From assembly GCA_036785375.1 (NCBI GenBank), contig JAWMAR010000131.1, forward strand, positions 558,001 to 622,000: 64,000 bases of DNA, given 5' to 3'. The position numbers and the translations under genes are program-made. Source of the DNA: Leucoraja ocellata (taxonomy: Eukaryota). Of the stretch, positions 1 to 64,000 are shown one piece after another (position 1 is the stretch's first letter; the number at the start of each line of letters is the position of its first letter). Below the pieces are notes generated by a model. That model was not told the origin of the DNA and ran no database searches. It worked only from the letters and a program-made list of their open reading frames with translations.

Positions 1-205
1 GACAGGATGGATTGTGAGGAGGTTTATCCATAGCAGAGGTTTAAAACCAAAGGGCGTAGGTTTAAGGAGAGGATTAAGAGAGTTCCAGGGATGTGAGGTA
101 AAACCCTTCACCCAGTGGGTGGTTGAAATGTACCACTGAGATGGTGGTGGAAACACTATTTATAAAGTATCTGGATGAGCACTCGAAACATCAAAGCATA
201 GCCAA
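1..205 (+). mobile_element. CR1/HER1-type LINE, 3' end of ORF2 (degraded fragment)
   Basis: Matches the C-terminal CR1 region seen in many copies here (…ccaaagggcgtaggtttaagg…ttcacccagtgggtggtt…tatctggatgagcac). Confidence 0.7.
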
Positions 206-209
206 CTAC

Positions 210-510
210 ACAGGAACACAAGGAAATAGGAGCAGCGAAGGGCCACCAGTCCCCTCAAGCCTGCTCTGCCATTCAGTATCCATTCCGGTCTCAACTCCTC
301 CTATGTGCCAGGTCTTCTAAACCCTCAACTCCTTGATCTTAATCATCTTCACCTTAAATCTATCTAATGATCTCGCCTCAACCACATTCTGGAGTTGAAA
401 ATTCCACAAGTTCATGCCCCTCGAACACAAAGGAATCTCTGCACACCTCAGTTTTAAATGACAGGTCCCTTATTGTATAACTATGTTCCCTTGTTTGTGA
501 CTCTCCAGCG
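210..510 (-). mobile_element. CR1/HER1-type LINE 3' fragment
   Basis: The minus-strand ORF remnant 'GESQTREHSYTIRDLSFKTEV' resembles the CR1 'GESRTRGHSLRIRG.FKTEM' motif. Confidence 0.7.
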
Positions 511-569
511 GGTAAAAAGTGACTGGTGCTGGTGAATAGGATTACCAGAGATGGGTACTTGAGCAAAGA

Positions 570-742
570 ACAAAGTAATGGAGTAAGTCAGCGGGTCAGG
601 CAGCACCTGTAGAGAGAATCGATAGGCGATGTTTCAGATCGAGACCCTTCAACTAAAGAAGGGTCTCTTTACATCTGAAACATCACCTATCCATTCCCTA
701 CACATATGCCATCTGACCCACTGAGTTGCTCGGCACCATGCA
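570..742. mobile_element. Penelope-like element terminal-repeat remnant, inverted pair (hammerhead-motif repeat)
   Basis: gagtaagtcagcgggtcaggcagca…gtttcagatcgagacccttc followed by aagaagggtctc…ctgaaacatcacctatcc…tgagttgctc. Confidence 0.7.
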
Positions 743-1189
743 GTTTCCCGTGTCTCCATTGATATGCACCTGATGGTCAGCCCAGACATGATCGATCGAA
801 GGGCCAGTTTCTGTGCTATGTGGCTCTTTAACACCATCACATGCCCTTCCACCAGATTTGCCACCTAACCGCTCCCCCCTCCCCCACCACAAGTGACTAC
901 CTCCCCTTTACTAGTCTCTTTCCCCATCCATCACACCCGCAACTGTGCTGAATGTTTGCTTTTATTGTAATCTTCACAAGATTACATTCTGCCGGATTGC
1001 CGTGGAGTTTTTGCAGCCCTTGTGTGTAAGCCCATTCTCTCCACCTGAACTGATGCTCCTCAGACTTCCCAGTAGCGCTTGTGTGATAAAAACCTTGCCC
1101 GCAAAGCTGCCAGTCGCAGAGCACTCCAGCCAAGGAACCTGTCATTTGCTGCATTTGACGGTCTCTCCTTTGCTGAAGTCCAATGTTAG

Positions 1190-1262
1190 GATGGTTCGCA
1201 CGCAACAAATGCTTTTCACTATACCTCGGTACACGTGACAATAAACTATACTGAAACTGAAC
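1190..1262 (+). mobile_element. LINE 3' tail (L2/Rex-Babar-like)
   Basis: …caacaaatgcttttcactatacctcggtacacgtgacaataaactatactgaaactga is a typical fish/shark LINE tail. Confidence 0.5.
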
Positions 1263-1553
1263 GCGCCCCTTGCAGTCTCCCTGTTACACCATAACATCTG
1301 TCCCTGTGCACCTCATATAGATTGAATACGGTGACATTTTAGATCTTCAGCTACCCTTGGGAGATAACAAGACCATCTCCAGCAATATTTTAGGGCTCTA
1401 ATGGTAAAAAAAACTACTATTATTGCTGGATGATTAATTGAAAATTGAGAATGTTACTGTGCAGATAAAGTAATTTGCACTTGAAGAAAAATATGGCAGA
1501 CTGATTATTTGAGCTCGCACACACAATAAGGATTCTGCACAAAACCTCGGAGG

Positions 1554-1610
1554 TTAACTCTTCACAAACTGATTTATTAGGTAATAATAAATTAGTTTGT
1601 GAAGAGTTAA
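1554..1610. repeat. Near-perfect inverted repeat (26-bp arms, 5-nt loop)
   Basis: ttaactcttcacaaactgatttatta-ggtaa-taataaattagtttgtgaagagttaa; the single mismatch is a G-U pair on the + strand. Confidence 0.9.
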
Positions 1611-1732
1611 TCACCAAGAGAGACTCATCCACTTCCTTCTACAGTACATACACTGATTTCACCAGAGGGTGAAAGATTCAAAAGGGGAAAAAGGAAAATA
1701 TTTTACAGCAATGATATTTTAAAATGTGGATA

Positions 1733-1975
1733 AACACAAAAAGCTGGAGTAACTCAGCAGGACAGGCATCGTCTCTGTGGAGAAGGAATGGGTGACATTT
1801 CGGGTCGAGACCCTTTTTCAGGCTGGTGTGGAGATGGATAGATTCTTGATTAGTTCTTGATCAAGGATTATGGAGGGAAGGCAGGAGAGTTGGGTTGAGA
1901 TAGATCTGCCATGATTGAATGGCGGAGCAGACTTGATGGGCCGAATGGCCTAATTCTACTCCTACAACTTACGAT
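1733..1975. mobile_element. PLE terminal-repeat remnant (-) abutting a CR1 3' end (+)
   Basis: acacaaaaagctggagtaactcagc…ggtgacatttcgggtcgagaccc, then gatagattcttgattag…gggccgaatggcctaattctactcc. Confidence 0.75.
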
Positions 1976-2762
1976 CAAAAAGCTGAACATTGCAGATGCT
2001 GGAAATCCAAAATTTAAAAAAACAGCAAATGCTGGAACTATTTAGCAGGTCAGGCACCATCTGTACAGAGAAATACACAGTTAATGTTCAAGGTCAATGG
2101 CACTAGTCTGAACCATTCTACTGTAGGGAGATTATCCGTAAACATTTACCCTGTTTCTCTCCACTGATGCTGCCTGACCTGCTGACTATTCCAGCAGTAG
2201 ATGGAATTGGATAGTTATATGGATGGGAAGGGAATGGAGGGTTATGGTCTGAGCGCAGGTATATGGGACTAGGGGAGATTATGTGTTCGGCACGGACTAG
2301 AAGGGTCGAGATGGCCTGTTTCCATGCTGTAATTGTTATATGGTTAGATGTTTTTAGTTTACGGTTTACCACAGCCGTGCTTCTCACACACCACAGATAC
2401 AGTTTGCTGTTCTCATCTTGAACCTATATGTGACAGATGTTCATGGAGCAAAGAGGGAGTTCACCCTTGCTTGCTCGGGGTAATGTGGCTGGGTTGGGCG
2501 CAGTATAATAATGCCTCTGGAATGAACATAACCCTGGGCTCCCTCACTGTATGAAAAATGTGAAAAATCTTCAAGCTAGGCATCCAACAGTCAGCCAAAA
2601 TAGACGGGCCTAGAAGCCCTTCAGCATCTGGAACAGATGATAAAGATGCAGCATGTAACAGACAAACTTATATTTCTTTCAAGTACCCACTCTTATAACA
2701 TTCTCTGGCATGCAGCATCCTACAGTGAGTTGAGCGACAAGCTCTACGGTCTAGAGAACAGG

Positions 2763-3081
2763 TTTTAGTTGTAGTTTTAAAGATATAGCGCGGAAACAAG
2801 CCCTTCTGCCGACCGAGTCCACCCTGACCAGCGATCCCTGCACATTTACACTATCCTACACACACTGGGGACAATTTACATGTATACCAGGCCAATTAAC
2901 CTACAAACCTGTGCGTCTTTGAAGTGTGGGAGGAAATCGACGAATTCGGAGAAAACCCACACGGTCACGGGGAGAACATACAAACTCCGTTCCGACAGCA
3001 CCCATGGTCGGGATTGAACCTGCGTCTCCGGCGCTGCAAGCGCTGTAAAGCAACTCTACTGCTGCACCACTGTGGCCGCCC
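2763..3081 (-). mobile_element. tRNA-derived HE1/V-SINE-type SINE
   Basis: The reverse complement has a tRNA-like head (gtggtgcagcagtagagttgct…ggttcaatccc), a central ggtttgtaggttaattgg domain and a CR1-like tail (gaagggcttgtttccgcgctatatct, aaact repeats). Confidence 0.85.
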
Positions 3082-4929
3082 AATGATAGACATTTTCAAA
3101 GGCCTTTCTGCTGCTGACGTTTGCAATGGCAAAGTAACTGAACAATAACAGGTAGATGTTGACGAAGGTTTGTAGGAACATTGTAGTGGATGGAGAGCAC
3201 TTGAACTCTGCTCAAGCTCAGTGGGATTCATGGGTTGCTGACTCAGGGAGAGTCAGAGTCCTGATCAAGAGAGAGTGGGGCAAGCACAAGTAGGTTCTCC
3301 AAAGCTGCTGAAAATAATTTTTAAAAATCTCAGATGCTGGAAATCTGAAATAAAATCAGAAAATACTGGAAACGTTCAGTAGATCAGGTAGCATCTGCAG
3401 AAAGCAAAACAGAGAACCAACCCGAAACATTAAGTCTGTTTCGCTTTCTGCAGGTTCTGCCTGACGGGCTGTGTGTTTACACCATTTTCTGGGTCTGACT
3501 TGAGTTACCTGAAGCCTGGTTACCAGCTGAACGAGGCTCCACAGGTGAGGCCTTTGTCCGGCAGGTCTTCATGCTAAGAGTGGACCTCAAGATGGTTGTG
3601 AAGCCTTGTTTATGGATGACTAACCTGCGCCACCTTCAGGCCACATACTGGCAAACACAACATGAACTGATAGCTTCTGGATCTGCTTGGATGCCAGGGC
3701 AATGTACAAGGCATATGTGGAAGACTCCGAAGGAAAATATGCACATTTTCTGTGGTCATAATTGCTAAATCCCAATGACTGGTGCATCCAAGCACTGAAT
3801 TTCAAGGCACTTGCCACTGAAATCCTGCAGAATTAAGGCACACTACCTATTTCAAAAGTCAAGATGATTCATTATCATATGTACCAATAATGGAACAATT
3901 AAATTGTTACTTGCTGCAACTTACAAACCCATAAACGCAATACATACAGATAAATACAATAATTTAGAAAATCCAATAAATTAATAATAAGAAAAATGAA
4001 AACTGCATTGCAAGGGGGTGGTGGTGGAGGCTGTATGATAGTATGAGAGTAGTATTAGGCCATTTGGCCCATTAAGTCAACTCCGCCATTCAATGGTGGC
4101 TGACCTATATTTCCCTCTCAACCCCATTCTCCTGCCTTCCCCCCAAGGCCGGTGATCAGTGATCGCTCAGCCCCCCTCCCCACTTTCAAAAACGTTCTGC
4201 AGCCCCTGTAGGGTACAAGACTCCCAGGCTGAAACAGGCTTCTGCACACACTGGTGGAAGCCTGACCCCATCTCATCCCCTCCCAGGATATCAGAGGCAC
4301 CCATCCTCTTCATGTAGGCTCACCTTTAAGTAGTTTACAATCTTCACTCCCTCCATCTCCTGCTCCTGCCAATGATCATGCACAACACCCCTCCCAAAAT
4401 AAAAGACCCCCCACCCTTGTGTTGCTCACTGCACCCTCCAATTGTCTCTCTAGCGGACTCCGATCTCGATCATATCTCCAGCCGATTCCAGCCACAGACT
4501 CGATTTGAACTTGTGTTTCCCTCCCCTAAAACCAAGATCCCCTCTAAGTCCTGCTCCACCTTACGATCTATGGTTCAGCTATCAGCAGGTCTTTGTACGT
4601 ATGCAGTATGGTAGCCCTATTCTATCATGTTTACCACCCTGGCCTTGCAAGGTACTTAGCCATTGTTTTGGTTGTGGTTCCAAGTCCGTGTGCTCAAATC
4701 AAGGAATGGGTTTGGAAGGTGTGTTTTGAACACAACAAATCCACTCAGGTTTGGTTTCCATTCGAGCCATTGACACCTGGTGGGATGCTAAAGAGAGAAG
4801 AGGGCAAGGGACTTTGCCTTCAAAGGAAACCAGCAGCAGGAACGTCTTATCTGTTGCTGTGAATCTCCAGGGAAGCATTGGAGTGCGTTGTTGAAAGAGG
4901 CTTGAGACAGAGGCCCTACAAGAATACCA

Positions 4930-5014
4930 AGAATCTGAAGATTGGTCTTGACCTGAAACATCACCCATTCCTTCTCTCCAGAGATGCTGAGTTACTCCAG
5001 CTTTTTGTGTCTAC
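4930..5014 (+). mobile_element. PLE terminal-repeat remnant with degenerate hammerhead motif
   Basis: ctgaagattggtcttgacctgaaacatcacccattccttctctccagagatgctg; flanked by taccaagaat/taccaagagt. Confidence 0.75.
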
Positions 5015-6384
5015 CAAGAGTGTGTTACACAGGTAACTTAGAAGAAAAGAGACAAAACCAGTTATCCCTGAACTAAGATACACAGCCATAATTCATTGAA
5101 GCTTACGATTTTATACCCAACTATACTTTGTTATCACTCCCTCCATTTTTTTTTAAATGCTTTGAAATAGTTTTATTTTTCAGTTTACATTGACATTTCC
5201 AGGTCTCTGTGTACTTCTTTCATCTGATTTGAATTGGCCTTTGAAAATATTCCAGAAGATTCCCTGACTTTTTTTTATTAGGGGGGGGGGGAGGCTTGTA
5301 ATCATTGTTTCCTTCAGTTTTACTTTTAATTTTCTGTTTGTACATAAGCCAGAACAAATAAAAATGTTCCTTGTATTTAGTGTCTCTTTCACCACTGCCA
5401 GCTCCTCCTTCCCCATAGATTTCTTGATCGTGTTCATCTTTCAAACCAAACTTCCATCTTTGTCCATTTTGTGATACTAGTATTATTATGTTGAGATAAG
5501 ACAAGAGGCAGGTATGAACAGAAAGAAGAGATGAACAGATTTGTGTCTACTTTGTGAAGTAAATTGTCCCAGCTTATGACACATGAAATGGATTAAGAAC
5601 CCATATCCATTTAGGTACCATCTATAATTGTCTGCATTTTGTGGAGACAATATTCTTTCCATTTTCTTTCAAGTTCTAAGAAAACGATTCAAAGATACAT
5701 AAAACATTTGTCCTCTACCACTGCGTAATGTTGCAATATAGAAAAGCCAGTTGATCTCAATGATAAAACAATGGATAATATTGGTTGCTTAATTGCAATG
5801 AAACAGAAGCTTTGAAGTTTTATTGGTGCACTGCTTATAGCCAAGAGAAAAGAGGACTATTTGTAATTAAAACAGCATCAAACAACAGGATTTAAAATGA
5901 TATGTTCTTAGCATTAAACCACAAGTCTGCAGTAAATGCCCAGTTTGACTTCTCCAGTATTGAGCTAATATATGTAGTTTAGTTTTTTAAATGATGGTAT
6001 TCTGATAAACAAATGTGTCATGGAATCACACTATGTCAAAGAATCTATTTAATCCGTCGTATCCCTCTTGATTTGTTCAATGTCATTTTCAAATAGTCCC
6101 ATTCCTCTTTCCTTTCTCTGTGGTCTTGTATTTATCTAAATCCCTGTTGAAAGCTATTGTTGAATCTGCTTCTACCACACCTATTAAGGCAGCGGGTTCC
6201 ACATCACTACAGCCCACTGCATTCAAAAATAAACTCTTCATCTCCTTGCTTTCTTTGGTATACCATTTTTTGGCCAATTGGCAAAGAGGAGATCTTCCTG
6301 CAGTTCGTCACAATTGGAGACTCAGGGAGCCATTCCTGAAGAGATGTTCAGATTACTCTGGACAACAATTGAGCAGGAACCTGG

Positions 6385-6760
6385 TTCATAAATTCATAAG
6401 TTCTAGGAACTACTGCGCCATTCAATCATGGCTGATCTATCTTTCTTTCTCAACCCCATCACCTGACTTCTCCCCATAACCCATGTTACACTTACTGATC
6501 AAGAAGAATCAAGTCGATCTCTGCCTTAAAAACATCCATTGACTTGGCCTCCACAGCCATTTGTGGCAATGAATTCCACAGATTCGCCACTCTCTTCACT
6601 AAATAAATTCCTACTCATCTCCTTTCTAAAGGTACATCCTTTTATTCTGAGGCTATGGCCGCTGGTCCTAGACTCTCCCACTGGTGGAAACATCCTCTCC
6701 ACATTCACTCTATCCAGGCTTTTCGCTATTCAGTAAGTTTCAATGAGGTCCCCCCTCGTC
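6385..6760 (-). mobile_element. CR1/HER1-type LINE 3' fragment
   Basis: ORF 6526-6708 'VERMFPPVGESRTSGHSLRIKGCTFRKEMSRNLFS' is the CR1 ORF2 C-terminus; 3'UTR and tail follow. Confidence 0.9.
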
Positions 6761-7184
6761 CATCTACATGGAAGTGGAGGTGTGATGTGGATTAACCCAA
6801 CTGCCTCCTCTCCCAGACATAGAAGTGGGATTGGGTAACCCAACTGAAAACTGGGAGGATAACCTACATGCAGAGGCCACTCATGGTCAATGGAAGAAAG
6901 AATAGTTTTGAAAGTTAAAAATAATCTTTCAGCTCAGAAAATGTTAAAGTGAGCATGCTATCCGTTGGAGAGGCAAAGGAAATGTGAGCATGGGTAGAAG
7001 ACCCAAGAAACACCAACTGTTACCTTGAGACATCAGCACAGTCTCAAGATGGTGGCTAAGATTTTCACAACAATCAGTCTTACCACAGTGAATTTGAGAC
7101 CTCACAATCTGCCATCTGCACACAAGAGCTTTTAGATGAATATTCGCAAAGTGTCCTTCACTGTTACGGAGAGAAAGAAGGCTT

Positions 7185-7510
7185 TCAACTCTGATACCCC
7201 TTTCTCTCCCTCCCTCTCCCACCCAAGTCGTTGTACTAGGTTCAAAGTCATCTTGTTGAGTCTCATTGTTTATAACTCATTTTCACTAGCCCACAGCTAA
7301 CAATGGCCTGCTTCCTTTATCATCCTTTCTTTCTTGCATATATTTCATTCATATGTCCTATATCTCTCCATATCATCGTCTATATCACTTGTTTCCCTTT
7401 CCCCTGACTCTCTGTCGGAAGAAGGGTCTCGACCCGAAACGTCACCTTTCCCTTTTCTCCAGAGATGTTGTCTTGACCCACTGAGTTACTCCAGCCTTTT
7501 TGTGCGTATC
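7185..7510 (+). mobile_element. Penelope-like element 3' region with terminal repeat and hammerhead motif
   Basis: Pyrimidine-rich PLE UTR (cccacagctaacaatggcctg…ccctgactctc) ending in cggaagaagggtctcgacccgaaacgtcacc…gagttactccagc. Confidence 0.8.
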
Positions 7511-9616
7511 CACCATCAACTAGAGCGGTTGTTTACAGTCCAGCCGCATTCAGCCTTTAAATCATGAATGGTTTTATCATCTTCGACTCAGGAGGGGTGA
7601 GTGAGCCTTCAGCAAATAGATTTAGTCATCCAGCTTTAATGGTTTCAGCAAGACGAGAGAAGTTGCTGATTGGCTAAACATAGATGATTACATCAGGGAA
7701 AGCTATTAGTAATTAATGAAATGCTGGCAGTAATTGGGAAAGTGTAAGGGGCTTGTAATGGAAGTCATCCATTCTACGCATTCTTCCTAGACGTGGAACA
7801 ATCCCTCACAATCCTTATGATCTCACATGCTTATCCATGCAAATCTATCTGACAGGAAGGTACATCTCTGTCTCCTTAATTGGACAGAATGGAGTTGTTT
7901 ATGGATATCGCAGACATTTAGGCCTCAGTAGGGGGTTACTCAAAAAACTCGTTAGCAAAAGCCACCCTAACAATCCAGTCAGATTCCTTCCCCAGAGCTC
8001 GGAGTGTCCAGTGAAATGGTGTTTCAATCAGACATTAATTTCTAGAATAGAGAAGGAGAATATCTCCAGCAGGCAGGAAGCCCAATCAATGGACTTGATT
8101 TACAACTTTTCATATCCCTGCTCTTTATCAACACTGAGAGGTTTTATATAATTTGAACCTTGTAATGTTCCCATGTGAGAAATGGGTTATGAATCATGCA
8201 GAGCAATAAACTATCTTATGTGCACTGGGACAGTGTGTGATGTAGTGGAAAAATGTATTCAGTATAGTGTAATCCCAAGCCCCATCATTTAAAGAGACAG
8301 TAATATTTTTTAGTGACCCACTGTAAGTCAGAGTTATCAAAATTCAAATCTATGCAGCATACCTTTTTAGCCCTCAGCTTCTAATATTTATGAGATGCAG
8401 TAATGATATAATTTTGTGCTCATTGTGGTGGGAAACAGCCCTTCGCACACAATGCTAGTTAAATATTCCCAGGCCAGTTATGCCCACAGTCAGTTCTAGG
8501 TAAAAGCTGGTGCCCAACCATGGCAGTCACTGACAAATGACTACATTGAGTCAGGAATAGGTGTGGTCTGTGTTCAACCGGGCTGTGCATCTGGAGCGTT
8601 TTACAGGGTTCTGGCACCTTGTCACTTAGAACAGTTTAGTTCTTGGTGAGCGCTCTGTCATCGAGGGCTTGATTCCTACATAAAGGTTTCCGAGCACTCC
8701 ATCCATGGCATCAGTTAGCAAGCTAAGTGATCCTTACCGATGAGGTGCCAGAATCTATACCTCTTTCAGTACCAGCACAGGGAACAGCTGTTGAGAGCAG
8801 ATAAATTCTCAATGGCTGTTCTCAATAGAGATTGCATTGAAATCTGAAAGACTGGAGAGATTTTCTAATCGCCTCCACTGACTGTTCATTCTTCTCTTTT
8901 TCTTTTGTATTCCAACGTTCCTTGCTGGCTGCTTGTTTTCCCCTCCATCTCTCTATTTTGTTTTCCTTCAATACTTTTTCCACTTTCTACCATTTCCTTT
9001 TATCTTTTTTTTATCTTATCTTATCGTCCCTCGTTTGATTTTTCTTTTCTTTTCCAGACAGTTTTTCCTTCATTTTATTTGTTTCGACTATCTTTTCTCT
9101 CCATTATCATTAAATGGCATCATCTGTATTCTTATATAAAAAAGAAAAAACACAGAAAAGGCTGGTTGCTATCAGATAGGAAAGAAATGATCCTGTTTTG
9201 GATATCATCTTTCATCAATGCTCCCAACGGATTCTGTTTATATTTCATGTTTCCAGATTTTTTTTTTAGTTCTGTACGTCCCGAACGTATTCAAATGGAA
9301 CTCGTCTGTCAGCTATTTTTACAAAGACTCTAATCCATTTATTTTAAACGAGTTCATTTATTTTAAAAGGCTTGGCATCGTAGTTAAAGCTGCGGAGGAA
9401 TTTCACTCTGCAAACGAGAGCACATTCGTTACTGGGTTCGGGCAGAACAATTTCAGCCGTTTTATCTCTGCAGTTTCATCTTCTTTTTCTTATTTTCAAG
9501 CTGCAAATAATCACTAAAAACAGCGATGAATCACTTTGGGCGGCCGTACACCTGGCTACCCTCAAATCCTCCCCCTGATTTCAGTGCCAGGGCCCTGTCC
9601 ATTTGCTGCTTCTTAG

Positions 9617-9878
9617 TGTGTAGGAAGGAACTGCAGATGCTGGTTTAAACCAAAAGTAGACACACAAAAAGCTGGAGTAACTCAGCGGGACAGGCAACAT
9701 CGCCGGAAAGAAGGAATGGGTGACGTTTTGGGTCTAGACCCTTCTTCAGATCAGTCAGAAGGAATGGGTGACGTTTCAGGTCGAGACCCTTCTTCAGACT
9801 GAAGAAGGGCCTCGACCTGAAACATCACCCATTCCTTCTCTCCAGAGATGCTGCTCCAGCTTTTTGTGTCTATCTTCT
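9617..9878. mobile_element. PLE terminal-repeat trimer (two tandem - copies, one + copy) with ~12-bp TSD
   Basis: Three hammerhead-like motifs at 9718-9750, 9766-9798 and 9799-9830; flanks tgctgcttctta / tgctgcttttta. Confidence 0.85.
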
Positions 9879-12292
9879 GCTGCTTTTTATTCACCTCCTT
9901 CGGACATTGTAAACATTCACCAGTCACTATCAACTGCAAATTAAAAGTACCTGTTTTTATAAAAGTCTTAAAAAAAATTGTGTTTGTTGTGGCAAGTCAG
10001 GTGTTGTATTCATAAAAAATGAAACCAACAAATTGTTAAGTGTCAAGTGAATTGGTTTAAACCAGTACTGAATTACAACCAATTCTATAGACTTAAGGCA
10101 TGAAAGCTAAGATTTCAGTGCTTTTGTTATCGTTATTATTTATTTTTATCGTGAAGGGTGCATTGTGGAGGGTATTTAAATTATAAATTCTCTATGTGGT
10201 GTTACCAGCATATCCTAAATAATCAATTCTTACACAGTCATAACATTGGATTTTACTCTCCTCGGCATTAAAATATATTTTTTCTATTCTCAAAAGTTGA
10301 GATCTCAATTTGAAATAGTGCAGATTGTGTGGAAAGTTGCTGGTTACTCAAATACAAGGAACACCACACATACTGAGCCAAGGCGAGGAGTTAGTTGCAA
10401 CATCTCAAGGTGATTCCAGCGATTCGACAAGCAGCCACTCCTCAGACCTGCTTCTGTATGCACGTTGCTGGGTGTAACATTATTCACTGGTGAAAAAGGG
10501 CTTCCGTTTGGTTTTACAACACATTCTGGTGCATTTTATTCTTTTTGTCGCTGCTTAAGAAGATCAGGGAGCACCCAGGGTTAAAATCTCCAGTGTTTGA
10601 CATTTATACCCAGGATTTCCTGATAACAGTCTGTCCACTTGCAATCTTAACTAGAGCGCAAATTCCACTTAAGGTACCGGGAATAACTGTGTATATATAA
10701 TTTCAATCATAACTACCCAGCTTGTCCAACATCACACATTAATAACCAGAGTAAATTCAATGCTGTTATAATTACCCAAGCTCACAGATCCCACAGACAT
10801 AGCTTTGGTTTGGTATCAAACAACCCATTTGACTTGCAGCTTACAGTTACTTCTCGTTTTATGTTTTAACTTTCTCGGCTGGTCTTCCCTTATGTTGTGG
10901 TTGTTCCTTTATTTCATTCTCTCCTTCCAGATTGCATTGGTAGCCCCCAGTGTGCTCCCAGTAATGCAGAAGGGCATAATTTGGATCAATTAAGTAGTCA
11001 GGGAACCACAGAGTTGTGACAGGAACACAATGTAGAACCCGAGTAGCAGGCACAGTGTGAACGAGAACAGAGCTGAGAGAAGGCTTAACAAAATTACTGA
11101 ACTCCAGTTCCACTGAAATAAATAGGAAAACACCCTTCTCTGGGGATCACGAAAATCCGAAACAATTTTAGCTCATTCCGAACTGTGAGCAGTGAAAAAT
11201 ATTCTTATGATCTGCGTCTTGCTTTATTTTCTATTGGTTAAATTTCAATTTGTTCAATTTGTTTAAATTTCCATGAAATGAAAATCCCAGGACAGGTCAG
11301 TTATTATTCCCATCACAATTAAAAATCGCCTTTTCCTGTCCATGGTTATGCACGGTTATTAATAATTTTGAAGTTCAGGCCTCTATTAATTACTGTTAAA
11401 TCAATATAATCTTGTAAAAATGCAAAATATTGATTGATATAATTTTATTTACCTAATTTAATTTTAGTATAACATTGATGTTAAATCAAATTTCCGATAT
11501 ACTAGAAACATGTAGAACCTCTATGCTCCCCTAAGCTGTTGATATTCAATGTTAAAAGAATAAACACTTTACAAAATGGCATTGCCACATTTTAAAATAT
11601 ACTAGAAAGTCACAGAATTTGGACATCTTCAACACGGTGGGTTTTTTTAAACTGAAATTCTTCACAGTTTCCTTTTCATGAATATAAAAAATGGAGGAAC
11701 TCCTCAGTTAAGGCATCAAATAATAAAAAATAATAATGAACGCCTAGGCTTAGCCAGTGTTGTCAGCACAAAAGACCTCCTGGGCTATAGTAAAAATGCC
11801 ACAGTGTGTTGTCTCAGCACCTAGCCAGATCCAGAAGCTTTTGTTGCACTGCTTTCTCTCTTCCCACAGACATTATCCGTTCGATTAAGTTGTGCAGCAA
11901 CTGGCTTTGTTAATATTTCCACTGGTTCACAGATTTCTGGATCTTTCCATTTCAAACACAATAGTTGAAGACCACAAATTTCCTATTAACTAGATTGCCT
12001 TTGTTACCGGTATATTTCTGTAATTTATAGTTGCAAGACCTGGATTTGCTGATTAGGGTAGGAGGTGCCTCATGATATTAAATATGACAGTGGCAATATG
12101 TAATGGTTTCGCTTAATTGATGTTGCGCTGACCTTTTTGGAACCCAGTGTACATATAATGCAGATCAGTTTTATTGTTAGAATTTCTCTGAGTCGTTGTG
12201 TTAAAAAAAATCGATGGTTATTGCATCTTCTATTTTCCAAATATATTTTTGCAGTTTGATCAATACCGGCACTGGGACTGGTAAATGCTGTC

Positions 12293-12295
<3 letters not shown>

Positions 12296-12323
<28 letters not shown>
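12296..12323. repeat. (GT)n microsatellite
   Basis: Directly visible. Confidence 0.95.
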
Positions 12324-12324
<1 letters not shown>

Positions 12325-14138
12325 TGATAGAACAGATCTATTTAAATCTTTATAAACACTTGCGCGCTGCTCTCTGTGTTTTCCATAAACAGCATTTTGG
12401 AGTACTGTAAAATATAATTCAGCAGGATTAGATCCTTTCAGTTTCAAAATCTAATAACCTTGGCAAAGCATAGACTTTAAAAATACACATTTTTTTGCGA
12501 CCGGTAGCCTTTTATTAGCCTGCAAGAGAGGTGAAATGAATGGGTTTAAAGAATATCACCGTTTTTCACATTCCTTCAACATAAAAGTCACTTTGTTTTC
12601 ACAAAGTTACAGTATTTTTCTATAAAGCTATTTTCTTTCCTGTGTGGTTTTTAGCTTCCAGCACAAACCATATATACTTTATATAAGTACACCACTTTGA
12701 TTTAAAAAAAACACTCAGAAAACTTAAATGAGCAAACCAAATATGAAAGGTAAATATTATTTTTGAGAGGAAGTCAAACTTTATAAGGGGATCAGTGGGA
12801 TTATTAGGTTAGTTGGAGCAGGGATGCTATTTTTTCATGACCTCTTTTTTCAAATCAGTCGTATGGTATCACAATTAACATTTTACAAGTTCACGAGTTT
12901 TGTCCATTTCGACTTACTTGGACTATGAAAAATGGTGTGAGGTCTGCTGGCTGAGAAGATTTACTGAGCCAGGCTGTTCAAGGGAACTGAATTAACATGA
13001 ACGGAGATGCAGCCGTTAACCTGGGAGTTCTTTAGCCATCATGTCATTTTAACTACATGTGTTAATTTAATGCTGCCAGGCTCTGCATTCATATAAACCA
13101 GCCCTCCTAACAACAGTTCTGATCATTTCAATATTTTCAATTCAGCATGACGAAATGTTAAAAATAAATAATTTGAAATATTTTAATTTTGGATTCATCA
13201 AAGGGACATTTTTGGTAATTTTTTTCCCCCCTCTTTCTGCAACCACCCACTTCTCCATCTCTCCCACCCGTGTCTTTCAATGCGGCTTTGAGCAACACAC
13301 GGACTACAATCACCAATGTACTCGAAAATCTTTTAGAGATACTTGGAAAGATTTTTATCTCACTGCTCCATGTATCAGAGCCCGGTGCTTATTATTATCA
13401 CTTCTGCCTTGACTTTTTTTTCTTAACTAGTAATAAATTGTGAGCAGGATTTGATTGCATGGGGTGGGTGGAGGATTGTCCACATTGTGCAAATCATCCC
13501 CATGCCAGTACTGCAGTTTAATTCACACCACAATTTATTCCTCTCAGCAGCCACATTGTCTCTGGGCTCGTGTGACCAATGCAGAACTGAGAGCATCGCA
13601 AGCTCTCTGCAGCCAGTAAGGCATGACATTTGTAATTTGAGGAGAAACAAAGACTCGATTTTAATATGATTTTAAAAAATCCTTATTAACATGGATCAGA
13701 AAATTAGGATAGACCGGTTGAAATAACATTTTACTGTTGCTGAGAATATTCCTCAAAATTAAGATGCAGCGTAATGACTAATAAATTCATAAGTGAATTC
13801 AGGAGAAGTATCTTAATCTGACGAGTGAATGGAATGTGAAATATGCTGCTGTGAGGTATAATTGAGGCAAAATATCAAAATGCATTTTAGCAGAAGCTTG
13901 TTAAGCGTATCAGAGAGAAAGAAATAGAAAGGTCTGCTGAAATGATGTGGGAGGTGTGCTTATTTGGGCAAATGTAGGCCATTTGGCTGGTCTGCTCTGT
14001 AGGGTTTATGTAACTCAGTGTGATTAATTTGTATTTCATCATATCTTATTATATCTTATGATGAACAATCATGCTTGGCAATCTGAATGGAAGGGAGAAT
14101 GTTGCACCAGACCAGAAGACCTGGTGCAGTCCTCAGGA

Positions 14139-14285
14139 TAGACACAAAATGCCAGAGTAACTCAGCGGGACAGGCAGCATCTCTGATACTGAGAGTAGGA
14201 ATGGGTGACGTTTCAGATCGAGACCCATCTTCGCTCCATAGATGCTGCCTCACCCGCTGAGTATCTCCAGCACTTTTGTCTACCA
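14139..14285. mobile_element. PLE terminal-repeat inverted pair
   Basis: tagacacaaaatgccagagtaactcagc…gtgacgtttcagatcgagaccc…gatgctgcctcacccgctgagt…ttttgtctac. Confidence 0.8.
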
Positions 14286-14362
14286 TCAGATCTCAGTTGT
14301 GCAATGGGATATTTTAAATGCAAAGTTTATTATCTCTACCCACATGGTATTTGTTCAGTACT

Positions 14363-14540
14363 GAAAGGGCCCATTTTTGTGTTTTACAGCCGTATGATGC
14401 TATGACATTGCGTTATTACATTTTGAGAATGTTCTTCACGAGCTCATACTAGATGAGTAGATCTTCACATTTTTACTCAAATTTGCCTGGTGAATTTCAT
14501 GCATTACAACAGCATCAAAAGTCATCGTATAGTTTATAGT
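14363..14540 (+). repeat. Copy 1 of a ~180-bp direct duplication
   Basis: Highly similar to 15298-15483. Confidence 0.9.
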
Positions 14541-14719
14541 ACGCTAAATGTTAACTAAGATTTTGAGCTCAAACTTGAAGTGGCCTGAAACCAAAGACCT
14601 CCTGACCAGGCATACCAGTGCTACCAATTGCGCTAAAGTGACCTTCCAGAAAGATGAGGACTAAAGATAAATCAAAACTAGTTAAAGAGTGTGAAGTATC
14701 ATATTGTTTTGTTAAAGAG

Positions 14720-15297
14720 AGTAGATAATTCAGGAGAATTACTTAAGGTAAGATGCAGGTGCAGATGCAAAGAGAGACCTTATGATGCAGGTTCGTAGTA
14801 CGCTGGAAATGGTGAAATAGGTGGATAGGGTAATGCTTGCCGTCATAATCTGAGGCATTGAACGTAAGAGTTGAGATGTGATGTTACAACTGCACTGGAA
14901 GTATTATGCATAGTTCTGGTCGCCAAGCTACAAGAGGAATGCAGTAGACAAAAGTGCTGGAGAAACTCAGCGGGTGAGGCAGCATCTATGGAGCGAAGGA
15001 AATAGGCAATGTTTCGGGCCGAAACCCTTCTTCAGTTGCATCTTTCTAAAGTGCAGAAGACATTCACCAGGATGTTACTTGGAATGGGGAGGCTTTAGTT
15101 GCAGGTGAGTTTAGATAGGCTGGAATTATTCCCACAGGAACATTGGAAGCTTATCTTATTGAGATTTATAAGATTGTGAGGGGATAGATAGGGTAGATGC
15201 TCGGAATATTTTCCCCAAATAAGCGTGGCTAAGACTAGAGGGCATAGGTTTAAGGTGAGAAACCTAAAGGAGATTTGACAGGATCGTTTTTCACACA
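14720..15297 (+). mobile_element. Degraded CR1 ORF2 fragment interrupted by a PLE remnant (14944-15036, -)
   Basis: CR1 motifs (…gcatagttctggtcgcc…, …actagagggcataggtttaaggtgaga…, ttttcacacaga) with a nested gtagacaaaagtgctggagaaactcagc…gtttcgggccgaaacccttcttcag. Confidence 0.8.
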
Positions 15298-15483
15298 GAA
15301 AGGACCCATTTTTGTGTTTTACAGCTGTATGATGCTATGACATTGTTATTACATTTGAGAATATTCTTCGGGAGCTCATACTAGATGAGCAGATCTTCAA
15401 ACTTTTACTCAAATTTCCCTCCTTACCTTGAGGTGAATTTCATCCATAATAACAGCATCAAAAGTCATCGTATACTTTATAGT
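15298..15483 (+). repeat. Copy 2 of a ~180-bp direct duplication
   Basis: Highly similar to 14363-14540. Confidence 0.9.
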
Positions 15484-15714
15484 GCATTTCGCACTTCTCT
15501 AATTTAATGAAAGACTTTTATTAATTGCAAGCCTTTCTTTTATCCTTCACCTGCTGCTTGTTTGGCAGTTGTAGTCAGACCTTATGTAAGTAAGAGTACA
15601 ACATTTCTGCTGTTGGAGACACAGCCAAGCAACAGCTTCTTCTTGGAGGCTGGAGATGCTGGGATCTTGAGCAAAAGACAAACGGCAAGAGGAACTGAGC
15701 AGGTCAGGCAGCAT

Positions 15715-16368
15715 AGAAACATAGAAACATAGAAAGTAGGTGCGAGAGCAGACCACCAGGTCCATCGAGCCCGCACCGCCATTCGCTCATGGCTGAACAC
15801 TAAACAGACACACTTACCCACAAACAGTAGACACAAGACACAGAACACAAGACACTACCCTCCCCTTTATACCACTATCACCCCTCTCCACCCCAAGAAC
15901 CTCGTGATCTCCTGGGGGAGGCAAAAAACCGGATAAAAACCCAGGTCCAATTCGGGAAAAAAAATCCGGGAAATTCCTCTCCGACCCCAATCTAGGCGAT
16001 CGACACTTGTCCAGGAGATCACTCAGGTCTTACTATACTAACCATACCTAGGTCCATATCCCTGCCCTCTCCCCGTAGCCCCTTATCCCCTTGGCAGCTA
16101 AAAAAACATCTATTTTAGTCTTAAATATATTTAAAGTTTCTGCTTCCACTGCTTCCTGGGGCAGTGAATTCCATAAATTAACCACCCTCTGGGTGAAGAA
16201 GTTCTTCCTCATCTCAGTTTTAAAAGAGCCCCCCCTTATTCTGCAACTATGTCCCCTAGTTCTAGTTTCCCCGATCATTGGGAACATCCTCGGTGCATCC
16301 ACCCGATCAAGGCCCCTCACGATCTTATATGTTTCAATGAGATCGCCTCTCATTCTTCTAAACTCCAA
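15715..16368 (-). mobile_element. Young 5'-truncated CR1 LINE (uninterrupted ORF2 C-terminus, 3'UTR, (TTTCTATG)3 tail)
   Basis: ORF 16048-16368 'EFRRMRGDLIETYKIVRGLDRVD…GETRTRGHS…FFTQRVVNLWNSLPQEAVEAETLNIFKTKIDVFL'; catagaaa x3; AGCAT on both sides; inserted into a PLE remnant. Confidence 0.93.
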
Positions 16369-19269
16369 AGCATCAGGGAGGAAATGGGCAGGCGACGACC
16401 TTTTGGGTCAGAACTTTCTTTTACACTGTTTCGTGGATTCTGGGATCAATATCCCACTTGTGGTAAGTAGATGTTATGAGGGGAAGACCAGAAACAACAT
16501 ATTTTCTAATCTCCTACACAGTCTAGATAACAAGAGGCTTAAGAAGGAGATGTGGGATCAGCTTAGAAAGATCTGTGGGGTTTGAGGCCGTAACACTTGC
16601 TTTAGATTTTATAATTGACCCCAATGCACTGGTGAAGACTGGCTACTCCGATTACTATTGTTGCTCGATACCGGCTACCATGACCACTAATAGTGATGGT
16701 AGGAGGCCAGGCTCTCAAAAAGGTACACGGAGAAGCCCACCATAGGAGAGTGATAGAAAATCACTTTTTTTTAGTATGTTAACACTATGTAATTATTGCT
16801 TTTTTTCCCCCAAAGATATATGTGAGTTTCCAAGAATTTCAAAAGTAATAATAGTCATGTCAGTACTAACCTTTTACAAATTTCACTCCACACTTCAATG
16901 AAGATTAAGACCCTATGATGAGGTTAGGACAAATCAGTTGATACAGAACTGAAATAGGCTTTTGAGATTAATGTTGTTGAAATGCCTGATTTTGGAAATT
17001 TTGAAACAATACTTTAATAAGATAGTTACCGATGAGGGGGCATTGATCAAAACATTATTATTTCACTCTATTTTTTGTTTTGATGTTTTATGGAGCATTA
17101 TCATTGCTTCATCTTAAGCTGTCTAGATTTCAAGGTAAACCAAAAATGGTTGTGTAAAATGCAACACAGCATCAGTGAGGTAATTTTAAGCCTTGCTATC
17201 TGGGCAGTAATGTTTGGGTAACTCCGCGATTTCTAGTGAAAGTATCTTTCTTCGGTGTAGACCAGCATCTACATAGAAATGTTTGGGAGCAGATTGTCCA
17301 TCCTTTATTAATCTTGTCTCATTTTAAACGATGGGTAAGATTTAAGCAACTTCTATAAAAGCTAACACATACTGGCGTACAACTCACTCATACAGCAAAA
17401 CAGAAGTGCATGTCCAATATTGTGCATGGGGCCAGACTAAAGTTATAAGAAGAGGGTATAATCACTGACGTATTGAAATCCTATCCCATATGAGTCTAAC
17501 CTTTGCCTATCACAGCTTTAAAATCTTTGACAACTGGTTTGAAGTGGCTCTTTTGACAATATTCATCATCGCTCTATAGGTTCCCTTTAAGATGAATCCT
17601 GCGTTTAGTTTAGATAAGCAAAAAATGTTGAAGCTCAGCCCATCTGGCTTTATTCTACTGCCAGTCCCTCTTACATACAGGTACTGGTTATTTTGTAACA
17701 GACGCAACAACTGAACAAACCCGAAATTAAGTGACATCACTTGGAGGCCGAGCAGCTGAGGGGGAGAACGGGGGGCAGTGACAAAAGTGAATCTGCACTC
17801 TGGATCCTGCCGGTTCCGTGAGAAAAGATGCCAGATTTCACGCTAGACGCAGCTTGAATGAGTAGTTCTCAGCTGCCTCTTAGTGACTGTCTATGGAGAA
17901 ACATGACAGGGATAAGAACCGTTTGGATAATGTAACAGAGTACAAAAATTATTCTTTGACAACTGGAAAAAGAGATAAACGATAGCGTCGGTGGAAGCAC
18001 TAATATGTGATTTATGAACTATAATTTAATTAGCATGGATATTTTAATTTGACTGTTATTGAGTCTTTTGCTTTAAGAGTTGCATTTGTCAATCAAGATC
18101 GGCATTACTGTTTTGAGCTTATGTTAATAGATAGGCTGTCTTTGCATGAAATGCTGTAATATTTAGAAATTATTATGAACGTAAGAAAGAAAGGAAAAAT
18201 ATAGAAATTCCTGATAAGGGTTGGTAAAATCAAGAGTCTCACGATATCTATTATTAGTCAATTGCCTGGCTGAAATACTTAGTGGAGGTATTATTTGAAC
18301 AGCGATCACATAATGATGCCTTCAACTTCCACGTGAATATGTTTCAGGGAAAAAGATGATCTTGTTTGCGACAAGTGCCAGCACTAAAAGTTATAGCAGA
18401 CGTTTGCCAATTATGACAACCACTGGAAATCTAGCAGCCATGTTTCTGAATTTATTCTATTTCCTCTACCCCGTTCTTGATTTAGTGCATAGTTTTCCTA
18501 TTAAAATGATTTGTTAGCGATGCAGGTTAGACAGCCGGTAGACTGGTTTATCAGGTTTCTCTCTCCAATATATCCCTCCAACAGCCAGAGCATTGCGCCT
18601 GTATTGTTGCACAAAAATTACCAGCGATTATTTGCTGCCATCCCGTGACACACAGTTTTTATTGTCCCTTCCACCGTTGACTGGATTACTCAGGGGCAAC
18701 AGAGCCAGAGGAAATTAATCTCTGCTTTGCTAGCAGAAACAAAAACAATGCATGTCATTGTGAGAAAATGTTGATCCACTGTATTTCAAAAATTAAGTTT
18801 TATTTTTTGAACTGTAAAAAGAGGGAGAAACGGCACATGCATCAGTTTGTTAGCATTATTCCATCGCAACATTACAATTATGGGCAAATAGACAATTATT
18901 GCATTGGTATGAAATAAAGTGCACATACGGGAATGCAGTGATCTACTTATTTGAGAAATAAGTGGTGAGGAATTCCATTTTTGTTTGTTGTTTCAAATCT
19001 ATTTGAACAATTTGGGCTTTGCAAATTGAGCAGATTATTTTCCCAAATGGAAGGTAACACAGACTGTGGCAAGGTATTCAATGTGAGCACATTCTAAGTG
19101 TTAGCAATAGATTTGCAATGTTTTATCACACAAGAGCTTTGTATATCATTGTACAATCAGCTGCCTTGAACAGGTACATTGTAAACACCTTGTATACTAC
19201 ATCATTATTCAATCACCTCCAGGTACATTGTAGTCACTGTAAATTTTCTACAGGTCATTTAGTGACAAC

Positions 19270-19500
19270 AATGTGCACCGTGATACCGAGTGTAAAAATC
19301 TAGATATCCAGTCTCGGCTGAGTTAGCAGATATCACCCGGTTGGTAGAAAACAGAGGTACTGCAAATAGCTTTCAAATCCCTCAGGTGCCAGATGGAACG
19401 AAGCAGCCTGCGATCCAGAATCTGAATGCTGTGCACTCTGTGCTGGAAGACGCAATCTATCTGGTGTTCAGATAATAGCTGAATTGTTCAGTTATAACAT
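19270..19500 (+). mobile_element. Ancient SINE remnant (LF-SINE-like)
   Basis: ctgagttagcagatatcacccgg…gaggtactgcaaatagc…tgctggaag resembles the LF-SINE-type core as I recall it; highly diverged. Confidence 0.35.
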
Positions 19501-19579
19501 CCCATTCCATTTCAGTCGTCGCCAACATATTGATAGGATTCTGAAGGCATCTTGTATAACTTATGTATAATTTTAATCT

Positions 19580-20140
19580 TCCGTGCATTGTCTGAGTTTA
19601 CAACACGTTCAGTTTTGGTCATCCTGCTATGGGAAGAATGAGAGAAGATGTACGAGGATGTTGCCAGGATCTTCTGCGCTCCAAGACATACAGGCCTAGA
19701 AATACAGGCCTGAGCTTTTGGGAGAGGCTAAGCAGGCTTGGACTATATTTCTTGGAACGCAAGAGGCCTGAGAGGTGATCTTAGAGAGGTGTCTAAAACC
19801 ATGAGAGGAATAGACAGGGTAAATGCACACTTTTACCCAGAGAAGGGGAATCAAGAACCAGGTGACATAGGTTTAAGGTGAGAGGGAAAAGACTTAATAG
19901 GAACCTGAGTGGCAAATCTTTCACACAGAGGATGGTGGGTATAAAGAATGAGCTGCCGGACGAGGTAGTTGAGGTATGGACTATAACAACATTTAAAAGA
20001 CATTAGGACAGGTACATGGATAGGAAATGTTTGGAGCTCAATGGTTGGAGGGCAGGTGGAACTGGCGTAGATGGGGGCATCTTGGTCGGCATGGGCTAGT
20101 TGGGCTGAAGGGCCTTTTCCATGCTGTTTTACTCTATGCC
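19580..20140 (+). mobile_element. CR1/HER1-type LINE 3' fragment
   Basis: gttcagttttggtc…gaggtgatcttagagagg…ggaatcaagaaccaggtgacatagg…gaatgagctgccgg…gggctgaagggccttttccatgctg. Confidence 0.85.
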
Positions 20141-20956
20141 TGTGGTACTGCTGCAAGGAGGCTTTTCTTTGTACCTGCACCTCCCCGTATTTGCTCATAT
20201 GACAATAGACGCGATTTGACTCGACTCTCATCTTGAACCCGTTACACAAATGCAATGCCTGGTGTTTTGCAGGAAAAAATGGCAAGTTAAACTATTCATT
20301 TTTAACTGTGAACATTTCAGTCATCTTGTGATGCCATGTGTTGCTTGACAGAGATCGAGAGAGTTATATTTAGCTTCGGGCTAACGGAATCAAGGGACGT
20401 GGGGAAAAAGCAGGAACGGGGTACTGATTTTCGATGATCAGCCATGATCATATTGAATGGCGGTGCTAGGTAGAAGGGCCGAATGGCCTACTCCTGTACC
20501 TATTCCTTGTTTCGACAGAGAACTGGCCATGATGGGAAGCGGACCGAAGTTGGGAAAGTAAACCATTAGTTCATCAGAGCTGGAAGAGTGAGAGAAAACA
20601 TATAGTTAAGTTGAAAACGGGGAAATGGAGTAGAGAACTGAGTGCAGGCAAGGCAAAAAAAAAGGGCTGAATGGCCTGCTCCTGCACCTAGTTTCTAGGT
20701 TTATATGATTAGTAATTACCCAGAACCCCTAAAGATCGTCTAAGAAAGAAATGGTGCCAGGGTGCTGGGTCCTGCTACAAAATGAAAAGTAAACATTATG
20801 GATTTTAATGTAATTATGAAGCAATCTTCCAATACTATTAGAAATTGTTTTTCAGGTATCAAAACTCTGTCCTTGAGAAGGAAAAACACTTTAAGTAGAG
20901 TCTCACTGTATTAAGATTGCCAGAAAGTTACATAACAAAACAAAAGTTTGTTGGAG

Positions 20957-21630
20957 ATAGACACAAAAAGCTAGAGTAACTCAGCAGGACAGGCAGCATC
21001 TCTGGAGAGAAGGAATGGGTGACGTTTCGGGTCGAGACCCTTCAGCTTGTTGTTGTGGTTTTAGTCTAGAAGAAGCAACAAAACTCAAAGGGTTGAAGGA
21101 TATTTGTGGCTCGAGGTGTTACTGCATCTGGTGAAGTCCAGCCAACCTTGCTTGGTTTGGCTTAAGAACATCCTAGGCCGAGATAGTGCGGAGAAGATAT
21201 TTACAGTAGTGAAGGAGTGTACGACCAGAGGGCATAGCCTCAGAATAAAAGGCCATGCCTGTAGAATGTAGATGAGGAGGAATTTCTTTAGTCAGAGGGT
21301 GGTGGATCTATGGAATTCCTTGCCACAGATGACAGTGGAGGCCATTGGATATTTTTAAAGCAGAGATTGGTAGGCTCTTGATTAGTAAGGGCGTCAAAGG
21401 TTATGGGGAGAAGGCAGGACAATGGCGAAAAGAGCCCTGAACCCTGTCAGTGTATTTGAAGTCAGTTTTAGAGTCATAGTCATACATTGTGGAAACAGGC
21501 CCTTAGGCCCAACTTGCCCACACCAACCATCATGTCCCATGTACACTAGTCCAGCCTGCCTGTGTATGGCCCATATCCCTCTAAATCTGTCCTATCCATG
21601 TACCTGTCAAATTGTTTCTTAAACGTTGCC
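20957..21630. mobile_element. Cluster: PLE remnant (20957-21045, -), CR1 fragment (21180-21430, +), CR1 3' end (21470-21630, -)
   Basis: Recognisable family motifs as in the other copies. Confidence 0.75.
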
Positions 21631-21843
21631 TCAGCTCATGTCACTTAAAAATTCCTCGTGAACCTCAGACCCAGGTCAAGGTAACACTCCCGAGAGGTAG
21701 GAAAATCACTTGATGTTCTGCTGTTCCCAGAATCTGCAGAGGATGAATTTGTGTTTTTTTTGTTTAATTACTTATGTCTAGAGAGTTAGGGATAAAGCAA
21801 GTTGAAATGTAGTACTAACGTGCTTCTTTTTCTTCTCCTCCAG

Positions 21844-21861
21844 GGCAGAGATAAAGAATGA
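21844..21861 (+). CDS. Candidate start of the last exon of an unidentified + strand gene (e.g. …GRDKE* in phase 0; frame unknown)
   Basis: Perfect branch site TACTAAC (21813-21819), polypyrimidine tract cttctttttcttctcctc and CAG. No downstream donor is obvious and the flank is non-repetitive. Confidence 0.45.
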   Translation, partial: GRDKE

Positions 21862-24449
21862 TCACAATCTGCAGTCCAGCATCCTTGTCCAGGCCCTCCC
21901 CTGCATTTACTTCAGCTGCGACGTTGAACTCCAGTTGCTCTGACCACAAAGAGCACTCAACTCCTGCAATTACTCTTCATTCTCACTAACAATTTGGTAA
22001 TGAAGTATTGATTTTCCAGCTCGATTCCTATGGATGTTATTAGATTTTCATTGATAAACTGTGCTCGGGCTCTCGACTCCCTGCTGCTGCTCTGCGGCAC
22101 ATATAACAAAGTGTTCTTTAGGGGATAATGGCTGGGAACATTGATGTGTTTATTTCGTCAATTGGTTACTCCTGATGGCAAAAAAAAGGTACGATTTTTC
22201 AAACTTTAAGCCCAAGTTTAATGTAAAGATACAATCACATTGGACACTAATGTCTTTCCTGCTGATGCTGACATTGAATTATGGCTGAATTGCCAGTGTG
22301 CCCCACAGCCCTCTCTTTATGAGGGAAGCAGTTTTGTAGCCAGTACAGTTGTCAATGTTGCACCTGGGCTTCCCACCGCAGTCTTAACAGCACAAGGGAT
22401 CAATCTGTCTAACTAAGAAGAAAAAGACTGATGAAGCTGTGAACAAGATACAGCCAGAGAAAAAAAAGTGTGTACGCTGTTCATCATCAACGGCAACAGT
22501 GCACAGGATCAGCTTCGTAGTGGCTAGGAACAACACAAGACATTTTTGCGACCAGGAAGATCAGTCTGCTGCTGTCCTTGTTTAAAAAATAGCCTTCACT
22601 GACATCCTGCATCACACCAAGTATGAACCTACAGCTGAAGGAGAGAGAGAAAAATGATCACAAGGGAGCGGACAACTGCAGTTCAATCCTGATAACTTCT
22701 TGTTTCTACAGTGTGAGTTTCAATGGTAGAGATTGGAGGCAATGGGAAATGCATCTCCATTTATCCCTGATAAAATCGCAAGAGACAAAGAATCAAATGA
22801 ATGATGTTGCAGCTAGGAGTTCAATACATACCACTGGCGCACACATCAGGTATTCAGTTTATTAAGCACTGCTGGACAAACATATCAGCTTTATTAATGT
22901 CATTTGTATTTTTAGAGAGTTCACCAACTTTTTTTTTATGAAGGCCAATCAATCATTATAGAAGTCATTGTTAACCCATTGTGGTAATACAACTCCCCAA
23001 GTTACAATTCAATTGGTATAGAGGATGTGCATCCAGTTTATAGTGAAACAATGGACAATGGTCTGACTTCATAAACGCAGGTCCCCTCATTTTGTGAGTT
23101 CTGTCGAGAAAAAGGAGACACTTTCTCTTGCTTCAATGCATGCAGGCATATATTCAATTTGCACCACATTTTACTATTAACGATAACTTTAAATTTAGCT
23201 TTTTTCCAGTTTTATCTGGTGTTGCTACATACATGGTATGATCTCAAGTTGAAGGAATATACAGGCTGTACAAATAATGTCAAAAAATCTTTATATACCT
23301 CCGTGCATTTTTCATTTATTTTCACTGATGATCTAAGGATTAATTTAAGCCACAGGCCAAGAGGGGCTGATCAAGAGATAGTTTTCCTATCCTAGTGGCT
23401 TTTAAAAATGCATTTGCTAGTCTTTATCTAAATTCTGTCTGCAAAACAAAATTGTTTTGCGGCTAAAATGTCCTATTGGATGTGACTTCAAGCACCAGTT
23501 GGCCAAAATGCTCACACATCTTGCAATTACAAATCCAGAGTTTGCATAGCCCGCAGAGAAACTATTTTAAATCCATTCTCTCACAACGCTTAGTCTTTCA
23601 GTAAATAAGCAACAAATATATTGTAAGTTTCTCATTGCTAAAGTTTCCCTTACCCATCAAACGTTTTATCTGAAAATATGTACGAGCCAATCAATACTAT
23701 CATGTTCTCACTGTGGTCCAGGCCCAAAATCCTGCTCTTGATATTGTCAGCCTCAAAGCTGTGAGTAGATTGGTGACCTCTCATAGAAACTATCAAATAA
23801 TGACAATGGTGTGGTTTCTGCAATAGAGGGTAATCCACAGAGCCTCAGCTGAAAACTGAAAATTCTATTCCTGCAACTTCCTGGGATTGTAAAGGCCATA
23901 TATGTTAATTTAAGGCTTGTCCATGTATTTTAAACCTTGTGTAATCCCAGGGCATTTTATGCCTGGTATCAATACAGTGCTCCCCCCTTTGCATGTTATT
24001 TTTCTTCACGTGCAGTTTTCAATATCAATGTAATCACATCATTTAATTTTATTTTGCAAGAATTGCTGCTCTCTGAATGTAGCCTCAAAGATTTCACCTA
24101 GAGGAGAGCTCTTTAGTCAAGATGAGGTTTTTCAGTCTAGATTTTCAGGCAGAAGAAACCCTTGAATATTTAAGAGTGCAGAAAGAAAATCTCCTTCTCA
24201 CATTCATTTGGTCCGTGTTTCCTGCTGAAGTTTATAACCTACACCACTACATCTATTCAAACCCCATTCATACGAGGATCTAGGTCCCATATAATGACCA
24301 CTTTTTTGCACTGGTGGTCTCTGCTAATTAATCAGGAGCAACACTGCAACATATTAAGATGTCATGATATGTTTCAATATATTACATTGCATACTTCATC
24401 ACTAGCTAATTTCACCACATTGTTGTACGATCATATTACCAGTCTTAAC

Positions 24450-24700
24450 GTTCTTTTAGGAAGGAGATGAGGTGAAATTTCTTTAGTCAGAGGATGGTGA
24501 ATCTGTGAATTTTTTGCCACAGAAGGCTGTGGAGGCCAAGTCAGTGGATATTTTCAAAGCAGAGAAAGATACATTTTTGATTAGCAGTCAGGGGTTATGG
24601 GGTTAGGAGAGAAAGATAGATCAGCCATGATTGAATGGTGGAGTAGACTTGATGGTCCGAATGGCCTAATTCTACTATCACTTATGACCTTATGAACATG
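24450..24700 (+). mobile_element. CR1/HER1-type LINE 3' end
   Basis: ggagatgaggtgaaatttctttagtcagagg…tcagccatgattgaatgg…ttatgaccttatgaac. Confidence 0.85.
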
Positions 24701-26199
24701 ACGAAGTTTGTCAAAAAATAACTTTGCAATCTTCGTTAAAAGAACCAGATAGCAGAGCAGACAACATTCACAGTCGGTATTATTTGTTATTTACCTGTTT
24801 TATCAGAGATTTAGTGATAGGAATAAAAACAGGGATCCCTGCGAACAATTTGCAAGCAAAACAGCTCCTCACATTAATAAAAATCTTGGTGCCAATAAAA
24901 ATCCTCAGTCACACTAATAGCTGGAAGCATGTGACTGAAATATCTATCTGCAGTGTTTGATCAGTGCAGAACAGCTGCTCACTGCCTCACCATTCCTACA
25001 TTTATCACTTCAACCTCTTACCTGGTAATCCTTTAGCAGGTTTGGAAAGCCATTATAATTCATCATTTTTAATTAGATATTCCCAAATCATACAAAAATG
25101 TCCTCTAACTACTTCACTTGGCAGGTTATCTGTAAGCATCTGATTGCTTGCTTTATATTTGGAAAACTTTGTACAATGGCCACATCAAATTGATAGTACA
25201 ATGTTAGGTCAGAAGCAGTCACATGCACTCCCCCCACTGACAGCCCCCAGCTGTGAAGCTTTAAGTCCCTGGTAATGTTCTCACCCACTTCTCCCACGTC
25301 CCCAAGGTGCCTGTTGGAGCCAGCAAAAACATGAGAGTTTCTGTCTTACAGGCCTCTAACTAACTGATCGGTGGCTTACTCTGACTGAAAAATATGGAGA
25401 ATAGTGCCGAGAGATTGCAGGTCTCTATTCAAGGTTGCCTGACTACATGACATTAATTTCAAACTGCATTAACTGGACACTCTGAATCCAAATGTTCAGC
25501 TTATTATAAACTTAGGATGTTGCAAGTTTGTAATATGCAACCATCGCAGATGTTTATATACAAGGACCACCTAAAATCTGTATTTACTTGATATGGGTCA
25601 AATGGATTATTATCCAGAAATGTATTCTCAGTCAGTGATACTAAAAGCAGCTGTTTGCTGTTTGCATTCTGCTTCTGACTTCAATGGAACTGAGTGTAAA
25701 AGGGGAGTGATATTTTCAGCTGCTGGCATCTTAACACATTTTGCACTACTGATTGGAGGTAATTTTTTTAAAGCATTTTAAATCGCAAGAACATTAGAAG
25801 CAAGAGCAGGAGAAGGCCAATCAGCCCCTTGAGCCTGTTCATGGCTGATCCAATCTTTCCCAAGCCACTTGACTCCCATGTAGTTTAAATGCCTTTTAAT
25901 CTTAGTGGTAAATATCAGCAGCGACTGCCTCCACTGATGTCTGGGGTAAGACAGGTGGAAGATAACCTTTAGAAAAGACATGAGGAGATGAATGTAATGC
26001 TAAGTGTCTTTTTAATAACACAGCCCAATAATAAAAAAAACACAGCCATAGAGCCACAACATGGAGCAGGCTCTGTGTGAGTTTTTGCCTCCAATGAAGT
26101 AACCAGTCACAGTAGTACTACACTGATCCCAATTTTATTCTCTCAGCATTTCCATCAACTCCCCTCTCCCACAACCGCCACCCCCCTCTCCATTGGTCC

Positions 26200-26680
26200 C
26201 TCTCAATTCTACTACTAATCACCTACACACGTGGGGCAATTTACAGCTGCTAATTAATCGACCAACCCGTGTGTTTTTGTGATGTGGGAGGAAGCCACAG
26301 CACCCAGGGGAAATCCACGCAGTCACTTGGAGAACGTGCAAATGCCGGAGATTGGAGGTGGACAGGATTGAGCTGTGATTGTTGGAGTTCCATTATTCCT
26401 GCCACTCTGTTGCCCCTTCTCAGAAAAGTTCAATCAATCCCGTTCCCCGGTTTGTTTTCGTGCAATCTAATCCTTCTCACGTGCACCTTAACTGCCACCC
26501 GACTCGCTCACCCACCTCTCACCTTCACACCATTAACCACCCGGCCAGCATCTCTCTTGAAATGTGGGAGGAAACCAACATTGTCACAGGGACAAAGTGC
26601 AAACGCCACAAAAGCAACACCAGGGGTCAGGATCGGACCCAGGTCGCTGGAGCTGTGAAACAGCAGCCCATTCTGCCACC
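26200..26680 (-). mobile_element. Degraded HE1/V-SINE-type copies
   Basis: ggggcaatttacag…tgtgggaggaaacc…gtgcaaac…ggtcgctggagctgtgaaacagcag. Confidence 0.65.
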
Positions 26681-29600
26681 CTTGGATTGGTGCATTAAAA
26701 CCACTTTTATAACAGAGAGCTGGAACAGATAGAGACACATCAATCTTTACACAAGCAGCTCCCGATAACACAGTAGAATGTAATAACAGGGAGACCACCT
26801 TCTCAGTGAAAGACTTAAAATCTAAAGACTTAATACTTCTGCCTTGTGGCTATCCTAGTGATCACTATTATGTCCTATTTTATTGAACAAGAGTCCTGTA
26901 GAGTTTCCTTGATGAATTAGGTTAATGTGTGTGTGGCATACAGAGAGAGGAGGAGGGAGAGGCAATTGTCTTTAATTGAAGGATTAAAAAAAAAATCTTT
27001 ATCCGATTCTCCTTAGATTTTATATTGCTCTTCCTACAATTAATTTTGATTAAATTTGTACTTTTGCAAGGGTATTGTGCTTTATACTCCCTCCATCTAC
27101 TAGTATTCCAGATTAATTTGATGCCCGACCTGAGAACCATTCTTTACGATCTGCCAAGTCTGACTGGTCCTATCCTGTAAAGAGTTAATGCCATGAGTTT
27201 GCCTCTGATTGAATCATGCTGGCAATCCATTGTTGTGCAGCGCTCTCCTTCATTTGCTGTTTTTTCCTTCCATCCATCCAGTTTAATTGGGCAGTGTATA
27301 TAATTTTCAGCTCCACCATCGAACCTCCACAGAGTCTAGATGCCTCTTTACGTCTGAAGGTTATGTGATGCTGTGTGACCACGCTCAATAACAATTCAAT
27401 AAAATCAGTCATCACCGAAAATTCTGGAGCCACAAATCTCATTTTGCTTTTAATACAACTGACTACTGGCACATTTATTATTATATTTCTGGTGTGGAAA
27501 TTATCTCCTTATCCTGTATAATGCAGAGTGGTTAGAGTCCTTAGGGGGCAGAGAAAACCTTGTCCACTGGTGAAGATCAAGGCAGGCAGACAGCAGATGG
27601 ATTTGATTGTTCTGTGTCTTGTGTAGACCTGGGGAGTAGACTTGGGAGGTTAGACATAGAGAAACGAGCGCAGGAGAAGCTCATGGTGGGTTGTGACTGA
27701 ATGATGCCTGACAGGAAAGCCTTTCAGTCTTTTGTATTACAAAATAAATTCTGTAGCCCTCTTAAACCCAGCATAAAAAATCTGTCATTCACCTCCCAGG
27801 GACTGCGTCATTCAAACTCGAGTTGGACATAATAGCAAAATTGCTTTTCTCAAGGCATGCACAGCCAGGTTCAGAATACAAAAGTATCACGCTTTGGGGA
27901 GAAGGGGAAAAAAAAGAGAGAAAATGAAGTTTCAGAAATGTCATTCTGAGGTAATGAGGCGTGGGCAGAAAGTATACCCCGCGCATCATTTGATAGAGAT
28001 GCTGGTCGAAATAGCTTCATTGATGTGTCAGCTCTCGTCTATCAATCAATCATCCATTACACTTTGCAAGTAACAATAACTGCAAAAGCTACAGGGCAGC
28101 TTATACAGTAGAATTCACTTATGGGTATAAAAAACAGCAGTTAAAATGCAGTTTTGACATGAAAAGCATGAAGCAGGTGATTTTTTTCCCTTTATGGCAG
28201 GAGGGAAAGATGCTCTAGACCAAGAAGCTCGTTTGGTGTTATGGTCATGGTTTGACTTTATTTAATGTTGCATCCAGATTCGGAAAGGAAAGTTGGTTCA
28301 CTCCTTTTATCTTTAGCACCACACATCGAGAAACGAGTCAAGCAGGAAAGAAGGCCGCACTTCGCCAAACACCTCGTTTGTACACAGAAATGAGGAATTA
28401 AAATTATATCATCGATAATCAATTTTCCAAAGTGACATACAGCTCCTCTATTGACCCAGAGCTGCACAGTGAACAGCTTTTTGCTTTGGATTCCATATGT
28501 TCTGTTGTTTTGCAAATCTCTTTGCAGTGTGCCAACTTGAGGGCAGTATTTTGATTCTTTTTTTTGGATCTGGCTCGCCTCCAACGTAGATTAAAATTAT
28601 TAATGTTTTACTTTAGGAATCCTTTTGATTATGGTTATCCATCATTTTTTTTGTAAAACAGAGAATGATATTTCAACAAAACCTGCTAAGCAACAATTTT
28701 TAAACATGTGTTTTGAAGGTAATTGCCTCCTGGATTTGCCGTCACCAAAATATGCAATTTTCTTTCAATTCAGATGCGAAGCTATTGTTAAATTAAAATC
28801 TTCAACTTGCGAGTCATCAAATCATACTGACAGCAAGCTTCTGTTTAAAGTCATGCCTATGGCTAGAGGCACTAAGAGAACCAGTTAGTCCTGTTCTTCA
28901 CTCTTATGTCTGTGCTCTGATGCCCATTCTAATTGCTGGCAGGTCAGACAGCAAATAAAATTTGATGCATGCCAGCAAAGATTGTATCTCTATGTCCACA
29001 TTTGGATGTAAAAAGCTACGTTTGTTGAAAGGATAAGATGCACTTGGCAAATATATCCAGATCACAGATTTACGTCTGTGTTGCTGTTTCAAACAAATAG
29101 CATTTACAGCAAGGGGCACTAACAATGAGAATCACATCTTCATATCTTGCGATGACTAATCAGTGGCAATTTGAGAACGCCAATGTGTTGAAGTTAGTCT
29201 ATTGAATTTAATTTGGTAGTGTTTGATCTTTTCTCTTAAATTCCTTTCTCTCTCGTGCAAATGGCTGAAGTAAGAATTTGAATAGGGCAAGACTTCCTGC
29301 AGAACAATAAAAAGCCAAATGGCCAACATCATTCTGTGTTGGTGTTAAACCTGCATTACAATTGTCTAGCTCTGTTATTTTAAAAAGTTTAATTAGTAAG
29401 TAACGTTACATTCCCACGACCAAAGTATTTATCCAGTCACATCCGGTGTCACAATATTGCAAGATGAATGCACTATTACATGACAAGGAGTAAAGCATGT
29501 TTGGATTTCATTATTAGCAAACGATAATGTTCACCCCATTAATTTTGACCTGTTACTGGTGTATGGATGTTATCAGGACATTCTAAAGATGCCCTGGGAA

Positions 29601-30993
29601 GGAATGATCATTGCAGTGGCATAAATCTCAGTGGAAATGAGTGTATCCCAATTGATTTCAGTTTGTGAAGCTCTGGACTGGAATCTGAATTGCAGCCAAC
29701 AAAAATACACAGCTCGTCATATTAACTAGTGCCGAATAGTTTTGATTCCCAGTAAGAGTAGATCTGCATATGTAAAGGCTCAGATGTTTGACAACACTTG
29801 CAAGGACATACAGCCAAATAAAAAGAAGTAATCACACAGCTGCCAGAGCAGCAAACATCCACAAGTCCTTCATTGAAACAGAATAAAAATTAAATAGAAA
29901 ATCAAATCATGGAAAATAAGTAAATGCCCGTCCCCTAAAATTGGATAGATTACAAAAACATGAGATCCATGTTTCATTATTAAATTGTAATATTCATTCA
30001 AATTGTTAGATTTTAATTAGATGAAGATAAGGGATAGGGTTTATTTTCAGGATAATTAAAATAGCTATAACCAGACAGAGAGAGAACAATTAGAATAATG
30101 GTACACAGCAGTATCCTACAAGTGCTGGACTATGTACTGCTATCTGGAAAGTGACCAAACACTTTGCAAACTTGGTACTCAAAATTAGAGTTAACCACCA
30201 CAAAGAACAGCTGATATAAGTCTTCTAATATAATTTTCTTGCTAAAAAGCAGTAACATGGAGAGTATAGATTAAATATATCTTTAGAAATGGAAAATGAA
30301 GTGACCCAATTAGCAATGCAAAGACTACCATTAGGGTGTCATTCACATGACGTTGCCACAGTAGTGTTATGTATTTTTTTAACCCTTGCATAATTAGCAG
30401 CTTGTGTTAACATTCCTTAAACTGAACTTCCATCCACATATTGCACCTGGTACAGGCCTGTCACAGCAGTAATAAAATCAAATCAGCGTGGTGTTTCAGA
30501 TAAATTTGGGGAAAACAGCAGGATTGATCTTTTTTTCTTTACACAATGAATGAATTTCATACCGGTGTGTCATCTTTTGAAAATGAAGGAGAACTAGAGT
30601 GCTGTAAACATTTGTCTGAACACACTAAAAATAACAAGGACTTGCAGCAAACAACAAACAAAAGCTCGTAGCTAAGTATCGATTCCAGACAACTAGAACC
30701 TTGTATTATACTAGTTGCTTTTCCACAGATACAACGGGGCAATAAAATGGTTAAATCCGAGTACTCTACATAACTGTGCTGTTTATGTAAAAAATAACCA
30801 GAGATATTCAAGATGGCTGACACCAGTAGTCCTCTGGTTACTTCATGTACCCTTATAGTTTACTCAAGTCTAAATATAGCCTGCTAATACTTATTCAGAC
30901 ATTTTATAACTCAAGTGCATGTTGTATATAAATATTCTTACCTTCATTTTTTTTAAACTTCCAGTTGTATACTTACTTGAAGCTCAAAGACTT

Positions 30994-31052
30994 GGGTGGA
31001 TTGGGTTTGGCGGGGTGGGGGAGGGGTAACATGGGCGCGGGGGGGGCGTGGG
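30994..31052 (+). other. G-rich tract with G-quadruplex potential
   Basis: At least 7 runs of GGG or longer within ~60 nt. Confidence 0.6.
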
Positions 31053-32190
31053 AAGTTGCATTGTTTAAGAATACATTAGAGAAGTTAGAAGAAACTGCAC
31101 TTCAATTTTTATTATGAAGACATGAAGCACTGTAAATACATGTAAAATATTCAACCCAAAGTAACTGTTAGGGTCTATGTTTTCATGTTGTATTGGTTGT
31201 TCTTTTGAAAAGATGTTCCACTTTTTTTGGTACAGATTATTTATCTGCTAAATGCTGTTTTGTCTTCTGGCTTTCAGCTTTTGAGCAGTTTAAATATCAC
31301 AGAAAGATTTGGCTGTTTTCTAATATGGCACTAGTCACAACAAAACTAGCCAAAATCAAGTCACCTTACTCTGAAGTGCTGTTTAACAGCATGTTTCTCC
31401 AACTGCATATATTGTCAATATTATTGATAGATAAAATCCCCTGATATGCCTCAGCAGAGTATCATGTAAATGTTTAGACTGCAGAGACAAACAAAGTAAG
31501 GTTTCTCGTGCTTTGATTTGATACTTATTTATTGAATCTTTTAATCAGTATATGAAAAAGACAACCAAGTAAATATAAGCTATTAAGTAGCAAAGCAACA
31601 TTGAACATTGAGGAAAAAAAAATGCCAGCCATATATTTATGCACTGACTTCCAAAATAAATGAAGTTTCCTTTGCATTTCCACCAAGCAATTATTATTAT
31701 TTTTTAAATAAAGTCCGTGAAATTATTTCCTGGCATTGAATAGAATTGTCCAAGATTATAGTCTTATATTGAATGAAAGTTCTTTGTCATTAAAGAAATG
31801 CAATTTTTGTTGTTTGAAATTATTCATGATCTGATTCTCACTGATGTATAATTTTGTGACAGACTGCCTTTTTGTTTTAGTACAGTGGTTCCTGTACTGT
31901 TTGTATTGAACTTAATTTGAAACTGCTTGTAGTGTTGATCCACCAGGGCACAAGCCATGAAAAAGCTTGTTTGTGTCAGACTGGGCTCTCCAATGATAAT
32001 GATAATGACCTATAATACAGAAAAAAAAAGTGGATATGTATAAAAAACAAACTGATGCACTTATTAAAGAGACTATTTATATGATTAAAAAATATATATT
32101 TAGATTTTTTCCAAGCACAACTCTGAACAAAAAGTGCTCTTTTTATTCTTTATGAAAATGAACTGTTTCTGATCTTTCTACATCAGGCTA

Positions 32191-32196
32191 AATAAA
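32191..32196 (+). promoter_or_regulatory. Candidate poly(A) signal of the + strand gene
   Basis: AATAAA followed ~25-45 nt later by a U/GU-rich element (ttgctttttgtgctttc). It ends a long AT-rich, repeat-poor, UTR-like stretch, and repeats resume immediately afterwards. Confidence 0.45.
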
Positions 32197-32499
32197 CTCT
32201 GTAAGGACATTTGAAGAAATTGCTTTTTGTGCTTTCATTGCATTACATTCAATATTATTGTGACTTCAATGACAAGGTTCATGTTTTATCCACACCTGCT
32301 CTTTGTCAGACTCAGCACTCAATCTGAGTTAACATCAGCCCAAGGTAGATGGTGTGAAAGTTGGGTTTAAAAGTTGTTATTGAGCCTCAGAAAGAGTAAA
32401 GAGGCTGGAATAATGTGAGGATTAAGCCCACAAAGATAAGCCATCACTGGTGGGACAAAGTAAATTGGCTGTACGTAAATGGCCAGATATGAAGGGTTG

Positions 32500-32885
32500 A
32501 GCAGGCAGGGACTCTATTCCCTGGAACGCAGGAGGAAGAGGGGTGATCTTATAGAGGTGTATAAAATCATGAGATGAATAGATCGGGTGGACGCACAGAG
32601 TAGGGGAATCAAGAAGCAGAGGGTATAGGTTTAAGGTGGGGGGGTAATTTTACAGAAATCTGAGGGGTAACTTTTTCACACAAAGGGTGGTGGGTGTATG
32701 GAACGAGCTGCCGGAGGAGGCAGTCGAGGCAGGGACTATTGCAATGTTTAACAAGCAATTGGACAGGTACATGGATAGGACAGGTTTAGAGGGATATGGG
32801 CCAAACACAAGCAAGTGGGACGTGTAGATCGGTCAAATTGGTCGGTTGAGGTAAGTTGGGCCAAAGGGCATGTTTCCATGCTGTG
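32500..32885 (+). mobile_element. CR1/HER1-type LINE 3' fragment
   Basis: gaggggtgatcttatagaggtgtataaaatc…tttttcacacaaagggtggtgggtgtatggaacgagctgcc…gggccaaagggcatgtttccatgctg. Confidence 0.88.
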
Positions 32886-33221
32886 GCAATGAATACCAGT
32901 GAAGCTTTACAAAGTTAAAGGGAATGCCATATTTAGAAACTGAGGATGACAATTTTCAAATTGAACCATTGGTTGATGTGAAGCCAATGTTTGTCTGAGG
33001 GCACATGGGTGAATGAGGCTTGGACTTTGTTAGGCTGAAGCAAACAGAGTTTGGCTTGAGTTAGATTTATGGAGTAAAAGACTGGAATACTCAACCCTAT
33101 ACATTAAAAGACACATTTAAGTTTCAGAAATGGTCAACGAAAAATGATATAAAGAAGAAGAAGGTTCTGGTTCCCAATAATGTGTCCAAGTGTTTATTCA
33201 TGTTAATGAATATAATTTATA

Positions 33222-33660
33222 GACAAGAACTGCAGATGCTGGTTTACACTGAAGATAGATACAAAATGCTGGAGTAACTCAAAAGGACAGGCAACATCTC
33301 TGGAGAGAAGGAATGGTTGACTTTTTGGGTCGAGATCCTTCTTCAGATAATATCATTTACTGCTTTAAAGATAGTCTCCGTACTTTATTGCATTGGATCA
33401 CCAGTTGAGTGCCAATGCACTTCAATGACTTTGGTTCTTAATCCCCATCCACATGCATAGTAATTCCACAAAGGGTGATTGAACAATAACCAAGAGAATG
33501 AACCCAAATGTCAGAAGAACTGCAGAAGCTGGTTTACACCAAAGATAGACACAAAATGCTGGAATAACTCAGCAAGACAGGCAGCATATATGGATAGAAG
33601 GAATGGGTGATGTTTCAGAATCTCGACCTACAAAAAGTCACCCATCCAGCGAAGCATCCA
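33222..33660. mobile_element. Two PLE terminal-repeat remnants
   Basis: gaactgcagatgctggtttacac…ctggagtaactc…gggtcgagatccttcttcag (33222-33348), and a second copy at 33515-33660. Confidence 0.75.
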
Positions 33661-34575
33661 GAGAATAAGCCTCCACTGCCTTCTGAGGCAGAAAATTCCA
33701 CAGATTCACAACTGGGTGAAAACGTTTTTCCTCATCTCCGTTCTAAATGGCCTACCCCTAATTCTGAAACGGTGGCCCTAATTCTGGATTCCCCCAACAT
33801 GGGGAACATGTTTCCTGCCTCTAGCGTATCCGATCCCTTAATAATCTTATATGTCTCAATAAGATTCCCTCTCATCCTTCTATACAAGCCCAGCCGCTCC
33901 ATTCTCTCAACATATGACAGTCCCGCCATCCCAGGAATTAACCTTGTGAACCTTCGCTGCACTAGCAAGAATGTCCTTCCTCAGATTTGGAGACCAAAAC
34001 TGCACACAATACTCCAGGTGTGGTCTCACTAGGGCCCTATACATCTGTACAAGGACCTCTGTTCCTATACACAACTCCTCTTGTTATGAAGGCCAACATG
34101 CCATGAACTTTCTTCATTGCGTGCTGTACCTGCATGCTTACTTTCAGTGACTGATGAACAAGGACCCCCAGATCTTGTTGTATTTCCCCTTTTCCCAACT
34201 TGACGCCATTCAGATAATAATCTGCCATCCTGTTTTTGCCACCAAAGTGGATAGCCTCACATTTATCCACATTAAACTGCATCTGCCATGCATCTGCTCA
34301 CTCACCCAACCTGTCCAAGTCACCCTGCATCCTCCTCACACTAGTGCGATACCCCACTAATCACTGCCTACCATTCTGAAAGGGTTAATCCCTACTCTTT
34401 GTTTACTGTCTGCCAACTAATTTTCTATCAATTTCAGTACCCTACAATACCATGTGCTCTAGTTTTGCCCACTAATCTCATATGTGGGATCTTATCAAAT
34501 GCTTTCTGAAAGTCCAGGTACATTACATCCACTGACTCACCCTTGTCCATTTTCCTAGTTAAATCCTCAAAAATG
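33660..34575 (-). mobile_element. CR1 ORF2 (reverse transcriptase to C-terminus) remnant with internal deletions
   Basis: 'FEDLTRKMDKGESVDVMYLDFQKAFDKIPH', 'MQFNVDKCEAIHFGGKN…DLGVLVHQSLKVSMQVQ', '[27 protein letters not shown]'. Confidence 0.93.
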
Positions 34576-34721
34576 CGTGTTCGGTCAAAGAGAGCAACTC
34601 CAATTGAAATTAGCAATTCAACACAGTCTAGAAAATAAAATAATGGACCTTTGAGTTAATACAGAGTGCCTTTACAAGGTAAGTTATCAGCTGAGTTTCC
34701 TGGGTGTGTTTTTCTGTTATA

Positions 34722-34925
34722 TGTACAGAAATGCTGGTTTACACCAAAGATGCTGGAATAACTCAACGGGCAGCAGCATCTCTGGAGAAAAGGACTAGGT
34801 GACGCTTCGGTTTGAAACCCTTCAGGTTTTCTAATAAATGGTCTCAACCTGGAAAGTCACCTATTCCTTTTCTCCAGAGATGCTGCCTGACCCGCTGAGT
34901 TACTCCAGCATTTATGCCTATCCTC
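34722..34925. mobile_element. PLE terminal-repeat inverted pair
   Basis: Head-to-head copies; flanks tgtttttctgttat / tgttttcatgttat. Confidence 0.8.
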
Positions 34926-35423
34926 TGTTTTCATGTTATTTCAGGTGGGAATGTTAATTTTATCACAGGGCCATTTTCAATCCAAACCAATCAGCAAAAT
35001 ATGGCAATGTTCAATTTGATCACGTGAAAGTTAAGACACAGATTACCGAGAACCACCTCCCACATTGCCCTGACATGGAGAAATAAAGCTTATACTTCTG
35101 CCAAGAAAATTTGTAAAATTCAGGTCTTTTCACATTCCTTACACTGACACTTTAAGATGATTTATGTTGGGCTGGGAAGATGGATTAACGCTTTAAGTAC
35201 TGTGCTGACACTCTAATGAGAATCTCGACTGTGTGCATAGTACTCCTGCAGAGAAACTTTCTGATTTATTATGGGGAAAGATATAGCATCATTATAAACA
35301 GCACTTGTGCTAAAATCCCATGAGGAATTTCTGATGCTATTAATGCTACACTTATGCATATTTCCTCAAATGTCATATAGTTAAAAGGCGTACATGGCAA
35401 CTATAACTGATTGTCTCCGAGAA

Positions 35424-35545
35424 TCTTCTTCTTAGGCAGTCCTATGGGATTGAGGATGACTTGCTTCCACTCTGGTTTTTCTGGATCCCGAGGTGGCTGA
35501 TGAGGTCAATGTGGAAACCGCAGACTGTTCATCTACATGGATGAT
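35424..35545 (-). mobile_element. RTE-clade LINE 3' end
   Basis: The reverse complement reads …ctcatcagccacctc…gaagcaagtcatcctcaatcccataggactgcctaagaagaaga, i.e. an 'LISHL' C-terminus and an (AAG)n tail. Confidence 0.6.
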
Positions 35546-35747
35546 GAGAAGTTATTTGGTCACTGAGGTGCAGTGGTTAAGACGGACCCTGATGACTTTC
35601 CCTGTGCCAGACAGCAGGGGGACACCTCTGTAATAGTTGGCCACCCACTTTCTGGAAGATGGCGTTGACTGCAGCATTTCTGAAGTCCCAGGTTTATCTT
35701 CCACTTTCTAAATGTGGCTTTAATTAACATGAATATGTAACCGGATC

Positions 35748-36002
35748 TTAGTCTTTAGAGATACTGTGCGGAAACAGGCCCTTCGGCCCACCGAGTCCAC
35801 GCTGACCAGCGATACCCGCACTATCCCACACACTAGGGACAATATACAATTTTTACCAAAGGCAAATTAACCTACAAACCTGTACATATGTGGAGTGTGG
35901 AAGGTCACAGTGAGAACATACAAACTCCGCATCCATAGTCCGGATCGAACCCTGTTCTCTTTCACTGTAAGGCAGCAACTTCACCGCTGCACCATTGTGC
36001 CA
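35748..36002 (-). mobile_element. HE1/V-SINE-type SINE
   Basis: Same family as 2763-3081. Confidence 0.8.
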
Positions 36003-36139
36003 TCCCTTCACCACTCTTCGGGAGACTGTCTGCTCTGGAGATTTTTTTTTTTTTTTTTTTTAAATTGGCTGAAACATTGATCCAGCAAATAAATAGACAA
36101 CGTCTGTCAGTCGGAGGCCCTCTCTCTAGTCAAGGGCCC

Positions 36140-36500
36140 TTAAGGACCGTTGTCTTAGTCTTCCACTCCACCAGCCTCCACATCCAACAGATCATCTCCA
36201 TTATCCACCATCTCCAACAGGACTCCACAGCGCACATCTTCATCTCTGCCCCCAGCCCCTCCTCTTTCAGCATTTCAAATGGACCACTCTCTCTTGCCCA
36301 CTCTTCTATGCCATGAACTATAGACCTTCTTCTGACACTTTGCCATGTGCAGGACATGTGATCATGGGTCTGAAGAAGGGTCTCGACCCAAAAAACGTCA
36401 CCCATTCCTTCTCTCCAGAGATGCTGCCTGTCCACGCTGACTCCAGCTTTTTGTGTCTATCTAACCGGTTTACACCAGCATCTGCAGTTCCATCTTACAC
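36140..36500 (+). mobile_element. Penelope-like ORF fragment joined to a terminal repeat with a hammerhead fold
   Basis: 'VLVFHSTSLHIQQII…HLQQDST.HIF' resembles the PLE linker (PLVLTFHPTSL.IQ.II…); followed by atgggt-ctgaaga-agggtctcgaccc-aaaaaac-gtc-acccat. Confidence 0.85.
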
Positions 36501-36834
36501 ATACATTGACTGACTTCTCTGCAGGACGCCTCCATTTAATCCGCAGTCCACCATCTCTGCCCCCTCTGCAGGACACCTCCATTCTGTGTCTCCACTCTCC
36601 TGCCATTGTCATTCTGTCTATGCACAACATAACCCCCAGAGTTCCATATAGAATTCAGCAACATTTGAGTCGATATGTTCCTGCCTCTTGGTGCCAGAGT
36701 TTAAAGTATTTGTTACTTTGACGGCTTTGGTCTTTCACCTCTGATGCTGCAACTTAAATGACATTATTCTGTCACTCAACCAGTTCTGATGAAGTGTCGT
36801 CAATCGGAAGCAATGATTCTGGTTCTGTTTCCAT

Positions 36835-37000
36835 GAGGTAACTTTTTCACGCCAAGGGTGGTGGGTGTATAGAATGAGCTGCCGGAGGACTTGGTTGAGG
36901 CAGCGACTATCTCAACGTTTAAGAAACATTTAGACAGGTACATGGATAGGACAGGTTTCGAGGGATATGGACCAAATGCAGACATGTGGGACAAGTGTAA
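36835..37000 (+). mobile_element. CR1 3' fragment
   Basis: 'VEAATISTFKKHLDRYMDRTGFEGYGPNA'. Confidence 0.85.
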
Positions 37001-37712
37001 TGGGTCAGATAGCATCTCAGGAGAATACAGGTGGGCAACATTTTGGGTCTTGACTCTTTTTCAGACTGGTTGTAAAGGGAGAGGGGGGGAGGAAAGAAAG
37101 CTGGAAGAGGGGAGGGACAGGTAGGTAGGCCAACAGGCGAGGAGGGATATTTGATAAGGTAGATGGTTTTTAATAAATGGATTAAATAATTGCAAAGAAT
37201 TGTGAAGCCTGAGGAGGGAATGTAGGTGGAAGGGGAGAAAAAATGTTCAGGTCTAGGTGGGTTACAGGGGAGGGGGTGCAGAGGGAATGGGGGGGAGAGT
37301 GTATGGAGGTAGCAGTGAGAAGGGAGAGTGTCATGTTGTTACCTAAAGTTGGAAAATTCAATGCGCATACTATTGTGTTGTGAGCTACCCAAGTGGAAAA
37401 TGACCTGTTGTTCCACCAAACCTCACTCTAGCATTGGAAGAGCCTCAGGACTGAAAGGTTAGCTTGGGAATGAGAAGTGGAGTTAAAATGGTTAGCAACC
37501 GCTGGGAGATCCTCCAGGCTTGTCTACCAAGTGCAAGTGGTTGACAAAACCATCACTGAGACTACGTTCGATCTTTCCAATGTACAGGACGTCACGTGAT
37601 GCAGTTGATGAGGTTAGAGGAGGTAGACGTGAAGTTCCGTCTCAGCTGGAAGGATTGCTGGGATCCCCTGGATGGAGGTGATGGAGGCGGCATAGGGACT
37701 GGGACAATTGCC
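37000..37712 (-). mobile_element. Penelope-like element: GIY-YIG endonuclease C-terminus, 3'UTR and terminal repeat (degraded)
   Basis: Frameshifted translation 'RNFTSTSSNLINCI…LYIGKIERSLSDGFVNHL…VANHFNSTSHSQANLSV…IFHLGSSQHNSMRIEFSNFR*'. Confidence 0.85.
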
Positions 37713-37859
37713 TCAACAAAATTTGAAAGAGACAAATCCACCTCCTCATGTAGATGGAAGGAGAAAAGTTAATTGCAATTTACTCTGCACAATTGGACTA
37801 TTCTATCTCCTCCACTTTGCAGAAATACTTGAATGACTTCAAAGTGTTGTAGTATTAAT

Positions 37860-37955
37860 GTACACAAAAATGCTGGAGAAACTCAGCGGGTGCAGCAGCA
37901 TCTATGGAGCAAAGGAAATAGGCGAGGTTTCGGGCCGAAACCCTTCTTCAGACTA
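37860..37955 (-). mobile_element. PLE terminal-repeat remnant (UUCG-loop variant) with 13-bp TSD
   Basis: Flanked by tagtattaatgta on both sides. Confidence 0.85.
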
Positions 37956-38053
37956 GTATTAATGTAGATTCTTTTTATTTCCTCAGTTTGAAACAGGGTA
38001 TTGACTTAATCAGCAAATGCCCAAAATAAATTGCTACAGGGGAGTTGATGTGG

Positions 38054-38345
38054 TAGACACAACATGCTAGGGTAACTCAACGGGTCAGGCAGCATCTCTG
38101 GAGGAAAGGAATAGGTGACGTTTCAGGTCGAGTCCCTTCATCAGACTGAACTTCAGGGAGGGGGACACGAGAGGTTTGGGAAGGTACAGAGCAAAGCAGA
38201 GCCTGCATCAATGAGTCTGGAAAGGTGGAGCCCACAACAGTCCAATGTTAGCTGGGGATGAGGTGATAACGAAGGAAGACAAAGGATGAGATTAGCAAGA
38301 GGACTCGGGTGGGGGATGGACGGAGAGAGAGAGAGAGAGAGAATT
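38054..38345 (-). mobile_element. PLE 3' region with an intact CUGAUGA/GAAAC/GUC hammerhead core
   Basis: The reverse complement of 38111-38150 is ttcagt-CTGATGA-agggactcgacct-GAAAC-GTC-acctat. Confidence 0.8.
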
Positions 38346-39629
38346 TGTTCTTCATGGCCAAATGTTCAAGGATGAATTGCTGGAACTTTTAGGTTGCTAA
38401 TCCACTTTCTTCCCATGTTTAAGGCATGGTGAACAATTTCATTAGTGTCAACTGCCGGCCAGTTCTTCACCCTAATCACCATTTTTCATGTGCGAGTGGA
38501 TGAAGTGTTAATAGGGTATTTACACAATGTAAGGTTGTTTTCACCCCCAACTCTGATACTAGCTGAAGTTCTCAATATCATTACAATTGATAAAGCTAAC
38601 ACACAGGCACATATGATTGTTATTTTTTCACCCTAGGCTGTATACCTTTAAACAGCTATCAGGAGATCCATACAGACTCGATTCAAGTCACCAGGCAGGT
38701 ATAAAATGATAGCTTTCAAAGGACAACACTGCACATCACAATGCGATTTTGAACATCAAAGCTGGATAAATGAAACACCAAGTTAAATAAAACAAAAATG
38801 CTGCCAACAAATTGCAAATCATTAATTTTTTTTTTAAAAACGACCTTATTTCATTCTGCTATATTTTAAAGACAGTCTTTCAAAGCCGGTACAGGGACAG
38901 CAGTGCAAATATTTCACCACATGTGACTGCATTTTAGACAGTCACATTAAGAGATCTAGCCTAAAGGTACAATAAATATAGTTTTTTGGAAAGCATAGAA
39001 GTATAAATTGTGTCATGCCCAGAGGGTGAAAGAATACGGAATGTGGTTGCGATGGTAAGTATTTAAAGGACACATGGCTGTGTCCTTTAGGAAGAGTTAT
39101 TAATGACTATTTCCAACTGTTCAGATGTGATGCATTTTAACTAGGTAGAAGTTATAGCGTTGTGTAGCGAGTAGATCTTTGAATACACCTATTTTGTGTC
39201 AACACCAACATTTACTGTATAGTGGGTCTAACCCTGCGTGTAAAATTGTTAAGCCCCGACATTGATTTAATGGCACAAAGTAAAATTAAGACACATCCTG
39301 CAGTTACAGCCTCAGCTCAAATCTTGCACCTCCTTGTAGGTTAGCATCGTAATACCATTTGATGTGTTTCTTAATGGTATTTTGCATTTCCATGGCAGAG
39401 AGGTGTGGCGTATTTTAATTAATTTAATTCGCAGCTTATGTTCGAAATGCTGTCAAGCAAGGAGATGATTTCCGAGTTTAACATTTACCCAATAAATGAA
39501 AGAAACATTTAATACGCAGCAGACGCTGGAAATCTGAAATAAAAGGAACTCAGCAGGTCAGGCTGCATCAGTGGAAAGAGAAACAGGATTAAACATTTGG
39601 TGATAAGGCCACTTGATCAAAATTAAGAA

Positions 39630-39924
39630 AGGTGGCACAGTGAAACAGCGGTAGAGTAGCTCCTTGCAGCGCCAGAGACCCAGGTACAATCCTGGCTGTA
39701 GGGAGTTTGTACGTTCTCCCTGTGACTGCATGGGTGTTCCCCGGGTGCTCCGGTTTCCTCCTACACTCCAAAGGATTAAAGTTTTGTAGGTTAATCAGCT
39801 TCGGTAAAAAATTGTAAATTACCCCTGGTGTGTAGGATAGTGCTAGCCTGCAGGGATGGCTGGTCGGCAAGGACTCTGTGGGCCAAAAAGCCTATTTCTG
39901 CGCTGTCTCTCTAAACTAAACTAA
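39630..39924 (+). mobile_element. HE1/V-SINE-type SINE
   Basis: ggtggcacagtgaaacagcggtagag…gagtttgtacgttctccctgtgact…ctaaactaaactaaa. Confidence 0.85.
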
Positions 39925-40677
39925 AAGAGGAAAAACTAGTTTTAAGTTGCATAGATGGTGAGAGATGGCAAGAACAAAAGGAGTATCTATGAAAGAGCGA
40001 GGTCAATATTGTCCTGAGATAAGTTGCAGATATCTACCAGTCAGTCAATGGGAACCGCTAGAGTGAGCAAAAGGTGGAACAAAATTGATGAGAATGAGGA
40101 GAGAGCACAAAGGCACATAAGAGGGGTGTAAATTACAGGGCTATAGGACATGCCCACCGAGTTGGGATGTGTTAACGACGAGAGAAAAACTGAGCTTGTA
40201 TCACAGATAGATGACTCACTGCAGAAAGGGTCATTTCTGATAGATAAAAATTGGACAGAGTATGCAGAAACAAGTAAATGTGGATGCTGGTTTACACAAA
40301 AAGACACAAAGGTGCTGGAGTAACATAGTGAATCTGGCAGCATCTCTGGAGGACATGGATCGGTGATGTTTTGGATCGGGACCCTTCTTCAGACTGAATC
40401 TGACTAATTTGACCTTGCAGAACTCAATATCAAGGCAAAAAGGCTGCAATGGGCACCAGAGGAAGAAGTGGTATTCCTCAGTATTATAACTGTTGCGACA
40501 GAGCTACGAAGAACTGTAGATGCTGGCACCTTGAGCAAAACACAAAATGTTATAATAACTCAGTGGGTCAGGCAACATCTGTGTGGAAATGGATAGGCGG
40601 CAGTTCAGAAGAAAAGCCCTGACCTGAAAGGTTATCTATTTATTCCCTCCACGGATGCTGCCCGTCCAGCTGATTAC

Positions 40678-40990
40678 TAGCCCTGTCCCATGGTGCGAGT
40701 TCATTCTAAGAGCTCTCCCGAGTTAAAAAAACAAAACAAACTCGTGGTAAGCACGGAGAATGAACGTAGCGGGTGCATTGGAGCTCAGGGACATCTCTTA
40801 GCGCTAACGGCAGATACTCGGGAAGACTCTCTAATGGCAGGTAAGCACGGGAAGACTCGTGAAGATTTTTCAACATGATGAAAAATGTCCACGAGACCCC
40901 TGAGTGGCCATTACCGTAAATCTCCGAGTTCGAATCAGGGCAAACTCGGGAGAACTCTTGGAATGAACTCGTAACGTGGGACAGTGGTTC
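40678..40990. mobile_element. Non-autonomous DNA transposon (PIF/Harbinger-like MITE) nested in a PLE remnant
   Basis: ~45-bp TIRs (ccctgtcccatggtgcgagttcattctaagagctctcccgagtt / aactcgggagaactcttggaatgaactcgtaacgtgggacagtgg); 3-bp duplication TAC; splits gctga(g)ttac|tccagc. Confidence 0.75.
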
Positions 40991-41185
40991 TACTCCAGCA
41001 TTTTGTGTTTTGCAACAGTTGCAACAGTTGCTAAATCAGAGTGGGATGGAGATTAGCAGGGAGAATGAATTCCCTCTGTAGATTGATTCTGGCATTCCGT
41101 GAAACTGTCACCAAGTTAATGTTTAGTTTCTCCAACCATAGCAACTAAGTGACAAATGGATGGCCATAGTGGTGCAGCGGTAGAG

Positions 41186-41394
41186 AATGGGATTGAATTT
41201 GAATTGAATTGAATAAATTTTACTAGCCAAGTATGTATACATACAACAAACTTGCCTTGGTGCTTTGCTTGCAAGGATAACAACATGATACACCGCGGAC
41301 AATTAAAAATAAAAAGTTCTAATTTAAACAGGTGTAGAATGGAATAAAATAAAATACCAGAGCAAAAGGAGCTGTAAGTTGTAAGGAAATGTAA
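41186..41394 (-). mobile_element. LINE 3' tail (L2/Rex-Babar-like) with (AATTC)n end
   Basis: gaattgaattgaataaattttactagccaagtatgtatacatacaa…gccttggtg. Confidence 0.55.
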
Positions 41395-41404
41395 ATTGCT
41401 GCCA

Positions 41405-41928
41405 TGCCCCTGTCCCACTTAGGAAACCTGAACGGAAACCTCTGGTGACCTTGTGTTCCACCCAAGGTTTCCGTGAGGTTCCCGGAGGTTTTGATCACTC
41501 TCCCTAATGGTCGAAAGTGGTTTCCGCATAGTCGAAGCTTCTTCTATGTTCCTGCGATTATTTCAACAAAATCAAAACCGGCCTTGACTAAAAATAGGTT
41601 GCCATTTGGTCGAAGCCAGTGGAGTGGGGTTGCTATTTACTTACAGGCAGTCTAAGGCACTCTCCTTCGCTGACCGGCCATTTTGATTGGCTCATTGGAG
41701 TTTTCAGCAAAGATCCTATAGGATCTTTGGTTTTCAGGACCTAGAAGATCCGCCGGAAGGTAAAATGTCCGCTAACTTTATTAAACTTCTTAAAACTATC
41801 TCCACTCCTTCTCCCCCACCCCCTTCTCCCCCTCCCTATAGGACTTACCGTGGTCTGTGGCAGCCGTTTACCTTCCTCTTCACCGCGCAGACAGTGCTCG
41901 TCCACTCTCCATGGCCCCCACCTCCGCG

Positions 41929-41988
<60 letters not shown>

Positions 41989-42158
41989 GCGGTTGGTAGC
42001 AAAGATCCTGTAGGATCTTTGGTCAGTAGATGCAGCTCACGCTTCAGTCGAGGCTTTCCCGGCGAGTGACCAAAACTTCTGGCGACTCATGGAAACCTTG
42101 GGTGGGGCGCAAGGTCACCAGAGGATTCCGTTCAGGTTTCTTGTGTGGGACAGGGGCA
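41405..42158. mobile_element. Non-autonomous DNA transposon (PIF/Harbinger-like MITE) with ~95-bp TIRs
   Basis: tgcccctgtcccacttaggaaacctgaacggaaacctctggtgaccttg… / …caaggtcaccagaggattccgttcaggtttcttgtgtgggacaggggca, then TTA. Confidence 0.8.
41929..41980. repeat. (TG)n microsatellite inside the MITE
   Basis: Directly visible. Confidence 0.95.
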
Positions 42159-42419
42159 TTACAGTGCTTGCAGCGCTGGAGACCTGGGTTCAATCCTGAC
42201 AATGGGTGCTGTCTGTATGGAGTTCTCCCCGTGACTGTGTGGGTTTTCCCCGAGATCTTCGGTTTCCTCCCACTCTCCAAAGACGTACAGGTATGTAGGA
42301 TAATTGGCTTGGTGAATGTGTATATTGTTCCTAGTGTGTACTGTTAATGTACAGGGATCGCTAGTCGGTGCGGCCGAAGGGCCTGTTTCTATGCTGTATC
42401 ACTAAACTAAATTATAGCA

Positions 42420-42662
42420 ATTATTTCATCAGAGGGTGGTGAAACAGCAGAATTCATTGCCATTGACTGATGCGGGGCCAAGTCAATAGATATTTTTAAG
42501 GCAAGATTTGGCCGATTCTTGATTAGCAAGGGTGTTGGAGGTTATGGGGAGAAGGTAGGATGACGGGGTTGAGAGGGTAAGATAGATCAGCCATGATTGG
42601 ATGGAGTAGACGTGATGGGCCGAATGGCCAGATTCTGCTCCTAAAACGTAGCAACTCATGAA
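42420..42662 (+). mobile_element. CR1 3' end
   Basis: cagagggtggtgaa…ttcttgattagcaaggg…gggccgaatggcc. Confidence 0.8.
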
Positions 42663-43539
42663 GAGATGACACTGTGAACGTCACAATATATTAAGCTCTT
42701 CTCTGCAACTTAAACCAAACTTGTTTCCCTATTCCGTCAAATAATTTTTGACTCAAAATCTCAACTGTTTCTTTTTTCACAGATGCTGCCAGACCTACTG
42801 TTTATTACTTTTTGTACTTGTTAATAAAGTACAGGATAGAGCCTCACGTAAGCCACAGGGGCTCCATCCTTTGGTAATAAACAGAACTGCAACATCTAGA
42901 TTCCCCAACACTTCTTTGAACATCTTCGATGTACATTGTGCACCATTCAACTGCAAGGTACCAACCAGAAATAATCTTAAGGAATATAACAATTTTTGGA
43001 TTAAATGTGATAAAGTGAGAGGAGGAGATTTGCAAAGATAAAACAACATTTCTGCTTGATAATAATTTTATCAGATTGCAATGTTCTCCATCCATTGAGA
43101 GTCTCGAGTTTCTTTATTCAGAGAACAACAAATTCCAACATTGTACATTCAGAGAACATGTATTTAGAGAACAGCTTACAGATACTCATTCAGATATTTC
43201 AGCATAAACAGATCCAAGGAGAGCCCATTCAAAATTTCTAAACTTAAGGCTAAATGGAGAGTTTAAAGGGAACAAAAGGTAGGATCAAATTAAAAGAAAA
43301 ACCATCAATGGTACAAAGATTTGTGATATGCCCAAAAATGGGAAGATTTTAATTATCGTTGAAAACATTAGCGACGCAGTGGTGCTGGTTCCGAACTTCT
43401 GATATCCAGGAAAGGATAACTTGGACATGGAGAAAATAAATGAGAGAAATAGGTATGAAAAGTGCTTCTACAAATAGTAGTAAGTACCTGGACTGCACTG
43501 CCTGAGCAGTAGTTGAAACTGTGGCTTGAATTGCACAAA

Positions 43540-43746
43540 TATAGACACAAAAAGCTGGAGTAACTCAGCGGGTCAGACAGCATCTCTGGAGAAAAGAAAT
43601 AGATGACGTTTCGATTTGAGAAGAAGGGTCTTGACCCAGAACGTTATTTATTCCTTTTCTCCAAAGATACTGCCCGACACGTTGAGTTACTCCAGCTTTT
43701 TGTGTCTATCTTCGGTTGAAACCAACATCTGCAGTTCCTTCCTACA
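43540..43746. mobile_element. PLE terminal-repeat inverted pair with 13-bp TSD
   Basis: cttgaattgcaca on both flanks. Confidence 0.85.
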
Positions 43747-44273
43747 GACTTGAATTGCACAGGCATATTAGGCTGTGGACCAAGTGCTGGGAGATGGGAT
43801 CAATACAGAAGGTTGCCCAGTGGTTGGCATGGACATGTTGGGTTGAATGGACCGACCCATTTCCATCCTGTACGATTCCACAACCCCGACTGGAAAGTGA
43901 GGAAACAAATTAGTTATCAACTGAGAAAGTGACATTTAGCATGACATTTAGAATAACATTGCGTTCATGGAGAGTTTGAAATGAAAGGGAAATGGAGTTT
44001 TACAAATGTATTAGCGTTCTTTTGGAGATGTGATGAACAGAGTGAATAAAGATGTCAGTAGTGTAGTGCACTCAGATTTCCAAAGGGTAATTGACAATGT
44101 GCCAAGTAAAGAGTTCAGGCAATTTGAAAATAATATTATCCTGACTAACCAAGGTGGCGAATTAGAGTTGGTGTTACACAGCACAGACACTGACCTCCTG
44201 TCCCACCTCATTAATGTCAACCAAGATCAAGCTGGACTCATTTGTCATGTTTGTCCTGCTAAACCTCCACTAC

Positions 44274-44499
44274 CACCGCCATCAATGCATGGGCACCCTG
44301 GACAGTTGCCCGGGGCCCCACGAGCATAGGGGTCCCATGCTAATCTATGTATTGTAGAATGTTATTGTAGAACATGAAAACGGAGAAGAACATCGCAAGT
44401 GCATGACGGCATATTTGATTTGGCATAAATAAACTGGAAGTGTAGGGGCCCCAGTGCACTGCTTTGGGCACGGCCTATAATGCTGTTAAGACAGCCCTG
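44274..44499. mobile_element. hAT-type MITE inserted in a CR1 fragment (44170-44860, -)
   Basis: Ends …ttaagacagccctg; internal ggggcccc motifs; 8-bp TSD tccactac / tctactac. Confidence 0.7.
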
Positions 44500-47043
44500 T
44501 CTACTACCTATGTACAACCTAAATGTAATTAAAAACATTGTAATTATATCTGCTTCTACAGTTTCTTCTGGCAGCTTGTTCATTTCACTTGCCATCTTCA
44601 ATGTTAAAAAACGACCCCTTGGCTCCCATTTAAATCATTCACCTCTCTCCATAAATCTGCGCCCTCTAGTTTTAGGCTCACCTACTCTGGGAAATAGACT
44701 AAGATTCTGCAAGTCCTGCCCCCGTTTGACTTGGCAAAGTGCAACACTCTGCACTGTCGGAGGTAAATTCCATCTTCCATTCTTGGTCCACTTCATCTAG
44801 ATCCTGCTGTAATCTTCTTCACTGTCCACTACAATAATTTGGGCATCATCTGCAAAGTACTCTTTTCTAAACTGATATCGCATTGCTACATGGATTGTCT
44901 GTGCCATTTTACGGAATTTGGACCTAAAATATTATAGTCACATTGTACTTAAATTTTACTTTAAATATTTGCTATTGTACTTGAAATTGCAAGCTATGTT
45001 TTTAGACTTTTTTTTTAAAGTTTCAATTATGATGTTTGGAATACCCATGAGAAGCAATGCAAGGGATGACGAGATGAATCTTTTATTACCCTTTCCGGTT
45101 ATATAACAAGGGCCACAAGGTATCTCATTTCTTTATCCCAGTCTGCAATAGTACTGGGACATGACCTTGACATTTCACAGAAACCACTTACCCCAATGTA
45201 TGTAGCCAAGGGGGGAAAAACACTACATTAAAACCAACTTTCCAAATAATCAGCATTCACACTCTGTTTCAACACCAGGACAGTTAATCTACAGGGAGAC
45301 ATTGTCCACTCAGTCTTTTTGCTTCTGTTCATGGTTTGCCTTGTGGAAACCAATGTAACATAAAATAAAAATGAGGTGGGTTTATCTGAACTTTTACGAT
45401 GTAGCTCAGAATGGAATACAAGAGCGGAATCCAACCAACGCATGGATGGCAAATTACCATACTATAAAAGGTTTCAGTAGGTTAGAACTTGATTAAAATT
45501 GAACTCCTATATATGTAAGATTTTATTTAAAATCTGATAGCCCTGTTAACAATACAAATGATAATTAAAACTAATAAGAGGAAAGTGATTCCAAGTCTAG
45601 TCTAACATTTGCATTGACGGTTGTCTGTCTCCAAAGTAGGCTTGGAACACTTATATGCAATCCATAATCAGCATTACATCCAAATACCATACAGGATAAA
45701 TATTCATTTAATGTTAAGATTTTGGTTGCTGTTGTATTCAACTTGAACATTATAAAAGTACACTCCCAGCCGGAAGCTGTCATAGTGCAGCAAATTCATT
45801 TAAGATTAATTAAAATTTGAGCGGTAAATTCCTAGCTTGTGCAATGTCAAAGCACAAAGGCTGAGCCACTCAATTCTAACAGACAATATAAATGATAATA
45901 TTAGTAGTGGTTCTTACATCATCCACTTGGCTGCAAAGCAGTGTCTTTCAAAATTACTTGGAATCAGTCATTCATTTAAAATGCCATTTCAGAGTCTTAG
46001 AAACAATTTATCTGCTTCTTCAGTGTAGTTCTGAGGCAATGCAGCAGAGTCTGAGATGCTTTCCTTTAGATACAAAGTGCTGGAGTAACTCAGGTCAGGT
46101 GAACATGGTTAGGTGCATGTAAGGAAAGACATTGACAAGCGAATCCTTTGATTACTATGACATGTCCAATTTGATATTTTATTTCCTGTGTGCTGGGATG
46201 AGGATGGAGTGGTTGTGCATTTGTGCAGACGGCCCAAGCCTTCTGATCAAAAGAGCTTGGGGGAGTTAGATAAGGTGCATAGCATGACGAATCAGCCGGG
46301 GAACAGAGGAGACTGTTGAAAGAAAGTGATGTGCAGACATGCACATATTCAAGGGGTGCAAAGTCGTCTTGGGGAATATTTGTAATTGAGACTTCACCCT
46401 TAGTCTGGGTCGTAACTGGTACCAGGGAAAACTGCAAGCACACTGTGGACTAAGCCATCCGATCTTGAAGGGGGTCCACCAGGCATCATTAAGTACAAAT
46501 GTTTCAACTGTTAGAAAGGTTGCAAAGATATGTCTGCGTGTTCTCAGCTTCCAAAAACAAATAGTCACGGTCAAAAGTTACGCAGTACTGGACCATTACA
46601 TTGATGCTTCAGATCAGGATCCTGACCTGAAACATCACCTATCCATACTCTCCAGAGCTGCAGCCTGACCTGCTAAGTTACTCCAGCACTTTGTGCCTTT
46701 TTTGTAAGTTCCTTGTATCTACTTCTATGTTTTCTTTCAGCCAAGGCGCAAAACCATGGCCCATCCATCCTCTCAAATTGAGGATTACTCTCTGCAGGTT
46801 GTTAGTGGACACCATTTCTTCTCCGTCCTGACAAGGTTTTGCTTTCTGCCAACTGCCGAGTTGAACTTGCATTTATATTTGTCAGAGCTTCAACATCTCA
46901 CTGGTTGCAAAACACTTTGGAATGTTGAGAGGAGGCATTAAATTAAAACTACCCTTTATAGAAGTTTGTGTATTTAACTCTACGCTATTTCACAATCACA
47001 TAGGTTGGATATGTCACTCCAGTACTATTTGAAAGACACACGG

Positions 47044-47276
47044 CGGGCGGGTGGGCAGAACAGTGGCCCAGCAGTACGGAGTTTGTACGTTCTCCGCGTG
47101 GGTTTTCTCCGGGTGCTCCAGTTTCCTCCCACACTTCAAAGACGTCCAGGTTTGTTGGTTAATTAGCTTCGGTAAAATTGTAAATTGTTCCGAGTGTGCA
47201 GGATAATGTTAGTGTACGGGGTGATTACTGGTCAACTGAAGGGCCTGTCTCTGCACTGGATCTTTAAACTAAACTA
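47044..47276 (+). mobile_element. HE1/V-SINE-type SINE (internally deleted)
   Basis: gagtttgtacgttctcc…ggtttgttggttaattagc…gaagggcctgtctctgcactg…taaactaaact. Confidence 0.8.
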
Positions 47277-47699
47277 ATATTAAATGCACAACTGTTTCAG
47301 CTAAAATTACAAACCTAGGTCCTACAACATATTCTGCTGGATGGTGATTTGATTACAGGTCTTGAGATCATTTTGCTTCACTTCCCGACCTAGATCCCCC
47401 CCATTTATCAACAAGTAGCTCAAGTCTTATTGCTGCTCGAGAATACCCAGAAGAATTATATTTGCCACTACAACTGACACCAAATCTGTGAAGATTCATT
47501 GCATCACATGCTTCAGGATATTTTAAGATGAAGGCTGCCATTTCAGTGTGGTATTAATAATAAATGGAAAGAGAAGGATTAGATCGGCCCAGTGAATAAT
47601 TGAAAATAGCATTGGGCTCGTTGGAGGGCGAAAGAATAGAGGAGCTGAAAATTCCAAAGTCAACAGGGCCACATGAAATAGATTTGAGAAACAAGCAAT

Positions 47700-47966
47700 G
47701 ACTTTAGAGTCAGCTCACATGGCCCATCAAGCCCCCAGTGCTCTCCCCATACACAAGCACTATCCTACACGCTAGGATCAATTTATAATTTCTCGAAGCC
47801 AATTAAACTACAAACTTGTACATCTTTGGAATGTGGGAGGAAACCAGACCACATGGTCACAGGGAAAATGTAACCCCCACCCCATACAGACAGCACCTGT
47901 AGCCAGGATCACACCCGGGTCTCTGGCACTGTGAGGTAGCAACTCCACTACTGCGCTCCTGTGCCT
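47700..47966 (-). mobile_element. HE1/V-SINE-type SINE
   Basis: Family motifs on the reverse strand. Confidence 0.75.
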
Positions 47967-49039
47967 ACCCTGGTTTGGAAGAGCCAATGGAAACCTGCTC
48001 GTTGGACTTTTGTGGATGCGAAATAGAAATATATTGTAGGAAATATAAATCCCGCTGCAAAAAAATTAATGCCCAATCGCTGGGAGCTCAGTCAGCCAAG
48101 GAAATATTATTTACTAGACAACCATTGACCTCACTCCAACAATCTCCTTCTTGTGTTAACCACAAACGAAAAGGACAGTGTTGTATCTTCTTGTAGATCT
48201 AATGATTTGGACACCTCCCATCTCAGCATCAACGAAACAAGGTTCTGAGATTCATTGTACATTAATCTGTTGTAACAGGCTACATTAAAATAATAATTTT
48301 AAATAGACCATGGAAATGCCATTTCTAAACAATTGTGCAAAGTATGCCTGTGACAGTTGGAACATTGCACAGAGTTGATGAAACAACGAGGTGCTACATT
48401 CCTGGGCCTCGGTACAAGCAGGTGCGGTGCCTTTTTTCCTTTGCAATTATTACATTTGGAGTTAGTTGGCAAGAATTAATTTTGTCGCTTTAGATAATAA
48501 AGCTTCCAAGTTCACTCTTTGTAAGGCTGTACTAATCAATTATAGGCTGTTTTCCAATCAAAATGGTGGAAGTAAAATATTACAACGCACAATTCATAAA
48601 AGAAAAACTATATAAAGTAGTTTTGTTCTCCTGATAGTTGGACAGACTAGAAAATGGGATGATATACAGTATGTTTTGAATTATATTGTCTTCAATGTCT
48701 GGTTGATAAGTATCTCGTTGATAACAGAATGACTTATCATATGCAAAATGGTTGGGTTTTAATTCATTTTCCTCTGCCTTTTATAATCTGAGCATTAGAG
48801 GTAATTATATATTTTGCAAGGACAGAGCCCTGTGAATGCATGTGCATCATTTAATACCATTAAGGAATATGTAAAGTTGATTTGCTTGTGCTCCATGACT
48901 AATACATGGTGAAGGCAAATTAAGTTTGAACTAATCATTATAGCAGGATGTATTAAACTAGAACTATTAAATCTGCCTTATTATGTAAACAATTGAATTT
49001 AATAAAGCAGCATCAGATACGGGGATTCTTTTCTTTTTA

Positions 49040-49298
49040 ATTTAGATAGATTAGAGATATAGCGTTGAAACAGGCCCTTCGGCCCACGATAACCAGTGTT
49101 GATCACCTGCACATTAGTTCTATCCTACACACTACAGGCAATTTACAGAAGCCAATTAGCTTATAAACCTGCACGTCTTTAGAATGTGGGAGGAAACCGG
49201 AGCACCCGGAGAAAGCCCATGAGGTCACAGGGAGAACGTACAAACTCTGTTTGACCAGCAGTTGAAGTCAAAATCGAACCCGGGTCTCCGGTGCTGTA
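49040..49298 (-). mobile_element. HE1/V-SINE-type SINE
   Basis: aaacaggcccttcggcccac…tgtgggaggaaaccggagcacccggag…gaacgtacaaactc. Confidence 0.85.
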
Positions 49299-50544
49299 TT
49301 TCGAAACTATAAATGAATGTTAATGTTCTAAACCATGAAAGCTTTTATACATAAAGTAAGATTTTCAATATTATTTCAGGTTAAACAGCGGTAACCCACT
49401 CAAATGTTTTTCCACGCCTATCAAATATGACCCGTTATAATGTCTAACATTAATTAATTGCCATTTATAATGGATTAACTTTTGTAAAGCAGTGATTGTC
49501 CTCCAACATAGACTGCAGTTTAGATGCACTTGTGCCCAAGGGACTTGAATCGGCAACTACCCTACTTCACATTCACAGACTTGACACAAGCACAGAAATG
49601 CTGAAGTGCTGGACTGTTGAAGGCCCCACCTGTGGGATGAGACTATGAACAAGAACACATCCATTTGTTCTCACAGGGGCATATGAGGTTTACCAAGCAG
49701 TGGAACATATGGTCGGCTAATCAGCGATTCCACAGAGGATGTCTGCCTAGCTGCTGCACCAGAGTGGAGGTCAAATGGGCGCTGAGTAATACTCCAAGCC
49801 AAGGCATTGGATGCACTTTGTACCTGGCCTCTCAGTTTTAAGTCGGCTGCAGTTGGCAGTCTTACTGTAAGCCTGTCCAGTTAAATGGAGACCATAAGTT
49901 ATAAAGCTAAGTTTAACAGAGTCTTTTGTTGATTTGTCTTTATTTTTCTCTGGATAATTATGTTTTGTTTTTAATTAATTTATTTTTTTATAAACTTGCA
50001 AAATCACTTCCAGACATTTTTGAAAGTGCTCGATTATGAGACATTTAAAAAGCGAAACAGAACTTGCGCAACACAAGCTGTCGGACCCTGTCAGGGCTAG
50101 GGCAGCTACTCAGTGTGCATCGTGCAGCAGCCCAGTTGCCTGATGCATCCACAGGACAGTCACAGAACAGAGGCCTTGACTTGGGTGGGAAATCTGGGCA
50201 CTTTAAACATTTCAAGGAGTATTTATTCCACATATTATATTCCTATGCACAGGATCTGACTGTGTGCATCTTGACTGCTACATTCTGTTGATTAAAGCAT
50301 TGACTGCAATTTAAACATTCTGTGGAGCCCTGAGGAAGGTATTACATTAATGCATGTTGCTCTTTTGCTTGCTACAAGATGCTAAGTGCCATAAAAATAA
50401 CCATTAGGAAACATTAATTTGAACTTCAGTTACCAGTGAATTTCATTTACATGTCTTTATAGGTGTACAAGGAACTTGCATTATTACATGCACACAAATA
50501 GTATGAGTATTTAAAGTCTACCCTTTAATATTGGATGTTCAAAA

Positions 50545-50815
50545 GTTATATGAGCAGAATCGGGCCCTTTGGCCCATCAAGTCTACTCTGCCATTCAATC
50601 ATAGCCGATCTATCTTTCCCGCTCAATCCCATTCTCCTGCCTTCTCCCCATAACCTCCAACACACGTACTAATCAAGAATCTGTCAATCACAGTCTTAAA
50701 AATATCTATTGACAGCCTCCACAGCCATCTGTGGCAAAGAATTCCAGATTCACCACCCTCCGACTAAAGCAATTCCTCCTTATCTCCTTTCTAAAGGTGC
50801 GTTCTTTTATTGAGG
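50545..50815 (-). mobile_element. CR1 3' end
   Basis: ggcccatcaagtctactctgccattcaatc…ttcaccaccctccgactaaag. Confidence 0.85.
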
Positions 50816-51071
50816 ATGTGTCATACATTGGTCAATAAAGGATTGCCAATCTGATCACAGACCTCTATGAATGCAATTCAAAACCATACCCATGACCCCA
50901 ATTTAAGGAATGTTACTCAGTTTCCCTCTTTCCACACACAACTCTAACCATTCTAACATCTGCAAGGTTGAGAACTCAGCAATTGGACAAAGAACAAAGT
51001 GCTAACATCCCACCTCCCCACTGTAAAATAAACTTTAGAGTTTACACTTTGACAATACAACAGTTTAATAT

Positions 51072-51242
51072 ATAGACATAAAATACTGGAGTAACTCAGC
51101 GGGACAGGCAGCATCTCTGGGGAGAAAGAATGGGTGACTGAAGGAATGTCTCGGCCCAAAGCGTCTCCCATTTCTCCTGAATTACTCCAGCATTTTGTAT
51201 CTGTCTTCGGTCTAAACTAGCATCTACAGTTCCCTCCAACAC
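51072..51242. mobile_element. PLE terminal-repeat inverted pair
   Basis: Flanks cagtttaatatat / cagattaatatat. Confidence 0.8.
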
Positions 51243-52333
51243 AGATTAATATATGGACACATCATGCTCACGCTCAAAAGACTATTGCAGAACAAAGTAG
51301 TTAATAAATCCTTAACCATTCACATGAACTCAATTATACCCAAGTTGTCCCCAGTTTTCCAATAAGGAATTGAAAGAAGAAAAACAAAATTAACAAGTTT
51401 TTTTCAGAAAAAATAAATTATTGATGATTTCATTTTATCCACAACTGCAAAGTAACTGTTCTCAGGTCTCTAATAGCCAATTAGTAAGTGGGAAAGTTTT
51501 ATTTAATATATGCACACTTATGGAAAACATTAGATCATCAGTAACACTTCAATACACTGATAATTATGAAATGGCTCATTTGTAAATCAACTTTATTTCT
51601 TTACACCTTCTTCACCCCCAATACCACAAAGAATTGAAGTTTATTTTCTAAACTTCACCGAGAGTTGCTCGGGTTTGTACTGGTTTAGAGAATAAGTAAA
51701 ACAATCCGAACCAAAGCTGTTGGCAGCAATTCGTCTGTGCACATAGTGTCACCCAATTCAGCTGGAGCAATCTTCCCACACTTCAATTAGCTGAGAAAAG
51801 CAATTGCTATTATGCAGCTTATGCAATCTTTAACCACAATTAATTACTTTAAGTATTCAAACCCATAGGACAGATACTAATAAAATCTACCTAAATTTGA
51901 CTGCATTTTAATTACCAATACAAAGAGGTACCCACCATTTCAGTCTTATGATAATGCTAAGTGTGCAGTCAGGTTTAGAGGCCATGTTCTGGCTTTAGCC
52001 GTTGCCAAGGGGATGTTTAAGAAAATCAGGTAACGTTTACCTTGGATGGTGGTTTTCTCATACATGGGTGCAGAGTAATGGTTTTCCCATGACAGGGAGT
52101 TCTGCAGTGGTCGACAGTTATTCATGTCCAGCAGCAGAGCAGGGCAATGCCTGCTGACCCGACTACAGGTTGATGGCGTGTGCATGAGACGGGACCTGCA
52201 GCCTTCATTCTCAAATTCCGATGGCTGATTGCCAGTGAGTCAGGGTCTTCCTCAATTTAAGGCAAGGTGGTGAGTACTTGGTAGGGGTTTCATAACTGGG
52301 GTCCAGATTTGACTAATTGCATTCCATTTTGCA

Positions 52334-52648
52334 GGGTGGCACAATGGTGCAGCTAATAGAGCTGCTGCCTTACAGCGCTAGAGACCCAGGTTCGAGCCCA
52401 ACTTGGAGTTTGCACAGTTCTCCCTGCGACTGTATGGGTTTCCTCCAGATGCTTAGGTATCCTGCATCCTCAGAACATGCAGGTTTGTAGGTTAATTGGC
52501 CTCTAAATTCCCCCTAGTGTGTGCGCAAGTGGATGTGAAAGTGGGGTAACATAGAACTAGTGTAAATAGATGATCGTTGGTTGGCATGGATTCTGTGGTT
52601 CTATGGGGCCCATCTCCGTACTGTATCTCTAGACTAAACTAAATTAAA
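52334..52648 (+). mobile_element. HE1/V-SINE-type SINE
   Basis: ggtggcacaatggtgcagctaatagagctgctgccttacagcgctagagacccaggttcga…ctaaactaaat. Confidence 0.85.
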
Positions 52649-53128
52649 CATTTGCAATTACCTTCAGATCCAACGGGGCACCGTTGCATGGAAAAGACCA
52701 TCCATCAGCCATTCAGTCAATGTCTTGTTAACATGAGAGAAGTCGTCTTGGTTGGCAAGTCCCCACAAGAAGATGGTAGAGTTCCCACTTAACCCATCTA
52801 TTAAACACTCACATCCAAACTATCCTTCATTGAAATAAATGGGACCAGAGTTACCAACTACTGAACAATTATTCATATATCTTACTACACCAAAATGGGT
52901 ATACCATACTAAAATGTACCTTGAAAACAAATTAAATAATCCCATCAATCAATTGCAAATAAAGTAAGCAGCCTCAGATATGTGTATTGTCTGAGCAAAT
53001 GTAACTGTATATGTTCTAAATCAATTTAAAATACTTTTTTATTCACAGTAGACCATTAAGTAATGCAATCTTCAACTATTTGATCAAGAGAAGACATTGA
53101 CAAGTATTCAAACCACAATATCAACTCT

Positions 53129-53256
53129 GTCTGAAGGATCTCGACCCAAAATGTCACCCATTCCTTCTCTCCAGAGATGCTGCCTGTCCCGCTGAATTAT
53201 TCCAGTATTTTGTGCCTATCCTCTGTGTAAACCAGCATCTGCAGTACCTTCCTACG
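53129..53256 (+). mobile_element. PLE terminal-repeat remnant
   Basis: gtctgaaggatctcgacccaaaatgtcacccattcc…gcatctgcagtaccttcctac. Confidence 0.8.
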
Positions 53257-54040
53257 CAATGTTAACTGTTCTCTTTCCATAGACATTACCTTGCCTGCTA
53301 AGTGCATTGAGCATTTTTGGTTTTAACATAAATATTCCCGGGTTTGAAATCTTGAATTCTCAGCAAGATAATCCTACCTATTTACATTGAGAATGTGATG
53401 TTACCAAGTTCTGCATCACTATTCCACTCTTTGAAACTCAAACATTAACAAGAGAGTATGTGCTTAAGTGTTTATGAGTGAAGAAATTTATTTCCTCAGG
53501 AAGCAATCCAGTTTTGGAATTCTCAACCCCAAAAGAATTGTCGATTATCAATTTATGGTAGATTTGTAAGAATCTTTGGAATCTAAAGAAATAAAATGGT
53601 GCCGAGCTAGATCAGTCATCTTGCATTAAGGCATAGCAGATTTGACAGATTGCATAACATTCTGTTACTTCAATTCATTTTTGTTCTTACAAATGGCTTA
53701 GACACGATTTAAATTTAAATATTGTTTAAATGTTAAAGTGCAGTAAAATAATCATTGATATTAATTATGAAAATTATAACTTTGCATCGAATTTTCAAAA
53801 TAAATTAATTTGGCACTTTAGTAATTAGCATCTGTTAATCCTGGGTAAAATCGAGAAGCCAATGCAAACTAGGTGTACATATTGTAAATAATGTTGCTAG
53901 ACAGTTACCCTGCTGTGTGTTGATTGGTTAAAGTGTTAAGCCCCTGGCCAGTTTGTTTGGATTCCAGGGTAAATGTTGCATTATTCAAGTTAAATTAGCT
54001 TCCTCTAGAAGCTTTTCCTGCAACAATGTAAGGGAGATTC

Positions 54041-54431
54041 TGTTATTGATCTGTGTAACTGTCAATAATATATTGTTGTAATTTGTTATGTTTGATTGGA
54101 TTGTAAATAGACCACCCTTCTGTAGTTCGGCCCCTCAAGGTTCGGGGACCAATAAAAGGCAGCCCCCACGAGGTCCTTTACTAATCTTCTGGAAGAGCGC
54201 TTGGGACTGCGTGACCTTTTGGAGTTTTTCTGCTTGCACGAGGCCGAAGGGCTTGGCCAGGCAGATACAAAGATCGAACCCGCGGTTCTTAAGGTATCGT
54301 ATAGGGTAATTTGTTGTGCTATCCAAAATAAAAGGTTAGTTGTTCCAGTGCTTGAATCAGTGGTTTATTGACTGAACTAGACTGGGGCAGTGTGGGGGGG
54401 GGGGGAAAGAGCTTAGAAGAGCTTATTTACA
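54041..54431 (+). mobile_element. Solo LTR (Gypsy-like)
   Basis: TG…CA ends (tgtta…ttaca), flanks attc/cttc, TATA-like ataaaagg (~54152), AATAAA (~54327), CpG-retaining interior. Confidence 0.6.
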
Positions 54432-55761
54432 CTTCTATCGCCATTTTTTAACAAAATGCTTTAATGCTTACCTCAGTTCCAATATGAAGCAAGTACACAG
54501 ATGATTCATTGCAATCCAGTCATGGTACAACATACACATGGATGTTGGATTTTAAAAGTAAAATCAACAACCACCACAAAATGGTTAAGATTTCTACAAA
54601 TGTGACAAAAGCTCCAGACGTGCCAGGGTCAAAATATAGCTGGTGCACACATACATTTTGTGGCACTATGACAAACATTTCCCCTTCAAATAAGATTCGA
54701 CTGCACTGTTTTAAATTGGAAGCAAATATTACTCATACTTAGAAAGAAAATTAATGAAGAGATCAATTTTTTAATTTTTATAAGAGACATTATCCCAACT
54801 CCTTTAATAGAATTCATAATGTGAAATGATTCTGGGATTTGACGGGGAACAGTACAAGTTTATGTAGAAAAATAATTTATTTTTATTCATAATACATTTT
54901 TTTTAACATCCTAAACAGTTCCTGAGCCACGCAGTAGTGGATATTCCCAACGTAATTGCCTCCACAATAGAGGCCAGTTAGCTAACACTACACCAGAACA
55001 ATTGGCAAAATGTACACAAGGTGGACTCCTTGCACAGAAATCTTTTAAAATATGTTTCACGTCAGACCACACTTTAGAAACAAGTTTAAATGGTAAGACA
55101 CACATCAAGGGGACAGGAGACAGCCAGTTACAAACGTGTGAGTATGCCAATGGTACTCACCTGAAAACTCAAAAACTTTTGCAATAAGGCATAGCAATCG
55201 CGGATTTTAATTAAATTTTCATAGGCAGGACATGTGGAAAATTGTCAACGACCTCTCCCCCCTATATTTCAATTAGCTACACCAGAGGACCCAAACCCTG
55301 CTCCGTGGGGAAAATCTACTTTCATTAAATGCTGCATCCAAAATGATGCTCAAACTGAATCAGATGTCAGTGCAAGCAGTCTACGTGATGTTGGTACATG
55401 TGTAGCAGTTAAAAATAAAAATGGTTGAGGCTAGGTCCCAAAAATCAGATGATCAAATCCAATACCTATATTAGCCCAGAACTATAATGTACAAAGACAT
55501 GCAAGTTCAAGTCATTTTAAGGTTTTAAATTATTTCAGAAGTCAGTTAAACCTATGCATCATTTCAACATCTCCCATTATTGGCCTGAAACCGATTCAAC
55601 CAAGCCTGCAAGGTTCTAATTCCGTCAGTTCTTTATGTGGCCTCAAACTGTTGAAGATTAGATTAAAAAAAACAATCCAAATTGTATGTGGAATGAAGGG
55701 AGTATAGATGTGGCTGACCTAGAGTGAACTTTCCTGCAATGGTCCTGAAAATCATATTTCG

Positions 55762-55833
55762 CGTAGTGCATTTTATTTTAAACATGGTGGAGGAACAGAG
55801 AAATCCACCATGTTTAAAATAAAATGCACTACG
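55762..55833. repeat. Perfect inverted repeat (30-bp arms, 12-nt loop)
   Basis: cgtagtgcattttattttaaacatggtgga-ggaacagagaaa-tccaccatgtttaaaataaaatgcactacg. Confidence 0.95.
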
Positions 55834-56754
55834 TCTGGAGTATCGACACAATTTTAGTTTTTATCGTGTAAATTAAGAACCGTTGTCAAAAAGCCCCTGC
55901 AAACATAGAGTCGCATTAGAATCATCTTAAGTAAAAGCGAAAAATGTTGCAGATCAGGCAAAATATTTCAACTGTGAAGAGCATACCCTTTGATGAAAAA
56001 TAATTAGGACATACTGTATAAAGCCCCAGGCCAGTGTTGTAGCTTTCGAACAACTAAGAGTATGTACATAGCAGCTGAATTACTAAATCACCACCAGTTA
56101 GGTGTCTGACTTGCAATTCATGGTTCAGATATCATTACATCTCAGAACAGAATTCTACCAAATCCAAGCAGCACACGTACATGACACCCCCCCCCCCCCC
56201 CCCCCCATTGCCTTAGTACATTCAGCACTCAGCCTTAATTCACTGGGGGCTTTCTTGTCACAGTCTCATGAAGACAAATCCACAAGTTTCCATTTAGGAG
56301 CAAGGTTGCTGCCGACTCGTGTAGTGATTTGGGCCCATTCGGAAAAGTAGTTTATACAAATTCAGTCTTTCGTGGTGATTAAGACTAGTAAAATGCACTC
56401 GACACATAATCTTCAATGTTGTGCAGTGCAAAAGCTTTGAGATATCTTTACACTTTTCTGTTTTATTCGATAAACACAAGATCGATTGCCACATTTAGCA
56501 AGGGTCAGGGCAGTCCAACTTTTGTACAGACTAACATTAGCAGGTAGTGTACAAATCCCAGTCTGCTCCATGCAAAATGAGTACCTCCGAATTAAAGCCA
56601 ATTATGCCATGTACAAAGTTTTCAAAAAAACTCTTCAAAAGTACTTCGACAGTCATCATCAATTTCCATTCCAAGTAGGTACAATGGTAATAATAATTAG
56701 AATATTTAATAAACTCAACTTAAGTATTATCACTTTCACCTAGGTCATTTTTGT

Positions 56755-57011
56755 TGAAGATAGACCCAACAAGATGGGAGTAATTCAGTGGGTCAGGTAG
56801 CATCTCTGGAGAAAAGGAATAGGCGACATTTTGGGTCAGGACCCTTCTTCTGACTGAGTGGAAAGGGAAACCAGAATCTCAGAGTGAAGAAGGGTCTTAA
56901 CCCAAAATGTCACATTCCTTTTTTCCAGAAATAATGCCCGATCAGCTGAGTTACTCCAGCTTTTTGAGTCCATCTTCAATTTAAACCAGCATCTGCAGTT
57001 CCTTCCTACAC
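56755..57011. mobile_element. PLE terminal-repeat inverted pair
   Basis: Head-to-head copies with a ~30-nt spacer. Confidence 0.8.
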
Positions 57012-59042
57012 AGGCTACTTTTGTTTTGTTTTATTATATTATAGTTGCATATTCTCCATTCCCTACTTAACCAATCCCTGAATGTATACCCACTGTGAGG
57101 TTTATATTGTTACTGCTTTCAAACTAAGTAAGTTCAAAATTAAAAAAATGAATTAGATCTTAAAAACTCTAAAGCCCCAAATCACGTGTATTTATTTTAA
57201 GATTGAAAGAGTGGACCAGTAACATTTTACATCCCAGCAGCAGTTATAAGCAATATTTGTTTTATGGAATGAGTTGATAAAGCAAACGGATTTAAATTTC
57301 ATGAGTTTTATTACTCACATTTCAATGCTATTCCATCGATGGTGGATAAATCCTAGTGTACAAGCTCCCACCATCTTAAGACATATGCAAATGAATTGGT
57401 ACATTGTTTAAAGCTTGGCATATGCTCAATTAAATATTATGCTGCCTTATTTGCATTTGCTGGCGTATTGCAGAGCCTCTGATCAGGATCTTCAATCATA
57501 AAATATTCTATCCAATATATTTTCTGCAAATACTGTCTGTGATTATGGACTATTTTTATTCCAAACCTATATTTTTGCTGAAGGGAGAAACTAATGGACG
57601 TGTGCAACTCAACATGTCTTCAACTCAAAGTGTGCCTGAACACTTCTGTGAAAATTTACACAGTGGCAAATTTCAGAAAGCGACACAAATCTTGGCAGCA
57701 AACCCACTGGAAATTGGAACGATAGGCTGCAGCAGTGAAATCATTGGAAAATAAAATTTTGCACACAAACGGCAACAATAATTCCCGGGGAGAATAAAAA
57801 AAACTTCAACAGAACCAGAGATGTAAAACACCAAATGTATTCCAAAATTGAATGAATGTACATCAAACAATGGTACATTATAAATTAAAGACAGCATGAA
57901 ACACTTGTATGGTTAAACATGGTTTTAAGGAAATCAGAAAGGTCCAAACATGTAATAAATACAAAAAGAAAACTGAATTAAATAAGACACCTTAATATGC
58001 ATATCAGAGTGCGGCCAACTGCAAACTTCTAATATAGTAACACTGAGCGATCAAAACAAAAATCATGTATGTGAATTCCCTAAAAATGTCATTGCAAATG
58101 ATAATGTCCAAAATTTTATATAATAGAAATTAATGAAATTGAGCATGCACCCGCAAGCAATAATTTTATAATCTGGAATAATCAAGCAACTTCTTGCTTG
58201 GAATCAAGTATTTTCTGCACAACAATGTCAAAAATGCACCATAATAGTACAACTACAAAACATTTTCTCGCACAATTACATATGGCTCAGTCTTCTCCAG
58301 AGGTTGAGGTTGGTAAAAAGGAAAAAACATCAGAACCAATGGTCATAGGAGGTCAGTAGTGTCAACATTACAAACCCCAAGCAACTCAAAAAAATGCTCA
58401 GTATATTGGGCAGTTCTCTCTCTCCCCGCCCCCCAGAATATTAAGAGTTTGGGATCTTGGTAAAATGCATCACCATTCAGATACTTTACATGAAGTGTTT
58501 GGGCAAATATTTAAACCAAACACATACACGCGTGAACACATATTCTCCCACTGCATAGCTAATACTTTATTCATATCACCACTGGAATGTTGAAAGGGGT
58601 TTTAATGAATTTACTTTTATAAACCTTAGCCACCCATCAGACGAACAGCTATTAAACAGTTTGAAAAGTGTACATTTGTCCAATGGCTTTATTATGTCAA
58701 CAGCAGTTACGAGCTGGCGGACATTGCAACATTCTATGGTTGCTGCACATTCAAGATCCTTTCACTCAAAAACAAAGATTGCTTTGAACTAGTCTATTAA
58801 AATAAAACACCATTAGTTCAATTCTAAAGAAAACTAAATGCTAGCCAAAAGCTTCATTCACTTCATTAAAAACTGCCTGCAATCCTAAAGTATCAACCCC
58901 CTTCACCCAGTTGACCATACTTGTGAATAGCCAATTTAGCAGCCTAATGTACTTACATGTAAATGTTAGATTACCAGATTTACATTTATATAAAAAATAT
59001 CAAAAATCAAGTCTATCATCTACCTTGTTCCACAAGTTTTCA

Positions 59043-59183
59043 ATGGTTAGATTTAGCTCTTAGGGCGAAGGGAATCAAGGGATATGGGGAAAAATTTTGG
59101 ATGATCAGCCATGATCATATTGAATGGTGGTGCTGGCTCGAAGGGCCAAATGGCCTACTCTGGCACCTATTTTCTATGTTTCT
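59043..59183 (+). mobile_element. CR1 3' end
   Basis: ttagatttagctcttagggcgaagggaatcaagggatatgggg…gaagggccaaatggcctactc…ttctatgtttcta. Confidence 0.85.
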
Positions 59184-60781
59184 AATTCAAAAGATCCACA
59201 CATTACCCGTCAAAATAAAATTGTCTGAATTGTTTTTAATATAACTTCTGATTCTGGGTAAAGGACATATACATTGACAGGGATCCTCCCACTAGTGCAG
59301 TATGTACAAATGGCCTCAAACCTATTTTTTTTTACAGAATATTCTTGGTCACAAATCCCTCATGAACCAGGTAAGATATCGTAAATGTAGGCAAGACCGC
59401 CAAATCAATTACTAAAATCTTGAAATCCAATTGAATGCTTCAATAATCACAATTGTTTGCTCCTACCTAGCCAGCACAAGAGCAATATAGTGCATTTTAC
59501 TCTGGAACAATGAACAGCTTTGAAAATGTGGATTCCAAATAACTTTTGACCCTTGCTCTTAGTCAAACTACCTAATTCACAGAGTTTTGACTCCAAACTA
59601 GACCAAAACTGGATTACTCTGTCCTTTTCAGTAACCAAAGTACAATTATCATCTTCAATAAATCAAAATACAATTTACAAACAGGTTTATAATGTGCATT
59701 AAACATCAAAAGTAGAATATTGGGCATAAATGTGGCAAATTCAATAAACTAACCGTCTATAGTAGAATTACATGTTTAACTTTTCCATCACAAAGAACAT
59801 TACTCATTGTTTTACATGTACTAGGGCCATGGTCTTAAAAGTTCAATTCACTGAATTTTGATTAACACAACAAATCCAAGTACAGCTGTGATGAGCACTA
59901 CTTAAGATGGTAAAGCTTGGAACTGTTAATGCATGATTAGCAAATGTGGATACAATGCAATACTTGATCCAATTGAACAGATTTTGGTAGCTGCATTGAC
60001 TAAACGACAGATGCACTTACTGAAGTTGCCCATTCCACTCACTTATTTACTCATAAAATCACAGCACCAATTTTTGCTTTTGCCTCCAAAAGGTTGTGCC
60101 ATAAATGAGCTTGCACAAGATGGGACTGGTCAATAAATCTTTATTCAAAGCAGAGCACCGTTATACAGCAATACCTTCAGTTATTTCAAAGTAAAACTAA
60201 ATTCACCCAATACAATAATCGGAAATATTCAAATTATGAGTCCCATTATCCCCAATGTCTACTGAGCAAGACTTAATTTTTGGAAAATGAGATGAACACT
60301 CAGCATTAGTAGAATTTTAAACAGTGTTCAGCAAATTAAGATTTTACTTTAAAGAAGCACCAAAAAAAAAAAATCAGGTAAAATCAGCAGTATAATTAGT
60401 AGGTTCCCTCAACAAAAAGATGTTCATGCAATCCAGGCTTTTTCAATTAAAATCTTTCCATTCCTCTTCAGGATACCAATTTTGTTCATTGTAAAAGTAT
60501 TTAATCATGCTCAGTTTTACATTTCCAATCAAGAGTTATTTTTTGTTGCAATCTTTGAAACTAATAACTTGTGTGACATATTGGTTCAATCCCTGACCCA
60601 TTACGTTGTAATAATCCAATGTGTCACCTAGGTAAAGGGAAGGTCCAAGGAACCCACAATTTGGATACAATTAGCTGGTTTTATACAATTTATCCAAGAG
60701 TCTAGATGCTGGAATAATTATCCTTGCGAGAAAAAGTCATGACAAGGTAGTCCACGGTGCAGTTTTGTTGATAATTATGCA

Positions 60782-60890
60782 TCATTTTAACTGAGCCATG
60801 AGGGAAGTCAAGGGTTCATCATTCTGCACCACCTTAATGAACTGCTTAAAATCATGGATACGTGGAAACATGGTCTGAAATTGAGTAGGG
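60782..60890 (-). CDS. Candidate distal last exon (possible C-terminus PTQFQTMFPRIHDFKQFIKVVQNDEPLTSLMAQLK*) of an unidentified gene
   Basis: Acceptor ggtttctttag| (alternative atttcag| 16 nt inside); protein-like open frame; followed by a long UTR-like region. The frame is not proven. Confidence 0.45.
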
Positions 60891-61796
60891 CTAAAGAAAC
60901 CATTTATATAGTCAAAACACAAAGTAATTCAAATCATACAAAATCAAACTTCATTTTACACTAAATTTCTATACTGATATTCTGTCATTGTGTGCAAAAT
61001 AACTTTGAACATTATTAACATTAATAAGATTGGGGTTTTTGTTGCACGCTTGAGTATGATTTTTGAGTAGCTTCCACGTTTCAGATCAATACAATGCATT
61101 TTAGTTTGTCTACCAGATTCACACACATTTTCACTATTGATTATCAAATGCTGCACTTTTGCAGGGCACAGTGCAACCATAATTTGTGATTGCTTGGACC
61201 TCTCATACAGCCTCTAAATACACTGTTGGTGCAATTTAACCAAACTAAGACTTAATGTCACACCCAAATGTAAAATGAACTAAACAATGTTAAGTATTGC
61301 TTGCCACAGCTGTTCCACCCAAGACTAGATAGTATACAAAAAGAGTTGGAAGACCGAAGCTTGAAGCATTACCACAGGTTATACAATTTATTGCTCAATT
61401 TTCCAACGTAGAAGAAAAGCCTCAGTAAGAGTTACACAATTTCCCAGAAATATTAAACTTCAGGTACCAAAAATCTGTTCTCTGCTTGAAAGATCTTTCA
61501 AAACAAAAAGAGCCCAACATTCCAGAATTGATGGCCCATACACTAGTGCCAAGTAATCAATATAGTTATTGCAAAAACAGAAACACTTGATAATTTTTAA
61601 TTAGAAATGGTACAATTTCAAGTTCAGAATCAAAATGGAATACAAAGCAATTTTATATATATTTATATAGTCTCCGATTACATTTTTAGGCATGAATAAA
61701 AAATGCAATCCAGAATAAATGGAATAGTAGTGTTCTATACATGTACAAATCACAGCTTATTGGATGTGCATTCTGTACTTCGAATGTGATTAGATT

Positions 61797-61875
61797 TCAC
61801 CAGTGGACCAGCTGACACCCCTTTTGAACCTTCAGTTTTGATGCAGGAGTATCCCATTCACAGCGTTCAACAGAT
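61797..61875 (-). CDS. Candidate proximal alternative last exon (e.g. SVERCEWDTPASKLKVQKGCQLVHW*; frame unknown)
   Basis: Branch ttctaac, tract ttttgtgtgctcttaacct and TAG acceptor; AATAAA on the - strand at 61387-61392. Confidence 0.35.
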
Positions 61876-62827
61876 CTAAGGTTAAGAGCACACAAAACTG
61901 TTAGAAAATTGCCAATGGCCAATCACTATTTCCAAATAACGCCAAAAAATCTAAAAATTCATGGAGTTATACTATTAGCACAGAGCTTCATTGACATTTA
62001 GAACATTTAAAAAAAATAAGCTTGTTGGAAGTAAAAAAGCCATCCATAATTGGGTTTTCTTTGTTTCCCTCTTATACCTTCCGATGAAAATGCACAACGA
62101 CGAATCAAGCAAAAACCATGGATTGAGAATGAACTGCCAGGGAAATAGTCTCCAGCTTTTTTTCAATTTGCATTTAAATCGTTAAAGACCTGATAGATTG
62201 AAATTTCAAGAAGTCGTAAAGTGACATGATTTGCTTCCAAATTACCTCCTCAATTTAGGGGCAATTTGGACATACAATGAAAGCTGGCAATGCTATTGAT
62301 TAATTCATTCATGTATATGATAAAGACAATGCATCTTGTGGGAATCACTGAAAAGGCCAACATTAATTATCTATCTCTAATTACCCTTAGGGAAGTGGTG
62401 GTAAACCACCAAACTCTTTCCATTGAAGGTAATCATTAAAGATTGGGCCAAAGAGCTTATTTCTATGATCTGTGACTATGACTCAAGATAGTTTGGTGTA
62501 ATGTTCCAATAACAATGAAAAAGGTGCAGAACACGTTTCCAAGTTATAATGGAATTAAACTTGGGGTAGTGGTATTCCAATACTCCTACTGCCCGTCTAT
62601 CCTAATGCAAAAAAGGTCATTGGTTTGGTAGGTGCACAAGACCAACTAGAGTGCATTTTGTAGATGGTAAGCACAGCAACAAGTCTGTTAGTGGTGACAT
62701 TCTACATGTCTAGAATGTTAGGAGTGATACCAAATGAGAAAAATGCAATATTACAGCTCAATCAATATATACAACTGAATGGATTGAAGTCATTACAATA
62801 TCAAGTGATTGTATTCCATGCAATTAC

Positions 62828-62950
62828 CTTCCATTAACAGGCTTCAATGGGTCATGTACTCTTTGTCTAAAGATCCACCAAGAGTGTGATTAATGCTCCG
62901 CTTTTGTGACGAACTGTTAGAATGTTGTAGATATTGGAGCGACCTCTTCC
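62828..62950 (-). CDS. 123-nt stop-containing exon of an unidentified - strand gene
   Basis: Strong acceptor tttttgttttttacatttttttaaag| and donor gaag|gtaatt; longest frame xKRSLQYLQHSNSSSQKRSINHTLGGSLDKEYMTH*. Confidence 0.55.
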
Positions 62951-63069
62951 CTTTAAAAAAATGTAAAAAACAAAAATTTGTTAAAAGCTGATGAAATCGC
63001 CATCCATTGCCAAGTTTTCAACTTAAAGTTATTAATTGGCCATCGCACACACTTTGAGATGATAAATGT

Positions 63070-63276
63070 GTAGGAAAAAACTGCAGATGCTAGTTTAAAT
63101 TGGTAGACACAAAAAGCTGGAGTAACTCAGTGGGACAGGCAGCATCTCTGGAGAGAAGGAATGAGTGACGTTTCGGGTAGAGTCTGAAGAAGGGTCTCGA
63201 CCTGAAATGTCACACATCCCTTCTCTCCAGAGATGTTGCCTGTCCCGCTGAGTTACTCCAGCATTTTGTGTCTACC
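63070..63276. mobile_element. PLE terminal-repeat inverted pair with 16-bp TSD
   Basis: ttgagatgataaatgt (63054-63069) / ttgagacgataaatgt (63277-63292). Confidence 0.9.
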
Positions 63277-63683
63277 TTGAGACGATAAATGTCAAGTTAC
63301 CGATACAACTGACCAAAGATTAACATGCTATTTGAATCTGGTTCTTTTCCTTTTCCCATCTAACTAAAAAAAAAGTAGAGAATGCTTATATTCTAAGATT
63401 ACTTCGAATACAAGACCCTAGATTTCAATATATGCCCACGTTACACTTATTAAAAGACAAGGATTTTATGCAAATCTAATTCTCCAAAAATAAAACAAAG
63501 GAACACTTTAAGACATTTTGAATTAAATTGAGTAACAATCTAGGTTACCTTTTCAAAAGAGGAGAGTGTCCACAAAACAGTATTCTTGATATATCAGCAT
63601 TAAAATATTGTTTTCATTCATTTTTAATACGCTTACTCGCCTATCGACAGTTTAAACAAAAATAGAGCAAGATAAACAACTGG

Positions 63684-64000
63684 TTCATAAGTGATAGGAG
63701 CTGAATTAGGCCATTTGGCCAATCAAGTCTACTCTGCCATTCAATCATGGCTAATCTATCTCTCCCTCTCAACCCATTCTCCTGCCTTCTCCCCAAAACC
63801 CGACACCCGTACTAATCAAGAATCTATCAAGCTCTGCCTTAAAAATATCTATTGACGTGGCCTCCAGTCTTCTGTTGTAATTAATTCCACCGATTCATCA
63901 CCCTCCGACTAAGAAATTCCTCCTCATCTCCTTCCTAAGGGAACGCTCTTTTATTCTGAGGCTATGACATCTGGTCTTGGACACCCCCACTAGTAGAAAC
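63684..64000 (-). mobile_element. CR1/HER1-type LINE 3' end (runs off the window)
   Basis: ttcataagtgataggagctgaattaggcc…ttcctcctcatctcc…attctgaggctatgac. Confidence 0.88.

Follow-up and report, generated by a model that had tools for sequence, protein, structure and literature searches.

A hammerhead-bearing repeat in Leucoraja ocellata and its relation to Penelope-like elements

The commonest short repeat along a 64,000-nucleotide stretch of Leucoraja ocellata DNA (the window; contig JAWMAR010000131.1, positions 558,001 to 622,000) has a copy near position 36,370 that resembles a minimal type-I hammerhead ribozyme. This raises the question of what the repeat is, and whether its ribozyme has any part in its spread. 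A sequence-only reading of the window had described the repeat as a SINE-like, ribozyme-bearing derivative of Penelope-like elements (PLEs), present in more than 20 copies and physically linked to PLE remnants at 36140 and 37340-37700. We find that the hammerhead repeat is real, of a known kind and unusually abundant.

The copy at 36368 and its surroundings

The motif at 36364-36405 is laid out as that reading described. The CTGAAGA box at 36370-76 is followed by an extra A, stem II is formed by GGGT/ACCC around a CTCG loop, and the GTC triplet at 36397-99 places the putative cleavage site at 36399/36400. The GAAA box has decayed to AAAAAA (36390-95) by loss of its G and gain of two extra A, and as read from the sequence this copy does not itself combine a CUGANGA box with a GAAA box; its decayed core is predicted to be inactive. 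By profile alignment the copy starts at 36368, the hammerhead 5' edge. A 6-bp stem I, ATGGGT/ACCCAT, can be formed here as had been claimed, but it is not a feature of the family, whose native stem I is 2 bp, and the ATGG of this arm is probably flanking DNA. We considered whether ATGGG might be a leader exon that completes stem I and rejected this, as TGG precedes GT in only 85 of 6,990 exact A-type cores. In 30 such cases inspected the ATGGG arms all came from flank or from inverted arms; by eye, ~4 were inverted arms cut in the stem I register, ~10 were other head-to-head junctions and the remainder were flank. At L275, L279, L280 and L281 the inverted arm is cut exactly in this register, and in a read-through RNA from these loci a long, perfectly paired stem I would enclose an intact core.

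Neither proposed tie to the neighbouring remnants was confirmed. The upstream remnant matches amino acids 614-670 of the 815-aa frame described below (tblastn), without the endonuclease and 3' UTR expected between the thumb region and a native hammerhead; because it is older and the intervening domain is missing, its link to the copy at 36368 is probably incidental. The endonuclease remnant lies on the minus strand and belongs with another decayed unit: 37339-37720(-) followed by 37066-36999(-) reproduces the native order of endonuclease end and unit. Contig C269 carries a duplicate of the region around the copy, 97.5% identical across all 3.1 kb compared, in which the core is intact and stem I has 6 bp. 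The duplicated region extends over 34863-39200 of the window and C269:2679668-2684005 at 96-98% identity, and the C131/C269 duplication is either a haplotype copy or a segmental duplication. Close by, a contig from run X18 joins 37849 to 37954 without the insert at 37851-37953, so this insertion is recent or lineage-specific.

Searches of the window returned 35 matches with a window copy as query and 41 with the family profile, in line with the claimed copy number; the reversed 800-kb sample described below gave 0. The two cores reported as intact, at 9797(-) and 38144(-), retain every invariant core base. Both have G.U instead of G-C at 10.1-11.1, the 38144 core forms three of four stem II pairs, and the 9797 core is sequestered with the opposite arm in a predicted hairpin. 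The copies listed as near-intact were all found, and each is damaged in the core or in stem III. Window features are collected in Table 1. At 55760-55835 we also observed a near-perfect 30-bp inverted repeat with weak Rfam miRNA-precursor matches far under gathering scores, probably a small inverted-repeat element. Further pieces (window 16051-16407(-) and 33598-34029; L091 7176-9202; L092 665-1618; L097 181-3288) look like LTR retrotransposons of the BEL/Pao and Gypsy kinds, ends of CR1/L2-type LINEs and an ORF for a DIRS-type tyrosine recombinase.

Table 1 Hammerhead units, PLE remnants and head-to-head pairs in the window
Feature	Position	Strand	Remarks
Solo pseudo-LTR unit	36368..36500	+	A-type subfamily, long tail; profile columns 1-131, E=2e-32
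Hammerhead core region of this unit	36370..36399	+	CUGAAGA box, extra A, 4-bp stem II, GUC
ATGGGT, pairable with ACCCAT 36400-36405	36364..36369	+	native part is GT only
Frameshifted old PLE ORF remnant, thumb/linker region	36159..36320	+	72-76% DNA identity to PLE ORFs
Decayed hammerhead unit	36999..37066	-	~275 nt past GIY-YIG stop, behind pyrimidine-rich 3' UTR
Decayed GIY-YIG endonuclease end, 5'-truncated PLE	37339..37720	-	tblastn 37422-37666; stop 37341-37339
B-type short-tail unit	37851..37953	-	target-site duplication seen by eye
Unit with intact invariant core (CUGAUGA), 3-bp stem II	38052..38146	-	native 3' UTR-like sequence before unit
Head-to-head cluster	9619..9879	.	intact invariant core at 9797(-)
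Head-to-head pair	63069..63281	.	minus arm long-tail, plus arm short-tail
Further head-to-head pairs	559-737, 14122-14290, 34730-34930, 40509-40673
Further head-to-head pairs (continued)	43524-43746, 51070-51241, 56753-57010

Abundance and conservation of the hammerhead family

The sequence-only reading had supposed that the genome is saturated with this repeat, that most copies are inactive, and that intact cores should be counted genome-wide. In 80 hand-spread 10-kb stretches (800 kb; not strictly random) we obtained 367 profile matches, compared with 0 in reversed DNA, and 62 core matches compared with 3. This sample gives a genome estimate of 1.58 million copies (bootstrap 1.30-1.87 million), or 4.2% of bases, an absolute count that duplicated haplotypes may inflate, with densities unaffected; near-identical locus pairs such as L063/L064 and L231/L232 are common among the fetched loci. 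The supposed saturation was thus borne out, at about 1.6 million copies and ~4% of bases, and so was the decay, since only 24 of the 367 sampled matches keep core, stem II and CG palindrome. The exact pattern of intact core, full stem II and ACGU occurs at 88,485 places genome-wide (control, 0). Genome-wide, the B-type subfamily has many intact cores with GUU instead of GUC at the cleavage triplet.

The 88,485 exact matches combine the CUGANGA and GAAA boxes with the UH triplet, and the column tables contain the extra base between positions 9 and 10.1, the G10.1-C11.1 pair and helix II. At 15.2-16.2 the commonest pair is C-G (318 copies), which is palindromic and permits a dimer helix III; the variants CA (145) and TG (98) correspond to CpG decay. 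The assignment to PLE-type minimal type-I hammerheads was upheld by the fit to the consensus line in the supplement of PMC4209133. Rfam covariance models returned 13 matches at E<=10, none above gathering and none to a hammerhead family, so the proposed Rfam search did not recover the motif.

To compare subfamilies we used 396 of 797 unique matches in six clusters, of which two, rich in deletions (36 copies), were left out. Over the four subfamilies that remained, the hammerhead block changed at 2 of 26 columns compared with 20 of 65 downstream (p=0.028, hand-counted), and one of the two changes is CpG decay; in the invariant core alone 0-1 of 11 columns changed (p=0.057 or 0.27). This lends weak support to the expectation that the core be better conserved than the flanking repeat. 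Within a subfamily, core columns are mutated about as often as other non-CpG columns, as neutral decay is expected to give. Two-sided covariation in stem II did not rise above chance among these closely related subfamilies (p=0.30, 0.69, 1.0), a candidate compensatory G-C to A-U change in stem II was at chance level, and the subfamily column tables contain one pairing-preserving helix change, U-A to U.G.

For six natural copies, the predicted dimer hammerhead fold is 7-41 kcal/mol less stable than two monomers at their minimum; the core of several of these copies is predicted to pair with downstream pyrimidines. Cleavage activity nevertheless seems possible by analogy, since published PLE minimal hammerheads cleave poorly (PMC4209133) and the anole PLE hammerhead needed its protein (PMC11167929).

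The parent element

A query with a natural GIY-YIG frame gave 149,836 first-look candidates, and among the 150 scored we found one open frame of 815 aa. Its translation contains DKG and YIDD motifs, a CxxxxCxxC linker, GIY-YIG and CCHH. Pfam matched it to RVT_1 (E=4.7e-6) and GIY-YIG (E=9.8e-4), both under the gathering cut-off; two short remnants matched 0 Pfam families, and a PDB sequence search with the ORF gave 0 matches. A CX2-5CxxC linker between RT and EN marks Neptune or Nematis (PMC8557442), and both this linker, shared with Nematis, and the CCHH in the EN that characterizes Neptune can be read in the translation. Judged from these motifs rather than from an RT tree, the clade appears to be Neptune-type.

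Behind the 815-aa frame a pyrimidine-rich UTR leads to a hammerhead unit ~120 nt past the stop. A full-length, frameshifted copy, L213, carries a 131-nt unit at both ends, 95% identical, and its ORF starts ~33 nt after the tail. Hammerhead units lie 100-330 nt behind the GIY-YIG ORF end in A-, B- and older C-type representatives alike, and at least seven UTR types occur upstream of the same core. In the genome sample, a unit on the same strand lies within 500 nt of 17 of 20 GIY-YIG remnants, compared with 3 for the opposite strand. With units at both element ends and behind endonuclease remnants, the short repeat can be identified as the pseudo-LTR that full-length copies carry. It consists of the 95-130-nt ends of several autonomous Neptune-type PLE subfamilies and is probably not a separate SINE; with A, B and C units all ORF-linked, the earlier description of SINE-like derivatives is not supported, although small non-autonomous lineages may be present.

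The ORFs of L189, L190, L201 and L213 contain a long proline-rich insert between the N-terminal domain and the RT, which holds a variable tandem repeat of ~9 residues. Separately, 66-nt tandem arrays in L214 (two), L158 and L181 correspond to unit columns 23-89. They begin at the GAAA box and lack the CUGANGA box, so that the pseudo-LTR has here given rise to a minisatellite with no ribozyme core.

Insertion ends and the origin of short copies

Copy boundaries were analyzed for 217 copies with 85% identity over 40 nt, drawn from the 314 of 367 matches that could be aligned to extended references. Their 3' ends are bimodal, at about +88-96 and +126-129, and represent the PLE tail. At the 5' side, 77 of 115 at-risk copies stop at -6..+2 around C3 (0.074 per nt, compared with 0.006 upstream), a hotspot ~9 nt wide, with the other 38 of 115 extending beyond it. 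At the cleavage site there is no excess of 5' ends (14/193, 0.010 per nt; neighbours 0.006 and 0.013). The flanks of edge-starting copies are unlike UTR, and a target-site duplication (TSD) scored at least 8 in 13 of 49 solo edge copies, compared with 0.8% in the control; at score 7, none was found for 33 of the 49.

Of the 367 sampled matches, 134 are head-to-head, 21 tail-to-tail and 44 tandem. The 44 classifiable pairs among 67 comprise 37 long+short, 7 short+short and 0 long+long, compared with an expected 21.4/14.8/7.8, and 0 of 20,000 permutations matched the observed split. In all 34 of the typed pairs the two arms agree in subfamily, and 19 of 39 pairs are bracketed by a TSD (control, 0.13%). 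Head-to-head pairs are single insertion events, most with one long and one short arm. A simple fold-back origin of these pairs is not favoured, as neither arm consistently reaches further 5' (18 versus 10, with 9 ties).

Longer copies begin in similar ways. The ORF start is present at 30 loci, of which 15 are partial tandems, 8 begin at the hammerhead edge (6 of them independent) and 7 break elsewhere, with 0 breaks at the cleavage site. Edge-starting units are fused to internal ORF pieces at 4 independent loci; two joins lie elsewhere, one of them, in the chimera L226, at about the cleavage site. The elements L227/L234, L230/L236, L208, L029 and L226 are internally deleted: a terminal unit continues straight into the ORF at an internal point, which suggests template jumps.

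We consider it probable that the short copies of the pseudo-LTR repeat are dead-end products of reverse transcription from uncleaved RNA that ran off at the hammerhead edge. The RT would prime at two internal positions of the element RNA, and the cDNA would run off the RNA 5' end. The enzyme may cut both target strands ~10-16 bp apart, with one cDNA primed at each target end, one from each RT start site, and the two cDNAs would then be joined at micro-palindromes (stem II; CAG-T-CTG). The hammerhead 5' edge would be the transcription start, at TCAGT, which we take to resemble an Initiator. For the ribozyme, with its 2-bp stem I and a palindromic dimer stem III of 4 bp, cleavage would require both a dimer and help from a protein; selection may maintain it in master elements, with neutral decay in the genomic copies. 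In Drosophila Penelope the promoter is internal and the start lies well before the hammerhead (PMC2377424).

More tentatively, and with somewhat less than even credence, we read the repeat as a million-copy PLE fossil record in which the hammerhead marks the mRNA 5' end, the RT-endonuclease acts as a dimer, tail starts are asymmetric and no templates are made by the ribozyme; strong-stop-like cDNAs would insert directly or jump to another RNA. If this is true, by-product makes up ~4% of the genome and includes ~88,000 intact cores and ~290,000 inverted pairs from which dsRNA could form.

The same element and origin could also be reconciled with a 5' hotspot that is an RT stall or processing site instead of a transcription start, an account that we regard as unlikely though deserving weight. 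The candidates are a protein-bound pyrimidine tract, the CAG-T-CTG micro-palindrome and, on the model of Drosophila virilis Penelope, a 3' splice site at CAG|UCUGA. The hotspot is fuzzy, and a pyrimidine tract and CAG stand just before the core in all subfamilies despite their differing UTRs; moreover, the D. virilis Penelope intron ends at helix I (PMC4209133), with the start site 46 nt before that intron (PMC2377424). Yet TSDs directly abut the edge, and long ORF-bearing copies begin at the same edge. Splicing to the CAG before the core is unsupported, since the B-type pattern of a spliced-looking ORF-end/core junction has 1 match genome-wide and the donor-like sequence at the stop is not conserved.

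Another reading, which we judge improbable, is that the hammerhead never cleaves and its sequence is now kept as an internal promoter or RT-binding element. The short stem I, the unfavourable predicted folding, the lack of covariation and the downstream blocks that are also invariant between subfamilies would suit such a vestige, as would the lack of a cleavage signature in DNA ends and in RNA reads from libraries poorly suited to reveal one. Set against this are the exact fit to the published minimal layout, including the extra base and G10.1-C11.1, and the 2-bp helix I examples in the published table (PMC4209133). In addition, the mutable CpGs at 11.1-12 and 15.2-16.2 are still the commonest state in young subfamilies, and the sole stem II change preserves pairing, whereas 2 of 4 loop positions vary.

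RNA reads bear on whether the short units propagate themselves. In three raw-read runs, chosen by study or species label and possibly from related organisms, the unit is deeply read on both strands, 76-94% of placed reads continue into unlike sequence, and ORF depth is several hundred-fold or more below unit depth. Loose read ends coincide with the 5' and 3' boundaries of the genomic copies and have diverse flanks. Four runs contained no pile-ups of molecule ends, the cleavage site included, in libraries not expected to show ends, and two runs gave 0 reads on the unique flanks of the copy at 36368, again from poorly suited libraries. This pattern fits passive read-through and says little on cleavage or start sites. 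We give little probability to the units being self-propagating, non-autonomous SINE-like families or retrozymes, as both-strand reads running into unlike sequence speak against it. Units do outnumber GIY-YIG remnants 367 to 20 in the 800-kb sample and have sharp ends and their own TSDs, and retrozymes are known from one chondrichthyan (bioRxiv 10.64898/2026.07.22.740005). However, each type has its ORF-linked members, the units are dispersed or inverted, with the tandem arrangement confined to 44 of 367, and they lack the post-tail sequence required by the anole enzyme (PMC11167929).

That hammerhead cleavage, with or without circularization, makes the insertion templates, as proposed in PMC4209133, is very improbable despite the one chimera joined near the cleavage site, because most copies span the site and stop ~30 nt upstream, only 3 of 217 start exactly after GUC (+28), and a circle would give no fixed 5' end; linear cleaved templates are largely refuted.

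Published accounts leave open what PLE hammerheads do and how the tail and the inverted partner arise (PMC8557442, PMC11167929). The insertion record in L. ocellata argues for uncleaved templates and for two RT start sites used one per target end, from which sharp predictions follow for 5'-end mapping and for the in vitro PLE assay already in use. The family also provides an abundant source of inverted-repeat RNA in this lineage, undetected by Rfam. What the record contributes is scale and boundary statistics, namely the 5'-edge stops and the long+short pair arms. As to the suggestion that the family may be poorly described, the kind of motif is published (PMC4209133). A search of freely accessible journal articles and preprint main texts gave no description of the family in cartilaginous fish, of a 5'-edge hotspot or of the long+short pairing; the family may well have an entry in a repeat database such as Repbase or Dfam.

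Minimal hammerheads in metazoan PLE pLTRs (PMC4209133) have the same CUGANGA box, extra base, G10.1-C11.1 pair, GAAA box, CG at 15.2/16.2 and UH triplet, and likewise lie in the pLTR, mostly as single dispersed motifs. Helix I is 2 bp here, with U-A or U.G, whereas the published ones are mostly 3-5 bp and the 2-bp ones G-C; helix II, set against those motifs, is 4 bp here. The 88,485 exact cores compare with ~4,000 in coelacanth and ~9,000 in Xenopus under differing search rules, and in the accessible form of the 40-species table no cartilaginous fish was noticed. Non-LTR retrozymes are alike non-coding, hammerhead-bearing and derived from PLE pLTRs, but they are defined as tandem repeats with a hammerhead per unit (bioRxiv 10.64898/2026.07.22.740005), whereas the units here are solo or inverted and the tandem arrays found here (66-nt units, L214) lack the CUGANGA box.

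Neptune-clade EN+ PLEs (PMC8557442) share the RT with C-terminal GIY-YIG, the CX2-5CxxC linker, CCHH and DKG, together with partial tandems, an inverted 5'-truncated partner and a 30-40-bp tail that is often one-ended, the one-sided tail being known qualitatively from that account. Unlike them, ~95% of insertions here are without an endonuclease remnant, and TSDs are clear here but often hard to see in Naiad/Chlamys (PMC8557442). In Anolis Poseidon PAc (PMC11167929), as proposed here, the tail is defined by two RT start sites that follow the hammerhead. In vitro, both strands were extended with uncleaved RNA as substrate, and no reads ended at the cleavage site. The hotspot at the hammerhead edge seen here, probably from run-off, does not appear in that account as far as accessible. 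In PAc the ORF starts inside the hammerhead and the RT starts lie within the ORF (PMC11167929), whereas in L. ocellata the 5' UTR holds the hammerhead and both putative start sites, and the ATG follows ~33 nt further on.
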